From Patescibacteria group bacterium (GTDB lineage Bacteria > Patescibacteriota > Minisyncoccia > UBA6257 > UBA11618), in assembly GCA_043822345.1 (NCBI GenBank), contig JBDRBW010000009.1:1-58468 (forward strand): a stretch of 58,468 nt of DNA, read 5' to 3'. A program made the position numbers and the translations under genes. The first letter of the stretch is position 1, and each line of letters opens with the position of its first letter. Below, piece by piece: positions 1-58,468 of the stretch. Below the pieces are notes generated by a model. The model ran no database searches. It saw only the letters and a list, made by a program, of their open reading frames with translations, and was not told the DNA's origin.

Positions 1-16
1 CTTTCTTCCTTTCTTT

Positions 17-88
17 GTCATCTCGACTGTAATGGAGAGATCTCAATAACTACACGTTACTGAGATTTCTCGACAGGCTCGAAATGAC
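17..88. repeat. GTCAT...ATGAC palindromic element, family B
   Basis: The arms gtcatctcgac..ggagagatctca and tgagatttctcgac..cgaaatgac form an imperfect palindrome. The same arm sequences recur at 26879-26960, 40588-40617 and 47839-47928. Confidence 0.8.
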
Positions 89-144
89 TAGTTGTTGATG
101 TTCTGATCCGTATTATAGCAAAATTTAGGGTGGTTGTCAAGGGG

Positions 145-173
145 TTGACTTTTATATAAAAATTTGCTATAAT
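145..173 (+). promoter_or_regulatory. sigma70-like promoter
   Basis: TTGACT (145-150), a 17-nt spacer, then TATAAT (168-173), about 55 nt upstream of the ATG at 230. Confidence 0.6.
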
Positions 174-229
174 TACAGGCAGTAACTGAAGGACAGGCCT
201 TCGGGCTAACAACTAAAAAGGAGCGGAAA

Positions 230-682
230 ATGAAACCTGATGAATTAGTAGTCGTTGCTTTAGTCGTCGTGTACCTGATCTGCTTGCTGGTGGGTTGTTG
301 TGCGATTGAACCTAGATCTAAGGTCAAGTTTGACCGACAAAATTCGGTTGCGCCCGGCGCGACACCGAGTGCTGAAGCCGCCGTCATGCCCGCGGACAGA
401 CTTGGCCCGGAAAAAGTTTCTGTGGGAAGTATGCCAGTGGGCGCGGAAGGTTGGGTCCCTTTTTGCTTAATGGATATAAGCAGAGAAGGTCAGTGTTTCA
501 TCGCCCCCTTCGTCGAGTTGGGGGAGGAATCTTCTTTGGGAAATACAATTCGCGTCAGGCGCGAGGCTGATGGCTTTCACGTCTACATAGGTAACGAGCA
601 AAGGCCCTGGGAAAGATCTAAGTATTCCGCCGAGGAACTTAGGCGGATGGACTTTATTCCAGTGGTCAAACTGCACAGCTAA
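230..682 (+). CDS. hypothetical protein, lipoprotein-like N-terminus
   Basis: 150-aa ORF. The N-terminal hydrophobic stretch ends in LLVGCC (lipobox-like). It has its own promoter and terminator. Confidence 0.6.
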   Translation: MKPDELVVVALVVVYLICLLVGCCAIEPRSKVKFDRQNSVAPGATPSAEAAVMPADRLGPEKVSVGSMPVGAEGWVPFCLMDISREGQCFIAPFVELGEESSLGNTIRVRREADGFHVYIGNEQRPWERSKYSAEELRRMDFIPVVKLHS

Positions 683-706
683 GCAAGAAAGTTGTCACCG
701 ACAACA

Positions 707-733
707 AGCCCCCAATAATCGGGGGCTTTTCAT
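707..733 (+). terminator. intrinsic terminator
   Basis: Stem agccccc / gggggct followed by a T run, directly after the stop at 682. Confidence 0.7.
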
Positions 734-786
734 TTACAATGATTACTATAACTACGGCTGTAGTTATAGTAATCAAAATTAAAAAA

Positions 787-1509
787 TTAACGAAACGAAA
801 GGAAGTTTACCAATTCTTGCGGCAACTCGGGTTGGGTTTCCAGTAAATCGGTGCCGTGGCCGCCAGATGGGTAGATTTTAGTAGTGGCTTGGGCGGGAGT
901 AATTTCTTTCAACTTACGAACTGATTCAGCCGAATAACCATCGTCTTCGGCGGCGGCTAAAAATATCTTCTGGCTATCGCGCAGTTCTTTACTAAACTCA
1001 TCAGCTTCCACGTCTTTGTAATTCAAGCCCGGCGAGAGAGCGAAGCCAGCCAACGACTCATGGTGTTGGGCAAGATATTGAATTGCCAGATTGGCGCCAA
1101 TCGAGGCGCCACCCACTAAAATATTATCGGCTGTTATGCCCTTACTAATAAGAAACTCCCTAGCCCCCTCCACGTCATTAATAGATGTTTGATTGCTCCC
1201 TTGGCTTTCGCCATGGCCGCGTAGGTCAATTGCCAATACCTGAAAACCGGCGGCGCTCAATTTATTGCCAAAATCATCCCAACTTTCTTTGGTGGTCGAC
1301 ATCATATGCAAAAGGATTATTCCCCTATCGCTATCTACCTTCCAATAGTTGGCGATTATTTCTATATTATCAGTGGTTGTGTAAGTGATTTTCTCCATAT
1401 AAATTATTTTTTCATCCGATTGTTTTTTTGCCGGTTGCCAATTTGACCAGACAAACCAGCCGATAAGAATAATCAGGGCTAATGCTATAATACGAGGAAT
1501 GTACCTCAT
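787..1509 (-). CDS. alpha/beta hydrolase fold protein, membrane anchored
   Basis: N-terminal TM helix, LRGHGESQG, nucleophile-elbow-like GGASIGA, and a C-terminal SGGHG. Confidence 0.75.
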
Positions 1510-1826
1510 CGCAAAGTATAATAGACACCGCGGCCGGTGGCGCCTTTTTGGACAATATCACCGTTTTTTTCCAGTTCGTCAAGATAGCGGGTGGCGGTGG
1601 CATCGGAAACGCCCAACAGCTCCTCTATCTCATTATTGGTAATCCGCCCCTCTAGCGGCGGCTTACTGCGTTTCGTCAACTCTAGTAAAATTTTGGCTTT
1701 TGCCTCTCTTGTTGCTTCACGTTCGATTTTATCAGGCCGATCAAGTGTAGCAATCTTCATTCCAATTACAATCGACACTACCGCGATAATAATATATATA
1801 AAATATTGATAATTCATAATTTTCAT
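1506..1826 (-). CDS. membrane-anchored winged-helix DNA-binding protein
   Basis: N-terminal TM helix. The C-terminal [32 protein letters not shown]...YYTL matches the HTH plus wing pattern. Overlaps the downstream hydrolase gene by 4 nt. Confidence 0.6.
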
Positions 1827-1835
1827 TCTAACAAT

Positions 1836-1864
1836 AAACGGCTCACTTTGAAAGTGAGCCGTTT
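1836..1864. terminator. AAACGG..CCGTTT hairpin (shared terminator family)
   Basis: Hairpin aaacggctcac-tttgaaa-gtgagccgttt. The same stem ends recur at 10176, 23388, 24929, 36472, 38601 and 57466. Confidence 0.55.
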
Positions 1865-1869
1865 AGGGG

Positions 1870-1898
1870 TTGACAAAGTTTAACTTTTTTGTTATAAT
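1870..1898 (+). promoter_or_regulatory. sigma70-like promoter
   Basis: TTGACA (1870-1875), a 17-nt spacer, then TATAAT (1893-1898). Confidence 0.65.
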
Positions 1899-1952
1899 AC
1901 CAACAGAACCTAAACAGTCCCAAAAACCCAACTTTGTTTAAGGAGAGAGAAT

Positions 1953-2240
1953 GTGTTCGTCTTAGTTCCCCACGATATTGATGAGTGTGGAGATGTGGTG
2001 ATGATTGACGCGCCAGTGATGGGTATCTTCCCAACCAAAGAAGAAGCCGAGGAATTTCTCCTCCAAGTAGCCGACTATTTGCACAATGAAGATCTCGATG
2101 CTTGGGAATATCACTACGGCGAAATCGACGGCGTGGTTCATCTCTACCGTATCTTTCCCCTCGTCTTTACCTGTGATGAAATCGATGATTTGCTAGACCG
2201 TCGGGAAAGAGCCACGAGGCTCGTTGGCAGAGGAAGATGA
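1953..2240 (+). CDS. hypothetical acidic protein
   Basis: 95-aa ORF with a GTG start 5 nt after AAGGAGAG. It has its own promoter and terminator. Confidence 0.55.
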   Translation: MFVLVPHDIDECGDVVMIDAPVMGIFPTKEEAEEFLLQVADYLHNEDLDAWEYHYGEIDGVVHLYRIFPLVFTCDEIDDLLDRRERATRLVGRGR

Positions 2241-2274
2241 CCGAACAACCAAAGTCCTCAACGTGAGGCTCGCT

Positions 2275-2296
2275 GACCGAGAACGGTCTTTTTTTA
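2275..2296 (+). terminator. intrinsic terminator
   Basis: Stem gaccg-agaa-cggtc followed by an 8-nt T run. Confidence 0.65.
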
Positions 2297-2336
2297 TTTT
2301 TAAAGAGAAATTATTGGGGTAATTAAATAATTAAAA

Positions 2337-2655
2337 GAAAAGCGAATAAAATGTGTTTTTATTAGACTAAAGGCGAAGCGCTTACTTAGCCAACTAACGA
2401 ACGAAAAGAAGATTTCTTTAGAAAAACAAGCTGTTTGAGTCCCAAAAAAGGCAACTATAATCACGGCCGTGATTATAGTTGCCTTTTTTGGTTGAGTTCT
2501 TGTTTTTCTTACTCTATGAGGATAGTGAGAAAATAAATAAAACTTGTTTTATTTATTTTTGAACGACGAAGTTGAGCATCTGAAATATTCTTTGAGTGAG
2601 TTGGGTTGGCTTAGTAATAAAGCGGTCTAATAAAAACACATTTTATTCGCTTTTC
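2337..2655. repeat. large composite hairpin element, family D copy 1 (candidate structured RNA in the fusA 3' region)
   Basis: A perfect 31-bp outer stem (2337-2367 / 2625-2655) encloses sequence blocks shared with 24985-25205. Confidence 0.7.
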
Positions 2656-2662
2656 TTTCTCC

Positions 2663-4771
2663 TTACTTTTTCCTTCCCTCAATAATTTCCAGAGCCACAT
2701 TCACTGGCACCTGATCGTAATGATGAAATTCCATACTGAAAGTGCCGCGGCCTTGGGTAATAGAACGTAGTTTAGTGGCGTAGCCAAAAAGCTCAGCCAG
2801 TGGCACAAGAGCGTCAATAATCTTGATACCAGCCCGATCATCCATCTTTTCAATCTGGCCCCGCTTAGAGTTAAGATCGCCGGTCACATCGCCCAGAAAC
2901 ACTTCTGGTACAATAACCTGCACCGCCATAACCGGTTCTAGTAAAACCGGCTTACACCTCTTGGCACCCTCCTGAAAAGCGATTGATCCAGCTATCTTAA
3001 AGGCGGCTTCCGAGGAGTCCACTTCATGGAACGAGCCGTCATACAAAGTTACCTTAACATCAACTATCGGATAATGAGCAACAACGCCCTTCCCCAACGC
3101 TTCTTTGACGCCTTTTTCTACCGGCGAAATGTATTCTTTGGGAATAGTACCTCCCCTAATAGCGTCAACAAATTCAAAGCCAGCGCCCTTCTCTTGGGGC
3201 TCAATTTCTAACCAAACATGGCCGTACTGGCCGCGGCCACCAGATTGGCGGATATACTTACCCTCGGACTTAGCGGAGGTGGTAACCGTCTCCCGATAGG
3301 CCACCTGCGGCCGGCCAACGCTGGCCTCAACATTAAACTCCCGCTTCATCCGCTCAACAATCACCTCTAAATGCAGTTCACCCATACCAGAGATAATGGT
3401 TTCGCCGGTCTCAATGTCTCCGCTAACTCTAAAGGTTGGATCCTCTTCCGCCAAACGGTGTAAGGCAATGCCCATTTTTTCTTGATCGTCCTTAGTTTTA
3501 GGTTCAACTCGAATAGAGATAACCGGCTCGGGAAATACAATTTTTTCCAAAATAATTGGGTGATCAGGATCGCTAAGCGTGTCGCCGGTGGTGGTGTCTT
3601 TCATTCCCACTAATCCACCAATTTCACCAGTATAGATTTCGTCTACATCTTCGCGGTGGTTGGCGTGCATACGCAAAATTCGTCCCACCCGTTCCTTTTG
3701 CCCTTTGGAAACATTTAAAATATAACTGCCTTTTTTAAGCGAACCGGAATAGACCCGGAAGTAAGTTAACGAGCCGACGAAAGGATCGGCCGCCACTTTG
3801 AAAGCTAACGCGGAAAAAGGAGCGTCATCTTTAGCGGCGCGCTCCAGCTCCCCTTCAGTTTTTGGATCAATGCCTTTAGTAGGCGGCAGATCAGCTGGTG
3901 ACGGCAAGTAATCAACCACCGCATCCAAAACCAACTGAACACCCTTGTTTTTAAGAGCGGAGCCGGTAAAAACAGGCACTAACTTTACTTCTATTACCGC
4001 CTTGCGCAAAACTCGCTTTAAGTCGCCAGCGGCAATTTCCTTGCCTTCCAAAAAATCGCTCATTAATCCATCGTCATGTTCAACGATTTTTTCCACCAAC
4101 TCGGCGCGCCTTTTTTCCACTTCTTCTTTAAGGTCGGCGGGAATGTCGTCGCTTGCCTCCACAACCTCGCCTAATTTACCGCCAAAACGGTAAACCTTTC
4201 TGGTTAACAAATCAACCAATCCCTCAAAATTGGATTCTGTACCGATGGGTATCTGCATAGCGACAGCATCGGCCGTTAGCCGTTCTCTGATGGATTGCAA
4301 GCTGTGATTAAAACTGGCGCCGGTTCGGTCTAATTTATTAATAAAACAGATGCGTGGCACTTTGTATTCGTCGGCATAGCGCCAATTGGTCTCCGATTGC
4401 GGTTCAACACCAGCGACGCCATCAAAAACTACTACCGCGCCATCAAGGACACGCATGGAGCGTTTGACTTCAACGGTGAAATCAATGTGGCCGGGAGTAT
4501 CAATAATGTTAATGCGATGCTCTTGTTCCTTATTGCCTTTAGCATAAGTTGGTGTCCAAAAGCAGGTGGTGGCCGCCGAAGTGATGGTAATCCCCCGCTC
4601 CTGCTCCTGCTCCATCCAGTCCATTACCGCCGTCCCCTCGTGCACCTCGCCAATCTTGTAAGAAATGCCGGTATAAAAAAGCACCCGCTCGGTAACCGTG
4701 GTTTTACCGGCGTCAATATGGGCGATAATTCCTATATCACGGACTTTTTCTATAGGATACTTTCTAGACAT
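2663..4771 (-). CDS. fusA: elongation factor G
   Basis: [17 protein letters not shown] and NKLD GTPase motifs. Full-length EF-G-like 702 aa, downstream of rpsG. Confidence 0.98.
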
Positions 4772-4916
4772 GTCCTTAAAACTTAAAAACTAAAATCCTA
4801 AACGCCTAAATATAAACTAAATTCTAAAATATTAAACATCTAAAAGTTTTTATTTTTTAGTTTTTATTGTTTTAGTTTGTATTTAGATTTTAGATGTTTA
4901 GAAGTTTAGTTTTTAA
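4772..4916. repeat. AT-rich ctaaa/tttag imperfect palindrome, family E copy 1
   Basis: It fills the whole rpsG-fusA spacer. About 80 nt (4823-4909) are near-identical to 28011-28091. Confidence 0.7.
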
Positions 4917-5387
4917 TCAACGTCTGGCAAAATGCGCGAAGGCGCGATTGGCCTCGGCCATGCGATGAGTATTTTGTTTTTTCTTCATCGCTTCACCCTC
5001 GTTTTTGTAGGCCGCCAAAAGCTCCGCGGCCAAATGCTTGGCCATCGGCGCGCCTTTTTTTGCTCGCGCCGCGCCAATCAACCAGCGAGCCGCTAAGACA
5101 AACTTGCGATCAGCCCGCACTTCTCGCGGTACCTGATAATTGGCGCCACCAACGCGAGTGCTAACCACTTCCACCGCCGGCGAAACATTGGCGATGGCCT
5201 TCTCAAAAACCTCCAGTGGGTCTTCTTTGGTTTCTTCCTTTATTATATCAAAAGCATCATAAAGCACTTTCTCCGCTATCGCTTTCTTGCCGTCGTTCAT
5301 TAGGTAATTAATAAAACGCCCTGCCACAATGTTCTGATGGCGATAGTCCGGTCGATGCTCTTTTTTGTATAATTTTTTTCTACGCAT
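4917..5387 (-). CDS. rpsG: 30S ribosomal protein S7
   Basis: 156 aa with a typical S7 sequence, in str operon order. Confidence 0.97.
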   Translation of the reverse strand: MRRKKLYKKEHRPDYRHQNIVAGRFINYLMNDGKKAIAEKVLYDAFDIIKEETKEDPLEVFEKAIANVSPAVEVVSTRVGGANYQVPREVRADRKFVLAARWLIGAARAKKGAPMAKHLAAELLAAYKNEGEAMKKKQNTHRMAEANRAFAHFARR

Positions 5388-5389
5388 AT

Positions 5390-5800
5390 TTATTTAGGCT
5401 TTTTCGCTCCGTATCTTGACCGTTTCTGTTTACGCCCTTCAACGCCGGTGGTATCCAAACGGCCGCGGACGATGTGATAGCGGACGCCCGGCAGATCTTT
5501 TACCCGGCCGCCGCGAATCATTACTATGGAGTGTTCTTGTAAGTTATGCCCTTCGCCGGGAATGTAGGCGGTTACCTCATTGCCGTTAGTCAAGCGAACT
5601 CGGGCGATTTTCCGCAAAGCCGAGTTTGGTTTTTTCGGCGTCGTTGTTTTTACCTGCAAACAAACTCCCCGCTTAAAGGGAGAGGGCGAATTGACCGGCT
5701 CGTTTTTGAGATCGTTAAAATACCGCCGCAATGCCGGCGTCTTTGGTTTGGCAGTTTTACTTTTTCTGCCCGTTTTAATTAATTGCCTGATTGTGGGCAT
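5390..5800 (-). CDS. rpsL: 30S ribosomal protein S12
   Basis: MPTIRQLIK... has the canonical S12 N-terminus. The ORF extends two codons further, to 5806. Confidence 0.97.
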
Positions 5801-5845
5801 ATTCAAGTATGCTACACAATCAAATGGCGCATGTCAAATTCAGTC

Positions 5846-6063
5846 GTCATTCTGAACGAAGTGCCCGCCTGCCAGGCCGCCATCGGCTTTGCCGAAGGCA
5901 TGCCGGCGGGCAACGCTGTAGCACTTGCGGGCAGGAAGAATCTTTACCGGTTAAATTTCTCCCGCTCTTAGCGGGACCCCGCCAAGGCGGTGGTAATTCA
6001 CCTAATAAAATTTCTAATCGCCCAAGTTCCAACCCGTCATTGCGAGTGATAGCGAAGTAATCT
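5846..6063. repeat. composite of GTCAT-type elements (family A half, cccgcc..ggcggg module, gtcattgcgag..gaagtaatct unit)
   Basis: gtcattctgaacgaagtg at 5846, aagaatcttt near 5936, gtcattgcgagtgatagcgaagtaatct at 6036-6063. Lies upstream of rpsL. Confidence 0.7.
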
Positions 6064-6085
6064 TAACAATTTTTAATTTTCAAAA

Positions 6086-6121
6086 TGTCCAGCATATCCA
6101 CGATCGTGGATATGCTGGACA
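6086..6121. repeat. palindrome family F, copy 1 (variant)
   Basis: tgtccagcatatccacgatcgtggatatgctggaca is a perfect palindrome. It is closely related to the 38-bp copies at 50099, 50913 and 58402. Confidence 0.85.
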
Positions 6122-6125
6122 AAAG

Positions 6126-6155
6126 TTGACAAGGTGCATTGTTCTGTGCTAGACT
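6126..6155 (+). promoter_or_regulatory. sigma70-like promoter abutting palindrome F1
   Basis: TTGACA (6126-6131), an 18-nt spacer, then TAGACT (6150-6155). Confidence 0.6.
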
Positions 6156-6215
6156 ACTGACAGAAATTGGGAGATCGGCTCCCGATAGCGAAGTTCTTTG
6201 ACGAAGGGAAAAGAA

Positions 6216-6941
6216 ATGGAAAATCTGTGGTGGTTTTTGGGGACAGTTATTCTGTATTATGTTACAGATCATCTCTTATATCACTACTATAACAACCCCT
6301 GTAGAATCAATGCTGAGTGGCTTAGCGATAAAAATCTTTTGAAAAGATTGGGTATCATCGCTCTACTCTGCCTGCCAATCAACATCAACGACCATGTGTT
6401 TACCGTTTTGGGCAATGGCGTTGCCGAAAAAAGTATGTGGTCGGTTTGTTCACTTTATCAAAAGGCGGGTTCGCACGCTGTCTCCGGCTTGGCGCTTTGC
6501 CAAAAAGCCGGTGGAACCGCTTTTTCGCTTTTCAACTTTTTTGGCTATCAACGCTCTGAAAATGAAAACACGATATCTGGAGTTGGTATTGTCAGCGCCC
6601 AGTTTGCTAAACGAGAATCTGTATTGGCAGTAGGGATTTCTGGTTATCAGCAATCACAAACGCAATTCAAGCAAGTAAAACAAAAAAAGCGCATGGGGAC
6701 GATGGTTGGTACAGGCATATCTTGTTGGCAAGAATCTCAGAGTGAGTCTATTGTTGGAGTGGGTTTTGTTGGTTATCAGAATAGTAAGAACGGCTCTTTT
6801 GTCGGGATCGGCGGCGCCGGCCGACAACGGTCGGAAAAAGCCGTTCACGTTCCCATCGGCATCGCCCTTTATCAACAAGTCCCCGGCGCCAGCCGAGTAT
6901 TTGGCGCGTTCTGGCCACTAAAAGCGGTGGAAGAGAATTGA
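6216..6941 (+). CDS. hypothetical membrane protein with degenerate G-x-G-x-x-G-Y-Q-x-S repeats
   Basis: ATG at 6216 follows GAAGGGAAAAG (the ORF opens at TTG 6198). N-terminal TM segments. Repeated units include VGISGYQQSQ, VGFVGYQNSK, GISCWQESQ and GIALYQQ. Confidence 0.6.
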   Translation: MENLWWFLGTVILYYVTDHLLYHYYNNPCRINAEWLSDKNLLKRLGIIALLCLPININDHVFTVLGNGVAEKSMWSVCSLYQKAGSHAVSGLALCQKAGGTAFSLFNFFGYQRSENENTISGVGIVSAQFAKRESVLAVGISGYQQSQTQFKQVKQKKRMGTMVGTGISCWQESQSESIVGVGFVGYQNSKNGSFVGIGGAGRQRSEKAVHVPIGIALYQQVPGASRVFGAFWPLKAVEEN

Positions 6942-6945
6942 AGCT

Positions 6946-6972
6946 CACACCCCCGATTCGGGGGTGTTTTTT
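6946..6972. terminator. intrinsic terminator between convergent genes
   Basis: Stem cacaccccc-gattc-gggggtgt plus a T run. Lies between the stops at 6941 (+) and 6971 (-). Confidence 0.7.
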
Positions 6973-7624
6973 ATATGGGTAGATTTGGTCCAATTCCAAC
7001 CAGTAATAGTAGAATGTTGAAAACAAAGAAAACTACCGCCTGTAGGACGGGTAGGAGGAAGAGAATGAAGAAAATAATGAAGAAAAATCCATAACGTTCT
7101 AGCGTAGCTTGAATATGGGCGGCGGAATGCGGTAAAAAAGCAAAGAGGATTTTGGAGCCGTCTAGCGGCGGAAAAGGCACTAGATTAAAAACCGCCAGCA
7201 AGATATTAAGTAAAACAATGATACTAAAAGCGGTCATTAGCATTTCGCCGCCAATGCCAAAAGTTACCGGCAGGTGTAGTAATAGAGCAAAAACAGTTGC
7301 TAAAAAGATATTGGAGATCGGGCCGGCGGCGCCGATTATAGCCGCCCCCTTTTTGGGATCGGCTAGATTGTAGGGATTATAAGGCACGGGCTTGGCCCAG
7401 CCGATAATAATGGAACTGCCACCCAGAAGAATGGGAATAGCTAAAATCAACGGCACAATAATTGAGCCGAAAGGGTCAAGGTGTTTTAGTGGGTTAAGCG
7501 TTAATCGTCCCAGACGCTTGGCGGTATCGTCACCCAAATATAAAGCCACCGCTCCGTGAGAGATTTCATGAATCATTATGGAGAAAAGTAAGACTATTAG
7601 TTGGAAGATTAGTAAGGTAGCCAT
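6971..7624 (-). CDS. site-2 protease family (peptidase M50) membrane metalloprotease
   Basis: HEISHG (HExxH) in TM1, plus NLVPFPPLDG, the second S2P signature. The protein is polytopic. Confidence 0.8.
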   Translation of the reverse strand: MATLLIFQLIVLLFSIMIHEISHGAVALYLGDDTAKRLGRLTLNPLKHLDPFGSIIVPLILAIPILLGGSSIIIGWAKPVPYNPYNLADPKKGAAIIGAAGPISNIFLATVFALLLHLPVTFGIGGEMLMTAFSIIVLLNILLAVFNLVPFPPLDGSKILFAFLPHSAAHIQATLERYGFFFIIFFILFLLPVLQAVVFFVFNILLLLVGIGPNLPI

Positions 7625-7655
7625 ATTTGAGTCTACGCACTTTATTGTATCATAA

Positions 7656-7806
7656 AATAGATGGCGCAGTAATTGTTCCGAGAAAGACGGCTCGGCTCGC
7701 TCCAGCGGCGAGCCGTCCTTGATCTCAGCGAGTTTTCCTCGCTACGCTCGGAACCAAGCAAACTCGCTTCCGATACACTTTTCGGAACAACTCTGCGCCA
7801 TCTATT
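7656..7806. repeat. hairpin element family C, copy 1
   Basis: Outer inverted repeat aatagatggcgcag / ctgcgccatctatt. The inner conserved block accaagcaaactcgc.tccga.aca is shared with 40625-40777. Confidence 0.7.
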
Positions 7807-7832
7807 CTACTTACCACACCCCTTTATTACTA

Positions 7833-7862
7833 TTGACAAATCCAACCAAACTATGCTACACT
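7833..7862 (+). promoter_or_regulatory. sigma70-like promoter
   Basis: TTGACA (7833-7838), an 18-nt spacer, then TACACT (7857-7862). Confidence 0.6.
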
Positions 7863-7918
7863 ACCAGCAGTAGTTTGGAAACCAGTTTCTGTGTCCCCTA
7901 TTTGAAGGAAAAGAAGAC

Positions 7919-8086
7919 ATGTCACTCACGGGAAGATTGGCGGATCCAATCGGAATAATCATTGAGTATTGCCAAAAGCGGTACGGGATGAAACCCGAGG
8001 TCACCAGAACGATCGTTATTAACCTGCGCATCTGCGACCGTCGCACACTCTTCGCCAAAGCGTTGGCGGAAATCGGCATCGACTAG
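7919..8086 (+). CDS. hypothetical 55-aa protein (below the ORF-track cutoff)
   Basis: Hand translation from the ATG after GAAGGAAAAG: MSLTGRLADPIGIIIEYCQKRYGMKPEVTRTIVINLRICDRRTLFAKALAEIGID. Flanked by its own promoter and terminator. Confidence 0.5.
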   Translation: MSLTGRLADPIGIIIEYCQKRYGMKPEVTRTIVINLRICDRRTLFAKALAEIGID

Positions 8087-8111
8087 AACGCGCTGGTCAG
8101 CAGCCACAAAA

Positions 8112-8153
8112 AACGCCCCATCAGAATTTTCCGATCGGGGCGTTGTTTTTTTT
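8112..8153 (+). terminator. intrinsic terminator
   Basis: Stem aacgcccc ... ggggcgtt followed by a long T run. Confidence 0.75.
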
Positions 8154-8161
8154 ATTTTTAT

Positions 8162-8190
8162 GTCATTCTGAATATTAGTGAAGAATCTTT
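8162..8190. repeat. family A half element
   Basis: gtcattctgaatattagtgaagaatcttt, just 3' of the thyX stop. Confidence 0.6.
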
Positions 8191-8199
8191 AATCTACGA

Positions 8200-9162
8200 C
8201 TATGACGAAGATAATATTCCCAACTTCGTTAGTTTTTCAATAAACTCTCGCTTCTCACCTTTCCAGCAATCATCCTTCGGGAAGGCCTCATTAATCATCG
8301 CTAACACCTTATCGCGTTGCAACCAACTAGCAGACCAACTAATCAGATTAAACATTTTTTTGAGAAAATCTTGCTCTTGTTTTGACAACTGCATCGCCTG
8401 TAGTTGATAGTCCTCAAACGCCTCCCATGATAATGGCACGGCGTCTTTGATGATGCGCGCCATCGCCTCGGCATAAACCCGAATCTCATACTGGGCATGC
8501 GGATCGAGCCGCAAGCTTAGAAAATGCATTAAATTGTGCAAATCAATCTTCCAGTACCATTGGGTATAGGTAGCCACAGTTAGACTTAAGCGGGCCGTTT
8601 CTCTAGCTAAGTCAAAATCATCACTCAACAAGTGCCGGTAACGGCTTTCTTGAGCGTTGTAACCGGACTGAAGGATGTTTAGAACAAGCTGTTGTTCCGC
8701 TAAGCTTAATTCCTCATCTCCCCCCTGCTTGTTGGATTTTGATTGGCGGCGAAGCGCCGAGCCCTCGGGCAAATAATCGCCATTCTCCAGAACAGAATAC
8801 CGCCCCGATTGCTCATTAACACTAGCCGTCCGATGGCGAATCCATTGGCGGGCAACAAAAATAGGCAGTTTGCAGTGAAACTTGAACTCGACCATCTCAA
8901 AAGGCGAGGTGTGCCGATGGGCGCGCAGATAACGAATTAGTTCCTTGTTTTGCTTGATGGAACGAGGGTCGGTATTGCCCAACGATACCCGCGCCGCTCG
9001 GACAATTGCCTCATCATTGCCGCTATAATCAGCTAGATAAACAAAACCCTTGTCAAGGCATTCGATCGGTCGATAAAGCCATTTTTCGGCGCCCGGATTA
9101 TTCGGACGGAACGTTGTGGAAACTTTTTCATCAAACAATCGCTCTGGTAATTCTTCTACCAC
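8200..9162 (-). CDS. thyX: FAD-dependent thymidylate synthase
   Basis: RHRTASVNEQSGRY matches the ThyX signature RHRxxSxxxxSxR. Confidence 0.93.
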   Translation of the reverse strand: MVEELPERLFDEKVSTTFRPNNPGAEKWLYRPIECLDKGFVYLADYSGNDEAIVRAARVSLGNTDPRSIKQNKELIRYLRAHRHTSPFEMVEFKFHCKLPIFVARQWIRHRTASVNEQSGRYSVLENGDYLPEGSALRRQSKSNKQGGDEELSLAEQQLVLNILQSGYNAQESRYRHLLSDDFDLARETARLSLTVATYTQWYWKIDLHNLMHFLSLRLDPHAQYEIRVYAEAMARIIKDAVPLSWEAFEDYQLQAMQLSKQEQDFLKKMFNLISWSASWLQRDKVLAMINEAFPKDDCWKGEKREFIEKLTKLGILSSS

Positions 9163-9217
9163 TAAAAACCTCCTCTCAAGGAAATCAAAGAACTGATTTC
9201 GGATAGTACCTTATTTT

Positions 9218-9724
9218 TTACTTTTTTGTCAATCGCTTCTTCTCTAATTCTTTTTTACTTTGTTTTTTGAAAGAGGTGATGTCAAAGATAAGTACTTTAA
9301 AAATTCGTTTGCCGATTTGCATCTCGCTTGTTTGGACCACCTCTCCTTCTTTTATCGCCTGTTTGATTTTGTTCGTTGCCTCACCCTCGCCTAATCTATC
9401 AACCGCTTCATTAACATATTCTAGTGGCTTTATTAATAAACGAGAGGTAATAGCCCCCATGCCCAATACCAATAAAATAGTTACCACAATACCCACTGCC
9501 GCAGTTTGGGTGGCGGCCACTTTTCCGGCGGCGCTGATTTGGTCAAGATTGATACCGCTAACAACTCCGGTTTCAAAAGCCGCCTGCGCGCTAGTCGTTG
9601 AATAACTAGTGGCCATAAAAACCAACTCTCGCTCAATGCTCTGCTTGGCGAAAAAAACCAGCATTCCAGTAGCTGATAAAGAAATAACCAGTGTTAATAA
9701 AATAATTTTTTGTTGAGCTTTCAC
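9218..9724 (-). CDS. membrane protein with HAMP-like linker
   Basis: Two TM segments, followed by LLIKPLEYVNEAVDRLGEGE (HAMP-like) and a Lys-rich tail. Confidence 0.5.
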   Translation of the reverse strand: MKAQQKIILLTLVISLSATGMLVFFAKQSIERELVFMATSYSTTSAQAAFETGVVSGINLDQISAAGKVAATQTAAVGIVVTILLVLGMGAITSRLLIKPLEYVNEAVDRLGEGEATNKIKQAIKEGEVVQTSEMQIGKRIFKVLIFDITSFKKQSKKELEKKRLTKK

Positions 9725-9751
9725 TAATTGAATTATAACATAACTAGAACA

Positions 9752-10108
9752 TTAAAATCGGTACATACCTCTGGAGCGGGCATTTTTAGCGCCAAAAAAT
9801 TTTTTAGTAAATCGCTTGGCGCGGTGACGGTCAAATTTTTCACAACTAAAAATATCCACAAATACCCTATCAAAAAACTCATCGGCATGAATAGAAATAG
9901 AAGATGTTTCAATAAATTGCAGAGCCGAATTACCTAACAACTTTCCCGAGCCAAACCGCTCTACCATCGCTTTACCATGGGGCCTCATCTTAATTTCCTC
10001 GCACAGCAATTTACAAAAAAGCCGCAGATTGTCCTTGTTTAATTTTTCTTTAGCGCAGTTATGCAAATCGATATGCAACGACTGTCCCCAAAAATTTTTT
10101 GTTACCAT
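9752..10108 (-). CDS. speH: S-adenosylmethionine decarboxylase-like (small SpeH-type) protein
   Basis: The G..L.IDL..C start, ETSSISIHADEF (compare ESHISIHTWPE around the self-cleavage Ser) and DIFSCE (compare DVFTCG) fit the small SpeH type. Confidence 0.55.
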   Translation of the reverse strand: MVTKNFWGQSLHIDLHNCAKEKLNKDNLRLFCKLLCEEIKMRPHGKAMVERFGSGKLLGNSALQFIETSSISIHADEFFDRVFVDIFSCEKFDRHRAKRFTKKFFGAKNARSRGMYRF

Positions 10109-10175
10109 AAAAATTTAAAAATAATTACCTAATTGTATTTAAAAATTTATAAATGTAAAGGGTGAATAACTAATT

Positions 10176-10201
10176 AAACGGCTCATAGGGGTGAGCCGTT
10201 T
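10176..10201. terminator. AAACGG..CCGTTT hairpin (shared family)
   Basis: aaacggctca-tagggg-tgagccgttt. Confidence 0.55.
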
Positions 10202-10317
10202 AGGATTTGCGGGGAGTAGTGGACGATGTTAGAACCTGTTTTGAGACCGCTACTACCCATTTCTTTATGCCAAACCTATCTTTAAGCTACGCAAAAATCA
10301 ATTAACCTTTTTGATAA

Positions 10318-11385
10318 TTACGCCTTCTTAAACTTCCTCAACGCCTTGTAATACCGATTACTATAACCGATAAAGCAGACCCCCTCTATCAGATTGCGGT
10401 CTTTTTCCTTAAAAACAGATAAACAAGATTTTGCTTTATGTATAAAATCACGAACTATGTTTTGAGAATAAGCAATAGCTCCATTATTAACCAAGATTTC
10501 TGTTATTTTTCGTAGTTCTTTTATGGTTGCTCTCTTTCCTTTCTCAAGGACTTTTATAATTATCTCTCTTTCTTCATTAGAACCCTTGGTTAGAGTGTAA
10601 ATAATAGGCAGGGTTAACTTTCTGTGTTTTATATCACTATAAGAATCATCGGGTATTTTTTCGTCAGTGCCTGCATTATCTTCGGGTGGAACAAAATCAC
10701 CAATGTCATTGATAATCTGCAAAGCCATACCGTAATTTCTGCCAAAATTACCTAGAGCTTTAATTTGTCTTTCTGTTCCATTACCCAGAATACCCCCTAT
10801 CATTGCCAGTTTTTCAAAAAAGGAATTATTAAATCCATCATTTGTTCTGTAATATAGATTGAGCATTTTATCAAAATTAAAATTCATTTTTGGCTTGTAT
10901 AAATTAACATTTATATCCAAAAATTGACCGATGTAAAGAACTTTATTTATTTCATCAAACAAATCTTTAATTTTTACAAAAGTTTTATAATCAACTGCTC
11001 GGCACGCCCTAGTTAAAGCTTGGGAAGCTAAATCTCTAGTAATCATAGCGGCAATAAATTGATTATTCGGCTGGCTTAAAATCTCTTTACCTCCTTTATC
11101 ATCAAAAATCCTGTTAGTGTAATACACAGAAGCTAGTTCTAGTTCTATTGCCACACAAGCGTGCATAATATCTTGCGTCCATTTTTTACCAGCACACGCC
11201 TCAAATGATATCCTTAAAAGATAAGCTCTGGTCTCAAAAGTTCCTATTTTCTTTTTTAGAAGTTCCGAACAAATATCATATAACTCTTCATTTTCCTTCT
11301 TTAGGGGTTTCAAGTAACCAAAAATAGTCGGTTCAATCTTTTTGGAAGTTTCCAGCATTAGTTTTTTATATAGTTCTTTCTGCAT
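10318..11385 (-). CDS. polyprenyl synthase-fold protein with degenerate Asp-rich motifs
   Basis: Trans-IPPS-like layout: AIELELAS...; GQFLD; FGRNYGMALQIINDIGDF; KLTLPIIY. The first DDxxD is replaced by NRIFDDKGG and the second by NDIGD. The gene is AT-rich. Confidence 0.7.
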   Translation of the reverse strand: MQKELYKKLMLETSKKIEPTIFGYLKPLKKENEELYDICSELLKKKIGTFETRAYLLRISFEACAGKKWTQDIMHACVAIELELASVYYTNRIFDDKGGKEILSQPNNQFIAAMITRDLASQALTRACRAVDYKTFVKIKDLFDEINKVLYIGQFLDINVNLYKPKMNFNFDKMLNLYYRTNDGFNNSFFEKLAMIGGILGNGTERQIKALGNFGRNYGMALQIINDIGDFVPPEDNAGTDEKIPDDSYSDIKHRKLTLPIIYTLTKGSNEEREIIIKVLEKGKRATIKELRKITEILVNNGAIAYSQNIVRDFIHKAKSCLSVFKEKDRNLIEGVCFIGYSNRYYKALRKFKKA

Positions 11386-11586
11386 ATCTCAATTTTAATC
11401 TAGCACAAAACAGGGTATTTTACCCCACTACTCACTATGTTCCTTACAGAGTGGCAGATTTGGTTTATTGATTATTACTCCACTCTCGTATCGTGAACAT
11501 TATTAAAATTAGGATTGAGCGTTATTAGGGGTGTATTTATATCTCAGACTTAATCACCCTACAGCAACCCCCATTTCTTATGAGTG

Positions 11587-11614
11587 TTGACAAATCTTGC
11601 CAGTATGGTATAAT
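11587..11614 (+). promoter_or_regulatory. sigma70-like promoter
   Basis: TTGACA (11587-11592), a 16-nt spacer, then TGgTATAAT (-10 at 11609-11614). Confidence 0.6.
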
Positions 11615-11675
11615 GTAGGTGTAAGGTAGCACATTGAATACGGTTCAAACTAACTCTTTTTAGAGGAGAAGTAAG

Positions 11676-11969
11676 ATGCGTCAAGCAACTCAAGTGGAGT
11701 GGAATGAATGGAGGCAGAAGGCACACCGACTGAATACAGCGTGGCTCGTTATGGTGTTCGTGGGGGTAGCTGTAATACCTCAAGCATTTCCATTTCAACA
11801 GGAACTGAACGGCTACCTGCACTTCTGGAATGATAATCCGCTCAGATTGGCACTTAGCGTGATGGGATTCATTCTGGTTGTTGGAGGTTTGGTGGTCAAT
11901 CGCAGGTTTTTCCATTACATTCGGATTAGACCTTGCGATGAACCAGCAAAAGAAAACTTAACCGCGTAA
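11676..11969 (+). CDS. hypothetical membrane protein
   Basis: 97-aa ORF after GAGGAGAAG. Two hydrophobic helices. It has its own promoter and terminator. Confidence 0.55.
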   Translation: MRQATQVEWNEWRQKAHRLNTAWLVMVFVGVAVIPQAFPFQQELNGYLHFWNDNPLRLALSVMGFILVVGGLVVNRRFFHYIRIRPCDEPAKENLTA

Positions 11970-11994
11970 ACCGTGGTTTCCGAGAGCTTGAGAA

Positions 11995-12025
11995 GCTCCA
12001 AATCGAATATGATTTGGAGCTTTTT
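11995..12025 (+). terminator. intrinsic terminator
   Basis: Stem gctccaaatc-gaatat-gatttggagc plus TTTTT. Confidence 0.7.
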
Positions 12026-12163
12026 ATATTACCCCACCCCGCTACTCGCTATATCTAGCCATTGAGTTTTAGCTGTTGTGGATAATTGCTATTGACTTTT
12101 ATTTGTTATTGAATATGATGAAAGCATCACTCGAAAACCGTCACGCTTGTGGGCGGTTTTCTT

Positions 12164-12781
12164 TTATGCTTTCTTTATCTTCTTTCGCCAGTCATTGATA
12201 TTAATAAAATTTATTCTTGTCTTGTTGTTATCCTTCGAGGCTCTAATTTCTTCTTGTCTAATTAAATCTTTTAATCTAGTAGAAAATCTACTGGATTGAT
12301 TTTTTGTTTTATGTGTGCTGGAAACTAATTTAATCACTGCGCCTTTGTCTAATAAATCCTCTATCAAATATCTGAAATCTCCATCGCCACTGAATATTAA
12401 AAGTCGAGTACTTTCGCCAGCACAATTCATTGCATCAACAGTTAATTCAACATCGCAATTTGCCTTATGAACATCTCCTTTTTTAAAAATGACTGTGTTT
12501 GTATAGGAACATTTTTTACAAACAAACTTTCTCTCTTGCTTTTTAGCTTTATGAATAAAAGTGAGTTTACTCCTAATTTCGTAGCCAAGCTTAGATAATT
12601 CAGACAAATAACTTTTATGTTTGTTGCTTTTCTTTTCTCCTTGATAAAAATAGATTTTCTTACAGTTCCATTTTTTGGATTTTAGATGATTGAACATTTT
12701 TTTCCAATCAATATCAAACTTAAGCACGCCCTTAGTAGTGCTTAGAGTATTAGAAGCGTCGATGAAGGCATAAGTTTTCAT
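12164..12781 (-). CDS. NYN (LabA/DUF88-like) domain protein with inserted zinc-ribbon-like segment
   Basis: MKTYAFIDASN ... IFSGDGDF matches the NYN pattern. The Cys cluster CKKC....C lies between the two. The gene is AT-rich. Confidence 0.7.
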   Translation of the reverse strand: MKTYAFIDASNTLSTTKGVLKFDIDWKKMFNHLKSKKWNCKKIYFYQGEKKSNKHKSYLSELSKLGYEIRSKLTFIHKAKKQERKFVCKKCSYTNTVIFKKGDVHKANCDVELTVDAMNCAGESTRLLIFSGDGDFRYLIEDLLDKGAVIKLVSSTHKTKNQSSRFSTRLKDLIRQEEIRASKDNNKTRINFININDWRKKIKKA

Positions 12782-12961
12782 CTGCTAAATTATAACATAA
12801 AAAATCACGAGAAATAAACTTCGGTTCGAACCTCTAGTAAACCCTATAAAATCGGGATTTTTACGATTTTCACTAATCCAACAAAAACTGAGGTTAGAAC
12901 CCCTGAAAAGGTAGTAAATAAAAGACAAATCGCCACTATTTTGGCGAATTGTCCCACACTG

Positions 12962-13047
12962 CGGAAGGGGTGGGATTCGAACCCACGGGGCCCACAAGGG
13001 GCCGCGGCTTTCCAAGCCGCTCCGTTTGACCACTCCGGCACCCTTCC
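12962..13047 (-). tRNA. tRNA-Ser (GGA)
   Basis: Folded by hand: acceptor GGAAGGG/CCCTTCC, anticodon stem GCGGC/GCCGC with loop TTGGAAA, long variable arm GGCCCC..GGGCCC, T arm GTGGG-TTCGAAT-CCCAC, discriminator G. Confidence 0.9.
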
Positions 13048-13172
13048 GCACTAAGAAAAATTTAATTATCGAGGATCCTCGATTACCGATCTTTATTATG
13101 ATAGTAAATCGGGACAAGCCGCTGCAATAGACCGCTATGTGACTCCTCTAAATGACCCTTGTATAATACTAT

Positions 13173-13207
13173 AAAAAAACAGCGAAGTACAATATTGTAC
13201 TTCGCTG
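13173..13207 (-). terminator. intrinsic terminator
   Basis: Perfect hairpin cagcgaagtac-aatatt-gtacttcgctg, followed by a U run on the minus strand. Confidence 0.7.
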
Positions 13208-13208
13208 T

Positions 13209-14153
13209 TTACTCTACTTGTGGGGTAACTAATTTGAACTGATAGAAATCGCTGTTTTTGGTTTTTTGAAAGTTCAGATTTTGGGCGGCGCGGTCTATAC
13301 TTCTTTGAAGCGGCGGTTCAAGAAAAATACTTTTCGCTCCCCGCTCGCGGGCATATTCCAACAATCTTAAAAACAACGAGGCAATTAATTCTTTGCTATG
13401 CAACAACTTGGGATGAATAAGAAAATTGGTGGCAAAAACCTTTTCCTCTTTTCTGCGAAAATGAACGAACACTAGAGCGTCAATTACCGCGCCCTCGCCC
13501 ATATCATTAATAACAATCACCGCACCTTTATTTGCGCCAACAAATTCTTCAAAACGGCTTTCGCTTAATTCGCCTAACTGAAACAATGACAAAAACTCAT
13601 TAATGAACTCTAACTGGGTTTTTTCTTTCTTTTCAGTAACTAATTGCTTTTCTTTGAGCAATGGGGATAAATCAACAACAATTCGTCCATGCTCTATTCG
13701 GGAAGGAAATTTATCGGACGGCGCGACAACCATCAGTGCCGCCTTAATACTCTCTGCAAGTTCCTGGGCTGAATAATGCCCGTATTGGTTTTTGATTATC
13801 TCTCTAAAATCGTCACCACTCAACTCATCGGGGATAACTTCGTAGCTTTCAAAGCCGAACCAGATAGCGGCTAATTCGTCATCTGTGGCTCGATAAGCCA
13901 GGTAACTGCAAGCAAAGTCGCACAAAACATCATTAAACATTCCCCTTTTCTTGAGTAATATTCTTATTACCGCATAGCCGATGTGGTGAAAAGGATTATC
14001 GGCGCCTAAAAAAAGATTGGTATTCCCGCATTGTAAACACTGCTCCCCTTGGACGTTATTTAATAGAATTTCCAATCCCCATAATTCGAACGGCCTATTA
14101 TGGAAGAGCTTCGCTGGTTTTAATCGGCCATTGCATTGAGCACACCACTTCAC
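13209..14153 (-). CDS. zinc-ribbon plus GNAT-like acetyltransferase fusion protein
   Basis: N-terminal CAQCNG...CLQCGN. The C-terminal segment (...LFLRLLEYARERGAKSIFLE...) resembles a GNAT core. Confidence 0.5.
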   Translation of the reverse strand: MKWCAQCNGRLKPAKLFHNRPFELWGLEILLNNVQGEQCLQCGNTNLFLGADNPFHHIGYAVIRILLKKRGMFNDVLCDFACSYLAYRATDDELAAIWFGFESYEVIPDELSGDDFREIIKNQYGHYSAQELAESIKAALMVVAPSDKFPSRIEHGRIVVDLSPLLKEKQLVTEKKEKTQLEFINEFLSLFQLGELSESRFEEFVGANKGAVIVINDMGEGAVIDALVFVHFRRKEEKVFATNFLIHPKLLHSKELIASLFLRLLEYARERGAKSIFLEPPLQRSIDRAAQNLNFQKTKNSDFYQFKLVTPQVE

Positions 14154-14226
14154 GGTTCACCTCCTTTTCAAATACCTATTTATAGGGTAATAGAAAAAAC
14201 TCCGGCAGTCAAGCCGGAGCGGTGTT

Positions 14227-16266
14227 TTACTCATCATTAAAAGTAAAACCTTTTTTATCGAAAATTAATCTCACCGCATCTTCCTCAAGCTTGGTGTCTA
14301 AAAGTACCGGCGCTCGCCACAACTTGTAGATATTAGCCATAACCGCTTCGGCGTAGTCCAATGCTAATTCCGGACCGTCGTATAGGTGTTCCAATAACAG
14401 TTCTCCGGCATTTTCAAAATTGCCGCCGCCAACCGGAATTTGAATCTGTGGTTGACCACGATTTGCTAAAGCGGCGCACAGTTTTTGCTTAACCTCGTCC
14501 ACTTCCCGAGTGGTAATTTCGTAGTAGCCACTGTTCTCGTTGTAGTCATAACCGAACAACTTTGCCTGCCGACAGACAGCGGCGGTCAAATATTCGTCAA
14601 TCGCCGTCAAATCACAATGAACTCCACAAACCTCAAAAATCTTTTTTTCTCCCATAGCAATCGGTAAACTGCCGGTAAATTTTTGAGCATAGGTAAAAAA
14701 CTGCTCCGGCAAACAAAACTGTTTCGGCATCAACTTGCCCTGGCGAAACGCAACTTTAATTCTAGCAAATATCTCTAAAAGGTTTATTGCGCCCCGGCAA
14801 TAACGAATAATGTAATTTTCCTGAAACTTCATTTGCTGGGAAAGTTCAGTTCTCTTCCGCCAATTGCCGCTACCAGCTAACCGCTCAATCCTATTTTGGC
14901 ACTTCTTAACCAGAGCTAAGGCGCCATTCAGTTGCTTATTAATATCTGCCAATTGCTGATCAATGGTTAAATAATAATGCCACCAACGCAACAATCGGTC
15001 AGAGTCATAAGTAACGCGAAATAACTCCGATTTCCTATCACTAACCGCTTGCCAAAAACAAAGAAATTCCTGCCACTTTCTTAGGGTTACTTGCCGATTT
15101 CGATTACAGACCTCAAAAACATTTTTGAAAGCCACAAATTGATCCCAACTATCAAGCACATCCCGCAAATCACATTCCTGATAAATTTTGCCGTGGCGGT
15201 GAGTGTCCCAACGCCATTCAATGTCCAATAGCAATGTTTTGCCTAAGGCGTACGGATTAATCCGTCCCCGGCCGATAGCCAAGGTGCCAGCGTTGTGCTC
15301 GGCATAATCAACAATCTCAGCGGCGGCGCATAACTCCGTCATCGCCCGAGAGTGCCAATAGGCCGCCCAGCCCTCGTTAAGAATCTTGGTCTGGCCCTGT
15401 GGAGAAAAATAATACGCCTCTTCTCTAACAATTAGTAACATTTGCCTCTGCCAATCTTTTAGAGGCGCGTATTGCGCCAAAAAAAGCATGATGTCTTTTT
15501 GGGGTTCGCCCGGAAAAACAATGCCTCGCTCATGAATATCGGCTTCGTCTTCTTTGGTTTTCTCCAACCTCTCTCGTTGGGCCGCTACCTCCTTTGGAGG
15601 ATTGATAAATCCATTCATATAGCGCTTGGCATCAAACTTGCCGTCCCAACCATCCTCTTGTTCCTCGCTCTTATCATCCAATAAACTCGCCCGTTCTTTG
15701 TCGGAACGTTGAATAGTCAATCGGCTAATATCAATCAAATTCTCCAGCGACAAACAAATATCAAGAAATTCCTCCACCTCATTAACGCCATATTCATCCT
15801 GAAAGCGCCTGATTCTCACCGCATGATTGGCCATCATATCAATTGCTTTACGATTGGTGTGGCGAAAATAAACATTATTCACAAAGAAGTGAGCGTGGGC
15901 ATAAACATGAGCCATAACCAACTTATGGTCAACCATAGAGTTGGCGCGTTGCAGGTAGGCATAAACCGGATTGTTGTTAATTACCATTTCATAGATGTTT
16001 TGCAAACCCCACTCATGCGCCTTAGTCATTTCATAATATTCTAACCCAAAAGTGTAATGCGGATAACGAATGGGAAAACCGCCATAAGCCGCTAATTCGT
16101 ATAATTGCCGCCAATCACAAACTTCAAAAATCACCTCGCTTCGCGATCCATTCGGATTGCGAAAAAACGGCTGTAAACCGCAACGCTCGGTCATAAACCA
16201 CTCCACAAAGTATTTCATTTCTTTTAGTTCTTGCGACAAACCATTGGCTTGCAGAGCTTTAGTCAT
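14227..16266 (-). CDS. spoVR: SpoVR/YcgB family protein (enlarged)
   Basis: The N-terminal two thirds match the SpoVR pattern (GFPIRYPHYTFG, HVYAHAHFF). At 679 aa it is larger than typical homologues. Confidence 0.88.
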   Translation of the reverse strand: MTKALQANGLSQELKEMKYFVEWFMTERCGLQPFFRNPNGSRSEVIFEVCDWRQLYELAAYGGFPIRYPHYTFGLEYYEMTKAHEWGLQNIYEMVINNNPVYAYLQRANSMVDHKLVMAHVYAHAHFFVNNVYFRHTNRKAIDMMANHAVRIRRFQDEYGVNEVEEFLDICLSLENLIDISRLTIQRSDKERASLLDDKSEEQEDGWDGKFDAKRYMNGFINPPKEVAAQRERLEKTKEDEADIHERGIVFPGEPQKDIMLFLAQYAPLKDWQRQMLLIVREEAYYFSPQGQTKILNEGWAAYWHSRAMTELCAAAEIVDYAEHNAGTLAIGRGRINPYALGKTLLLDIEWRWDTHRHGKIYQECDLRDVLDSWDQFVAFKNVFEVCNRNRQVTLRKWQEFLCFWQAVSDRKSELFRVTYDSDRLLRWWHYYLTIDQQLADINKQLNGALALVKKCQNRIERLAGSGNWRKRTELSQQMKFQENYIIRYCRGAINLLEIFARIKVAFRQGKLMPKQFCLPEQFFTYAQKFTGSLPIAMGEKKIFEVCGVHCDLTAIDEYLTAAVCRQAKLFGYDYNENSGYYEITTREVDEVKQKLCAALANRGQPQIQIPVGGGNFENAGELLLEHLYDGPELALDYAEAVMANIYKLWRAPVLLDTKLEEDAVRLIFDKKGFTFNDE

Positions 16267-16278
16267 TGCTTCCTCCTT

Positions 16279-17448
16279 CTATTTTCCTTTTCCTAGTAAT
16301 GCCTTAATGCCGTTAAATATATCTTCCCTTCCCTTCAAAAATGCTGTGGCTAGATTCTCAAAACCACCATCGCCATTGTTTCTTTTTAACGCGGCGATGC
16401 TATTGAGAAAATTACCGCTACCATAAGGACTCTTAATTTGCGTGTAGCCAAAAAGGTTAATCCGGGGCAAGAGGTGGCCGCTAACTACCGCCAACGCCGC
16501 TCTATCGTCTTCTCCCCAATTATCGCCATCAGAAAAATGAAAGCCGTAGATGTTCCATTCTTCCGGAGAATAAGTCCCGCCATAAGGCGAACTATAACCG
16601 CTACTGGGATTAATTATGGCGGCAAAAAGTTTGTACGCAGAAGAAATAATCGTTCCGCCGCTCTCTCGGGTGTGATAGAAAGTATTTTGGTCCACTTCTC
16701 GCGCCGCCGCATTGTGGATAATATAACGGCATTCTACTCCCTTGTATTGGCTACAAATCCAGATATCAATCCAATTAGCCATTGTTCTGACAATATTCTT
16801 TAATTCATCGGTCATAGAACCGGAAACGTCCAGCATATAGACAATAGCCGCATTAGCGGCATACTCGTTAATCACTTCCGGACAACGATAACGATAATCG
16901 GGCCTGGTAAGGCGTATTACTTTCGCCAAATCAAATTCTGGATCTTCTAAATCCTCCGGATCAACCACCGACAAACAACGAAGCAGTGCCTGTTTTAAGG
17001 TTCGGCGCCGCGCCAACAAATTTTCCGGACCAACATCACGAATACTCTTATAACGCATTCGTTGGGAGACGATTGTTTGCCGTGACTTATTTTCTAATCG
17101 TGGCAATTCCAATTCCTCGCCCAGTATTTCCGCTAATTCTTCCAAAGTAAAATCCTCTAGGATGTGGTCGCCGGGCTGATCACCAGCTTCGCCATCGCCG
17201 TCACCTTCTTCGTCGGGGCCGCGAGCAATCGGATCACCAATCTCGCCCTCCCCTTGACCAGCACCGCCACTATTATCACCGAAACGAAATCGAGGAATCT
17301 CAATATTGGGTATGGGAATACTAACAATATCTCTCCCCTTTCGGCCGATTAACTCCCCGTGCTTAAAATAACGTCTCAACTCCTCCCGCGCTCGGCCTTT
17401 TAAGATTTTTCTCGCTCTTTCCACATCTCGATCAATTTGACTAGCCAT
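16279..17448 (-). CDS. yhbH: YeaH/YhbH (DUF444) family protein
   Basis: Acidic Gly-rich N-terminal part and a vWA-like MLDVSGSM. Positioned between prkA and spoVR. Confidence 0.85.
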   Translation of the reverse strand: MASQIDRDVERARKILKGRAREELRRYFKHGELIGRKGRDIVSIPIPNIEIPRFRFGDNSGGAGQGEGEIGDPIARGPDEEGDGDGEAGDQPGDHILEDFTLEELAEILGEELELPRLENKSRQTIVSQRMRYKSIRDVGPENLLARRRTLKQALLRCLSVVDPEDLEDPEFDLAKVIRLTRPDYRYRCPEVINEYAANAAIVYMLDVSGSMTDELKNIVRTMANWIDIWICSQYKGVECRYIIHNAAAREVDQNTFYHTRESGGTIISSAYKLFAAIINPSSGYSSPYGGTYSPEEWNIYGFHFSDGDNWGEDDRAALAVVSGHLLPRINLFGYTQIKSPYGSGNFLNSIAALKRNNGDGGFENLATAFLKGREDIFNGIKALLGKGK

Positions 17449-17559
17449 TAACTACTCCTTTCTTTTTCCATTTTCAAGGAACACTAATCTTTCCCTAGAA
17501 TATAACGCTCACAACAAAAAAGCAACCCGAAATGGGCTGCTGTTGCGTGTTAAAATATC

Positions 17560-19431
17560 TTATTTTTTGTCCTTATCTTTAACATCGCCTCGGGCAAAAA
17601 TGCTCGCCACGTATTGCAAAACATCACTAGCCGATTCTTCATCGTAACCATAGTCCCTTATCAGTCGCGCCTTCACCACGTCAATTTTTTCTTGAGTTTC
17701 GGTGTCAACTGTATGGGAAACAATGGAAGTCATCTTGATACTGTCTTTACCATCCTCAAAAAGCTTCATCTCTAATGCCTTTTGCAAACGCTCATTCTTT
17801 CTAAAATCAAACTTTTGGCCAGATAATGCTTGCGCGCCGATAAAGTTCATTAACTCCCCACGAAATGCGTCTTTGCGACTTTCCGGAATATCAATCTTCT
17901 CTTCAATAGAGCGCATCAATTGCTCATCCGGCTCATCGTCTGCGCCGGTAAATTTATTTTTTACCTTTTCTTTTTGGGTATAGGCCCGCACATTATCAAC
18001 ATAATTGCCCGCCAACCGAGCCATTGCCTGTTCGTCGGCGGAAATCGCCCGCTGAACCTCTTTTTTCACCATATCCGTGTACTCTTCTTTCACGGCGGCA
18101 ATCAAAGCCACAAAATCCTTTTTCTGGGCATCACTGGTAATCAAACTATACCTGTCCAAACCTAGTTCCAATTCATTAAGCACCATAAAGGGATTCAGAG
18201 AATGAGCATCGGCGTTAACCGTCAAGGCATCGGAAATCCTATCCTGAACATAACGGGGAGAAATACCATCCATACCTTCGCCTTTGGCTTCTTTTCGCAT
18301 TTCCTCAACTTTGTCGGTGGTGAAGCCGGGTAATGTCTGCCCATTGTATAACTTCAATTTCTGCATTGGAGACAATTGGGGGTCGGTAGGTTTTTGTAAG
18401 CGTGTTAGGACTGCCCACATCGCCGCCGTTTCCAGAGTATGGGGAGCGACATGCTTACCAGTTTTCTCGGTGGTATAATTTTTTTCATAAATTTTCATCT
18501 CTTGCGCTAAGCAGGTGTTATAAGGAACGTCCACCTTAACGGTTCGATCTTGAAGGGCCTGCATAAATTCATTTTGCGCCAATTTTTTAAATTCTGGCGG
18601 ATTAGTATGGCCAGTAATTACCAAATCAATATCTGTTTGAGAAAACTTTTTGGGTTTAATCTTGTGTTCTTGGGAAGCTCCCAACAAATCGTACAAGAAC
18701 GCCACATCTAGCTTGAGCACCTCAATAAACTCAATAATGCCACGATTAGCAACTTGAAATTCACCGTCAAAGTTGAAAGCGCGTGGATCAGAATCCCTGC
18801 CAAATTCCACGATGCGGCGATAATTCATATCGCCGGTCAGTTCGGTGGAGTCCTGGTTTTTTTCATCTTTAGGTTGAAAAGTGCCGATGCCTACCCGATC
18901 TTGTTCGGATAACAGCAACCGATAAACTTGCGTTTCCTCGGTAATTAAGCGGGCGAAATCACCCTCATATTTTTCCAATAACCGTTGAAATACCGATCGG
19001 CAAGCCGGGCAAAGCTCACCGTTCACCGTTATTTTTCCAACAAGTCCCAGTGAGCTCAAAAACTCCGCGCGCATTTCCAGTGGAATTAAATGAAGTGGTT
19101 CTTCGCGCATCGGGCAATCAACCCACAAGCTGTCTTCTAACCGCGCCGCCCGCTGTTCCGTACCGTAATAGGCCTCTCTTTTCCAACGAAAAGAATAAAG
19201 ACAACCTTCATTAATTCGCGAATAATGCTCTAATCCTCGTTTCAACAAACGCACAATAGTGCTTTTAGCGCTACCTACCGGGCCATGCAGTAACAAAACT
19301 CGCTTCTCTGCGCCAAAGCCCTTACTGGCCGCCCTTAATACTCGCATCAGATTTGCCAAAGGCAATTCAATGCCATACACCGCATCTTCAACGCCATCAG
19401 TGGGTTCGCAGAAGAAGCGATAAGTTATCAC
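17560..19431 (-). CDS. prkA: PrkA/YeaG serine protein kinase, main (C-terminal) segment
   Basis: Walker [10 protein letters not shown]. The PrkA-like sequence runs throughout. GTG start at 19431. Confidence 0.9.
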
Positions 19432-19622
19432 ATCTTCTTTGCCATGCGCTGGGGATACGTACCAGCGCTTAAAATCATGTCATAAAGACGTTGAAAAGCA
19501 TTACGAGTGACATCCGAATTCTCGATTACAATCTGCAAATAATCATCAAAAGTACCCGTCCAGGTAACACCCTGATGCTGTTTAGCATAACGCGCCGCCG
19601 TCGTCTGAAGTAGTTCGTTCAT
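19428..19622 (-). CDS. prkA: PrkA N-terminal segment in a different frame
   Basis: W.GTF..YL.I...V...[10 protein letters not shown] resembles the PrkA N-terminus. The TGA stop overlaps the downstream GTG (GTGA). Confidence 0.75.
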
Positions 19623-19678
19623 TACTACCTCCCTTTCTTATTTAGGGATTATCAAAGTGCCACTTCCGCTTTATTATA

Positions 19679-20080
19679 CTATGGAACATCCTGCCAAGAG
19701 TCAATGGTTATTTTACCGGTGACGATATCAATGGTTAAACTAATTTCGGTTTTGCGAATTACCACGCCAACAGCTGATGAGATAGTTATTAGGCGGCTAT
19801 CGCCGCCCTCGTTGGTAACGGTGTAATAACAGGTGTTGTTTTCTAGAGTAAAACTATCACTACCGGTATAACTAGGGACCTGCTTGATAAACAACAACGC
19901 CTTTTCCGCGCAACCAAGATTGAGCGCTGTTGCCTCCGATGATTGGCGGGCGCTCACCACTCCTTTAAAGGAGTTTAAACTGATTAGAATAAGCGACCCG
20001 GCAATAACTAGACCGACAATGCCGATAGTGATGACGGTGGCCAGTAAAACTTGGCCGTTATTGTAACGAAGCTGAAACAT
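19679..20080 (-). CDS. pilus-associated minor pilin-like protein (PilX-like)
   Basis: N-terminal hydrophobic helix without a clear G/F cleavage motif. Last gene of the pilin cluster. Confidence 0.45.
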   Translation of the reverse strand: MFQLRYNNGQVLLATVITIGIVGLVIAGSLILISLNSFKGVVSARQSSEATALNLGCAEKALLFIKQVPSYTGSDSFTLENNTCYYTVTNEGGDSRLITISSAVGVVIRKTEISLTIDIVTGKITIDSWQDVP

Positions 20081-20531
20081 AAAAATTTCTAGAAAGCGGG
20101 CCGCTGACTAGGGTAAACTCCGCTTTTATTGAACCGGGGGTGCCGGAACGGGAAACGTTTTGAAATAACACCGAGGAGACGGTGATGTTTTCCGAGACCA
20201 AGGCGATTTCCACGCCACCCCCCTCTTTTATAGTAAGGGCGCCGTTATTAAATTGAAAGATGGTTGGACTTTTTGCGCTGTCGTCAACCGTTAAAGATAA
20301 AGTTGAGCTGGCTGATCCCAATGAGGGAAAATTAATATCATCAGCATTACGAATAACACGGGTTATTATTTGCGCTACCCGTCCACCTTCCACTAAAACT
20401 AGATTGGCGTCGGCGCCTCTAACCCGCGCGTCCACACTGAAAAACATCAATGCCGCCGCGATGGGAATAATGATAACCACTAACCCTAAATAAATCACTG
20501 TTTCTATCAGGGATATTCCTTTGTTATTCAT
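20058..20531 (-). CDS. prepilin-type N-terminal cleavage/methylation domain protein
   Basis: MNNKG|ISLIETVIYLGLVV has the class III signal-peptide pattern with Glu+5. Confidence 0.7.
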   Translation of the reverse strand: MNNKGISLIETVIYLGLVVIIIPIAAALMFFSVDARVRGADANLVLVEGGRVAQIITRVIRNADDINFPSLGSASSTLSLTVDDSAKSPTIFQFNNGALTIKEGGGVEIALVSENITVSSVLFQNVSRSGTPGSIKAEFTLVSGPLSRNFYVSASLQ

Positions 20532-21954
20532 AGATAAGTTCCGGAGCGACTATTTGTATCTCCGGATTAGAGGTGAGGCCGACAAACATCTTCTGCGCCA
20601 ATGGGCTATAATCGGCCTGCGAGGGCGAACCATTGAGATCAGTCAACGACAGAAGAAAGGGCGCCAATTCATTGGAAACATCCCAAATCTGAAAATCTTT
20701 AGCGGTATCGCCAGTAAGCAGAAACGCCAATCTATCGGTTGAAGCAAAAGAGATGTGATTGACATCGGCCGAGCTGTCGCCGACATCGGCGGTGGACAAC
20801 AAAATCGGCGCCGCTGGATTATTAACGCTACCGATAAACAATTCGGAATCATTATTGTCGCCGCTACAACCGATATAAAAGCGGTTATCTACTTCATCTA
20901 AGCTAAGCGCCTCATCGCATCCCGGCAAACTTAAAACAGCAATCTCATTAGGCAAAGTTGGCTCGCTGATATCAACCACCCTTAAAGTTCCATCGCCGGC
21001 GGCGATAAAAACATCGCTTCCAGCAACCACTAAGTCATTGATATCGGGACTACCCGGTAAGAAAATCTGCCCAATTAAAACTGGATTACTAAGAACGGCG
21101 ATATTAAAGACATAAACTCCGCCGCCAACTCTACCAACTATTAGCAGATTACCATCGTCATTTACGCCATTACTCAAAGCATCGTCGTTGCCACTCAAAT
21201 CAAAATAATTAACAAAACTAGGGTAGCTAATGTTAGAAAAGTTAACAATTTGCAACTCTCTGTCATTAGCGCTGGAAGCAATAAAGGCAAAATTTTGAAA
21301 GATTGATATATCATAACTACTACCGGTTAAATCGACTGTTCCTTTGATGAATAACTGTGGCGCTTTGGAGATGTCAAATATCAAAAACTCTTTGCCGGCG
21401 CTTTGGTCATTGCCGATAAATAAAAAATTACCTTTGGCCAAGACCGACCTAACTTTGTGATTATTAGAGCCGCTATTTTGGGCGGTCATATCAAAATCAC
21501 CATCATATTGGGGACTGGTCCAATCCTCAACGGTCGCCAGCCAGTTTCTAAACTCGGTGGCTAATTTCACATCCTCTCCATCCAACCAACTAACCGCAAC
21601 CTCTATCTGACGCCGATTAGTGTCCGGAGAGAAAATAATAATTTCCCGCTGGAAAAAATCATCAATCGTTTCCACCACCCCCAGTGCCAATGACCATTGG
21701 CCATCAACTAAAGCTAATCCATAACTGCCATCTTCCAAATCAAAAAAATTGGCGGTTCTGATGTTACGTACCGCTTCAATACCCTCGGTTGCCAAACTGG
21801 TTGCTCGGCTGATGTTAGCGGAACGGGCGCTGACCTGGTGGCTATAGATTATTTCGCCGGTAATTACTACCACGGCCAAAGCAACGACTGCTAGCACAAT
21901 TATTCCCTCCAAGAGTGAAAAACCTTTATTCATAAGAAACCGATCCTTGTTCAT
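20524..21954 (-). CDS. prepilin-type protein fused to LVIVD-like beta-propeller
   Basis: MNKG|FSLLEGIIVLAVV (the alternative start at 21933 gives a short leader). At least six repeats fit the pattern FIA..D..L.I.D.S.P..P. Confidence 0.7.
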   Translation of the reverse strand: MNKDRFLMNKGFSLLEGIIVLAVVALAVVVITGEIIYSHQVSARSANISRATSLATEGIEAVRNIRTANFFDLEDGSYGLALVDGQWSLALGVVETIDDFFQREIIIFSPDTNRRQIEVAVSWLDGEDVKLATEFRNWLATVEDWTSPQYDGDFDMTAQNSGSNNHKVRSVLAKGNFLFIGNDQSAGKEFLIFDISKAPQLFIKGTVDLTGSSYDISIFQNFAFIASSANDRELQIVNFSNISYPSFVNYFDLSGNDDALSNGVNDDGNLLIVGRVGGGVYVFNIAVLSNPVLIGQIFLPGSPDINDLVVAGSDVFIAAGDGTLRVVDISEPTLPNEIAVLSLPGCDEALSLDEVDNRFYIGCSGDNNDSELFIGSVNNPAAPILLSTADVGDSSADVNHISFASTDRLAFLLTGDTAKDFQIWDVSNELAPFLLSLTDLNGSPSQADYSPLAQKMFVGLTSNPEIQIVAPELIYE

Positions 21955-22378
21955 TAATGGTTATTATTTTAAAGCGGTTGAATTCGTTGGTTAAAATAAC
22001 TTCCCCTATTTGTTGGGGCAGGCCGGTAAATTTGAAAAAAATTAATTCGTTAATGCCAATAGATGAAATATTTGAAGGAACAGTAAAAATCTGGTCTAAA
22101 CTCTGCTCGCGATTGGTAAAATCAGTTCCGGAAAAAACAATAATGCGGCCAGTGGCAATATGAACGCCCCAGTCAGAGCCCTGTTCACCGGAACGAGCTA
22201 GAGTTTGCGCCTGATTAAGCCCCTGCGCCACTGCGTCGGTCGCCACCGCCAAGTTGTTAGTTGAGCCAAAACCGCGATAAGAAGGCACAATAATTACCAC
22301 CACCGCAATCAGAATCGCCACCACTATAATAACTTCAAATAAAGAAAAACCAGATGACCTCATGCTTGTATTATACAT
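21926..22378 (-). CDS. prepilin-type protein (GspH/FimT-like minor pilin)
   Basis: MRSSG|FSLFEVIIVVAILIAVV. Confidence 0.75.
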   Translation of the reverse strand: MYNTSMRSSGFSLFEVIIVVAILIAVVVIIVPSYRGFGSTNNLAVATDAVAQGLNQAQTLARSGEQGSDWGVHIATGRIIVFSGTDFTNREQSLDQIFTVPSNISSIGINELIFFKFTGLPQQIGEVILTNEFNRFKIITINEQGSVSYE

Positions 22379-22394
22379 TAATTTATACTATAAT
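22366..22394 (+). promoter_or_regulatory. sigma70-like promoter
   Basis: TTGTAT (22366-22371), a 17-nt spacer, then TATAAT (22389-22394). Divergent from the pilin operon. Confidence 0.5.
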
Positions 22395-22441
22395 GGCAGT
22401 ACTTGAACCTTGACAATCCCCTATCTCGAAAGGAAAAAGCG

Positions 22442-22783
22442 ATGGCTATTAGTTACAGCAACACTTACGGACCAAAGTTTGAGGTTGGCGATGTGATTAC
22501 TTGGGTAAACGCAAAGCCATTTTGGCCTCGGCGTCTGCCCAACACATTCATCATACACGCCGTCATTAACAACGATCCCCTAATGTGCGCTTGCGGTAAA
22601 AAACACTCATATAAAAAGAAAGCTTCTCGCCACCGTGGACCAATTCCCAACCAGTGGCTCATCGTCGCTTCTCTGGATGGAGACATTATTTTACGCGGTT
22701 GGTTCGGTGATAAAACAAAACCGACTATGTTTGCATCCGATTGGTTTGTTAAATGCAAACCAAAAAACGGGGGTGTGGGATGA
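22442..22783 (+). CDS. hypothetical protein
   Basis: ATG after AGGAAAAAG. ATGA overlap with the next ORF. Confidence 0.5.
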   Translation: MAISYSNTYGPKFEVGDVITWVNAKPFWPRRLPNTFIIHAVINNDPLMCACGKKHSYKKKASRHRGPIPNQWLIVASLDGDIILRGWFGDKTKPTMFASDWFVKCKPKNGGVG

Positions 22784-23340
22784 ACTGTATCACTGTCCAA
22801 GAATTTATTGACGCGTTGCCGGAAATGCTTCGTGACCAAACTGAACTTTATGCTGTTTTTCTCACTTACAAAGAAGTTGCTGGCCACAAAAACGGTCCAG
22901 TTGACACCGGTAAACCTGGCTTGAATATTTCTGTTCACAATGGTTTTCTCGCATATAGCCCAATCTCGCCTGATTTTGTAATTTCTACCGAAGATATGGA
23001 GAAACAAGCTCTAGTAGCCCAAGTCGCAGCCGAGTCCGACTCCCAAGATACCCTCAAGGAGTTGAGAGGTAACAATTTAATGTTTGTGATTTACCTCGGC
23101 CTGGTCGCATTCGACCAAGCTCTTGAGAATGCACTTCAAATTCGTCAGGATTTCCCTAACGCAAAAATTATTACTGTTACCTGTGATTGCGACGATACGA
23201 GAAAGAAAAAAGCTCTTGCTCCCCTCTTCGAACAAGGTTTGATTAATTTTGTGATTATGGACTATGCCTGTGGCGGAATAGGATCAATGAGAAACATTCT
23301 TCACGCGCTTATTGACGCATGGCCAAATCAAAATACCTAA
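22780..23340 (+). CDS. hypothetical protein
   Basis: Starts MNCITVQEF. Coupled to the upstream ORF. No motif recognised. Confidence 0.55.
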   Translation: MNCITVQEFIDALPEMLRDQTELYAVFLTYKEVAGHKNGPVDTGKPGLNISVHNGFLAYSPISPDFVISTEDMEKQALVAQVAAESDSQDTLKELRGNNLMFVIYLGLVAFDQALENALQIRQDFPNAKIITVTCDCDDTRKKKALAPLFEQGLINFVIMDYACGGIGSMRNILHALIDAWPNQNT

Positions 23341-23352
23341 AATATAACAACA

Positions 23353-23377
23353 ACCCCTGAAATATGGGGTTTTTTTA
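23353..23377 (+). terminator. intrinsic terminator
   Basis: Stem acccc-tgaaatat-ggggt plus a T run. Confidence 0.7.
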
Positions 23378-23387
23378 GTAAATAAAT

Positions 23388-23412
23388 AAACGGTCGCCTA
23401 AGGCGACCGTTT
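23388..23412. terminator. AAACGG..CCGTTT hairpin (shared family)
   Basis: aaacggtcgcc-taa-ggcgaccgttt. Essentially the same hairpin occurs at 38601 and 57466. Confidence 0.65.
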
Positions 23413-23434
23413 ATTTATTTGGCTAAAATGCGTT

Positions 23435-24820
23435 TTAAGTAGTAGGGGTAATTAAGCTATTTTGTTTATTTTTGAATACAAAGAAGAAGAAAGTTACTGA
23501 ACAAACAATCAGTCCCGGTAAGAAAGCGTAGTTGGGAATAAATGGCAAACTAACGAGAGTAGCAATAAATCCAAGCAGTATACTCCAGAAAGCTGCTTTT
23601 TCATTAACTCTCTTCCAAAGTAGCCCTCCTAAAATAGCGGGTGCAAAAATAAGAAGCATCTGTACCGAAGTTACACTTAATCTAACAATACTTGGTATTG
23701 CAAAAGCAACCATCAACCCAATAAGACCGAATAACAAGGCTGTCAGCCGACCTATTCTCAACGTTTTCTTAGCATCGGTTTGAGGATGATGAACTAAATA
23801 AAAATCTTTAGTTAATGTAGCCGAGCCAACCATTATCATACTATCTACCGTAGACATTAGTATGGCAAAGATACTAGCAAAGCCAAGTCCTAGCAATCCT
23901 GTAGGCAAGATTTTAGCCATAAGGGCAAAGATAGCTGAGTCTGCCTCAACGCCGGGTACTAAACGCAATGCCATAAAACCAATAATCATTGATGCCGAGA
24001 TTACAATCACCTTTAATACTCCTGTTAAGTAAAAGGCCATTCTAGCCGTTTTAGCACTATTGGCGGCAAAAATCCTTTGCCACACATCCATACTGGTAAC
24101 AAGCAAAGCAAATCCCAAAATAACTGAAGCGTAAAAGAAAACTGGGCCGGCAAAGTTATAAGGACTGAGAAACTCTGGTGGAACCGAACTAAACAAGTCT
24201 CCTAGGCTAATAATGCTAAACCCTTTTACTAAAAGAAAGATAAAAACCGGAAACATTACAAAAAATTGGATAGCATCTGTATAAAAATCTCCCTTAATCC
24301 CAGCGAGAACGGTGTAAACTATTGTAACTAGTGCGGTAGCTACAAGAGCGGTATAAAAGTTAACGTTAGTAACGACTTCAATTAAACGAGCAAAAGCAAC
24401 AAACTGAATAGCTGTCAAAAAGAAAAAAGATAATAAAGTTACGGCACCGCCAATTATTCTCGTTCGATGTGAAAAACGAGACTCCCAAAAGTCTCCTAGG
24501 GTGTATGCTTTATTTCTATCTGCCCAAACTTTAATACGAGGAGCCAGATAACCGATTAACCACCAGCCAAGAGCTGACATAACTATAAAGCTAAGTGCGA
24601 ATGATATACCCGTGGTATAAGCGGCACTAGCTACTCCGAGAACCGTACCAGCCCCAACACTAGTTGATAGAGAGGTAAAAATTAGTAGAAAAAGCTTTGT
24701 CTTTCTATTGTTTACAAAAAAGCCATCAGTGTCCTCTTTTCTACTAATAAATAAACCAAATCCTAAAATAGAGAGAAGATAAATGACTATTATGGCGATA
24801 TCCAAGCCAGCTATTTGCAT
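23435..24820 (-). CDS. sodium:solute symporter family transporter
   Basis: About 13 TM segments. AGIKGDFYTDAIQFFVM resembles the SSS signature. Confidence 0.85.
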   Translation of the reverse strand: MQIAGLDIAIIVIYLLSILGFGLFISRKEDTDGFFVNNRKTKLFLLIFTSLSTSVGAGTVLGVASAAYTTGISFALSFIVMSALGWWLIGYLAPRIKVWADRNKAYTLGDFWESRFSHRTRIIGGAVTLLSFFFLTAIQFVAFARLIEVVTNVNFYTALVATALVTIVYTVLAGIKGDFYTDAIQFFVMFPVFIFLLVKGFSIISLGDLFSSVPPEFLSPYNFAGPVFFYASVILGFALLVTSMDVWQRIFAANSAKTARMAFYLTGVLKVIVISASMIIGFMALRLVPGVEADSAIFALMAKILPTGLLGLGFASIFAILMSTVDSMIMVGSATLTKDFYLVHHPQTDAKKTLRIGRLTALLFGLIGLMVAFAIPSIVRLSVTSVQMLLIFAPAILGGLLWKRVNEKAAFWSILLGFIATLVSLPFIPNYAFLPGLIVCSVTFFFFVFKNKQNSLITPTT

Positions 24821-24928
24821 TTTTTAATAATATATTTTCTAAATTATTTTTTCAAGAAAAAGATTCTCGTAATCGCACACGACTATCCAAAGAACCATCC
24901 CGTGACTAAGTTAAAAGTCTTATAAAAT

Positions 24929-24956
24929 TAAACGGCTCATAGGGGTGAGCCGTTTA
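24929..24956. terminator. AAACGG..CCGTTT hairpin (shared family)
   Basis: taaacggctca-tagggg-tgagccgttta, identical in core to 10176-10201. Confidence 0.6.
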
Positions 24957-24984
24957 ATTATTTACCTTATTTTACTAACTTCTA

Positions 24985-25205
24985 GAGAGAAAACCCCAAT
25001 CACTTTTCAATTCAACAGACTAAAGGCGAAGCGCCTTACTTAGCGAATTGACGAGATGAGGATAAATTTCTCTAGAAAAACAAGCTGTTTGAGTTCCAAT
25101 CTTTGATTGGGCGAGTTCTTGTTTTTCTTAGAAATTTATTTGAAGCGAGGAAAATGAGCTTAGTAATAAAGCGGTCTGTTGAATGAAAAGTGATTGGGTT
25201 TTCTC
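24985..25205. repeat. large composite hairpin element, family D copy 2 (candidate structured RNA in the groEL 3' region)
   Basis: An imperfect outer stem of about 30 bp (24985-25020 / 25174-25205). It shares blocks with 2337-2655: agactaaaggcgaagcgc.ttacttagc, gaaaaacaagctgtttgagt, gagttcttgtttttctta and gcttagtaataaagcggtct. Confidence 0.7.
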
Positions 25206-25209
25206 AACC

Positions 25210-26871
<1,662 letters not shown>

Positions 26872-26878
26872 TCACACA

Positions 26879-26960
26879 GTCATCCCGAGCGAGGCGTAGC
26901 CGAGTCGAGGGATCTCATCGATGAGATTTCTCCACTCGCTTTCAGCTCAGTCGAAATGAC
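26879..26960. repeat. family B palindromic element in the groES-groEL spacer
   Basis: gtcatcccgagcgagg...gagggatctcatcgatgagatttctcc...gtcgaaatgac. Confidence 0.8.
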
Positions 26961-26976
26961 AAAAGTTTTTTGACCT

Positions 26977-27267
26977 TTATTCTAAAATTGCTAATATTTC
27001 CGACTCTTCGGCGACCAAATATTTCTTCTCATCCAATTCCACCTCATCCGGTCCGTATTTTTTAAACAGCACCATATCGCCAACTTTTACCGACATTGGC
27101 ATTAATTCGCCTTTATCATTCATTTTGCCCGGTCCAACCGCCACCACCTTGCCCTTCACCGGTCTTTCTTTGTCGGCAGTATCCGGTAAAACAATCCCCG
27201 ATTTGGTCATTTTTTCTTCTTCGACTGCTTCTATAAATAAATGGTTTGATAATGGTTTGATGTTCAT
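26977..27267 (-). CDS. groS: co-chaperonin GroES
   Basis: 96 aa with a typical GroES sequence (mobile loop, VGDMVLF). Confidence 0.97.
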   Translation of the reverse strand: MNIKPLSNHLFIEAVEEEKMTKSGIVLPDTADKERPVKGKVVAVGPGKMNDKGELMPMSVKVGDMVLFKKYGPDEVELDEKKYLVAEESEILAILE

Positions 27268-27311
27268 TGATTGCTATTGTAAATAAAAACCCCCTTGGCG
27301 TCAAGAGGTGT

Positions 27312-27385
27312 TGGAGCGGACAAGGAGAATCGAACTCCCATTTCAACCTTGGGAAGGTTGTGTGTTGCCACTACACTATGCCCGC
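27312..27385 (-). tRNA. tRNA-Gly (CCC), CCA encoded
   Basis: Folded by hand: acceptor GCGGGCA/TGTCCGC, anticodon stem CAACC/GGTTG with loop TTCCCAA, T arm GGGAG-TTCGATT-CTCCT, discriminator U, then CCA. Confidence 0.9.
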
Positions 27386-27957
27386 TATTGGCGTTCTATG
27401 GCTTCGCCGGTCCAATGAAAAGTACTAGAAAAGAGATGGACTTTCGCCTGATTTTTTTTGTTTTTTAGCCAATTATCAAAGTCCCGACTTTCTTCATTAA
27501 GTTTTTCTTGTAAAATCTCTTTTTCCGCCTGTGGTATTAGAATTAAATCAACAAAATCAGGAAATTCCAGATTAAACAAGGAAACCGCCGCCGCTTCTAA
27601 TTTAGGATTTTCCAAGTATTTGTCAACCTTATCCAAGACCAACTGGCCGCCATCATCGCCGGTGAAAGCATTAAAACCCTCGGCAACAATCAATTTTTCG
27701 ATTATTTTATCCAGTGTCGCCCGCTCTAAATCTTCCTTTAATTCTTTGATTTTTTCTTCGGTGAGATCGGGAATTTCGTAGGTCTCGATCGCCTGATTAT
27801 AGTATTGTTGGGCAGAGCTGTACTCCTGTTCAAACTGCCACTGCCAAACCAGCTGGGCATTAACCAACGCCAATGGATACCAACCAGATTGCAAAGCATA
27901 AACAAGACCGGTAGCGGAAAAGATTAAGATTAGAAAGACAATGTAGAATCTACCCAT
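27385..27957 (-). CDS. hypothetical membrane-anchored protein
   Basis: N-terminal TM helix, then a helical acidic ectodomain. The stop codon shares its first base with the tRNA-Gly 5' end. Confidence 0.55.
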   Translation of the reverse strand: MGRFYIVFLILIFSATGLVYALQSGWYPLALVNAQLVWQWQFEQEYSSAQQYYNQAIETYEIPDLTEEKIKELKEDLERATLDKIIEKLIVAEGFNAFTGDDGGQLVLDKVDKYLENPKLEAAAVSLFNLEFPDFVDLILIPQAEKEILQEKLNEESRDFDNWLKNKKNQAKVHLFSSTFHWTGEAIERQ

Positions 27958-28096
27958 ATTTTGAAAAATCTAAAAACTAAAGCCCCAAACATCTAAATAA
28001 TACCCCAAAATCTAAAATATTAAACATCTAAACTTATTTTTAGTTTTTATTGTTTTAGTTTATATTTAGATTTTAGATATTTAGTGTTTAGGTTTT
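27958..28096. repeat. AT-rich ctaaa/tttag imperfect palindrome, family E copy 2
   Basis: 28011-28091 is near-identical to 4823-4909. Confidence 0.7.
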
Positions 28097-28127
28097 GTCA
28101 TCATTGTTCCTTCGGAACAATGATGAC
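28097..28127. repeat. GTCAT...ATGAC mini-hairpin
   Basis: gtcatcattgttcc-ttcg-ggaacaatgatgac is a perfect 14-bp stem. It encodes the last residues and the stop of the FtsB-like ORF. Confidence 0.5.
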
Positions 28128-28373
28128 CATTTCTTCGCCTGGAAGGGCATAGTTAAACTTAGCGCGGAGTTCTTTTTCCAGATTTTCTTGGTCGCGAAAG
28201 TATTCCACATCGGCCATCAATTGCCCATTTTCTTTGATAAGCGGATTAAGTTCGGTATTGATTTTTGCCAAATCATTTTCTAAATCCAGTTTCTGACAAT
28301 AGAGATTATAGAGGGCGAATCCTAAAGCAAGAATGCCGATGATAATGATAGTAATAATAATATATTTCATCAA
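28101..28373 (-). CDS. FtsB/DivIC-like septum formation initiator
   Basis: 90 aa: N-terminal TM, a coiled coil, and the typical ...LGYALPGE-like end (FNYALPGEEMV). Confidence 0.65.
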   Translation of the reverse strand: MMKYIIITIIIIGILALGFALYNLYCQKLDLENDLAKINTELNPLIKENGQLMADVEYFRDQENLEKELRAKFNYALPGEEMVIIVPKEQ

Positions 28374-29641
28374 TTATTTGCTTGATTAACTTTTTGCCAA
28401 AAATTATTCCAGTCGGTTATAACATTAGAGATTAGCAAAACGGCGTGAATGCGCCTGCCGGTAGCCACCTCAATTTTTTCGCCAAGATAAATTCCGGCGA
28501 CAACACAATTCACCTTACCATTAATTTTTTCCTTTACGATAAGCGGGGTGCCAATAACTCCCGGCGCCTGCGTTAGTGAAAAATACGGCGTACCGGCAGT
28601 CGCGCCTTGAATTACGAAACCGCCCAGAGGACCACTGCCACGAGCTAAAGATAGTCCGCCATTGACGTCAAATACCAAGCCAAAAACCTCTTGGCCTGCC
28701 TCCAACTTGCCCTCAGCATGCCCGATAACCGGCACCGGCCCCTGTTTTCTGGTATTATCTATCCGATAACCAGCTAATGTTAGCGGCCCAACACCGATTT
28801 TGTGTATCCAACCGGGGGCGTAAGGCCCACTATTCGCCTCAATCGTCCAACCCGGCTGTGGCCGGCCATTGGCGTCATAATGGTCAAACATAGTATCGAT
28901 TCTGCTTAAAACCGGCCTCAATAAAAACCTGATTCCGCCAAGCTCTATTACTCCTCCGTTGATTACTTCCACCGCTCTGAAAGGCTGAAAAGCTGAAAAG
29001 TTCCAAGCATAATCGGGAAAACTAGAAATTAGCGTGGATGGCGTAAGAACATAAGAAATATAAGTTTCTCCCGGATTGGCGCCGGGTACAGGATATTTAT
29101 CCTTTACCGACTGCATCACCAATCCCAGACCCGCCGGCTTGCCAACGTCATCCACCTTGACTAGTCCCTGGGCCAGTTTATTAATCTCACAGGAGTCAAT
29201 GATTAATCTATTGTTTAAAATAGTTTGATAAATAAAGTCCTTAAAGCCGATTAATAGATTGAAATCGGCGCCGAACGCCCCCTGAACCCAGCCCGCGCAG
29301 TTCGGGTCTCGCGCCAATCCGTCAATAGCAAGAAAGAGAGCAAGTAAATGTTTTTTCTCGATTTTGTCCTTGTTTTTAACCGCCTGAATTGCAGCAAATA
29401 AGTTGCTCAACGCCGGAGAGCGGCTAATCGCTGGTAAATGGCGATTACGCACTGCCAAAAGCGCGTCCAGCCATTGATTGATGCTCGCCAATGTTTTCGT
29501 GTCAAATTCCTGCGCCTCCTCGGCTAACAGAGTTTGATTGGAAGTTAAAACATAGGCCTGCCGGCCTATCGTCACCACCCCCAAAAGTACCGCAATTACT
29601 ACTATAAACCACCAAAAATTTCTGGATTTGAAATTGATCAT
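28370..29641 (-). CDS. membrane-anchored extracytoplasmic protein, unknown function
   Basis: N-terminal TM (FWWFIVVIAVLLGVV). Gly-rich C-terminal half. ATGA overlap with the FtsB-like gene. Confidence 0.6.
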   Translation of the reverse strand: MINFKSRNFWWFIVVIAVLLGVVTIGRQAYVLTSNQTLLAEEAQEFDTKTLASINQWLDALLAVRNRHLPAISRSPALSNLFAAIQAVKNKDKIEKKHLLALFLAIDGLARDPNCAGWVQGAFGADFNLLIGFKDFIYQTILNNRLIIDSCEINKLAQGLVKVDDVGKPAGLGLVMQSVKDKYPVPGANPGETYISYVLTPSTLISSFPDYAWNFSAFQPFRAVEVINGGVIELGGIRFLLRPVLSRIDTMFDHYDANGRPQPGWTIEANSGPYAPGWIHKIGVGPLTLAGYRIDNTRKQGPVPVIGHAEGKLEAGQEVFGLVFDVNGGLSLARGSGPLGGFVIQGATAGTPYFSLTQAPGVIGTPLIVKEKINGKVNCVVAGIYLGEKIEVATGRRIHAVLLISNVITDWNNFWQKVNQANN

Positions 29642-29642
29642 T

Positions 29643-30872
29643 TTAAAATCCTAAAACGCTCTTCGTCCAATCACAGCCGAACATTTCTTGTAAGGTTTTG
29701 CGGATGTTGACTGTTTTAAGATCTGTGCCTGAACGTAAGTTTTTTAAAATAGTTTGCACATGATTATCGTTACCAAAAATTTTTAAGGAGTCGTTAATAA
29801 CCTTCATGCTAGTTTCAATTTGATATTTCATAATCGCTTTAAATTGATCGCTATTAAAATAACTGGGATCAGCTTGTTTGAGATATACAGCGGCAGCTAA
29901 ACCAAACATCAAAAAATCAGCTGGTCCGTGGGCGATGTTATTAATAATTAGCTGACTACCAGACAAATCTTCTGTGCGGCCCGCATTTTTAAGTCCTAAT
30001 TTTGTTTGCCCTCCAAAATTATAAGCACCCCATTCATCGAAAATAAAAGTCAAATTATTCCAATCTTTATTGGGTTTAATTAAATAATCATAATATCTGT
30101 TGCCATGAAATGATTTCATGAAATCAGGAACATAATCTCTCATTTCAGAAATCACGCCTTTTGGTTCATCCATCCAATAAAATTGTGCCTTGGTTTTATC
30201 GCCGTCCTTAAAACCAGTATGAACTCCTGTACCACTACCACCTCTCTTGTCTTTCCACTCATTAAAGAGTTCGAACAAGTGTCTGGTAGTGGCATTAATA
30301 CCATGACTTGCTTCGTGACTGCTTGGATTTTTTGTCAATTTCCAATTTTCAGTATTTCTAAACCTTAACTCTAAATCACTATTCCAACGCGCTGAACCAT
30401 AACCTAACGGCTTGCTAATATCCAAAGTCCAAATTTTAAAAGGTGGAATAGTAGGTGCTTCGCCGGGACAATTATCGTCGTTCGGCTCCTTCGGCTTCTC
30501 GGGTGGTTTTGGGACGACCGGCTCGCAGGAAGGGTCGATGAGTTTTTGCATATCACTTTGAGAAATGAACTGCTTTTTGCTGATAAGTAGTATCGCTTTA
30601 GTGATGTTGTCTTTGTCATCTATGTAATGGCCATAGTGGACATAGAAATTCTTATATTTGTCGGGGACTGGCTGGCCAAGTTCGCGGAAATAATCCTCAA
30701 TTTTCACAAATGTATAAGCCGACTCCCCTCGATCTGTTGATTTAACGAATGACGGCTCCGCTCCGGCAAAAATCTCCCGTGGGCTGACTTGGGCGAGTAA
30801 AAGCAAAGCGACGGCGGTGATTAAAATTACTGCCAATGTCCAGATTATTTTTTTGTGTAAAGTGGAACTCAT
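29643..30872 (-). CDS. membrane-anchored extracytoplasmic protein with HExxH motif
   Basis: N-terminal TM, a Pro-rich linker (PKPPEKPKEPNDDNCPGEAP) and SSHEASHG (HExxH). Confidence 0.55.
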   Translation of the reverse strand: MSSTLHKKIIWTLAVILITAVALLLLAQVSPREIFAGAEPSFVKSTDRGESAYTFVKIEDYFRELGQPVPDKYKNFYVHYGHYIDDKDNITKAILLISKKQFISQSDMQKLIDPSCEPVVPKPPEKPKEPNDDNCPGEAPTIPPFKIWTLDISKPLGYGSARWNSDLELRFRNTENWKLTKNPSSHEASHGINATTRHLFELFNEWKDKRGGSGTGVHTGFKDGDKTKAQFYWMDEPKGVISEMRDYVPDFMKSFHGNRYYDYLIKPNKDWNNLTFIFDEWGAYNFGGQTKLGLKNAGRTEDLSGSQLIINNIAHGPADFLMFGLAAAVYLKQADPSYFNSDQFKAIMKYQIETSMKVINDSLKIFGNDNHVQTILKNLRSGTDLKTVNIRKTLQEMFGCDWTKSVLGF

Positions 30873-32974
30873 TTTTTCATTGCGTTTTTGATAGTATTTG
30901 CAATATTTGACGAGCCGTTAATTGACTGATTATTATTTAATATTAAGGTGGGGATGCCCGCTCCCGTCGGAGGATAGTTATTCACTATATTGACATACAA
31001 TTTCCAACTATTGCCATCTTTGTCCTTCTGATTGCCCATCATACCCTTCAATGTCTGGCACGGTGGACAAAACATAGGTTTGTGATCATCGGAAGAAATG
31101 TAAAGCACTCCGATTTTTTTCGGCGCAGTTGGAATTATGGGTATGGTTGCCCAACCGCTGACACCGATCGTCGGCACTAACTTCTCTAATTCACCAATCC
31201 TTTGGCGAAAAATATTTTGCGCGGCAGTTATTTGGTTTTTATAATCTTGATTTGCTTGATTTGAAGGAATGATGGTTTGTATACCTTCCCAAATTTTGAT
31301 TAGTTCTATTAAGTTGCTTCTAAACCAGTTGGCGTAGTTTTTAATATTATCGCCACCACACTCGCTTGCGCCTGAACGCATTTTTTGCAAACGATCCAGT
31401 AAACCATTACTTTTGATAATCTCGCCATTGAACTCAAAATATCTTCTCCATAGTACAAAGTACCACCTGCTTTGCGTGCTTTTGATAATGTTTTGATAGC
31501 TGTCTCTGGGCAATATTTTGGCGGGATCGATATTGATTTTACTAAAATATTCTTTGGTGCTGGCAATCATTTTTTCATTACTCACTCTTTGGCTGTTGGC
31601 TAAATTAATAAACGCATCCAAAACTTTCTTCTGCTCCGGTGAACATTGTTGCCGTTCTTCCTCTTCAATCACCCTACCTTTCAAAATATCACTAATTTCT
31701 TTGGCGATTTTTTTATCGGCATCGCTTAGATTAGGGTCAAGAGTAATATTGGGGTCGGTTGCTATGCATAGTGATGGTTTTTCTGCTGGCGGAGGAGGCA
31801 AATCCGGCCTGGGAGCAACAACCGGCGGCTCTTCCGGCGGCTCCGTAATTAAGAAATTACACTTATCAAAAGCTTTCTTAAATTCATCACTATATTTAAA
31901 CTCGCACTTTTTTGGATTAAGGCCTTTAGCTGTTATTTTTGATTCTAATAAAGTTTGAAAACGGACATATTTGCCACTCTTAATATCTTCAACATATTTT
32001 TGCAGATCAGGATCATTGAGATCCATAATAGGTGTCGCTAGAGCGCATAAATCCTCTTCACCATCATTGTTAGTATCGGTACAATAAGAGAGCAGAATTT
32101 CGCCATCTTTGATGAAGATTTTTTTAATAATTATAGCGCAAGACGCTGTTGGTTGGCATAATTCCGCCATTTTTTTGGGATCGGCTTTTTGGACTGTGGC
32201 AGCCATATCTTTTAATTCAAACTCCATTGTTAATGCGGTGTCCTTATGGCTAGCGCGATTTAACGCGTCCAAATTCACCTGAACATAATGAGAAGCATTA
32301 TCGGGATTGGTGCCAGCGCGAATCCCAAAGTCCATTTCTTTTCCGTTAATAGTTTTAGTAACAACTAGCTTACCTTGTAGATTTGCATACTCATAGTCGC
32401 TAAAGTAAACGGGGTCGCCTGACGGCAGATAGAGTACCCGACTGGCATCGGGCGTAGATTTTTCAAAATCAGCTTTGGTGTCACTGCGGCTAAGCAGAGT
32501 ACTGCGGTATTCCTGAAGATACTTTTGGGCGTTATTTAAACTTTCCGCCAGTTGAGTAAATAGCGTTTGGAGCTTTTGTTCACTAGGACATTGGCCGTTC
32601 TGATTTTTGCCATCTAGCCAGTCAATAATGGATTGGGCTGACGATTCGGCTACACTTAGATTGTATTGAACACTATTAATTTTGGATATTGCTTTATTTA
32701 AAGTTGTGGCATAGTCGCCATTGGGAAATGCCCAAACGGTCCAGCTGGAACTTTTCCAACTCTCTACGGCATTAATAAGATTTCCGGTAGCCGATTGCTG
32801 GTCCTCTAGAAAACCAAAGATAATCTCCAAATCAAAACCGGCTGGTTCAATATATTTTGGGTCTAACGCCAACGCCCGATTGCCAAAAGTTTGCGCTACC
32901 AAAACAAACGCCAGCGCAAAAACTATTAGCAATAACAGATATTTTGACAGTTTTTTCATTTGCAAATAGGACAC
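30869..32974 (-). CDS. secreted modular protein with C-terminal thioredoxin-like CPPC domain
   Basis: Signal or TM segment, a helical region, the linker EPPEEPPVVAPRPDLPPPPAEKP, and C-terminal ...MFCPPCQTL...GIPTLIL (CxxC plus a cis-Pro-like motif). Confidence 0.6.
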   Translation of the reverse strand: MSYLQMKKLSKYLLLLIVFALAFVLVAQTFGNRALALDPKYIEPAGFDLEIIFGFLEDQQSATGNLINAVESWKSSSWTVWAFPNGDYATTLNKAISKINSVQYNLSVAESSAQSIIDWLDGKNQNGQCPSEQKLQTLFTQLAESLNNAQKYLQEYRSTLLSRSDTKADFEKSTPDASRVLYLPSGDPVYFSDYEYANLQGKLVVTKTINGKEMDFGIRAGTNPDNASHYVQVNLDALNRASHKDTALTMEFELKDMAATVQKADPKKMAELCQPTASCAIIIKKIFIKDGEILLSYCTDTNNDGEEDLCALATPIMDLNDPDLQKYVEDIKSGKYVRFQTLLESKITAKGLNPKKCEFKYSDEFKKAFDKCNFLITEPPEEPPVVAPRPDLPPPPAEKPSLCIATDPNITLDPNLSDADKKIAKEISDILKGRVIEEEERQQCSPEQKKVLDAFINLANSQRVSNEKMIASTKEYFSKINIDPAKILPRDSYQNIIKSTQSRWYFVLWRRYFEFNGEIIKSNGLLDRLQKMRSGASECGGDNIKNYANWFRSNLIELIKIWEGIQTIIPSNQANQDYKNQITAAQNIFRQRIGELEKLVPTIGVSGWATIPIIPTAPKKIGVLYISSDDHKPMFCPPCQTLKGMMGNQKDKDGNSWKLYVNIVNNYPPTGAGIPTLILNNNQSINGSSNIANTIKNAMKK

Positions 32975-34887
32975 TTGTAATTTTTTACATCTTTAACGCC
33001 GATCGCAGGATAAAGCGCTTCTAATGATTGCTGTCGCTCTTTTAATCTTCTTTGCGCTTCTACGGAGTTATTTTCTATCCATTCCTTGGGGAAAAATTTT
33101 TCTAAAGCACAGCCACCCCATTTGCATTTTGACGAATGCAATAGCCACTCCCGAAATCGTTTGGCGATTTCTTCGATCGTTGCCCGAGAATAAGTTTCGT
33201 TATCGGCGCGCATTTTTTTGAGGGCATCAATCATCTTGACTAAATCTTTTTGAAAGCTCTCGTTGCTGTCTTTTATCTCTTTTAAGCAGGATAATCGCGC
33301 CCTAGTGTTGGCATCGAGCGTTGATCTAAGCGCCTGATCGGTAAATGACCAGTTAACAATTATTTTGTCAATAATAACGGCCTGAGCGCCAATATTTTTG
33401 GCGGTTAAGCCAACAATTTTGGAAGAGTCAAGTTGGTCAAGTTTAATGTTGGCACTGTCAAGAATAAGATTGGTGGCTTGGCTATTGGTAGGCGGCGGCG
33501 TAGCGCTAAAACCAAAATGGTTAGTTTGAACGGAGCCGTCGCTCATAATAAAAGTGAGGCCAACAAGGGCGCCGGACATAGTTTTATTAAAATTAAGGAT
33601 GAGGTTGTAACTTTTACCGGGATTGAGGGTAAAGTTGGAAACATTAAGCGCCTCGCCTGACCGACCGAAACCAACCCACTCCATCCCCAAATTACCGCTG
33701 TAAATAAGAATTTGATTAATATTAACATTCAATCCTAAGGACTGGTTAAAGACCTGTATAACGCTCGTGTTTTCTTTAAATTGCTCTTCTAATAATCCAA
33801 TCATTGCGTCTAGCTTAGCCAAATCTTCAACAGTTGGTCCAACGCTATCGGGCGGTTCTTGGGGCAGCGGCACCTGGGCCACCGCCGGTAGATTATCAAT
33901 TGCGCAAGGATCATCATCTTGATTAGTGGGTGGTTTCGGCTGTGGTTTGAAAGCGAGACATTGTTTTTTGGCGTCAGCTGTTATAGTAACCGTGCAATTA
34001 AGAAGCGGTTTACCGCCATTATATTGTTTTTCATATGCCTCCCGTACCGGCTCAAAGATATTTTTCGGCGGACCAGAGTTAATAATACTTTCCGCAGAAA
34101 TATTAACAGGTTTTCCATTGACAGTTATTGCAAACTCATCATCGCTCATCCTCTTGATGTTAGTAATCTTCAGTTCGCACTTTTCCGGTGGCGGCTGGGG
34201 CTTGGGCTCGGTTGCCGGCGGTGGTGTTATTTTGCACTGTTGAAATCGCTGAAAATCTTTAATTCTTTGGGCAGCCGCTTGAAGTTCGTTGTTATAGTAT
34301 GTCCGTTCCCCATCAGTCATATAAGCGTCCCATATGCTATTAATAAGCGGTTTGGTATTTTTCAGATACCCTTCAAATTGGCGAAGGGCATTCTGAATTT
34401 TCTGGGACTGAGATACCGAATAGCGAACAACTTGATCGATATATTGTTTGTCGGCCGCGGTAAACTCACCGGTCGTAGTTCTTGTTTGAATCACTCCCAA
34501 ATTTTCTATTGCCCCCGGCTTATCACCTTGACCAACAAGATCGCTTTGTAACTGTTTGAGTGTGCTGATTATATTTTGCTGGTGCTGGATAATATTTGAT
34601 CTGATTGCCCTCTCTTTACCCGCGCCAATACCTCTGGCTTGGTTTATTTTTTGCCGCTGCTCTTGTATTTTTTGATTTAGGTCTCTTATGCCAACATTAG
34701 TTTCGTTAACGCCTTTTTTAAGGCGATTAACGATGTCGTCTATAGTTACGGTACATCCCCCTTGTTGGGCAAAAACAAAACCCGACATTGACCAAATTAA
34801 TACCAACAAAACCAATACTGCGATAAGTATTGACAAAATTATTATTTTATGATATAATTGCATTGGAAGATTAAATTTACCCGTCAT
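32956..34887 (-). CDS. membrane-anchored coiled-coil/Pro-rich protein with C-terminal Cys motifs
   Basis: TM helix, coiled coil, PPPATEPKPQPPPEKC, and a C-terminal CKWGGC ... CPICK. Overlaps the next gene by 19 nt. Confidence 0.6.
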   Translation of the reverse strand: MTGKFNLPMQLYHKIIILSILIAVLVLLVLIWSMSGFVFAQQGGCTVTIDDIVNRLKKGVNETNVGIRDLNQKIQEQRQKINQARGIGAGKERAIRSNIIQHQQNIISTLKQLQSDLVGQGDKPGAIENLGVIQTRTTTGEFTAADKQYIDQVVRYSVSQSQKIQNALRQFEGYLKNTKPLINSIWDAYMTDGERTYYNNELQAAAQRIKDFQRFQQCKITPPPATEPKPQPPPEKCELKITNIKRMSDDEFAITVNGKPVNISAESIINSGPPKNIFEPVREAYEKQYNGGKPLLNCTVTITADAKKQCLAFKPQPKPPTNQDDDPCAIDNLPAVAQVPLPQEPPDSVGPTVEDLAKLDAMIGLLEEQFKENTSVIQVFNQSLGLNVNINQILIYSGNLGMEWVGFGRSGEALNVSNFTLNPGKSYNLILNFNKTMSGALVGLTFIMSDGSVQTNHFGFSATPPPTNSQATNLILDSANIKLDQLDSSKIVGLTAKNIGAQAVIIDKIIVNWSFTDQALRSTLDANTRARLSCLKEIKDSNESFQKDLVKMIDALKKMRADNETYSRATIEEIAKRFREWLLHSSKCKWGGCALEKFFPKEWIENNSVEAQRRLKERQQSLEALYPAIGVKDVKNYKCPICK

Positions 34888-34977
34888 CCTGAACGAAGTG
34901 AAGGATCTTTAAAAGATTCTTCCTGCCCGCAATCGCTACGCCCAAGCGTTGCAGGCGGGCGCAGAGCTCAGAATGAC
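34883..34977. repeat. family A palindromic element with nested ctgcccgc..gcgggc module
   Basis: gtcatcctgaacgaagtgaaggatct-ttaaa-agattcttc[ctgcccgc...gcaggcgggc]..ctcagaatgac. Confidence 0.8.
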
Positions 34978-34995
34978 CTAATTGAAAAGGACGAA

Positions 34996-35118
34996 ATGAT
35001 GAAAAACTTTTTGATTACCGCGCTGATTTTCGGAGCAGGAACAGTTATGGGAGCAGGAATCTGTTATGTCGCGCAGTACGTTTACGCTATCGCGACCATG
35101 GATCTCGGTCCCTTCTAA
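34996..35118 (+). CDS. hypothetical 40-aa hydrophobic peptide
   Basis: MMKNFLITALIFGAGTVMGAGICYVAQYVYAIATMDLGPF after AAAAGGA. A terminator follows. Confidence 0.45.
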   Translation: MMKNFLITALIFGAGTVMGAGICYVAQYVYAIATMDLGPF

Positions 35119-35142
35119 TCCTCCGTTCTCCGACCATCGACC

Positions 35143-35169
35143 GCCCCCGTTCACGGGGGCTCTTTTTTT
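35143..35169. terminator. intrinsic terminator
   Basis: Stem gcccccg-ttca-cgggggc plus a T run. Confidence 0.75.
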
Positions 35170-35175
35170 ATTATA

Positions 35176-36420
35176 TCATTTTTCCATAGGTGTTTTTATC
35201 AACAGGAACAATCCATACCACGAACCGAACCATTGCGATAGTTCGCCGGCGTCCATATTGTTGGGAATAAAACCGGGTGAAATTAAACCTATCGCCTGTC
35301 CCGCTCCCGTCACCACTCCAGCACAAGTAAATTCTTTTGTTTTATTGATAGCATCAAAGGACTGCCTTAATGTCCAGTCAGGTTTAAAAGGACTAATAGT
35401 AACATCAAATATTGCGGGGTAATCATCATTTTTATGCGTCTCCACCCAAGCCGTTAACGCCATCTTTTGATCTTCTGTAAGGGGCTTGATTAATGGCCTA
35501 ATCCAAACAGCGGCTACCTCGTCAGGGTGCATCTGAAGAAATTTGGTGAATTCCACAATGTGAACGCCTCCTTCTCGATCTTCTGATGACATTACCGTCA
35601 CTTGACCATCTTTGTTTACTATTATTCCGGCATGAGTAATATTAGGCCCTTTGTAGATTATTTTGGGGCCTCGCCTGAATAATTCACCCGTAGCAAATAA
35701 TATTAAAGGAGTGTATATATTTCGACCCGATTCAAAAAGCAAATCCCCCTCTTTGGGATCGTAGGGAATTGGCCTGATTAACCGGCCACATTTAGTGCAA
35801 ACAAACGAAGAAATATCTATCAAATAATACCCGCCAGCTTTAAGGGGTTGGTTTTGTGGCTGATAATCACTTTTGCCGATGTCCGGAGCTAGCTTTTCTA
35901 TTATTTCAATTCTTTGTTTTAAATTTGGGATATACTTCTCTTCAATGTTTTTTATCAGAGTTTCGGCATAGGCCTTATTAAAGGGAACTTGCTTTGATGG
36001 AAGTTGATTGAATTTGATTAAAATCTTTAGCCCATTAACCAGTCCCTGTAACTGATCGATCATTGTCTCTATTTTTTTTCTAAATTCTTTAGCAACTGCA
36101 GTAATTTTGTCCTGGTTATAAGGAATCTCACCGGCGCGCATTTTACCTAAAGCAATCCAATCCGCATCTGTGGCCAGCCACTGTTTAAATATTTGAAGAT
36201 AATCCCGATAATCTTTGTAGATAGAAAGTTTAGCCACACTGGCATTTAGTTGGCTATGAATCTCTATCCGCATATCATTTCTTAGGCCCAAAAGCGTTTG
36301 AACAGCTGGTGCTAGTTGATTGTCTCCCGCAAAAATTCGGCCATTAAACCAAAGTAATGAAACTAAAATAACCAACAATAAAACCACCCCTATAAGTAGA
36401 TATGAAACTAACTTGTTCAT
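35176..36420 (-). CDS. membrane-anchored protein with C-terminal permuted papain-like (YiiX/C92-like) amidase domain
   Basis: The order GDLLFESG..., THAGIIV, GGVHIVEF, YPAIFDV, EFTCAGVV (His before Cys) fits permuted NlpC/P60. Confidence 0.65.
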   Translation of the reverse strand: MNKLVSYLLIGVVLLLVILVSLLWFNGRIFAGDNQLAPAVQTLLGLRNDMRIEIHSQLNASVAKLSIYKDYRDYLQIFKQWLATDADWIALGKMRAGEIPYNQDKITAVAKEFRKKIETMIDQLQGLVNGLKILIKFNQLPSKQVPFNKAYAETLIKNIEEKYIPNLKQRIEIIEKLAPDIGKSDYQPQNQPLKAGGYYLIDISSFVCTKCGRLIRPIPYDPKEGDLLFESGRNIYTPLILFATGELFRRGPKIIYKGPNITHAGIIVNKDGQVTVMSSEDREGGVHIVEFTKFLQMHPDEVAAVWIRPLIKPLTEDQKMALTAWVETHKNDDYPAIFDVTISPFKPDWTLRQSFDAINKTKEFTCAGVVTGAGQAIGLISPGFIPNNMDAGELSQWFGSWYGLFLLIKTPMEK

Positions 36421-36471
36421 CTGACTAAATTATAACACTACCCCTAAGATAAATCTCTGTGGATAAAAAAT

Positions 36472-36506
36472 AAACGGCTCAATTTGGATTGAGCCGTTTA
36501 TTTTTT
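36472..36506. terminator. AAACGG..CCGTTT hairpin plus T run
   Basis: aaacggctcaa-tttgga-ttgagccgttt, then attttttt. Overlaps the lepA stop. Confidence 0.65.
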
Positions 36507-38381
36507 GAGCAATTCCTTAAAAATAGAGGTGGGGATTTGGACTTGAGATTTTTCGGCGCGTTCTTGAAGTTTAGCTTTTCCTTTTTGTTGTTTTTTCCAA
36601 AGTTTCATCTTGCGGGTGCGGTCGCCGCCGTAAAGATAGCCGGTAACGTCTTTTTTAAACGCCGAGATGGTCTCGCGGGCAATAATCTTGCCACCCACCG
36701 CCGCCTGAATAGCTTGGACGAACTGCTGGCGCGGCAATAATTCTTTTAACTTTTCCACAGTTTGCCGCGCCTCTCTTTCCAGTTTTTCCTTGGGAACAAT
36801 TCTGGTCAGCCCCGGCACCAGATGGCCGGCGATTAAAATCTCCAACTTTTCCAGATTACTTTTTTCATAACCAATTAGCTTATAACTTAAAGAAGCATAG
36901 CCCTCGGACAAGGATTTTAATTTATCATCAAAATCGCTGATGAGGTCGGCTAGAGGCAGTTTGGCAGTCACTAAAACCAGCTTTTCACCAATATTTTCCG
37001 TCTCAAAACCGCTTAAACGAAACCATTTCTTCAAAGACATCACACCGCCCAAATACTGCGGCGGCGCTACAATCTCCAACTCCACAACCGGCTCCTCCGC
37101 TTCGTCATACTCCGCCGGAAAATCTTTCGGACTATTAATGGGTTTACGACACCCATTAATGGAAATTTGGTAGGTGACGGAGGGGAAGCTGTGAATGGTG
37201 GCGATTTTGAACTCTTTTTGCAAACGCTCGGCGGTAATTTCAAAATGCAATTGTCCCAAAAAACCGCACTTAAACCCTTTGCCCAACAGCTCGCTTTTAT
37301 CTTGCTCAAAAAATAGTGATGAATCGGTAAGCTTTAGTTTTTCTAAAGCATTTTTTAAATCGCTATACTCACTACTATCTTCAGGATAAAAAGAAACAAA
37401 CACCACCGGCTGGGACTCAGCATAGCCCGGCAATACCAGCTTATCAAAATTTGAAATTTGAAATTTAAAATTTGAAATTATCGTATCTCCTATTTTAACT
37501 GGGCCAATATCCTTAATGCCAGTAGCGATGTAGCCAATTTCACCGGCGTTTAATTCTTTGGAAGATTTTAATTGGGGATGAAAATAGCCAACTTCTTTTA
37601 TTTTGGCGCTAGTTTTAGTTGCTAAAAATTGTATTTGATTTCCATTATTAAACCCACCATTAAAAATCCGCACAAAAGCAATCACCCCTCTATGGTCATC
37701 ATAAAGAGAGTCGAAGATAAGGGCGCGAGACACTCCGTCAGATCCTTCACTATGTTCTGGATGACGTGGTGAAGGGACTTTCTTAATAACTTCTTCCAAC
37801 AACTCCTCCACTCCTTCGCCAGTTTTGCCGGAAATTTTTAAAATCTCCTCCGGTTCAACTTTTAGAAGATCGGCGAGGGATTGGACAACCTCCTCCAGAT
37901 CGGGTGGATTGAGATCTATTTTACTAACAGCGCCAATAATGGTCAGGCCGGCTTTTTTGGCGGCATTAAAATTAGCCAGGGTTTGCGCCTGAATTCCTTG
38001 AGTAACATCTACCAGTAAAATCGCTCCCTCAACCGCCGCCAACGCCCGTGAGACCTCGTAAGAGAAATCAGAATGGCCGGGGGTGTCTATTAGATTTAGA
38101 ATGTATAGGCCATTGTCATTCTGAGTTCCGGCTTTAGCCGTGAACGAAGAATCTTTTACAGATCCTTCACTGTGTTCAGGATGACTAAAAGTGTAGTTCA
38201 TCCGCACTGGCGCCATTTTAATGGTAATCCCCCGCTCGCGTTCCGATTCCAGCCGATCCAAATACTGCGGCTTCATCTGCCGCTTTTCTATCGTGCCGGT
38301 AATCTCCAGCATCCGATCAGCCAGAGTTGATTTACCGTGATCAACATGGCTGATAATAACAAAGTTTCTGATATTGTTCAT
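36498..38381 (-). CDS. lepA: translation elongation factor 4 (LepA) carrying two repeat-derived in-frame insertions
   Basis: MNNIRNFVIISHVDHGKST, DTPGH. The ORF opens at TTG 38393, but the ATG at 38381 matches the canonical N-terminus. Confidence 0.95.
   Translation of the reverse strand: MNNIRNFVIISHVDHGKSTLADRMLEITGTIEKRQMKPQYLDRLESERERGITIKMAPVRMNYTFSHPEHSEGSVKDSSFTAKAGTQNDNGLYILNLIDTPGHSDFSYEVSRALAAVEGAILLVDVTQGIQAQTLANFNAAKKAGLTIIGAVSKIDLNPPDLEEVVQSLADLLKVEPEEILKISGKTGEGVEELLEEVIKKVPSPRHPEHSEGSDGVSRALIFDSLYDDHRGVIAFVRIFNGGFNNGNQIQFLATKTSAKIKEVGYFHPQLKSSKELNAGEIGYIATGIKDIGPVKIGDTIISNFKFQISNFDKLVLPGYAESQPVVFVSFYPEDSSEYSDLKNALEKLKLTDSSLFFEQDKSELLGKGFKCGFLGQLHFEITAERLQKEFKIATIHSFPSVTYQISINGCRKPINSPKDFPAEYDEAEEPVVELEIVAPPQYLGGVMSLKKWFRLSGFETENIGEKLVLVTAKLPLADLISDFDDKLKSLSEGYASLSYKLIGYEKSNLEKLEILIAGHLVPGLTRIVPKEKLEREARQTVEKLKELLPRQQFVQAIQAAVGGKIIARETISAFKKDVTGYLYGGDRTRKMKLWKKQQKGKAKLQERAEKSQVQIPTSIFKELLKK
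37740..37765. repeat. family A half element inside lepA
   Basis: agatccttcactatgttctggatgac encodes RHPEHSEGS. Confidence 0.75.
38115..38185. repeat. family A full element inside lepA
   Basis: gtcattctgag...gaagaatctttt-aca-gatccttcactgtgttcaggatgac encodes HPEHSEGSVKDSSFTAKAGTQND. Confidence 0.8.
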
Positions 38382-38426
38382 AAATAGCAACAAAGCTCAA
38401 AGTATCATAACAAACCGCCAAGTGAC

Positions 38427-38456
38427 TTGCAAAAATATTTACGCATATGATAAAAT
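38427..38456 (+). promoter_or_regulatory. sigma70-like promoter
   Basis: TTGCAA, an 18-nt spacer, then TAAAAT. Confidence 0.5.
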
Positions 38457-38492
38457 ACCAATAGTAGTCCTTTAACAAGAAAGGGGGATGTC

Positions 38493-38600
38493 GTGAATGC
38501 CAAACGTAGTGGGTATATTTATCGCGGAGTTATTGTTTGGTTGTCTGCAGCTTTTTTAATAATTGGCATAATTGTCGCCGCAATTCTGAGTGCTCATTGA
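38493..38600 (+). CDS. hypothetical 35-aa membrane peptide
   Basis: GTG 5 nt after AAGGGGG: MNAKRSGYIYRGVIVWLSAAFLIIGIIVAAILSAH. A terminator follows. An alternative 20-aa frame starts at ATG 38497. Confidence 0.4.
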   Translation: MNAKRSGYIYRGVIVWLSAAFLIIGIIVAAILSAH

Positions 38601-38628
38601 AAACGGTCGCCTAAGGCGACCGTTTTTT
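38601..38628. terminator. AAACGG..CCGTTT hairpin plus T run
   Basis: aaacggtcgcc-taa-ggcgaccgtttttt, between convergent genes. Confidence 0.7.
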
Positions 38629-39154
38629 ATTCCAAAATCCCATCTAAATTAGTGTCGTAGAGAATTGCCTCGTTAATAAGACGATAATTTAATAGTTCTT
38701 CATCTTTAAACCAAAGCCCAATCTCTTTTTTGGCGTTTTTGGACTCATCAGAAGCATGAATAATATTACGCACTGCCCGACTATCCCGATCGGCCATTTG
38801 ATAAGAATCAATGGTAAAATCACCACGAATGGTGCCGACGTCTGAATTTAACGGCTCGGTTTTTCCCACTAGCTTGCGAACAATACCAACAGCATGGGCG
38901 CCCTGCCAAGCCATCGCCACCACCGGTCCGGAAGACATAAATTTTTTTAGATTTTCTAGTACTTCTTTACCGGTTCTGCCCAACCATTCCGGATCAACGG
39001 TATAATGTTTTTCAATAAAATCCGGCGTGGGAATAATCATCTTCATACCCACTAATTTAAGCCCGCTTCTTTCAAAGCGGCTAATAATTTCGCCGATTAA
39101 ACCGCGTTGGATGCCATCGGGTTTTATAAGCACTAATGTTTGTTCGTTTTGCAT
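38627..39154 (-). CDS. ndk: nucleoside diphosphate kinase
   Basis: LVLIKPDGIQRGLIGEIISRFE, GTIRGDF, NIIHASD. The ATG at 39154 is preferred; the ORF-track GTG at 39169 lies inside a repeat. Confidence 0.9.
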   Translation of the reverse strand: MQNEQTLVLIKPDGIQRGLIGEIISRFERSGLKLVGMKMIIPTPDFIEKHYTVDPEWLGRTGKEVLENLKKFMSSGPVVAMAWQGAHAVGIVRKLVGKTEPLNSDVGTIRGDFTIDSYQMADRDSRAVRNIIHASDESKNAKKEIGLWFKDEELLNYRLINEAILYDTNLDGILE

Positions 39155-39155
39155 A

Positions 39156-40568
39156 TTAAGATTCTTCACTTCGTTCAGAATGACGGATTGAAAGACCTAA
39201 TTCGTCTAATTGTTCTTTACTCGCTTCGCTGGGGGCATCCATCATTAAATCACGGGCGTCGCCAGTTTTAGGAAAGGCGATGACTTCGCGAATATTGGGC
39301 TCGTCATTAAGAATAGCAACTAGCCGGTCAATACCGGCGGCAATCCCGCCATGAGGCGGAGCGCCAAAACCCAACGCCGCCAGCATATGACCAAAATTAG
39401 ATTTTATTTGGTCGTTTTTAACGCCAATTATTTGCAACACTTTTTTGAGTACTTTGGGATTGTGGCTACGAATACTGCCACCGGCCACCTCCTGTCCATT
39501 AAGCACTAAGTCGTACTGGTTGGTGATAATCTTGCCAATATTTTTCTCCTCCATTAACCATTGCTCATGTTCTTTAAGAGGCGCGGAGAAAGGATTGTGG
39601 GTAAATGTCCATTTGTCTTCTTTTGTTTTTTCGAAAAATGGGAAATTGGTTACCCAAGCGAAAGCCAACTCATCTTTGTCGTCTTTATTTTTGCGCAAGT
39701 CCGGCGAGTCGGTTTTGTATTTTTTTATTACATCAGCGTACTTCAGGCGAGGAAACGGCTTTTTGGTAAGTTTTTTGTGGGGAAAAAGTTTTTCCACCAT
39801 TTCAATAAACAAGCCCTCAATAACACCCATTACATCTTCTTTCTCCACAAATGACATTTCTAAGTCCAATTGAGTAAATTCCGGCTGGCGGTCGCCGCGA
39901 GTGTCTTCATCGCGAAAGCAACGGGCTATTTGAAAATACTTCTCCAACCCCGCCACCATCAATAATTGCTTATATTGCTGAGGAGCTTGAGGCAAGGCGT
40001 AGAACTTGCCGGGGTAGATACGGGAAGGCACAAGAAAATCACGGGCGCCCTCAGGGGTGGATTTGGAAATAATTGGTGTTTCTATTTCTATAAACTCCTG
40101 ATCGCTTAAATAATCCCTGATGAGTTTATTAATGGCATGGCGGCTACGCATATTTTTTTGCATCCGAGGACGGCGTAAATCAAGATAACGATACCGCAAG
40201 CGGCTTTCCTCGCCAATTTCCCTGCCGTCGGTATCAACAGCAATAGGCGGCGTTTCTGCTTTGTTTAACACCTCCAGATTTTCTACCAACACCTCCCATT
40301 TACCTGATTTAAGTTCAGTATTGATTAAATCCTTGGGACGTTTGTTGACTTTGCCGGTAATTTTAACCACCCATTCGGACCGTAATTCATCGGCCTGGCT
40401 AAATAACACTTTTTCTTTAGCGGTAAAAACACACTGCGCCAATCCGCTTTTATCCCTCAAATCTATAAAAATTATCTTGCCGTGGTCACGCCGAGCGCCC
40501 ACCCAGCCCATCAATATAACTTTTTTGCCCTCTTGTTTGCCGATGTCGGCAGTAAGTGTTCTTTGCAT
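39156..40568 (-). CDS. aspS: aspartate--tRNA ligase, bacterial type without GAD insertion
   Basis: QSPQ-like QAPQQYKQLLMV, FRDEDTRGDRQPEFTQLD (motif 2), GGIAAGIDR (motif 3). 470 aa. Confidence 0.93.
   Translation of the reverse strand: MQRTLTADIGKQEGKKVILMGWVGARRDHGKIIFIDLRDKSGLAQCVFTAKEKVLFSQADELRSEWVVKITGKVNKRPKDLINTELKSGKWEVLVENLEVLNKAETPPIAVDTDGREIGEESRLRYRYLDLRRPRMQKNMRSRHAINKLIRDYLSDQEFIEIETPIISKSTPEGARDFLVPSRIYPGKFYALPQAPQQYKQLLMVAGLEKYFQIARCFRDEDTRGDRQPEFTQLDLEMSFVEKEDVMGVIEGLFIEMVEKLFPHKKLTKKPFPRLKYADVIKKYKTDSPDLRKNKDDKDELAFAWVTNFPFFEKTKEDKWTFTHNPFSAPLKEHEQWLMEEKNIGKIITNQYDLVLNGQEVAGGSIRSHNPKVLKKVLQIIGVKNDQIKSNFGHMLAALGFGAPPHGGIAAGIDRLVAILNDEPNIREVIAFPKTGDARDLMMDAPSEASKEQLDELGLSIRHSERSEES
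39158..39184. repeat. family A half element forming the aspS 3' end
   Basis: aagattcttcacttcgttcagaatgac encodes RHSERSEES plus the stop. Confidence 0.75.
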
Positions 40569-40587
40569 AATAAGTTGAGTTTACAAC

Positions 40588-40617
40588 GTCATCTCGAGCT
40601 TGTCGAGAGATCTCATC
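40588..40617. repeat. family B half element
   Basis: gtcatctcgagcttgtcgagagatctcatc. Confidence 0.6.
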
Positions 40618-40624
40618 GATTTAA

Positions 40625-40777
40625 CGAAGCGGCTCCGAAGTGGCCTTCAGAAACCGCGGTCCGATTTTTCCAGCGAAAATCGGCCGCTTGGCTCTCGGCG
40701 AGTTTCCTTCGGCAAGCTCAGGACCAAGCAAACTCGCCTCCGAGACATTTCTTCAGACCACATTCGGAGCCACTTCG
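40625..40777. repeat. hairpin element family C, copy 2
   Basis: Outer inverted repeat cgaagcggctccgaagtgg / ccacattcggagccacttcg. The inner conserved block is shared with 7656-7806. Confidence 0.7.
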
Positions 40778-40780
40778 TTC

Positions 40781-42088
40781 TTACTTCGTATTTTCCATAA
40801 TCCCGCCACCAAGCATCTCTTTCCCTTTGGTGTCATAAAACACCGCCGACTGGCCAATGGCGATGGCTTTTTGCGGTTTATCAAACTTAATAATGCAATT
40901 TACGACACGCCGTGTCGCAAATTGCAGAGTGGCTTTTTGAAGCAGTTGGCAGTAGCGGATACGGGCTAGCACGGAGATTTCAAACACGTCGTCATTCTGA
41001 GCCATAGGCGAAGAATCTTTGTTGGATCCTTCGGACTCCGTCTTCAGGATGACTGAAGAAAATAAATTTACTTCGGTTAATTTAATTTCAGATTTATAAA
41101 GAGCGGGGTGGTTGTCGCCTTCAGCGATGGTTATTGTATTTTTTTTAATATCTTTCGCGACAACATAAAACGGCTTTCTATTCGTCCCCGTAATTCTTAA
41201 TTCGTAATTCTTAATTCGTAAGTGCCGTTGCCCAATCGTATAAAACCACGCTCCATTATGTTCCCCCACTTTATTGTGAGCGATATCCAATATCGCTCCT
41301 TTTTTTTCGGGAATATATTGCTTGAGAAAATCCACCAGACCGACTTTGCCTAAAAAACAAATCCCCTGCGAGTCCTTTTTTTCGGCGGTTAATAAACCGT
41401 GTTTTTTAGCAATTTTCCTCACTTCCGCTTTGGTATAGTCCCCTATTGGAAACAAGCAGTGTTTTAGCTGATCTTGCGTTAATTTCCATAAAAAATAGGA
41501 TTGGTCTTTATTCTTATCCTTAGCAATTTGTAGCGACAAGTATTGATCACAAAAGCGAGCGGTTTCGGATGTGGACTTGTAGCCATCTCGAGCCTGTCGC
41601 CCGCCCGCCTCGCTATGCAAGGCATTGCGGGCAGGAGAGATCTCATCAACTTGGACGCACTGAGATCCTTCGACTTCGCCCTTCGGGCTTCGCTCAGGAT
41701 GACGGTAGAGTTTTACATAGTGCCCAGTCGCCACAAAATCAGCGCCCAACACCAGCGCCTTTTCCAAAAACAAACCGAATTTAATTTCAGAATTGCACAT
41801 CACGTCAGGATTGGGCGTAATTCCTTTTTTGTAGCCCGCCACCATATACTTGACCACCTTATCTTTATATTCCTGCTCTAAATCAAAAACATAAAAAGGA
41901 ATCTCTAGTTTTTCCGCCACACGGCGGGCGTCATCGGCATCTTTTGCGCCACAACCATCAACGTTGTAGCACTTGATATGACAACCAATAACCTCGTGGC
42001 CATCTTTTTTCAACAACAAAGCCGCCACCGAGCTATCCACTCCGCCACTCAACATTACAAATACCTTGTTAAATTTCAGATTTGACAT
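40781..42088 (-). CDS. mnmA: tRNA 2-thiouridine(34) synthase MnmA carrying two repeat-derived in-frame insertions
   Basis: PP-loop SGGVDSS, NKDQSYFL, KKDSQGICF. 435 aa. Confidence 0.93.
   Translation of the reverse strand: MSNLKFNKVFVMLSGGVDSSVAALLLKKDGHEVIGCHIKCYNVDGCGAKDADDARRVAEKLEIPFYVFDLEQEYKDKVVKYMVAGYKKGITPNPDVMCNSEIKFGLFLEKALVLGADFVATGHYVKLYRHPERSPKGEVEGSQCVQVDEISPARNALHSEAGGRQARDGYKSTSETARFCDQYLSLQIAKDKNKDQSYFLWKLTQDQLKHCLFPIGDYTKAEVRKIAKKHGLLTAEKKDSQGICFLGKVGLVDFLKQYIPEKKGAILDIAHNKVGEHNGAWFYTIGQRHLRIKNYELRITGTNRKPFYVVAKDIKKNTITIAEGDNHPALYKSEIKLTEVNLFSSVILKTESEGSNKDSSPMAQNDDVFEISVLARIRYCQLLQKATLQFATRRVVNCIIKFDKPQKAIAIGQSAVFYDTKGKEMLGGGIMENTK
40991..41053. repeat. family A full element inside mnmA
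   Basis: gtcattctgag...gaagaatcttt/ggatccttcg...cttcaggatgac encodes VILKTESEGSNKDSSPMAQND. Confidence 0.8.
41582..41703. repeat. composite B/A element inside mnmA
   Basis: gccatctcgag..[cgcccgcc...gcgggcagg]..gagagatctcatc...tgagatccttcg...gctcaggatgac. Open through 122 nt. Confidence 0.8.
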
Positions 42089-42149
42089 ATTTGTTTGCTT
42101 ATTATATAATAACGACAGTTCTTTGGCAACTTTTTTGGAGAAGATTGGA

Positions 42150-42449
42150 ATGTCAAAAATTGTTGATAATTTAATGATTTGCTATATACAACTAGCTGTT
42201 CAAAATGCAGATATTTTTCATCTAACACGCTATAAGTATTGGCAAGAATTAATTGAACAAACCCCAAATATACTATCTGGCATAGATAGCACCAAAAGAG
42301 AATTTTGCGAAACATCCAATATCTTCAATTATCTCTGGGACACCAATCCCTCATTCCGCGAACAATGTAATCTCGCTTCTATTGCTGTTGCCAGTGTACT
42401 TAAATCTGTACAAACAGAACGAATGCGGCAAGAAGGCCGCCTTGATTAA
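42150..42449 (+). CDS. hypothetical protein
   Basis: Starts MSKIVDNLM after GGAGAAG. The ORF opens at 42066. Confidence 0.5.
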   Translation: MSKIVDNLMICYIQLAVQNADIFHLTRYKYWQELIEQTPNILSGIDSTKREFCETSNIFNYLWDTNPSFREQCNLASIAVASVLKSVQTERMRQEGRLD

Positions 42450-42461
42450 GGCGGTTTTTTT
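42435..42461 (+). terminator. intrinsic terminator
   Basis: Stem ggccgcctt-gatt-aaggcgg plus a T run. Overlaps the stop. Confidence 0.6.
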
Positions 42462-42477
42462 ATATATCCTAAAATCT

Positions 42478-43047
42478 ATGTTAAGCTATACGGAACTAAA
42501 ACCGGGCGTGGTGATTATTATTGACGACCAGCCGCATGAAATCGTGGCGGCGAGTTTTTTGCGCATGCAACAGCGCAAAGCAGTTGTCCAAACAAAATTA
42601 AAAAATCTGATGACCGGAAAAATAACCGACCGCAATATGCGCGCCAGTGATAATTTTGAAGAAGCCGAGGTTGTCCGCGAATTGGTAAAATACCTTTACA
42701 GCCACCGCGGCGAGTTTTGGTTCTCTGCCGCCAATGATCCTAGCGGGCGCTTTTCATTGACCGAAGAGGTTATCGGTGGCGCCGGCCAGTTTTTAAAAAC
42801 CAACACCGAGGTTACCGCTATTAAATTTAATGGCAAAATTATTGGTATCCGCCTGCCGATTAAGGTGGATTTAAAAGTTACCGAAGCACCGCCCAGCGAT
42901 AAAGGCGATACCGCTAGCGGCGGTAAAAAAACCGTTACTCTGGAGACCGGCGCCAAAGTAAATGTTCCCCTTTTTATTGGCGAAGGCGATATCATCCGCA
43001 TCAACACCGAGACTGGAGAATATACAGAGAGAGTGGAGAAAAAATGA
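42478..43047 (+). CDS. efp: elongation factor P
   Basis: MLSYTELKPGVVIIIDDQPHEIV... has the EF-P pattern over 189 aa. The ORF opens upstream at 42382. Confidence 0.93.
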   Translation: MLSYTELKPGVVIIIDDQPHEIVAASFLRMQQRKAVVQTKLKNLMTGKITDRNMRASDNFEEAEVVRELVKYLYSHRGEFWFSAANDPSGRFSLTEEVIGGAGQFLKTNTEVTAIKFNGKIIGIRLPIKVDLKVTEAPPSDKGDTASGGKKTVTLETGAKVNVPLFIGEGDIIRINTETGEYTERVEKK

Positions 43048-44664
43048 TTATTTGTCTTTTTTGAGCGCGCCTTCAAGCGCACTACGGAGGGCGGCTATAT
43101 CAACGGATTGTTTTGGTGGTCTAGGAGTTTGAGGTCTAAGATTGGGTTTTTCAGGATGACGAGGGGGGGGCGTTGATAAGATTTCTCCACTACGGTCGAA
43201 ATGACTATGCGGTGGGCGGGGTGGAGACGGACGACGGAAAGATCCTTCACTTCGTCGAGTCAGACTCGACTGCGGTTCAGGATGACGCTGAGGATAATCA
43301 GAATGACGCGGAGTAAGAACCTCACGAAGAGGTTTTTCTTCGCGACGGGCGGCGCGATCGGTGGAAGTTTTTTCCGAGGTGGAAAGCCACTCTCGGGCGA
43401 TTTTTTCCTCCACCGTACTCTTGGGAATAGCATAACGACTGCGAGTGTTTTCTATAATGACATCAATAAAGTTTTCTGCCGATGGAGTGGGAGGCGCCAA
43501 GGTCTTGGCGGCAAAAGGACGAGAAGCCAAGCCATCAATCATTAACTTTATATAAATATGGTATTTTGCCAGATTAACTAGGTCGTTGATATCATACTCG
43601 GGATTAAACTCCTTTTCCACAAACTCGGCGTCTTTGGCGCCGATGCGAAAAATAGCCATCGTCCCCACGTTGCCAAAAATAGCCGAACGAACAGCGTAAG
43701 ATCCCTCATGATCCAACTGGTCTAAATACTGGTTGGCAAGAATGAGCGATAGCCGATATTTACGCGCCTCGGATAAAACATTCACAAAGGACTCGGTGGC
43801 GAAGTTCTGAAATTCATCAACGTATAAGTAAAAGTCACGGCGCTCCTCTTCGGGGACATTAACCCGCGACATCGCCGCTAATTGCAGTTTGGTAATAATC
43901 ATCGCTCCCAACAAAGCCGAATTATCCTCGCCAACTTTTCCCTTGGACAAATTAGCAATCAAAATCTTTCCCTCATCCATAATCTTGCGCATATCAATAG
44001 TAGAGTGCGCCTGCCCCAAGATGTTGCGAATGAGCGGATTGGAAATAAACTGGCCAACTTTATTTTGAATGGCGGCGGTCGCCTCGCTCTCAAAACGTTG
44101 ACTATACTTAGCAAACTCATCCACCCAAAAACTCTTAACCACCGGATCCTTTAAATTACTAACAATCTCTTTACGATACTCGGGATTATTAAGCATCCGC
44201 TGAATGCCCAGTAGAGTCGTCCCCGGATACTCCAACAATGCCAAAAGGGCGTTATTAAGAATATATTGCATGCGCGCCGACCAGGCGTCAGCCCAGATTT
44301 TTTTGAACACTCCCATCATACTGGAAGCCACCAAATGCCGAAAATCGGGACTCACCTCTTCTAATGGATTAAAAGAAATAGGAAATTCAGTATCGGAAGG
44401 GTCAATATAAATTACATCGTCCAGCCGCTCCTCGGGAATAAAGTTAAGAATGGTCTCGGCTGAACCGCCGTGAGGATCCAAAAACGCCACGCCATAACCG
44501 GCCTTAATATCATCAATAATCATATTCTCCAACAGAGTGCTTTTACCGACACCGGTTTTTCCTAAGACATAAACGTGGCGGCGACGGTCGTCATCCTTAA
44601 TACCAAAGCGGCGCGACTCGCCGCGGAAAACCGTCTCGCCTATAGTTGTGATGTGTTCCTTCAT
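43048..44664 (-). CDS. VirD4/TraD-like (DUF87-type) P-loop ATPase, soluble, with repeat-derived C-terminal tail
   Basis: Walker A GKTGVGKST, FLDPHG, Walker B LYVDEFQNF, LILANQYLDQL. No N-terminal TM. Confidence 0.75.
   Translation of the reverse strand: MKEHITTIGETVFRGESRRFGIKDDDRRRHVYVLGKTGVGKSTLLENMIIDDIKAGYGVAFLDPHGGSAETILNFIPEERLDDVIYIDPSDTEFPISFNPLEEVSPDFRHLVASSMMGVFKKIWADAWSARMQYILNNALLALLEYPGTTLLGIQRMLNNPEYRKEIVSNLKDPVVKSFWVDEFAKYSQRFESEATAAIQNKVGQFISNPLIRNILGQAHSTIDMRKIMDEGKILIANLSKGKVGEDNSALLGAMIITKLQLAAMSRVNVPEEERRDFYLYVDEFQNFATESFVNVLSEARKYRLSLILANQYLDQLDHEGSYAVRSAIFGNVGTMAIFRIGAKDAEFVEKEFNPEYDINDLVNLAKYHIYIKLMIDGLASRPFAAKTLAPPTPSAENFIDVIIENTRSRYAIPKSTVEEKIAREWLSTSEKTSTDRAARREEKPLREVLTPRHSDYPQRHPEPQSSLTRRSEGSFRRPSPPRPPHSHFDRSGEILSTPPPRHPEKPNLRPQTPRPPKQSVDIAALRSALEGALKKDK
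43150..43307. repeat. cluster of family A/B half elements inside the ATPase 3' end
   Basis: ttcaggatgac, agatttctccac..gtcgaaatgac, aagatccttcacttcgtcgag, ggttcaggatgac and tcagaatgac in tandem. Confidence 0.75.
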
Positions 44665-45821
44665 GTGGGTAAATTAGTCGGCGGGGCGCCTTTTTTGAAC
44701 TCGACGGGGCGCAACATCGGCGACTCCACTCCCATAGACGGAAAGTGATAGAGGGTCGCCAGCTCCTCGGTATTAAAAATTGAGAACTTATTAGGAAATC
44801 TGCGTCTACGATAATTCTCATAAATCAATCGCTTACGGCGATAAACTCGCTGTTTTTTAAAAATACTCTTAAACAAGCCGGTGGTAATAGTCATAGTATC
44901 GAGGTTGGGCTTTAAGCTGTTTAAGCTCATATCATTAAATTGGCGGAAGGCGCCCATAACCGCCGCAATATTATTGCGGCTAAAGTTCTCCTGCTCATCA
45001 ATATAAATAAATCTGATTATTCCCTCAAAGCCGATTTTGGACATCTTATTTTCAATAGCGCCAATAACGTTCTGCTCGCCCTTGGTTAATTTGGGCTTTT
45101 TTTCTTTACTGCGACCGGCTAATTCGTCACGCATTTCTTCAGCTTTTTTATTCCACTCATCGCCGGTGGGACGAATGAGCAACTGTAGCCAGATTCGCTC
45201 CCCACTGCCAAGCCGTGACATCACCTCGGTAATGGTAGAGATGGTGTCTATTTTTTCCTCTTCGGTTATTGCCTCAAAATAAGGATAGGTGCGCAATGGA
45301 TAGCCATCGTCTCTGGCTAAAATAAATTCGGTGCCAAATAAGTCAAAAGTATTGTTGGGCAAAACTGCCGGCAGGGACTGGGTATAATCATCTACCACTT
45401 CTATTTCCGCATTGGGATATTGGGAATAGATGGAAGATTCTAAAAGATTGCGAAAGCCCTCGGCAACCCGAATATAGAAATAAACGCTCTGCGAATCGCC
45501 AACTAATTCAAAAGAATGCCAATCCTCCACCCTGCCCCGCCAATACTTATCCACAGGCCTCACACCAAAAGTGTAACTAGCGTGCATGGCGGCAAAAATC
45601 TGTTCCATTGCCTTGGGGGTCTTCAATACTTCTTTGGGAGTTTTTATCCGTAAAATTACCCACTTGATATTTCCAATATGCAGACGGATGATATAAGTCA
45701 TCCAAAACTCGGCACAAACAAAAACAAGGACGATGGGCACGATAATCCACCAGGTAAGTAAAAATACTCCCCAGATGTCCTGAAAAATACCGGCTAAAAT
45801 ATTAACGGGAGATAACGGCAT
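44661..45821 (-). CDS. membrane protein partner of the VirD4-like ATPase
   Basis: Two N-terminal TM helices plus a soluble domain. ATGA overlap with the ATPase gene. Confidence 0.6.
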   Translation of the reverse strand: MPLSPVNILAGIFQDIWGVFLLTWWIIVPIVLVFVCAEFWMTYIIRLHIGNIKWVILRIKTPKEVLKTPKAMEQIFAAMHASYTFGVRPVDKYWRGRVEDWHSFELVGDSQSVYFYIRVAEGFRNLLESSIYSQYPNAEIEVVDDYTQSLPAVLPNNTFDLFGTEFILARDDGYPLRTYPYFEAITEEEKIDTISTITEVMSRLGSGERIWLQLLIRPTGDEWNKKAEEMRDELAGRSKEKKPKLTKGEQNVIGAIENKMSKIGFEGIIRFIYIDEQENFSRNNIAAVMGAFRQFNDMSLNSLKPNLDTMTITTGLFKSIFKKQRVYRRKRLIYENYRRRRFPNKFSIFNTEELATLYHFPSMGVESPMLRPVEFKKGAPPTNLPT

Positions 45822-45854
45822 AATTTAATTGTACCAAAAAAGTCTAGCAAAGCG

Positions 45855-46895
45855 CTAGACTTTTTTGATGGCATATTTTCCGTCGTCTAATCGCTGAAAG
45901 TGATTCTTGTCCTGCAAGTTAAGTAAAAGTGTGTTTTCTTTGAAGTCGCGCTGATTAAGTACTAACCTAACCACATCTTTGGAAATTTGCGGGCCGTGTT
46001 TATCAATAATTTGATGAATCACCTCTCGGGCGGTACCCGCCATTAAATTAAACTCCTGCAATCCATAAGTGCCCCGTCCCACGAGCACGAAGCGGCTGTC
46101 TTTTATTAGTTCGTTATGAACCGTTTGAGCGTTGGTAATTTTATCATTTCTGATTTTATTAATAGCATTAGTAAGCATAGAAAAATGCAAGGGTTGGCCG
46201 TTCTTTCTTAAAACAAGATAAGCCCAATCACGAGCGGTCTTTGGACTAATTTCAGACCAAGCGACGAGCCCCAGCTCATTGGCAGAATTGACGGTAAATT
46301 TTTTAGAAATGGAAATGTAGTTGGTGGCCAGCGCCGGTTTGAGCTTGGCTGATTTTACCACTTGGGTAAACAAGGGTTTGAAGTTGTTATTAATAATCAA
46401 CTCGGTCTTTTTGCTTCTAAGAAAATTTTCTAGTTTTACTACTAAATTATCGGCCCCATTAGAACTGTCTTTGCCGATGTGCCAAAAAGCATAATAACTA
46501 TTATCCTCGGGGCGATATTCAAAAGCGCCACAACTTCTAAGCAGAAACCTCAATTTATTTCCGTAAAATTCCGCTTTCCCGCCATCTAATTCTTTTTTCA
46601 ATTCATCACACAAAAGATCGTCTCGACGCAATCCGCCTAGTTTTTTAAAGTGGTTTTTTAGGTGGATAACTAACTGACCACACTCCCCTTTAGCCAACTG
46701 CGGTTTAATGGCCGTCAAAGACAGCGCCTCAATCTGCCTCACTCTTTCCCGTGTAACATGATATTTATCGCCAATTTTAGCTAGAGTCATTGTTCCGGCG
46801 CTATGTAAACCAAACCGACCGGCAAGCACTTCTTTTTGACGCGCTGATAAATCGACTAATAAAGAATTGACTATTTTGTCGATATTATATTTCAT
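45855..46895 (-). CDS. sigma-70 region 4-like HTH protein with additional winged-helix (HARE-HTH-like) modules
   Basis: LSARQKEVLAGRFGL...TLAKIGDKYHVTRERVRQIE (region 4 signature). Later segments are ...VLVGRGTYGLQEF-like. Confidence 0.55.
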   Translation of the reverse strand: MKYNIDKIVNSLLVDLSARQKEVLAGRFGLHSAGTMTLAKIGDKYHVTRERVRQIEALSLTAIKPQLAKGECGQLVIHLKNHFKKLGGLRRDDLLCDELKKELDGGKAEFYGNKLRFLLRSCGAFEYRPEDNSYYAFWHIGKDSSNGADNLVVKLENFLRSKKTELIINNNFKPLFTQVVKSAKLKPALATNYISISKKFTVNSANELGLVAWSEISPKTARDWAYLVLRKNGQPLHFSMLTNAINKIRNDKITNAQTVHNELIKDSRFVLVGRGTYGLQEFNLMAGTAREVIHQIIDKHGPQISKDVVRLVLNQRDFKENTLLLNLQDKNHFQRLDDGKYAIKKV

Positions 46896-46953
46896 AAGAC
46901 AAATATAGCAATAATAATTTTTTATGTCAAGTCGACCTTTTGTTTTTTTACAT

Positions 46954-47826
46954 CTACTTCTGCCAAGCCACTACCAGTGAGCTGGCAACACAAATTGAAG
47001 AATAGGTTCCGATAATCGTTCCCACTAAGATGACGAGAATAAAATAACTAAGAGAGGCGGGGCCGAAAAAGTACATCGCCAACAAGATAAAGACAAGTGT
47101 AAGCGAGGTGTTAATCGAACGGGCTAGCGTCTGGTTGACGCTCTGATTGACCAGATCGGCGAAGGGTAGATTGCCTTTTTGGTTTTTAAGATTTTCCCGC
47201 GTTCGGTCAAGAACAACAATAGTGTCGTGAACCGAGAAACCAATAACCACCAAAATTGCCACCACCAGATTAACGCCAACTTCCACGCCCAACCAGGCGG
47301 TCATACCAATAGGAATAATAGCGTCGTGAAACAAGGTGGCTAAAGTAATCAAGCCATACTTCCACGAACTAACCGGATGGGACACTTTACGAAAAACAAA
47401 AGCAACGTACAGCGAGATGGTAAGTAGTACCAAGAGAAACGCCCAAACAGCATTGCGCCTCAATTCTTCGCCGACCACCGGACCAATGCTCTCAAAGCGC
47501 AATTCCTCAATCTGGCCAAATTTTTCTTCAAGTATATTTAGATAGGAAACGTGCGTGGCTTCGTCGGTCTCCGGCAGACGCAATAGTAAACTATTGGTGG
47601 TCGGTTCTTGTGTTACCGTAAAATCGGATAATTCCAGATTGGTAACGATAAACTCCCTTACTTCGCTAACCGAAACGGGCTGGCTTAACTTAATCTGCCA
47701 CAGAGTGCCGCCTTCGAAATCAATCCCCTGCTTCAGACCAAAAACTAAGATAGCGGCGATACTGGCAACCACCAATAAACCCGAGACGGTTAAAAATATT
47801 TTTCTATTTTGGATTATTTTATACAT
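46954..47826 (-). CDS. secF: protein translocase subunit SecF
   Basis: GIDFEGG, six TM segments. Downstream of secD. Confidence 0.9.
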   Translation of the reverse strand: MYKIIQNRKIFLTVSGLLVVASIAAILVFGLKQGIDFEGGTLWQIKLSQPVSVSEVREFIVTNLELSDFTVTQEPTTNSLLLRLPETDEATHVSYLNILEEKFGQIEELRFESIGPVVGEELRRNAVWAFLLVLLTISLYVAFVFRKVSHPVSSWKYGLITLATLFHDAIIPIGMTAWLGVEVGVNLVVAILVVIGFSVHDTIVVLDRTRENLKNQKGNLPFADLVNQSVNQTLARSINTSLTLVFILLAMYFFGPASLSYFILVILVGTIIGTYSSICVASSLVVAWQK

Positions 47827-47838
47827 ATTGTTTTAATT

Positions 47839-47928
47839 GTCATTTCGACCAAAGTGGAGAAATCTCATCATTCTTGCGAACTCAAAGCACTGAGATCTCT
47901 CGACTCGCTATCGCTCGCTCGAGATGAC
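47839..47928. repeat. family B full element spanning the secD stop and the secD-secF spacer
   Basis: gtcatttcgaccaaagtggagaaatctca...tgagatctctcgactcgc...cgagatgac. Confidence 0.8.
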
Positions 47929-49208
47929 GGTCGGTTGTCATTAATAAACACTCGCAACAACAGCCGACTAACCGTGATGGCGCTGAACATACTGATAATG
48001 ACACCGATTAATAAAGCGAGAGCAAATCCCTTCACAAAGCCAGTGGTAAAATAATACAAAATAATAGAGGTAATAATAGTAGTCATATTGGAGTCACGGA
48101 TTGATGGCCAGGCGCGCTTGAAACCTTCTTCAATAGCAGTGGTTCTGGACAACCCGTTCCTTATCTCCTCCTTAGCCCGCTCAAAAATAAGAATGTTAGC
48201 GTCAATCGCCATACCAATAGTGAGAATAAATCCGGCGATACCGGCCAAGGTCATAGTAACGCCAAACAACTTAAAGATACCAAGAGTTAAAATAATATAA
48301 ATTACCAGCGCCAAACCAGACACTAAACCGAAGGTAAGATAGTAAACGAGCATAAAGGAAAGCAAAACCGAAGTGCCAATCAAGCCAGCCCAAATGGTCT
48401 TTTCCAGAGAATCCGCGCCCAGCGAGGCGCCAATGGTCTGCTGATTGATGAGGGTGATGGGCGCCGGTAAAGCGCCGGCGTTAAATCGCTCCACTAATTG
48501 TTGCGCTTCCTCAATGGTAAAGTCGCCAGTAATCTGCGCCTTACCGCCAATAATCGCCTCCTGCACCACCGGCGCGGTAATCAAATTACCATCAAGAAAA
48601 ACCGCCAACTGCTTGCCAACATTGCGAGTGGTAATATCGGCGAATAGCCCCGCGCCATCGCTATTGAAACTTAAGCTAATCTGGGGTTGGTTGGTAACGC
48701 TATCAAAGGTCAACTGCGCCCCCTCGACATAGCGGCCACTTAAATTAGTAGCAACGAATGATTGCGTCTCGCCTTCTCCCTGAACCTCGGAAAAATAAAG
48801 TAGCGGCGTCAGGCCAATCTGTTCAATAGCCGCCTTGATATCTTTAATGCCGGCCAGTTCAACCACCAAACGAGTGGATTGGCCACTCTCGGCAACATAA
48901 ACTTGCGGCTCGCTAACGCCAAATAAATTGACCCGTTTTTCAATCACGTCCCGCAAGCCATTGAGTACCGATTCCTTGTCGGTGGCGCTAACCTGCGACA
49001 AATCAACTTCATAAACCAAGTGGCTGCCGCCAGTTAAGTCCAACCCCAGCCGCCACGGCTGAAACTGATAGGTTGTGTCAAACCATTGGGGGTTGATAAA
49101 ATAACCCGCCACCGCAGTCGCCACCACGACAATGATTATAAAAAATACCGCTTTGGTTCTCATAAATTCATTCTCACGCGCCACCTCGTCATTCCGCCTG
49201 CCCGCCAT
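47868..49208 (-). CDS. secD: protein translocase subunit SecD
   Basis: LGLDLTGG, a periplasmic domain and six TM segments. The ATG at 49163 (MRTKAVFF) is a plausible true start, because the first 15 codons lie in a repeat. Confidence 0.9.
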   Translation of the reverse strand: MAGRRNDEVARENEFMRTKAVFFIIIVVVATAVAGYFINPQWFDTTYQFQPWRLGLDLTGGSHLVYEVDLSQVSATDKESVLNGLRDVIEKRVNLFGVSEPQVYVAESGQSTRLVVELAGIKDIKAAIEQIGLTPLLYFSEVQGEGETQSFVATNLSGRYVEGAQLTFDSVTNQPQISLSFNSDGAGLFADITTRNVGKQLAVFLDGNLITAPVVQEAIIGGKAQITGDFTIEEAQQLVERFNAGALPAPITLINQQTIGASLGADSLEKTIWAGLIGTSVLLSFMLVYYLTFGLVSGLALVIYIILTLGIFKLFGVTMTLAGIAGFILTIGMAIDANILIFERAKEEIRNGLSRTTAIEEGFKRAWPSIRDSNMTTIITSIILYYFTTGFVKGFALALLIGVIISMFSAITVSRLLLRVFINDNRPSSRASDSESRDLSALSSQE

Positions 49209-49255
49209 AGCTTTAGCAACGGCGGGAGCGAGCGTAGCGAGTCGAGGAATCTTTT
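49188..49255. repeat. family A-like element with ctgcccgcc..ggcggga module
   Basis: gtcattccg[cctgcccgcc...ggcgggag]...gtcgaggaatctttt. Confidence 0.7.
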
Positions 49256-49332
49256 AGCAATTAAAATCACTCTAACATAAATAAAAATCCTTGTGAAGCC
49301 CCTCGATTCGTGCTATACTACAGACCATGCCC

Positions 49333-49406
49333 GCCCCGTTAGCTCAGCCTGGTAGAGCAGTTGCCTTTTAAGCAAATGGTCGTAGGTTCAAATCCTACAC
49401 GGGGCA
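49333..49406 (+). tRNA. tRNA-Lys (UUU)
   Basis: Folded by hand: acceptor GCCCCGT/ACGGGGC, D arm GCTC..GAGC, anticodon loop CTTTTAA, T arm GTAGG-TTCAAAT-CCTAC, discriminator A. Confidence 0.9.
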
Positions 49407-49410
49407 CAAA

Positions 49411-49480
49411 GCGGACATTTTTATTTTCACCTCGCTGCCCGCAGTAAGCAAATGGTCGTAGGTTCGAATCCTAGTCCGCA
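49411..49480 (+). pseudogene. degenerate tRNA-like remnant / duplicated tRNA-Lys 3' half
   Basis: 49445-49473 repeats tRNA-Lys 49369-49397 with one mismatch. GCGGAC/GTCCGC could pair as an acceptor stem, but there is no D arm or anticodon stem. Confidence 0.5.
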
Positions 49481-49590
49481 TTGTCGCCTTAGCGACAATT
49501 ATATAATTTCGGCGGAGCCGACACTTCTCGGACCCTTTTTGCCCCGATTCGGCTGAAAGCCGACAAAAAGACAGGGCACCAAGGTAGGGG

Positions 49591-49619
49591 TTGACAACGA
49601 GGTGTAAATATGCTACACT
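49591..49619 (+). promoter_or_regulatory. sigma70-like promoter
   Basis: TTGACA (49591-49596), a 17-nt spacer, then TACACT (49614-49619). Confidence 0.65.
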
Positions 49620-49709
49620 GCTAGCACTAGCAGTCGTGGAATTGGGGTTCCACACCCTCATCGCGAGGGAATCGCGACAACCGCACATCAAAAACTAGAG
49701 GAAAAAGCC

Positions 49710-49976
49710 ATGAAGAAGCTCCTTCGTAGGTTTCTCGAGATTTCCGCTCACGGAACAGGTAAGCCCATCGGAACACGGGTGCAAGACGGCACAATCGGCT
49801 TCGGCGAGTATATCCATCTCATCGCCAACGGCCTCATGCTGGTCTTCTCCCTACTCGTCTTGGGCGTCATCTTCGGTCCAATCTACTTCCTCATCGTCCG
49901 TCCGTACGAGTGGACGAAGAAGAGGATCGCTGATGATCTGAACCGCATCCGAGTCGGCGTTCCCAAGAGCTCCTAA
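49710..49976 (+). CDS. hypothetical membrane protein
   Basis: 88-aa ORF after AGAGGAAAAAG. One long hydrophobic hairpin. Visibly GC-rich codons. Confidence 0.6.
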   Translation: MKKLLRRFLEISAHGTGKPIGTRVQDGTIGFGEYIHLIANGLMLVFSLLVLGVIFGPIYFLIVRPYEWTKKRIADDLNRIRVGVPKSS

Positions 49977-50006
49977 ACATCTCTCACGGAGGCACACACC
50001 ACAATG

Positions 50007-50042
50007 GCCTCTCCCGCATTCGTTGCCGGAGGGGCTTTTTTT
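50007..50042 (+). terminator. intrinsic terminator
   Basis: Stem gcctctcc...ggaggggc plus a T run. Confidence 0.7.
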
Positions 50043-50098
50043 ATTATCTCATTTTTTATCTTATTATTTTTATTCCCGCCCCCTTCTTTTTTGCGTTC

Positions 50099-50136
50099 CT
50101 GTCCAGTATATCCACGATCGTGGATATACTGGACAG
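50099..50136. repeat. 38-bp perfect palindrome, family F copy 2
   Basis: ctgtccagtatatccacga|tcgtggatatactggacag. Confidence 0.9.
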
Positions 50137-50175
50137 AATGGGTAAAATAAATAAAAAGTGAGGTGAAAAATGATT

Positions 50176-50883
50176 TTATTTTACTTCACTTTGTTTCCTG
50201 ATCAACTTTTCTATATTTAAATTACCCGAGTGATTGATAGAAAAAATACTAATATGCTTATCCATATCTAAATTGTGTAAAAATTGAATAAAATCTTCCG
50301 GCAATTTAATATTTCCACACCAGACGCTTTTTTGAATCATTTGATAACCTAGGAATTTTAAAAATTCTCTAATCCAATCACGAACAGCCCGATGCTTTTC
50401 GGGTATGTCAAACGAAAAGATAATAATCTTCTTTTCTTTTTCTTTCTTGAATTCACTATTAAATAAAGATTGTCTAGCAATCGTCATTCTCAATTCCGCT
50501 ATTTTTCTCTTTCCTTTTTGGGTTAAAGAAATATTTTGGCTGTTGTCTTTTTCAATAAAACCTTCTCTGACTAGTTCATAAATCTTTTTCTGTCTTTTTC
50601 GTCTCTCTTGTTGATAAATTTTCTCGCGTAATTTTCTATCTCTTTCTTGGGTTAGCGCTCTATTTCTTTCTTGGCTTGCTTGTAATTCTTCCGCCGTTGG
50701 CGTCATGTCCATTACGCCCGTACCACCATATCGCTTGATTGGCTGTAATCTTGGATCTGGCGGTATTCGTCTATACTTTACGCTTTCTGATTTTTTATCG
50801 CCTTCCAATATTTCTTTCGCTCCCTTGGCGATGCTCTCTAAAATAGCGAGCGCGTATTCTCCCTTTAATTTAATTTTTTTCAT
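50176..50883 (-). CDS. winged-helix plus Cas2-fold/PaaX C-terminal-like protein (putative regulator)
   Basis: The middle segment YELVREGFIEKD....ISLTQKGKRKI is wing-like. The C-terminal KKIIIFSFDIPEKHRAVRDWIREFLKFLGYQMIQKSVW resembles the Cas2/PaaX_C beta-alpha-beta core. Confidence 0.55.
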   Translation of the reverse strand: MKKIKLKGEYALAILESIAKGAKEILEGDKKSESVKYRRIPPDPRLQPIKRYGGTGVMDMTPTAEELQASQERNRALTQERDRKLREKIYQQERRKRQKKIYELVREGFIEKDNSQNISLTQKGKRKIAELRMTIARQSLFNSEFKKEKEKKIIIFSFDIPEKHRAVRDWIREFLKFLGYQMIQKSVWCGNIKLPEDFIQFLHNLDMDKHISIFSINHSGNLNIEKLIRKQSEVK

Positions 50884-50912
50884 TTGTTCAAATTTAATCT
50901 ATTTCAATCTTT

Positions 50913-50950
50913 CTGTCCAGTATAACCACGATCGTGGATATACTGGACAG
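50913..50950. repeat. 38-bp palindrome, family F copy 3 (one mismatch)
   Basis: ctgtccagtataaccacgatcgtggatatactggacag, 30-67 nt upstream of the start at 50883. Confidence 0.9.
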
Positions 50951-51179
50951 AAAAGAAGACAAAAACTAATCCGAGAAATATTGTTTCCCCAATGCCATTT
51001 CAGCACTGCATTTTGTCCATTAAGCCGAAATAGATATTATGAATGTAGTATAAATATAAAAAGTATAAATAACAAAAATAAGCGAAGGTGGTTTTTTATC
51101 ATTTATAGGTTTACGTCCGTGAAAGAAGGCGAGGGGGCAAAGCTTCGGAAAAATTTCGCCCACTATAAGCCTCACAAAA

Positions 51180-52133
51180 TTAAGGGTTCGCCTGCGGCCA
51201 TGGTTTCCATGGATCAAATAAGGATTCTAACTCTTGCATTGGAGTTTTCCCGTAAAATGCTACCCCACAACCCCAGCACATCTGCCGCCTTTTTACAGAG
51301 TATATGGCTTTCTGAACCTGCTCCATATAACTACTCAAATATTGCATATAACCTATACTAGCCTTCTTAACTTTGCCATCCTTATCCTTATAGGTAAAAC
51401 TTTTAAAAAGAAATTCAATCGCTTCTTGTTCTTTTTCCTTCGTCCATGTCCCCTCTTTTTTCTTTTTATAGATTGATTGCACGTACTCGTAAACGGCAGT
51501 AACCTGAAGTTGTTTTTGGGCTTGTTCAACACTCTTAAATAGAGGATTCAATCCGCAAGGGATTGGTGGCGGTTCTTTATGATAACCACCTATTTGAACT
51601 AGTTTATTTAATTTATTTTTAGCATCAAACAAAAACAAAGATGCTTTTTCTAAATCATACCATTGAACCTTATCATCCGCACCGTAAATAACCACTTGCC
51701 AAAAATCACTAAATCCTTGAATACTATTAGTGGTGATATCATTCATGCTTGGAATAACAACTTCCAAATTAATAGACAGGTCATCGAAATTAACGTCGGC
51801 ACAATCACTGCACCGATCCCCAACACACTCACTACTCTTACATAATCCCGGACAAGGATCTGTTACATTACCAAATACATCTGGACTGCAATTTGATTGT
51901 AACGTCCTTAATAAACCACTGACGGATTGGGCAAGCTTTCCAATAGCCGCATCCTGCTTAGCGTCAATTTGCTGTTGAGCAGTTAAAGAATCATCATATG
52001 CTTGCGTTTGAGTGTTATTTGCTAATGACCAAAAAAGAAATAATAAAACCATAACGACCACGGCTATAATAAGCCAAATAATGTTTTTGTTCTTCATTAA
52101 TCTAATTAGCTCTCTTTTAAGAGGGAGGGGCAA
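51180..52133 (-). CDS. membrane-anchored Cys-rich extracytoplasmic protein
   Basis: N-terminal TM. Cys cluster CSPD..CPGLCKSSECVGDRCSDC. C-terminal CWGCG. Confidence 0.6.
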   Translation of the reverse strand: MPLPLKRELIRLMKNKNIIWLIIAVVVMVLLFLFWSLANNTQTQAYDDSLTAQQQIDAKQDAAIGKLAQSVSGLLRTLQSNCSPDVFGNVTDPCPGLCKSSECVGDRCSDCADVNFDDLSINLEVVIPSMNDITTNSIQGFSDFWQVVIYGADDKVQWYDLEKASLFLFDAKNKLNKLVQIGGYHKEPPPIPCGLNPLFKSVEQAQKQLQVTAVYEYVQSIYKKKKEGTWTKEKEQEAIEFLFKSFTYKDKDGKVKKASIGYMQYLSSYMEQVQKAIYSVKRRQMCWGCGVAFYGKTPMQELESLFDPWKPWPQANP

Positions 52134-52178
52134 GGGGTAAAAATGTGGATAACTTTTTGTCCACTAAGTTGACGGCTG

Positions 52179-53150
52179 TCAGTGAGCTAATTTCTCCTTT
52201 ATAAGAGCGTTGAGAGTTTTTTGGATGACTTTAATTGTGCTTGGCTCGAGAATGGAAAGAAGCTTGGCGGTGGGATTTATTTTTTTAAGTTGGGTTAATT
52301 TCGCTTTTTGTTCTTTAACATCAATCATGTCGGACTTACTAAGAAAAAGATATTCCTTTTTTTCTATGAGCAACTTATTATAAGCGCCAAGTTCTTTTTG
52401 AATTGTCTTATAGTCCTTAACGGGATCATCTGATTCAGCTGAGACCAAATGGAATAATGTTTGCGTTCGCTCAATGTGGCGGAGGAATTTTACGCCAAGG
52501 CCCTTATTTTGAGAAGCTCCTTCGATGATGCCGGGAATATCGGCTAAAATAAGATCATAGTAGGCGCCAAGATGAGGTTCGAGAGTGGTAAATGGATAGC
52601 TGGCCACCCTACTTTTAGCTTTAGTAAGTTCGTTAAGCAAACTTGATTTGCCGGCGTTAGGCAAGCCAACGAGACCAACGTCGGCAATAAGTTTTAGCTC
52701 GAGCCGAATGTCAAATCCTTCTCCGGGTAGACCGGGTTGGAACTCTTTTGGGGTGGTATTGCGAGGTCCGCGAAAGTGGAAATTACCCTTTCCGCCTCGG
52801 CCACCCTTAGCAGATAGAACTCGCTGACCAATCTTCACCACCTCATCAATAGCGCCATTAGTTACATTATGAATGACAGTTCCAACAGGTATTTTAATAA
52901 TAAGATCCGTCCCGTTGGCGCCATCGTTTAACTGCTTCCGTCCTCTGAAGCCGTCTTGGGCATTAAATAATTTTTTGTGTTTAAGACGATTAAGGGCGCT
53001 TAAATCGGAAATACCCTCGAAATAAATACCACCTCCATGTCCGCCACTGCCACCGGTTGGCCCAAGAGACATTTTTGTCGCATTAAAAGCAACGATACCA
53101 TCGCCACCCCGACCAGCTTGGATATAAATATTAATATCGTCAACAATCAT
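52179..53150 (-). CDS. obg: GTPase Obg
   Basis: Gly-rich Obg fold (GGDGIVAF, GGSGGHGG) and the G domain GLPNAGKSSLLN. Confidence 0.93.
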   Translation of the reverse strand: MIVDDINIYIQAGRGGDGIVAFNATKMSLGPTGGSGGHGGGIYFEGISDLSALNRLKHKKLFNAQDGFRGRKQLNDGANGTDLIIKIPVGTVIHNVTNGAIDEVVKIGQRVLSAKGGRGGKGNFHFRGPRNTTPKEFQPGLPGEGFDIRLELKLIADVGLVGLPNAGKSSLLNELTKAKSRVASYPFTTLEPHLGAYYDLILADIPGIIEGASQNKGLGVKFLRHIERTQTLFHLVSAESDDPVKDYKTIQKELGAYNKLLIEKKEYLFLSKSDMIDVKEQKAKLTQLKKINPTAKLLSILEPSTIKVIQKTLNALIKEKLAH

Positions 53151-53158
53151 ACGATTTT

Positions 53159-54037
53159 TTATCCCAATTCCTTTTTCAAATCTTCTAAAAGTTTTTTGGC
53201 TTGGCGGGAGAGTTTTTTGGGAGTAACGATATTGAACAAAACATAAAGATCTCCGCGATTAGAACGTAAAAGTCCGCCAAGACGAGGCATGCCGGCGCCG
53301 GCGATTTTTATTTCCTCATTCAAATTAGCGCCAGGTGGAATTTCAATGCTAAGTTCCTTATTATCAATACCTTTAATACTGACTTTTTTGCCTAGTAGCA
53401 CATCGATTAAGTCAATATCCTCCTCCATTAACAAATCATCTCCCTTAACCTCAAATACAGAATGAGGTTGGACATGAATTTTTATATAAAGATCACCCGA
53501 TGGATGGCCCTTCTTACCCACTTCACCACGACCGTTGAGCCGGATAGTTTGGCCATTACGGATACCAGGAATGACACTAACCTCGGTTTCTGATTTGTTA
53601 TAGGAAATCGTTTTTTTAACGCCATGAAAAGCCTCCTCCAGTGTAATGCTTAGAGTAACCTCTAAATCCATTCCTCTATTTTGAGCGGCGCGCCACTGTT
53701 CTCCCAAGCCACTAAAAAAGACCTCGAAGATATCATCAACATTACTGAAGCCGCCACTAAAGCCACCGCTGAAACCGCTAAAAGGATTCTCCTGGGCGTT
53801 ACCAAAGGGGTTGAATCCACCGGTAGCGCCATCAAAAGTTCGGCCAAACTGGTCGTACTGCTGGCGCTTTTGCCGATTGGAAAGCGTCTGGTAGGCCTCA
53901 TTAATCTCCTTGAACTTACTTTCATCGCCGTTGGGCCGGTCAGGATGATGCTGATGCGCCAGCCGGCGATAGGCCTTTTTTATATCTTCATCCGAGGCGC
54001 TTTTAACAACGCCTAGAATATTGTAATAATCTTTCAT
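53159..54037 (-). CDS. dnaJ: J-domain co-chaperone (DnaJ/CbpA type, no zinc-finger domain)
   Basis: DYYNILGV...HHPDR (HPD motif), a G/F region and C-terminal substrate domains. No CxxCxGxG repeats. Confidence 0.85.
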
Positions 54038-54048
54038 ATATTGAAATC

Positions 54049-54106
54049 GTCATTTTGAACGAATGTGAAAAATCTTTTAAAGATCCTTCGCTACGCTCAG
54101 GATGAC
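54049..54106. repeat. family A full element
   Basis: gtcattttgaacgaatgtgaaaaatctttt-aa-agatccttcgctacgctcaggatgac. Confidence 0.8.
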
Positions 54107-54115
54107 CAGAGGTGA

Positions 54116-55012
54116 CTACAAATTTACTATCTCCTGGTCTACTTTCTTGTAGGTAATATACACGAATTCGGTCTCTAAAAGCAAGCGATAGATTAACCAC
54201 GCAAAAAGACCGATGACAAGATTGATAAAATAGGTGCCGCCACCAATGACGGTGAAAAACAATAGCCCTAAAATGAGAAGAAGTATCCCCTTAAACTGCC
54301 GAGATAAATCCCCCAGCCCGGAGTTGACCGCCCGATGGCTGGCATCAACCACATTTTCTTCCAAAAATAATTGAATGTTAAAGGCCTGGCTGATTGATTC
54401 TTGTAATTCACTAATGGCGCTTTGTAGACGATCGGGGTCAAGGTCTTCGTAGGTGCGATAAGCCACCGACTCTAAAACGTTGCCCACCGAATCATTAAGC
54501 GAAAAACCAGGCAGAATCTTGGCAATCGCCGGCTCCAGTGGTTTGATAATAAAGTTAAATGTCGGTTGGGAGAGCGAGAGCGGCTTCTGACCGATAAAAA
54601 CCATATAACTAGCAATCATAAAGACCACTATTATCGCCGAAGCAAATACCAACACATGATGGCGTAGTTTGATAAAACTAATCTTGACCATATTATCCAG
54701 ATGCCGCCGTCCCCGTTCGTGCGCCCACCAAAGCACTAGAAAAGTGATGACACCGATAAGTAATAGCCACTGCGATGGTTGGCGAAAGAGCGGCAGAGTC
54801 ATTCCTAAAACCTGCAGAGCGATAAACATTACCGCAGTATTGCGCTGGCTAATAAAAATAACCTGTAAGATAAAAAAGGTGAGGTATAATAGAGCAAGCG
54901 TCGTCGCCGCTAGTAAATAGTAGTAACTGGCGCCGATGGCAAAGATGCTAAAAACATAACCGAAGGCGACTGCTAAAACGACTCCGATGGAGCCAAAAAT
55001 AATAATCTTCAT
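54116..55012 (-). CDS. hypothetical polytopic membrane protein
   Basis: 298 aa with several TM helices on either side of a soluble loop. Lies between dnaK and dnaJ. Confidence 0.6.
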   Translation of the reverse strand: MKIIIFGSIGVVLAVAFGYVFSIFAIGASYYYLLAATTLALLYLTFFILQVIFISQRNTAVMFIALQVLGMTLPLFRQPSQWLLLIGVITFLVLWWAHERGRRHLDNMVKISFIKLRHHVLVFASAIIVVFMIASYMVFIGQKPLSLSQPTFNFIIKPLEPAIAKILPGFSLNDSVGNVLESVAYRTYEDLDPDRLQSAISELQESISQAFNIQLFLEENVVDASHRAVNSGLGDLSRQFKGILLLILGLLFFTVIGGGTYFINLVIGLFAWLIYRLLLETEFVYITYKKVDQEIVNL

Positions 55013-55030
55013 CTGTTTATTATAACAGAT

Positions 55031-56875
55031 TTACTTTTCTTGCGCTGGGGGTTCTGGTTTATCTTGTTTGTAGAGATGCTGGCCGATTTTTTGCAGTTCG
55101 GTAGTAAGGGCGGAAAGGGCGGATTTTATCGCCTCCGCGTTATCGCTGTCTTTTACCCTTTTCAGCTCATCTATTTTTTGGGTAACAGCTGTTTTAATAT
55201 CTTCGGGCACTTTATCACCCGCTTCTTTCAAAGCTTTTTCAGCGGCGTAAACAGCGCTCTCGGCTTGATTATGCAAGTCAATCAATTCCCTCTTTTGCTT
55301 GTCCTCGACAGCATGCTGAGCGGCCTCGTTTTTTAATCGCTCCACATCTTCTTTGGAAAGATTGGCGCTAGCCTCAATCTTGACCGATTGGCTCTTGCCG
55401 GTGCCCTTGTCTTTGGCGGACACATTAAGAATACCGTTAGCATCAATATCAAAAATTACCTCCACCTGCGGTACGCCCCGTGGCGCTGGCGGAATGCCGT
55501 CCAAAATAAACTTGGCTAAGGTTTTATTGTCAGTGGCCATCTCCCGCTCGCCCTGCAAGATGTGAATCTCCACCGACGGCTGGCTATCAGCGGCAGTGGA
55601 AAACACCTGCGTCTTGGCGGTAGGAATGGTGGTATTTTTTTCTATCAAGCGGGTAAAAACTCCGCCCAAGGTCTCAATTCCCAAAGAGAGCGGCGTAATA
55701 TCCAATAGTAGTACATCCTTGACATCGCCCTGCAAAACACCAGCTTGAATGGCGGCGCCATTGGCAACCACCTCATCAGGATTGATATTGCGGTGCGGTT
55801 CTTTGTTAAACATCTCTTGGACCGCTTTTTGGATAGCGGGCATTCTTGTCTGACCGCCTACTAAAATAATTTCATCAATATCTTCTACTTTAAATCCGGC
55901 GTCTTTAACAACCTCGCCGGTAATTTTTAAGGAGCGGTCAATATACTCGGACGCCAACTCCTCCAATTTGGCGCGGGTGAGTTTAAGTAAAAAGTGTTTG
56001 GGACCAGAAGCATCGGAAGTAATGTAGGGCAGATTAACCTCGGTCTCGGTGGAGGTGGAAAGTTCATGCTTGGCGCGCTCCACTGCTTCCCGCAATCTCT
56101 GCATCGCTAGCGAATCACTGGCAATATCAACGCCTTCTCGTTTTTTATATTCATCTACTAGATACTCGTTTATTTTTTTATCCAAATCATCGCCGCCCAA
56201 GTGCGTATCACCGCCAGTGGCTTTGACTTCAACGGTATTATCGCCTATCTCCAGCACCGAAACATCAAAAGTGCCGCCGCCAAAATCGTAGACGACAATC
56301 TGTTCGTTTTTCTGCCTGTCCAAACCATAGGCCAGCGCGGCCGCTGTCGGCTCGTTGATAATTCGCCTTACTTTAAAACCAGCGATTTCGCCGGCGTCTT
56401 TCGTGGCTTGGCGTTGACTGTCATCAAAGTAGGCGGGAACAGTGATAATCGCCTCCTCTATCTTCTCCCCCAGCTTGGCCTCAGCATCGGCCTTCATTCT
56501 GGCCAAAACCATCGCCGATATCTCCTCCGGCTTATACCATCCGCCAGCTGGCGGTTCGCCCATCTTTACCTCAATGCCGCCATTGGCTGATTCTTGAATA
56601 TTATAAGTTAGCCATTTTTTATCGCGCTGTACTTCCTCATCTTTAAATTTCCTGCCAATCAAACGCTTAATAGAATAAAGGGTGTTTTTGGGATTGGTAA
56701 TTGACTGCCGCTTGGCCAGCAGACCCGCCAGCCGCTCGTTGGACTTACTTAAAGCCGCCACCGACGGCGTGGTGCGGTTGCCCTCGCTGTTTTCTATTAT
56801 TTTCGGCTGGCCGCCTTCGATAACAGCCATGGCGCTATTAGTTGTGCCTAAATCTATTCCTAGAATTTTACTCAT
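55031..56875 (-). CDS. dnaK: chaperone DnaK
   Basis: [17 protein letters not shown]. Full-length Hsp70. Confidence 0.98.
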
Positions 56876-56889
56876 AGTTTTCAGTATTC

Positions 56890-56949
56890 GTCATTCTGAA
56901 CAAAGTGAAGAATCTTTATAAAAGATCCTTCGCTAACGCTCAGGATGAC
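56890..56949. repeat. family A full element in the grpE-dnaK spacer
   Basis: gtcattctgaacaaagtgaagaatcttt-ataa-aagatccttcgctaacgctcaggatgac. Confidence 0.8.
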
Positions 56950-56960
56950 AAAATAATAAA

Positions 56961-57419
56961 TCATTTTGTCACTTTTACTTTTGTGGGGCGGATTATTTTG
57001 TCGTATAATTTATAACCCGCTTCTACTATTTCAACAATCGTATCAGGTGGCTGTCCCGACTCAACTGCCACCACCGCCTCGTGAAGCGCTGGATTAAAAC
57101 TATCGCCGATATTGACTAATAACTTTTCAAGGCCGTGTTTTTTTAAAAGATTTTCTAGTTGAGACTGGATAAGCGATAATCCTCTAGTAGATTCTTCGCC
57201 CTGCTCAGAATGACTAACCGCCGTAGCCAAAGTAAAACTATCCAATACCGCCAATAGATCGCCGACAATCCCCTCATTGGCAAATTTAATAATCTCCTCA
57301 AAGCGCTTCAGTTCGTCTTTTTTGTAATTAATCAACTCCGCCTTAGCCCGCTTCCAACCGTCAAGATACTCTTCTTCCTTCGTCAAAGCTTCCGTGGGTT
57401 TTTCCTTATTCTCTTCCAT
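56961..57419 (-). CDS. grpE: nucleotide exchange factor GrpE with repeat-derived insertion
   Basis: ...AELINYKKD..., LLAVLDSF, HEAV......V..GY.L..K.IRP..V. 152 aa. Confidence 0.9.
   Translation of the reverse strand: MEENKEKPTEALTKEEEYLDGWKRAKAELINYKKDELKRFEEIIKFANEGIVGDLLAVLDSFTLATAVSHSEQGEESTRGLSLIQSQLENLLKKHGLEKLLVNIGDSFNPALHEAVVAVESGQPPDTIVEIVEAGYKLYDKIIRPTKVKVTK
57189..57214. repeat. family A half element inside grpE
   Basis: agattcttcgccctgctcagaatgac encodes SHSEQGEES. Confidence 0.75.
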
Positions 57420-57465
57420 AAATATGCTTATTATTATAAATTAATTAAAAAAATGTGTCAAATTT

Positions 57466-57490
57466 AAACGGTCGCCTCAGGCGACCGTTT
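57466..57490. terminator. AAACGG..CCGTTT hairpin (shared family)
   Basis: aaacggtcgcc-tca-ggcgaccgttt. Confidence 0.65.
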
Positions 57491-57522
57491 ATTTCTAGCC
57501 TCCAGTATCTAGCTTCCAGCTT

Positions 57523-58320
57523 CTAGTGTGGTATCCAGCAGCGAAAACCGTAAAGTTCAGCTTGATCAATATAAATACGCGCTAGAAGATTACCATCACC
57601 GCTAGCCATCATGCCATCGTCACCATAACCATTACCAGTCGCATCCCCGTTCCATTCCCAACCATTAATCTCATCAGGTCCCAGGTCATAATTAAGCATA
57701 GTAACATACCACTCCTGAACAGTAGGTAGGCGGCCGCCATAGTTAACAAAACAATAATTAGTGGCATCGTACCACGTCTTTAATTCACCGCCATTTTCAT
57801 CATTATACATACAACCAAGCTGACGACCAGCGCTTTCCACTAAAGTCCAACTGGCATCAGGGCAGGAAAACGATGTAATACTAGGATTTTGCCAAGTCGC
57901 TAAGCCACTGGCGTCAGAAGTTAAAATTTTGCCACCAGCTGGCGCGCCGCCGGTGATTTTAATTTGTCCGGCTACTTCTAGTTTGGCGCCGGGATTCGTC
58001 GTTCCAATACCAACGTTGTCGGTAGACGTTTCTAATCGAACTGCCACGCCATCATCCACCCAGCCGCCGCCTCCGCCGCCTGCCGCCGCCTGCCAGGTAG
58101 CTAATCCAACAACATCAGATGTTAATACGTAACCAACAGCTGGCGCGCCGCCGGTGATTTTTATTTGGCTATCGATAACGACATTACCACTACCATCCAC
58201 GCTAATCGCTCCGCCGCCACTGCCCGGCGGCTCGGAGGGACCGGTAAACGCCCACAACGAACCGACACCGACAACTAGCATAGTCAATAAGACCGCTAGT
58301 AAAACTGTAAAGAGTTTCAT
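57523..58320 (-). CDS. secreted protein with duplicated IKITGGAP...LTSD..GLATWQ module and C-type-lectin/DUF1566-like C-terminus
   Basis: Signal peptide. Two near-identical modules of about 45 aa. C-terminal ...NYCF..GGRLPTVQEW... ends in ...YGFRCWIPH. Confidence 0.65.
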   Translation of the reverse strand: MKLFTVLLAVLLTMLVVGVGSLWAFTGPSEPPGSGGGAISVDGSGNVVIDSQIKITGGAPAVGYVLTSDVVGLATWQAAAGGGGGGWVDDGVAVRLETSTDNVGIGTTNPGAKLEVAGQIKITGGAPAGGKILTSDASGLATWQNPSITSFSCPDASWTLVESAGRQLGCMYNDENGGELKTWYDATNYCFVNYGGRLPTVQEWYVTMLNYDLGPDEINGWEWNGDATGNGYGDDGMMASGDGNLLARIYIDQAELYGFRCWIPH

Positions 58321-58401
58321 GTTCTTAATTATAACATACCGCCATAATTATTTTACATCCTCTTTTAAAACCTTCTCTATATATTATAAAGTATAATATA
58401 C

Positions 58402-58439
58402 CTGTCCAGTATATCCACGATCGTGGATATACTGGACAG
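58402..58439. repeat. 38-bp perfect palindrome, family F copy 4
   Basis: Identical to 50099-50136. Lies 82 nt upstream of the start at 58320. Confidence 0.9.
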
Positions 58440-58468
58440 AATAAAAAAATAAATAAAACAGCGGGGTG

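Follow-up and report, generated by a model that had tools for sequence, protein, structure and literature searches.

The gene at positions 50176-50883 on the minus strand of the window (the whole stretch of 58,468 nucleotides that was analysed, from an ultrasmall bacterium of the Patescibacteria) is flanked by two copies of a long palindrome, and its 235-aa product is probably a dimeric repressor that controls its own transcription from these two putative operators. To our knowledge, very few recognisable regulators exist in Patescibacteria, and almost nothing is known about their gene control. The earlier note proposed an autoregulated repressor whose operator is the palindrome. This reading is the best supported of those considered, on comparative and structural grounds: it gains support from cognate palindromes next to homologous genes, from the outer hexamers and the centre that the sites have in common, from a structural match to PaaX and from the layout of the PaaX operator.

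Palindromic Sites in the Window

A search of the window located the palindrome CTGTCCAGTATATCCACGATCGTGGATATACTGGACAG without mismatches at 50099-50136 and a second copy at 50913-50950 with one mismatch (A for T at 50925, 7 bp off centre), and thus confirmed that the 235-aa open reading frame is bracketed by it. The geometry was also as first described, with 39 nt separating the stop codon from the downstream copy and with the upstream copy lying 30-67 nt before the ATG. A count of two holds for the flanking copies but not for the window, in which further copies at 58402 and, as a variant, at 6086 bring the number to four. No matches to the palindrome were retrieved from 100 dinucleotide-preserving shuffles of the window; the number of copies expected by chance is none. 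The features of the window that are referred to below are as follows.

6086-6121, no strand: fourth site, a 36-bp perfect palindrome that departs from the other copies in one symmetric substitution only (T>C / A>G, position 11 in each arm)
6198-6941, plus strand: candidate target gene; 247-aa product in which a hydrophobic N-terminal segment is combined with repeated G-x-x-G-Y-Q motifs; Pfam gave no significant match
50099-50136, no strand: downstream site (putative operator O2); 38 bp, perfectly palindromic, past the stop codon of 50176-50883
50101-50106 and 50129-50134, no strand: outer hexamer GTCCAG and its partner CTGGAC, with 22 bp between them; the part best conserved between the paired sites of a gene
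50114-50121, no strand: conserved centre ACGATCGT; the family-wide consensus is CGRYCG
50176-50883, minus strand: putative repressor gene; 235-aa product, a winged helix in its N-terminal part and Cas2-like (PaaX_M) in its C-terminal part, as judged from the open reading frame, profiles, AlphaFold2 and Foldseek
50891-50919, minus strand: promoter-like element, TGGACA (50919-50914), 17 nt, TAAATT (50896-50891), 7 nt, ATG; 9 of 12 positions match in a consensus scan
50913-50950, no strand: upstream site (putative operator O1), 38 bp with the mismatch at 50925; overlaps the -35 element of the putative regulator promoter
57523-58320, minus strand: candidate target gene; 265-aa product that has an internal repeat and, at its N-terminus, a hydrophobic stretch resembling a signal sequence; no match in Pfam
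58402-58439, no strand: third site, a perfect copy, ca. 82 nt upstream of the minus-strand gene 57523-58320

O2 sits between two gene ends, the regulator gene being on one side and, on the other, a convergent small open reading frame whose terminator hairpin is located at ca. 50006-50045. Both sites away from the regulator gene are found at promoter-like sequences. At 58402, the minus strand reads TGGACA-16-TAATAT. The 6086 site ends 4 nt before the promoter TTGACA-18-TAGACT of gene 6198-6941; it is located upstream of the -35 element and does not cover it, which counts against the repressor reading. The flank of the 58402 copy, at the right end of the window, resembles the flank of the 50099 copy.

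A tblastn search of the window with 48 family members retrieved the single gene only; a paralogue might be hidden beyond the right end of the window, near the 58402 copy. As judged by reading their translations, the nearest large open reading frames resemble an Obg-type GTPase and SecD, and no Pfam family was matched when the flanking open reading frames were searched.

The Putative Regulator Promoter

The minus-strand arrangement TGGACA-17-TAAATT-7-ATG, with no Shine-Dalgarno motif, was read at 50919-50891 just as had been claimed. The outer arm of the upstream site is the -35 hexamer of this promoter-like element. Among homologous loci, TTGACT or TGGACA is a frequent sequence of the outer arm, placed at a -35 distance; otherwise the site covers the whole core promoter. 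A Shine-Dalgarno-like motif was found in none of 69 family genes (0/69), and the sequence TANNNT precedes the ATG by 5-9 nt in 46% of family genes and in 32% of other open reading frames (p = 0.04). Of the suggestion that a -35 element embedded in the palindrome goes together with a near-leaderless mRNA, the first part stands, since the arrangement recurs in homologous loci, while the statistics for leaderless transcripts are weak. The arrangement fits a near-leaderless mRNA.

The Protein Combines a Predicted Winged Helix with a Cas2-like Domain

The Pfam model PaaX_M (PF20803, "central Cas2-like domain") matched residues 155-221 of the protein (E = 1.7e-13; 50.9 bits against a cut-off of 24), and it matched 48/48 aligned family members. 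Among Cas2 models, TIGR01573 (cas2) was passed (E = 4.7e-6; 26.8 bits against a cut-off of 24.5), and Pfam CRISPR_Cas2 was not (20.8 bits, under its cut-off of 23.8). PADLOC reported Cas2 models at E = 1e-6, and no other models matched. The margin over the TIGR01573 cut-off is 2 bits, and passing it explains the name Cas2 that GenBank gives to some members; this is an annotation problem, as members that pass are sometimes called "CRISPR-associated endonuclease Cas2" though they are not CRISPR-associated. No match was found to PaaX_C (PF08223), the protein stopping ca. 15 residues past the Cas2-like domain; only one distant relative (P0165) carries PF08223. The Pfam family for the PaaX N-terminus matched neither the 235-aa protein nor any aligned member, and the PaaX equivalog model TIGR02277 scored 18.5 bits against a cut-off of 264.55 bits. 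The likeness to Cas2 and PaaX that had been noticed at the C-terminus was upheld by the PaaX_M and TIGR01573 matches. The 235-aa protein is neither a true PaaX nor a CRISPR Cas2.

In an AlphaFold2 model of moderate confidence (pLDDT 78.5, pTM 0.56), a long helix (residues 64-107) is followed by a beta-hairpin wing (110-120) and then by a ferredoxin-like domain; the predicted wing agrees with the wing-like segment that had been suspected in the middle of the protein. When this model was compared with known structures using Foldseek, the best match was E. coli PaaX (8a39; E = 1.5e-4, 145 columns aligned), followed by Rv0674 and then by many Cas2 structures with target-normalised TM-scores of 0.4-0.58. 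A profile of the family showed weak winged-helix similarity to MarR, DtxR and S19e and, in the PDB, only weak winged-helix and Cas2 matches; a sequence search of the PDB with the Cas2-like domain alone gave nothing useful. An hhalign comparison of the family profile with E. coli PaaX aligned the YG-x-S motif, the recognition helix and the wing, with a probability of only 3.8%. The Cas2-like domain is most likely a dimerisation module. Its residue D159 is invariant in the family and aligns with the catalytic Asp of Cas2, so that a nuclease activity is conceivable.

At 50% identity, the family falls into at least 1,660 clusters, and databases give it no informative name. Its members are ca. 190-200 aa in length and, in all cases for which an organism is given, belong to Patescibacteria. 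No description of the family or of its site was found in the literature searched.

Cognate Sites Accompany Homologous Genes

Metagenomes were scanned using an alignment of 10 family sequences as the query, and 59 unique loci could be assessed. An upstream cognate site was present in 85% of them and a downstream one in 86%. Both sites, mutually alike, were found in 75% of the loci, compared with 0/1,038 control placements. Distant homologues are bracketed by palindromes of their own, which differ from those of the window. For example, the homologue of locus L004, which aligns over 74 residues at an identity of only 35%, lies between two identical 38-bp palindromes, which have a 20-nt core in common with the sites of the window and different arms. 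A relative with ca. 31% identity that is named Cas2 by NCBI (L088) is also bracketed. The sites thus vary together with the protein throughout the family. Since most of the related genes inspected in other metagenomes show the site-gene-site layout, each family member appears to carry its own recognition sequence alongside.

In most loci, the downstream copy lies directly past the stop codon. A downstream neighbour within 500 nt is present in 40 loci and is convergent in 17 of them, so the downstream site is no ordinary operator in many loci; that it serves as the operator of the next gene was rejected as a general explanation. The presence of the downstream copy across the family is not explained by simple autorepression.

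Sites other than the flanking ones occur in metagenome loci at ca. 1 per 26 kb (over 393 kb of related loci), and 14/15 of them are intergenic; none was found in 20 kb of L088. The same 20-nt core was also found in unrelated MAGs. A Verrucomicrobiota MAG (L001) and a Saccharibacteria contig edge (L002) contain core-bearing palindromes with no family gene within 8 kb. Three further loci (L003, L005 and L006), in which a 20-24-nt core alone is present, are probably chance matches.

Gene neighbourhoods are kept in diverged members of the family. As labelled by reading translations, a DsbA-like, a glutaredoxin-like and possibly a thioredoxin-reductase-like gene come first, followed by the regulator and by a gene for a 190-214-aa membrane protein, after which a 1,250-1,370-aa protein is encoded in two loci. 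Loci L018 and L033 have upstream neighbours that match in size, orientation and distance (145 aa, minus strand, ca. 82 nt from the site).

Anatomy of the Sites

The sites are bipartite, with outer hexamers 22 bp apart around the centre CGRYCG. Identity between the paired sites of one gene is 94-100% at centre positions 1-4, 90-97% at positions 12-17 and 66-83% at positions 5-11, the inner positions being the least conserved and also the least self-complementary. The centre is CGATCG in 57/81 flanking sites; the others have CGGCCG, CGACCG, CGGTCG, TGATCA, CCGCGG (3 sites) or TAATTA (1 site). The palindromes tend to begin with T-runs and to finish with A-runs.

Many sites are perfect palindromes across 36-50 bp, and where copies from one genome differ, a change in one arm is mirrored in the other. 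Such symmetric divergence is not predicted for a dimer that reads two half-sites independently. An extra explanation is therefore needed, which may be template-switch correction of quasipalindromes or selection for a cruciform.

Proposed Mechanism of Autoregulation

We propose that the product of the 50176-50883 gene is a truncated PaaX-like DNA-binding protein, in which a winged helix is joined to a Cas2-like domain and the ligand-binding C-terminal domain is missing. A dimer of this protein would bind the 38-bp palindrome in its double-stranded form. The two winged helices would read the outer hexamers on either side of the 22-bp spacer, and the centre would be recognised by a different conserved region, possibly the Cas2-like dimer through its arginine-rich face. 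Because the upstream site contains the putative -35 element and the mRNA is predicted to be near-leaderless, a dimer bound at this site would shut off transcription of the regulator itself, resulting in negative autoregulation. Sites 58402 and 6086 would bring genes 57523-58320 (minus strand) and 6198-6941 (plus strand) under the same control.

The site past the stop codon most likely would work jointly with the upstream site. Two dimers could bridge both sites and form a loop of ca. 0.8 kb; alternatively, protein bound at each end could block read-in transcription from neighbouring genes. The gene with its pair of sites may accordingly form a self-insulated, looped unit, a novel reading that is milder than the cruciform one considered below. 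The standard repressor model leaves two features unexplained, i.e., the conserved second site past the stop codon and the persistence of perfect palindromes that change symmetrically.

The layout means that a probable binding site can be read from DNA on both sides of each family gene, and that many predicted, mutually different repressor-operator pairs become available. If confirmed, these pairs would serve as naturally orthogonal parts and would give access to the regulons of uncultivated bacteria.

Alternative Explanations

Three other readings, in which the palindromes are REP-like repeats, RNA hairpins or the ends of a cassette, are disfavoured. The first of these, in which the sites are dispersed hairpin or cruciform repeats of the REP/RAYT kind and the protein is a structure-specific binder or nuclease that maintains or spreads them, is an unlikely one. 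It would account for the site-gene-site architecture seen throughout the family, for copies in all types of intergenic regions (including those between convergent genes and those just past stop codons) and for long perfect palindromes that diverge symmetrically. As single-strand hairpins, the sites are stable (-14 to -32 kcal/mol, z-scores from -6.5 to -14.5), and the invariant Asp equivalent to the catalytic residue of Cas2 would suit such a protein. However, the copy number appears low, as the spacing of extra sites and their absence from 20 kb of L088 indicate. Conservation falls on the outer hexamers and the centre and not on pairing as such, the upstream site coincides with promoter elements, and synteny is kept. 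Searches of the protein against Pfam and NCBIfam revealed no HUH or transposase domain, and its nearest structural relative is a classical repressor.

We give a rather small chance to a related reading, in which the palindromes act as extruded cruciforms or single-strand hairpins and the winged-helix-Cas2-like protein is a binder or nuclease specific for both structure and sequence. If this reading were true, palindromic repeats of ca. 36-50 bp would have a Cas2-fold protein as their partner outside CRISPR. The system would then be similar to a REPtron with a Cas2-fold protein at its heart, with possible implications for how Cas2 came to be associated with palindromic repeats.

The palindromes could also function in RNA, as stem-loops at the 5′ and 3′ ends of the transcript that serve as terminators, stabilisers or autoregulatory sites for an RRM-like Cas2 domain. 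As RNA, the palindrome would form a 19-bp stem (-32 kcal/mol), the downstream copy follows immediately after the stop codon in most loci, and another promoter-like sequence further upstream of the regulator gene (51075-51047) could put the upstream copy in a 5′ UTR. Yet G·U-compatible mismatches show no enrichment over A·C mismatches on the sense strand (30 vs. 24 in upstream sites and 19 vs. 23 in downstream sites), and the peaks of conservation are two sequence blocks and do not follow pairing. The upstream copy contains or abuts the -35 element, and therefore would be mostly untranscribed. A U-tract is missing after most sites; in the window, the T-run of an intrinsic terminator is absent after the 50099, 50913 and 6086 copies, while the 58402 copy was flagged as terminator-like in a terminator scan on a weak tail. 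We consider a role in RNA very improbable.

Equally improbable is a mobile cassette, which the earlier note had offered as its alternative and in which the two copies would be recombination or insertion boundaries of a ca. 0.85 kb unit carrying this gene alone. Such a cassette would explain why a single gene lies between two near-identical sites. Solitary copies elsewhere could then be empty target sites, and a related MAG does contain two paralogues. This proposal was not supported: gene neighbourhoods are kept across diverged members, and the upstream neighbours in L018 and L033 are alike in size, orientation and distance. A search of 2.9 million IMG/VR viral contigs retrieved no relatives, there were no PHROG matches, no recombinase is present within or beside the unit, and the flanks outside the palindrome are not repeated, AT-rich similarity aside.

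Paired DnaA boxes or some other replication or segregation signal (Ter-like or parS-like) are scarcely credible. In their favour, the core ATATCCACG resembles the DnaA box TTATCCACA in inverted pairs, each arm of the four window copies contains TATCCAC, the 20-nt core recurs in unrelated MAGs, and the sites of some site-specific chromosome proteins (B. subtilis RTP, ParB) adjoin the proteins' own genes. However, TATCCAC corresponds to positions 5-11, the least conserved part of the site family-wide, where most members are wholly different, so the resemblance was rejected. Moreover, nearly all large open reading frames of the window are on the minus strand with no orientation switch, so that the window spans no origin or terminus.

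Comparison with Known Systems

The autoregulated repressor proposed here is most similar to PaaX, the phenylacetyl-CoA-responsive repressor of E. coli and Pseudomonas paa operons (8a39, 3l09), in which, as predicted for the present protein, a winged helix is followed by the Cas2-like domain PF20803. The operator of E. coli PaaX is reported to be TGATTC(N27)GAATCA, and steric hindrance to be the means by which PaaX shuts down its own promoter (PMC9493321). Directly upstream of paaA in K-12, we found TGATTC-N27-GAATCg (one mismatch); a search of the E. coli paa locus for the exact TGATTC-N(20-32)-GAATCA gave no perfect match. The layout hexamer-N22-hexamer that conservation suggests for the present family recalls these widely spaced inverted hexamers (N27 in PaaX, with ca. 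2.5 helical turns as the typical spacing) and has a conserved CGRYCG centre in addition. PaaX has a ligand-binding C-terminal helical domain that the 235-aa protein does without, and a second site past the stop codon is a hallmark of the family described here. No paa genes were found in the homologous loci and neighbouring open reading frames examined.

With Cas2, the protein has in common the ferredoxin-like fold, a (Y/F)D(I/V) strand with its Asp, an arginine-rich helix and the motif Q-x-S-(V/A)-(F/W). Cas2 is a stand-alone protein of ca. 90-110 aa, whereas here the Cas2-like part forms the C-terminal third of 235 aa, after the winged-helix half. The cas2 gene adjoins cas1 and a CRISPR array, whereas here the gene is flanked by paired 36-50-bp palindromes. 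Neither cas1 nor a CRISPR array was seen in the gene neighbourhoods examined, and no cas genes were present among the called neighbours in L088-L092. The earlier statement that the window contains no CRISPR array was borne out by a repeat search and by Rfam, which reported only three tRNAs.

In REP/RAYT systems (REPtrons), the RAYT gene is HUH/Y1 transposase-like and is flanked by cognate REP palindromes, of which a genome has tens to hundreds of dispersed copies. The family resembles them in being a single-copy chromosomal gene between its own palindromic repeats, with extra intergenic copies and a repeat sequence specific to each member. It differs in that the protein is not of the HUH/Y1 type, the copies appear to number tens at most and not hundreds, and the sites overlap promoters and show operator-like bipartite conservation.

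Repressors that loop DNA by means of auxiliary operators are exemplified by lac (O1/O2/O3), gal (OE/OI) and deo. In these systems, as in the arrangement proposed here, an operator at the promoter is paired with a similar second operator several hundred bp away. In the family described here, however, the second putative operator lies beyond the 3′ end of the regulator gene, so that the putative loop would enclose the whole gene, and this 3′ placement is conserved across a large and diverse family.

Four copies of the palindrome

The earlier note had placed a 38-bp palindrome on either side of a 235-aa ORF (50176-50883, minus strand), which encodes the putative regulator studied here. Both copies were located, at the distances reported there: 39 nt past the stop codon and 30-67 nt ahead of the start codon. 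Two more copies that the note had missed were found in the window.

Copies of the palindrome
50099-50136, downstream of the regulator gene: CTGTCCAGTATATCCACGATCGTGGATATACTGGACAG, 0 mismatches
50913-50950, upstream of the regulator gene: 1 mismatch, A for T at 50925
58402-58439: perfect copy
6086-6121: 36-bp variant, T>C balanced by a matching A>G in the opposite arm

Since its two changes match across the arms, the 6086-6121 variant is still a perfect palindrome. No palindrome matches were present in 100 dinucleotide-preserving shuffles of the window. As the note had stated, no CRISPR array was found in the window.

All four sites are centred on CGATCG, so GATC methylation could in principle modulate binding. 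GATC is rarer in the window than expected from base composition (139 observed vs about 218), while CGATCG is not under-represented (17 vs an estimate of about 10). In its 30-nt right flank (58440-58468) the 58402 copy also resembles the 50099 copy (50137-50165), with 84% identity over the 68-nt unit. At 50099 this flank belongs to the 3' end of the regulator gene, which raises the possibility of a paralogue just past the right end of the window.

The protein has a PaaX-like fold

Residues 155-221 were assigned by Pfam to PaaX_M, the "PaaX protein central Cas2-like domain" (E = 1.7e-13). The protein exceeded the TIGR01573 (cas2) cut-off by about 2 bits, scored just under that of Pfam CRISPR_Cas2 and was far from reaching the PaaX equivalog model (18.5 vs 264.55 bits). 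An AlphaFold2 model was built with 30 relatives as input (mean pLDDT 78.5).

Elements of the AlphaFold2 model
N-terminus: short helices
Residues 28-63: insert, poorly predicted
Residues 64-107: long helix, its end being the likely recognition helix
Residues 110-120: beta-hairpin wing
After the wing: linker helix, then ferredoxin-like domain

The top Foldseek match in the PDB was E. coli PaaX (8a39, E = 1.5e-4), followed by the PaaX-like Rv0674 and many Cas2 structures. The mid-protein wing and Cas2/PaaX-like C-terminus that had been read from the sequence thus agree with the domain search, the model and the structural matches. In the family profile, the invariant FDIPE aspartate (D159) is aligned with the YDV aspartate of Sulfolobus Cas2 SSO8090, the metal-binding catalytic residue of Cas2. 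The protein stops shortly past the Cas2-like domain, and the C-terminal domain of PaaX is therefore absent.

Bracketing recurs across the family

A word-indexed database returned only two close relatives, both from one Patescibacteria MAG. An exhaustive phmmer search over 1.84 billion cluster representatives retrieved at least 1,660 clusters (E <= 1e-3), of which 759 reach E <= 1e-10; members are typically 190-200 aa long. They are named "hypothetical protein", "helix-turn-helix transcriptional regulator", "PadR family" and, in one case, "CRISPR-associated endonuclease Cas2". No published description of the family or its site was found in the literature searched.

One genome per species was scanned with the 20-nt core ATATCCACGATCGTGGATAT. 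None of the six matching stretches came from the window's own genome, which is therefore missing from this collection. In one of them, a MAG contig (L004), a homologue has the same perfect 38-bp palindrome, TGTGGGGAAATATCCACGATCGTGGATATTTCCCCACA, on both sides, with the window's core but different outer arms; the identity of the two proteins is only 35%, over 74 aligning residues. A protein-based scan of metagenome contigs yielded 80 loci, counts from which are not phylogenetically independent, since identical genes were removed and close relatives kept; genes in these loci are simple ORF calls. In most, a long palindrome stands on each side of the gene, and the arms are wholly different from locus to locus. 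Of 81 flanking sites, 57 were centred on CGATCG and the rest on CGGCCG, CGACCG, CGGTCG, TGATCA, CCGCGG (3) or TAATTA (1). By a relaxed criterion (at least 13 of 18 positions self-paired), mutually resembling upstream and downstream sites were present in 75% of 59 assessable non-redundant loci, compared with 0 of 1,038 control placements in the same loci; weaker site pairs are visible by eye in several loci that failed it. A relative of about 31% identity (locus L088), named Cas2 by NCBI, is likewise bracketed and has a convergent fabF downstream. Bracketing is thus a property of the family and not of the window locus alone.

Some members narrowly exceed the TIGR01573 equivalog cut-off, and cas1 is absent among genes called within 10 kb on either side of P0177 (L088 10001-10606); the Cas2 naming is likely a systematic mis-annotation. 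A distant, shorter member from Candidatus Daviesbacteria (P0166, 166 aa; L090-L092) is embedded in a purine-biosynthesis cluster, with purE/purC on one side and prs/purM on the other, and has imperfect CGATCG-centred palindromes at both ends of its gene. Judging from this location, some subfamilies may act locally as regulators of a single pathway.

The exact core also occurs, with other arms, in perfect palindromes of 52 nt in a MAG labelled Verrucomicrobiota (L001 695-746) and 60 nt in a Saccharibacteria MAG (L002 102-161), with no family gene within the 8 kb examined. The former contig is GC-richer than the window; the site type may also occur outside Patescibacteria, or the contig may be mis-binned. 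A 104-nt perfect palindrome centred on a family site at a contig start (L064 1-104) probably arose during assembly, as a fold-back at the palindrome, and has no biological meaning.

The site is bipartite

The two sites of each gene were compared position by position in 45 loci.

Identity between paired sites, by distance from the centre
Positions 1-4: 94-100%
Positions 5-11: 66-83%
Positions 12-17: 90-97%
From position 21 outwards: 36-43%, treated as background

The two peaks define a bipartite site, inverted hexamers 22 bp apart with a conserved centre; in the window it reads GTCCAG-N22-CTGGAC, with the centre ACGATCGT. The inner zone, where conservation is loose, holds both the change in the 6086 variant and the mismatch at 50925. 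The one relative with a known operator, E. coli PaaX, matches this layout of widely spaced inverted hexamers: it recognizes TGATTC(N27)GAATCA and represses its own promoter (review, PMC9493321). In E. coli K-12, we found TGATTC-N27-GAATCg directly upstream of paaA.

The upstream site overlaps a probable promoter

The minus-strand series TGGACA, 17 nt, TAAATT, 7 nt, ATG, pointed out in the earlier note, was recovered by a consensus scan, and the upstream site contributes the -35 element with its outer arm. The 58402 copy is laid out likewise (TGGACA, 16 nt, TAATAT), directed at gene 57523-58320 (minus strand), and the 6086 copy stops 4 nt short of a good TTGACA-18-TAGACT promoter of gene 6198-6941 (plus strand). 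In homologous loci the site centre lies 24 to about 105 nt from the ATG, with one exception; the outer arm forms a -35-like hexamer (TTGACT, TGGACA) or the site covers both promoter hexamers, and a -10-like hexamer is often found 6-8 nt ahead of the ATG.

The note had also proposed a near-leaderless mRNA without a Shine-Dalgarno sequence. Such a motif precedes 0 of 69 family genes vs 10% of other ORFs (p = 0.005), and TANNNT lies 5-9 nt ahead of the ATG in 46% vs 32% (p = 0.04), weak statistics, as start-codon calls in the comparison set are crude. Leaderless or near-leaderless mRNAs are compatible with these figures.

Taken together, the PaaX-like fold and operator layout, the promoter overlap and the family-wide bracketing lead us to favour, as the note did, an autoregulated repressor with the palindrome as its operator; we infer this role with reasonable, though not full, confidence.

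The downstream site

Relative to the end of the stop codon, the start of the downstream site varies from 4 nt before to 93 nt after; in the window the site separates the regulator gene's end from the strong terminator that belongs to a convergent small ORF. A downstream neighbour was found within 500 nt in 40 loci; it runs in the same direction as the regulator gene in 23 of them and is convergent in 17, which rejects an operator of the next gene as a general rule. The downstream site must then be linked to the regulator gene, and we suppose a cooperation between it and the upstream site. They could be bridged, with a loop enclosing the gene, or protein bound at each end could stop transcription coming in from neighbours. 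Either role is put forward far more tentatively than autoregulation.

Alternative readings of the palindromes

A REP/RAYT-like element would share the site-gene-site layout, the additional intergenic copies and the many perfect palindromes, copies of which differ by symmetric changes in both arms. Such changes are not predicted if two half-sites are read independently; template-switch "correction" of quasipalindromes during replication would be their least exotic explanation, with selection for cruciform formation as an alternative. However, copies are few (extra sites occur about every 26 kb in related metagenome loci, 14 of 15 being intergenic), conservation resides in two sequence blocks and not in pairing, and the closest relative of the protein is a repressor. 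We therefore disfavour this reading.

The note's own alternative, a mobile cassette delimited by the two palindromes, is likewise disfavoured. Diverged members keep the order DsbA-like, glutaredoxin-like, sometimes thioredoxin-reductase-like, regulator, 190-214-aa membrane protein (labels from our reading of translations), which continues in two loci with a 1,250-1,370-aa protein. Upstream neighbours in L018 and L033 are alike in size, orientation and distance, no relatives were found in IMG/VR or PHROGs, and no recombinase was found nearby. A role as RNA hairpins is disfavoured by site mismatches without G·U bias on the sense strand, the lack of U-tracts after most sites and the overlap of the upstream copy with the -35 element. 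DnaA boxes were also considered and rejected: most family members lack TATCCAC, which lies where the site is least conserved.

Other repeats in the window

Two palindromes have a CGGCYG centre and resemble the CGGCCG-centred sites that bracket other family members (L021, L036, L074); a paralogue at another place in the genome may have them as its sites.

Other repeats
740-775: TGATTACTATAACTACGGCTGTAGTTATAGTAATCA, 36-nt palindrome, 1 mismatch, CGGCYG centre, between convergent ORFs
2442-2491: CCAAAAAAGGCAACTATAATCACGGCCGTGATTATAGTTGCCTTTTTTGG, perfect 50-mer palindrome, CGGCYG centre, downstream of 702-aa ORF 2663-4771
2334-2658: unit of about 325 nt whose ends are perfect inverted 34-mers (2334-2367 / 2625-2658), the 50-nt palindrome central
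25066-25177: parts of the 2334-2658 unit, 72-94% identity
5836-5863, 34873-34929, 38136-38186, 39154-39188, 54057-54107, 56880-56920, 57188-57215: examples of a repeat family around GTCATTCTGAACGAAGTGAAGAATCTT
49445-49473: duplicate, 97% identity, of the 3' part TAAGCAAATGGTCGTAGGTTCAAATCCTA of tRNA-Lys (49333-49407), 76 nt downstream
23387-23416, 38600-38629, 57465-57494: GC-rich hairpin AAACGGTCGCCTAAGGCGACCGTTT, three near-identical copies, A/T-run flanks
10172-10202, 24926-24956: GC-rich hairpin AATTAAACGGCTCATAGGGGTGAGCCGTTTA, two identical copies, A/T-run flanks

ORF 2663-4771 is probably fusA, as it adjoins S7 and S12 genes, and the 2334-2658 unit looks like a MITE-like or foldback repeat. 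The GTCATTCTGAACGAAGTGAAGAATCTT family is dispersed over many places in both orientations, mostly at gene boundaries. The tRNA-Lys duplicate, at which neither ARAGORN nor Rfam called a second tRNA, could be a remnant of an integration site. Both hairpins are probably shared intrinsic terminators.

Comparison with known systems

In contrast to CRISPR Cas2, the window protein is a fusion, and cas1 and an array were not found with it or with the relatives examined; it thus cannot be counted as a CRISPR Cas2. PaaX is the structurally nearest system, and we read the window protein as working like it. Yet the C-terminal domain is absent, the score is far under the equivalog cut-off and paa genes were not found near the regulator or the examined relatives, so that it cannot be assigned to PaaX proper. 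Two features of the Patescibacteria sites, the conserved CGRYCG centre and a second cognate site past the stop codon, are not described for PaaX. The family is best described as truncated PaaX-like regulators of Patescibacteria.
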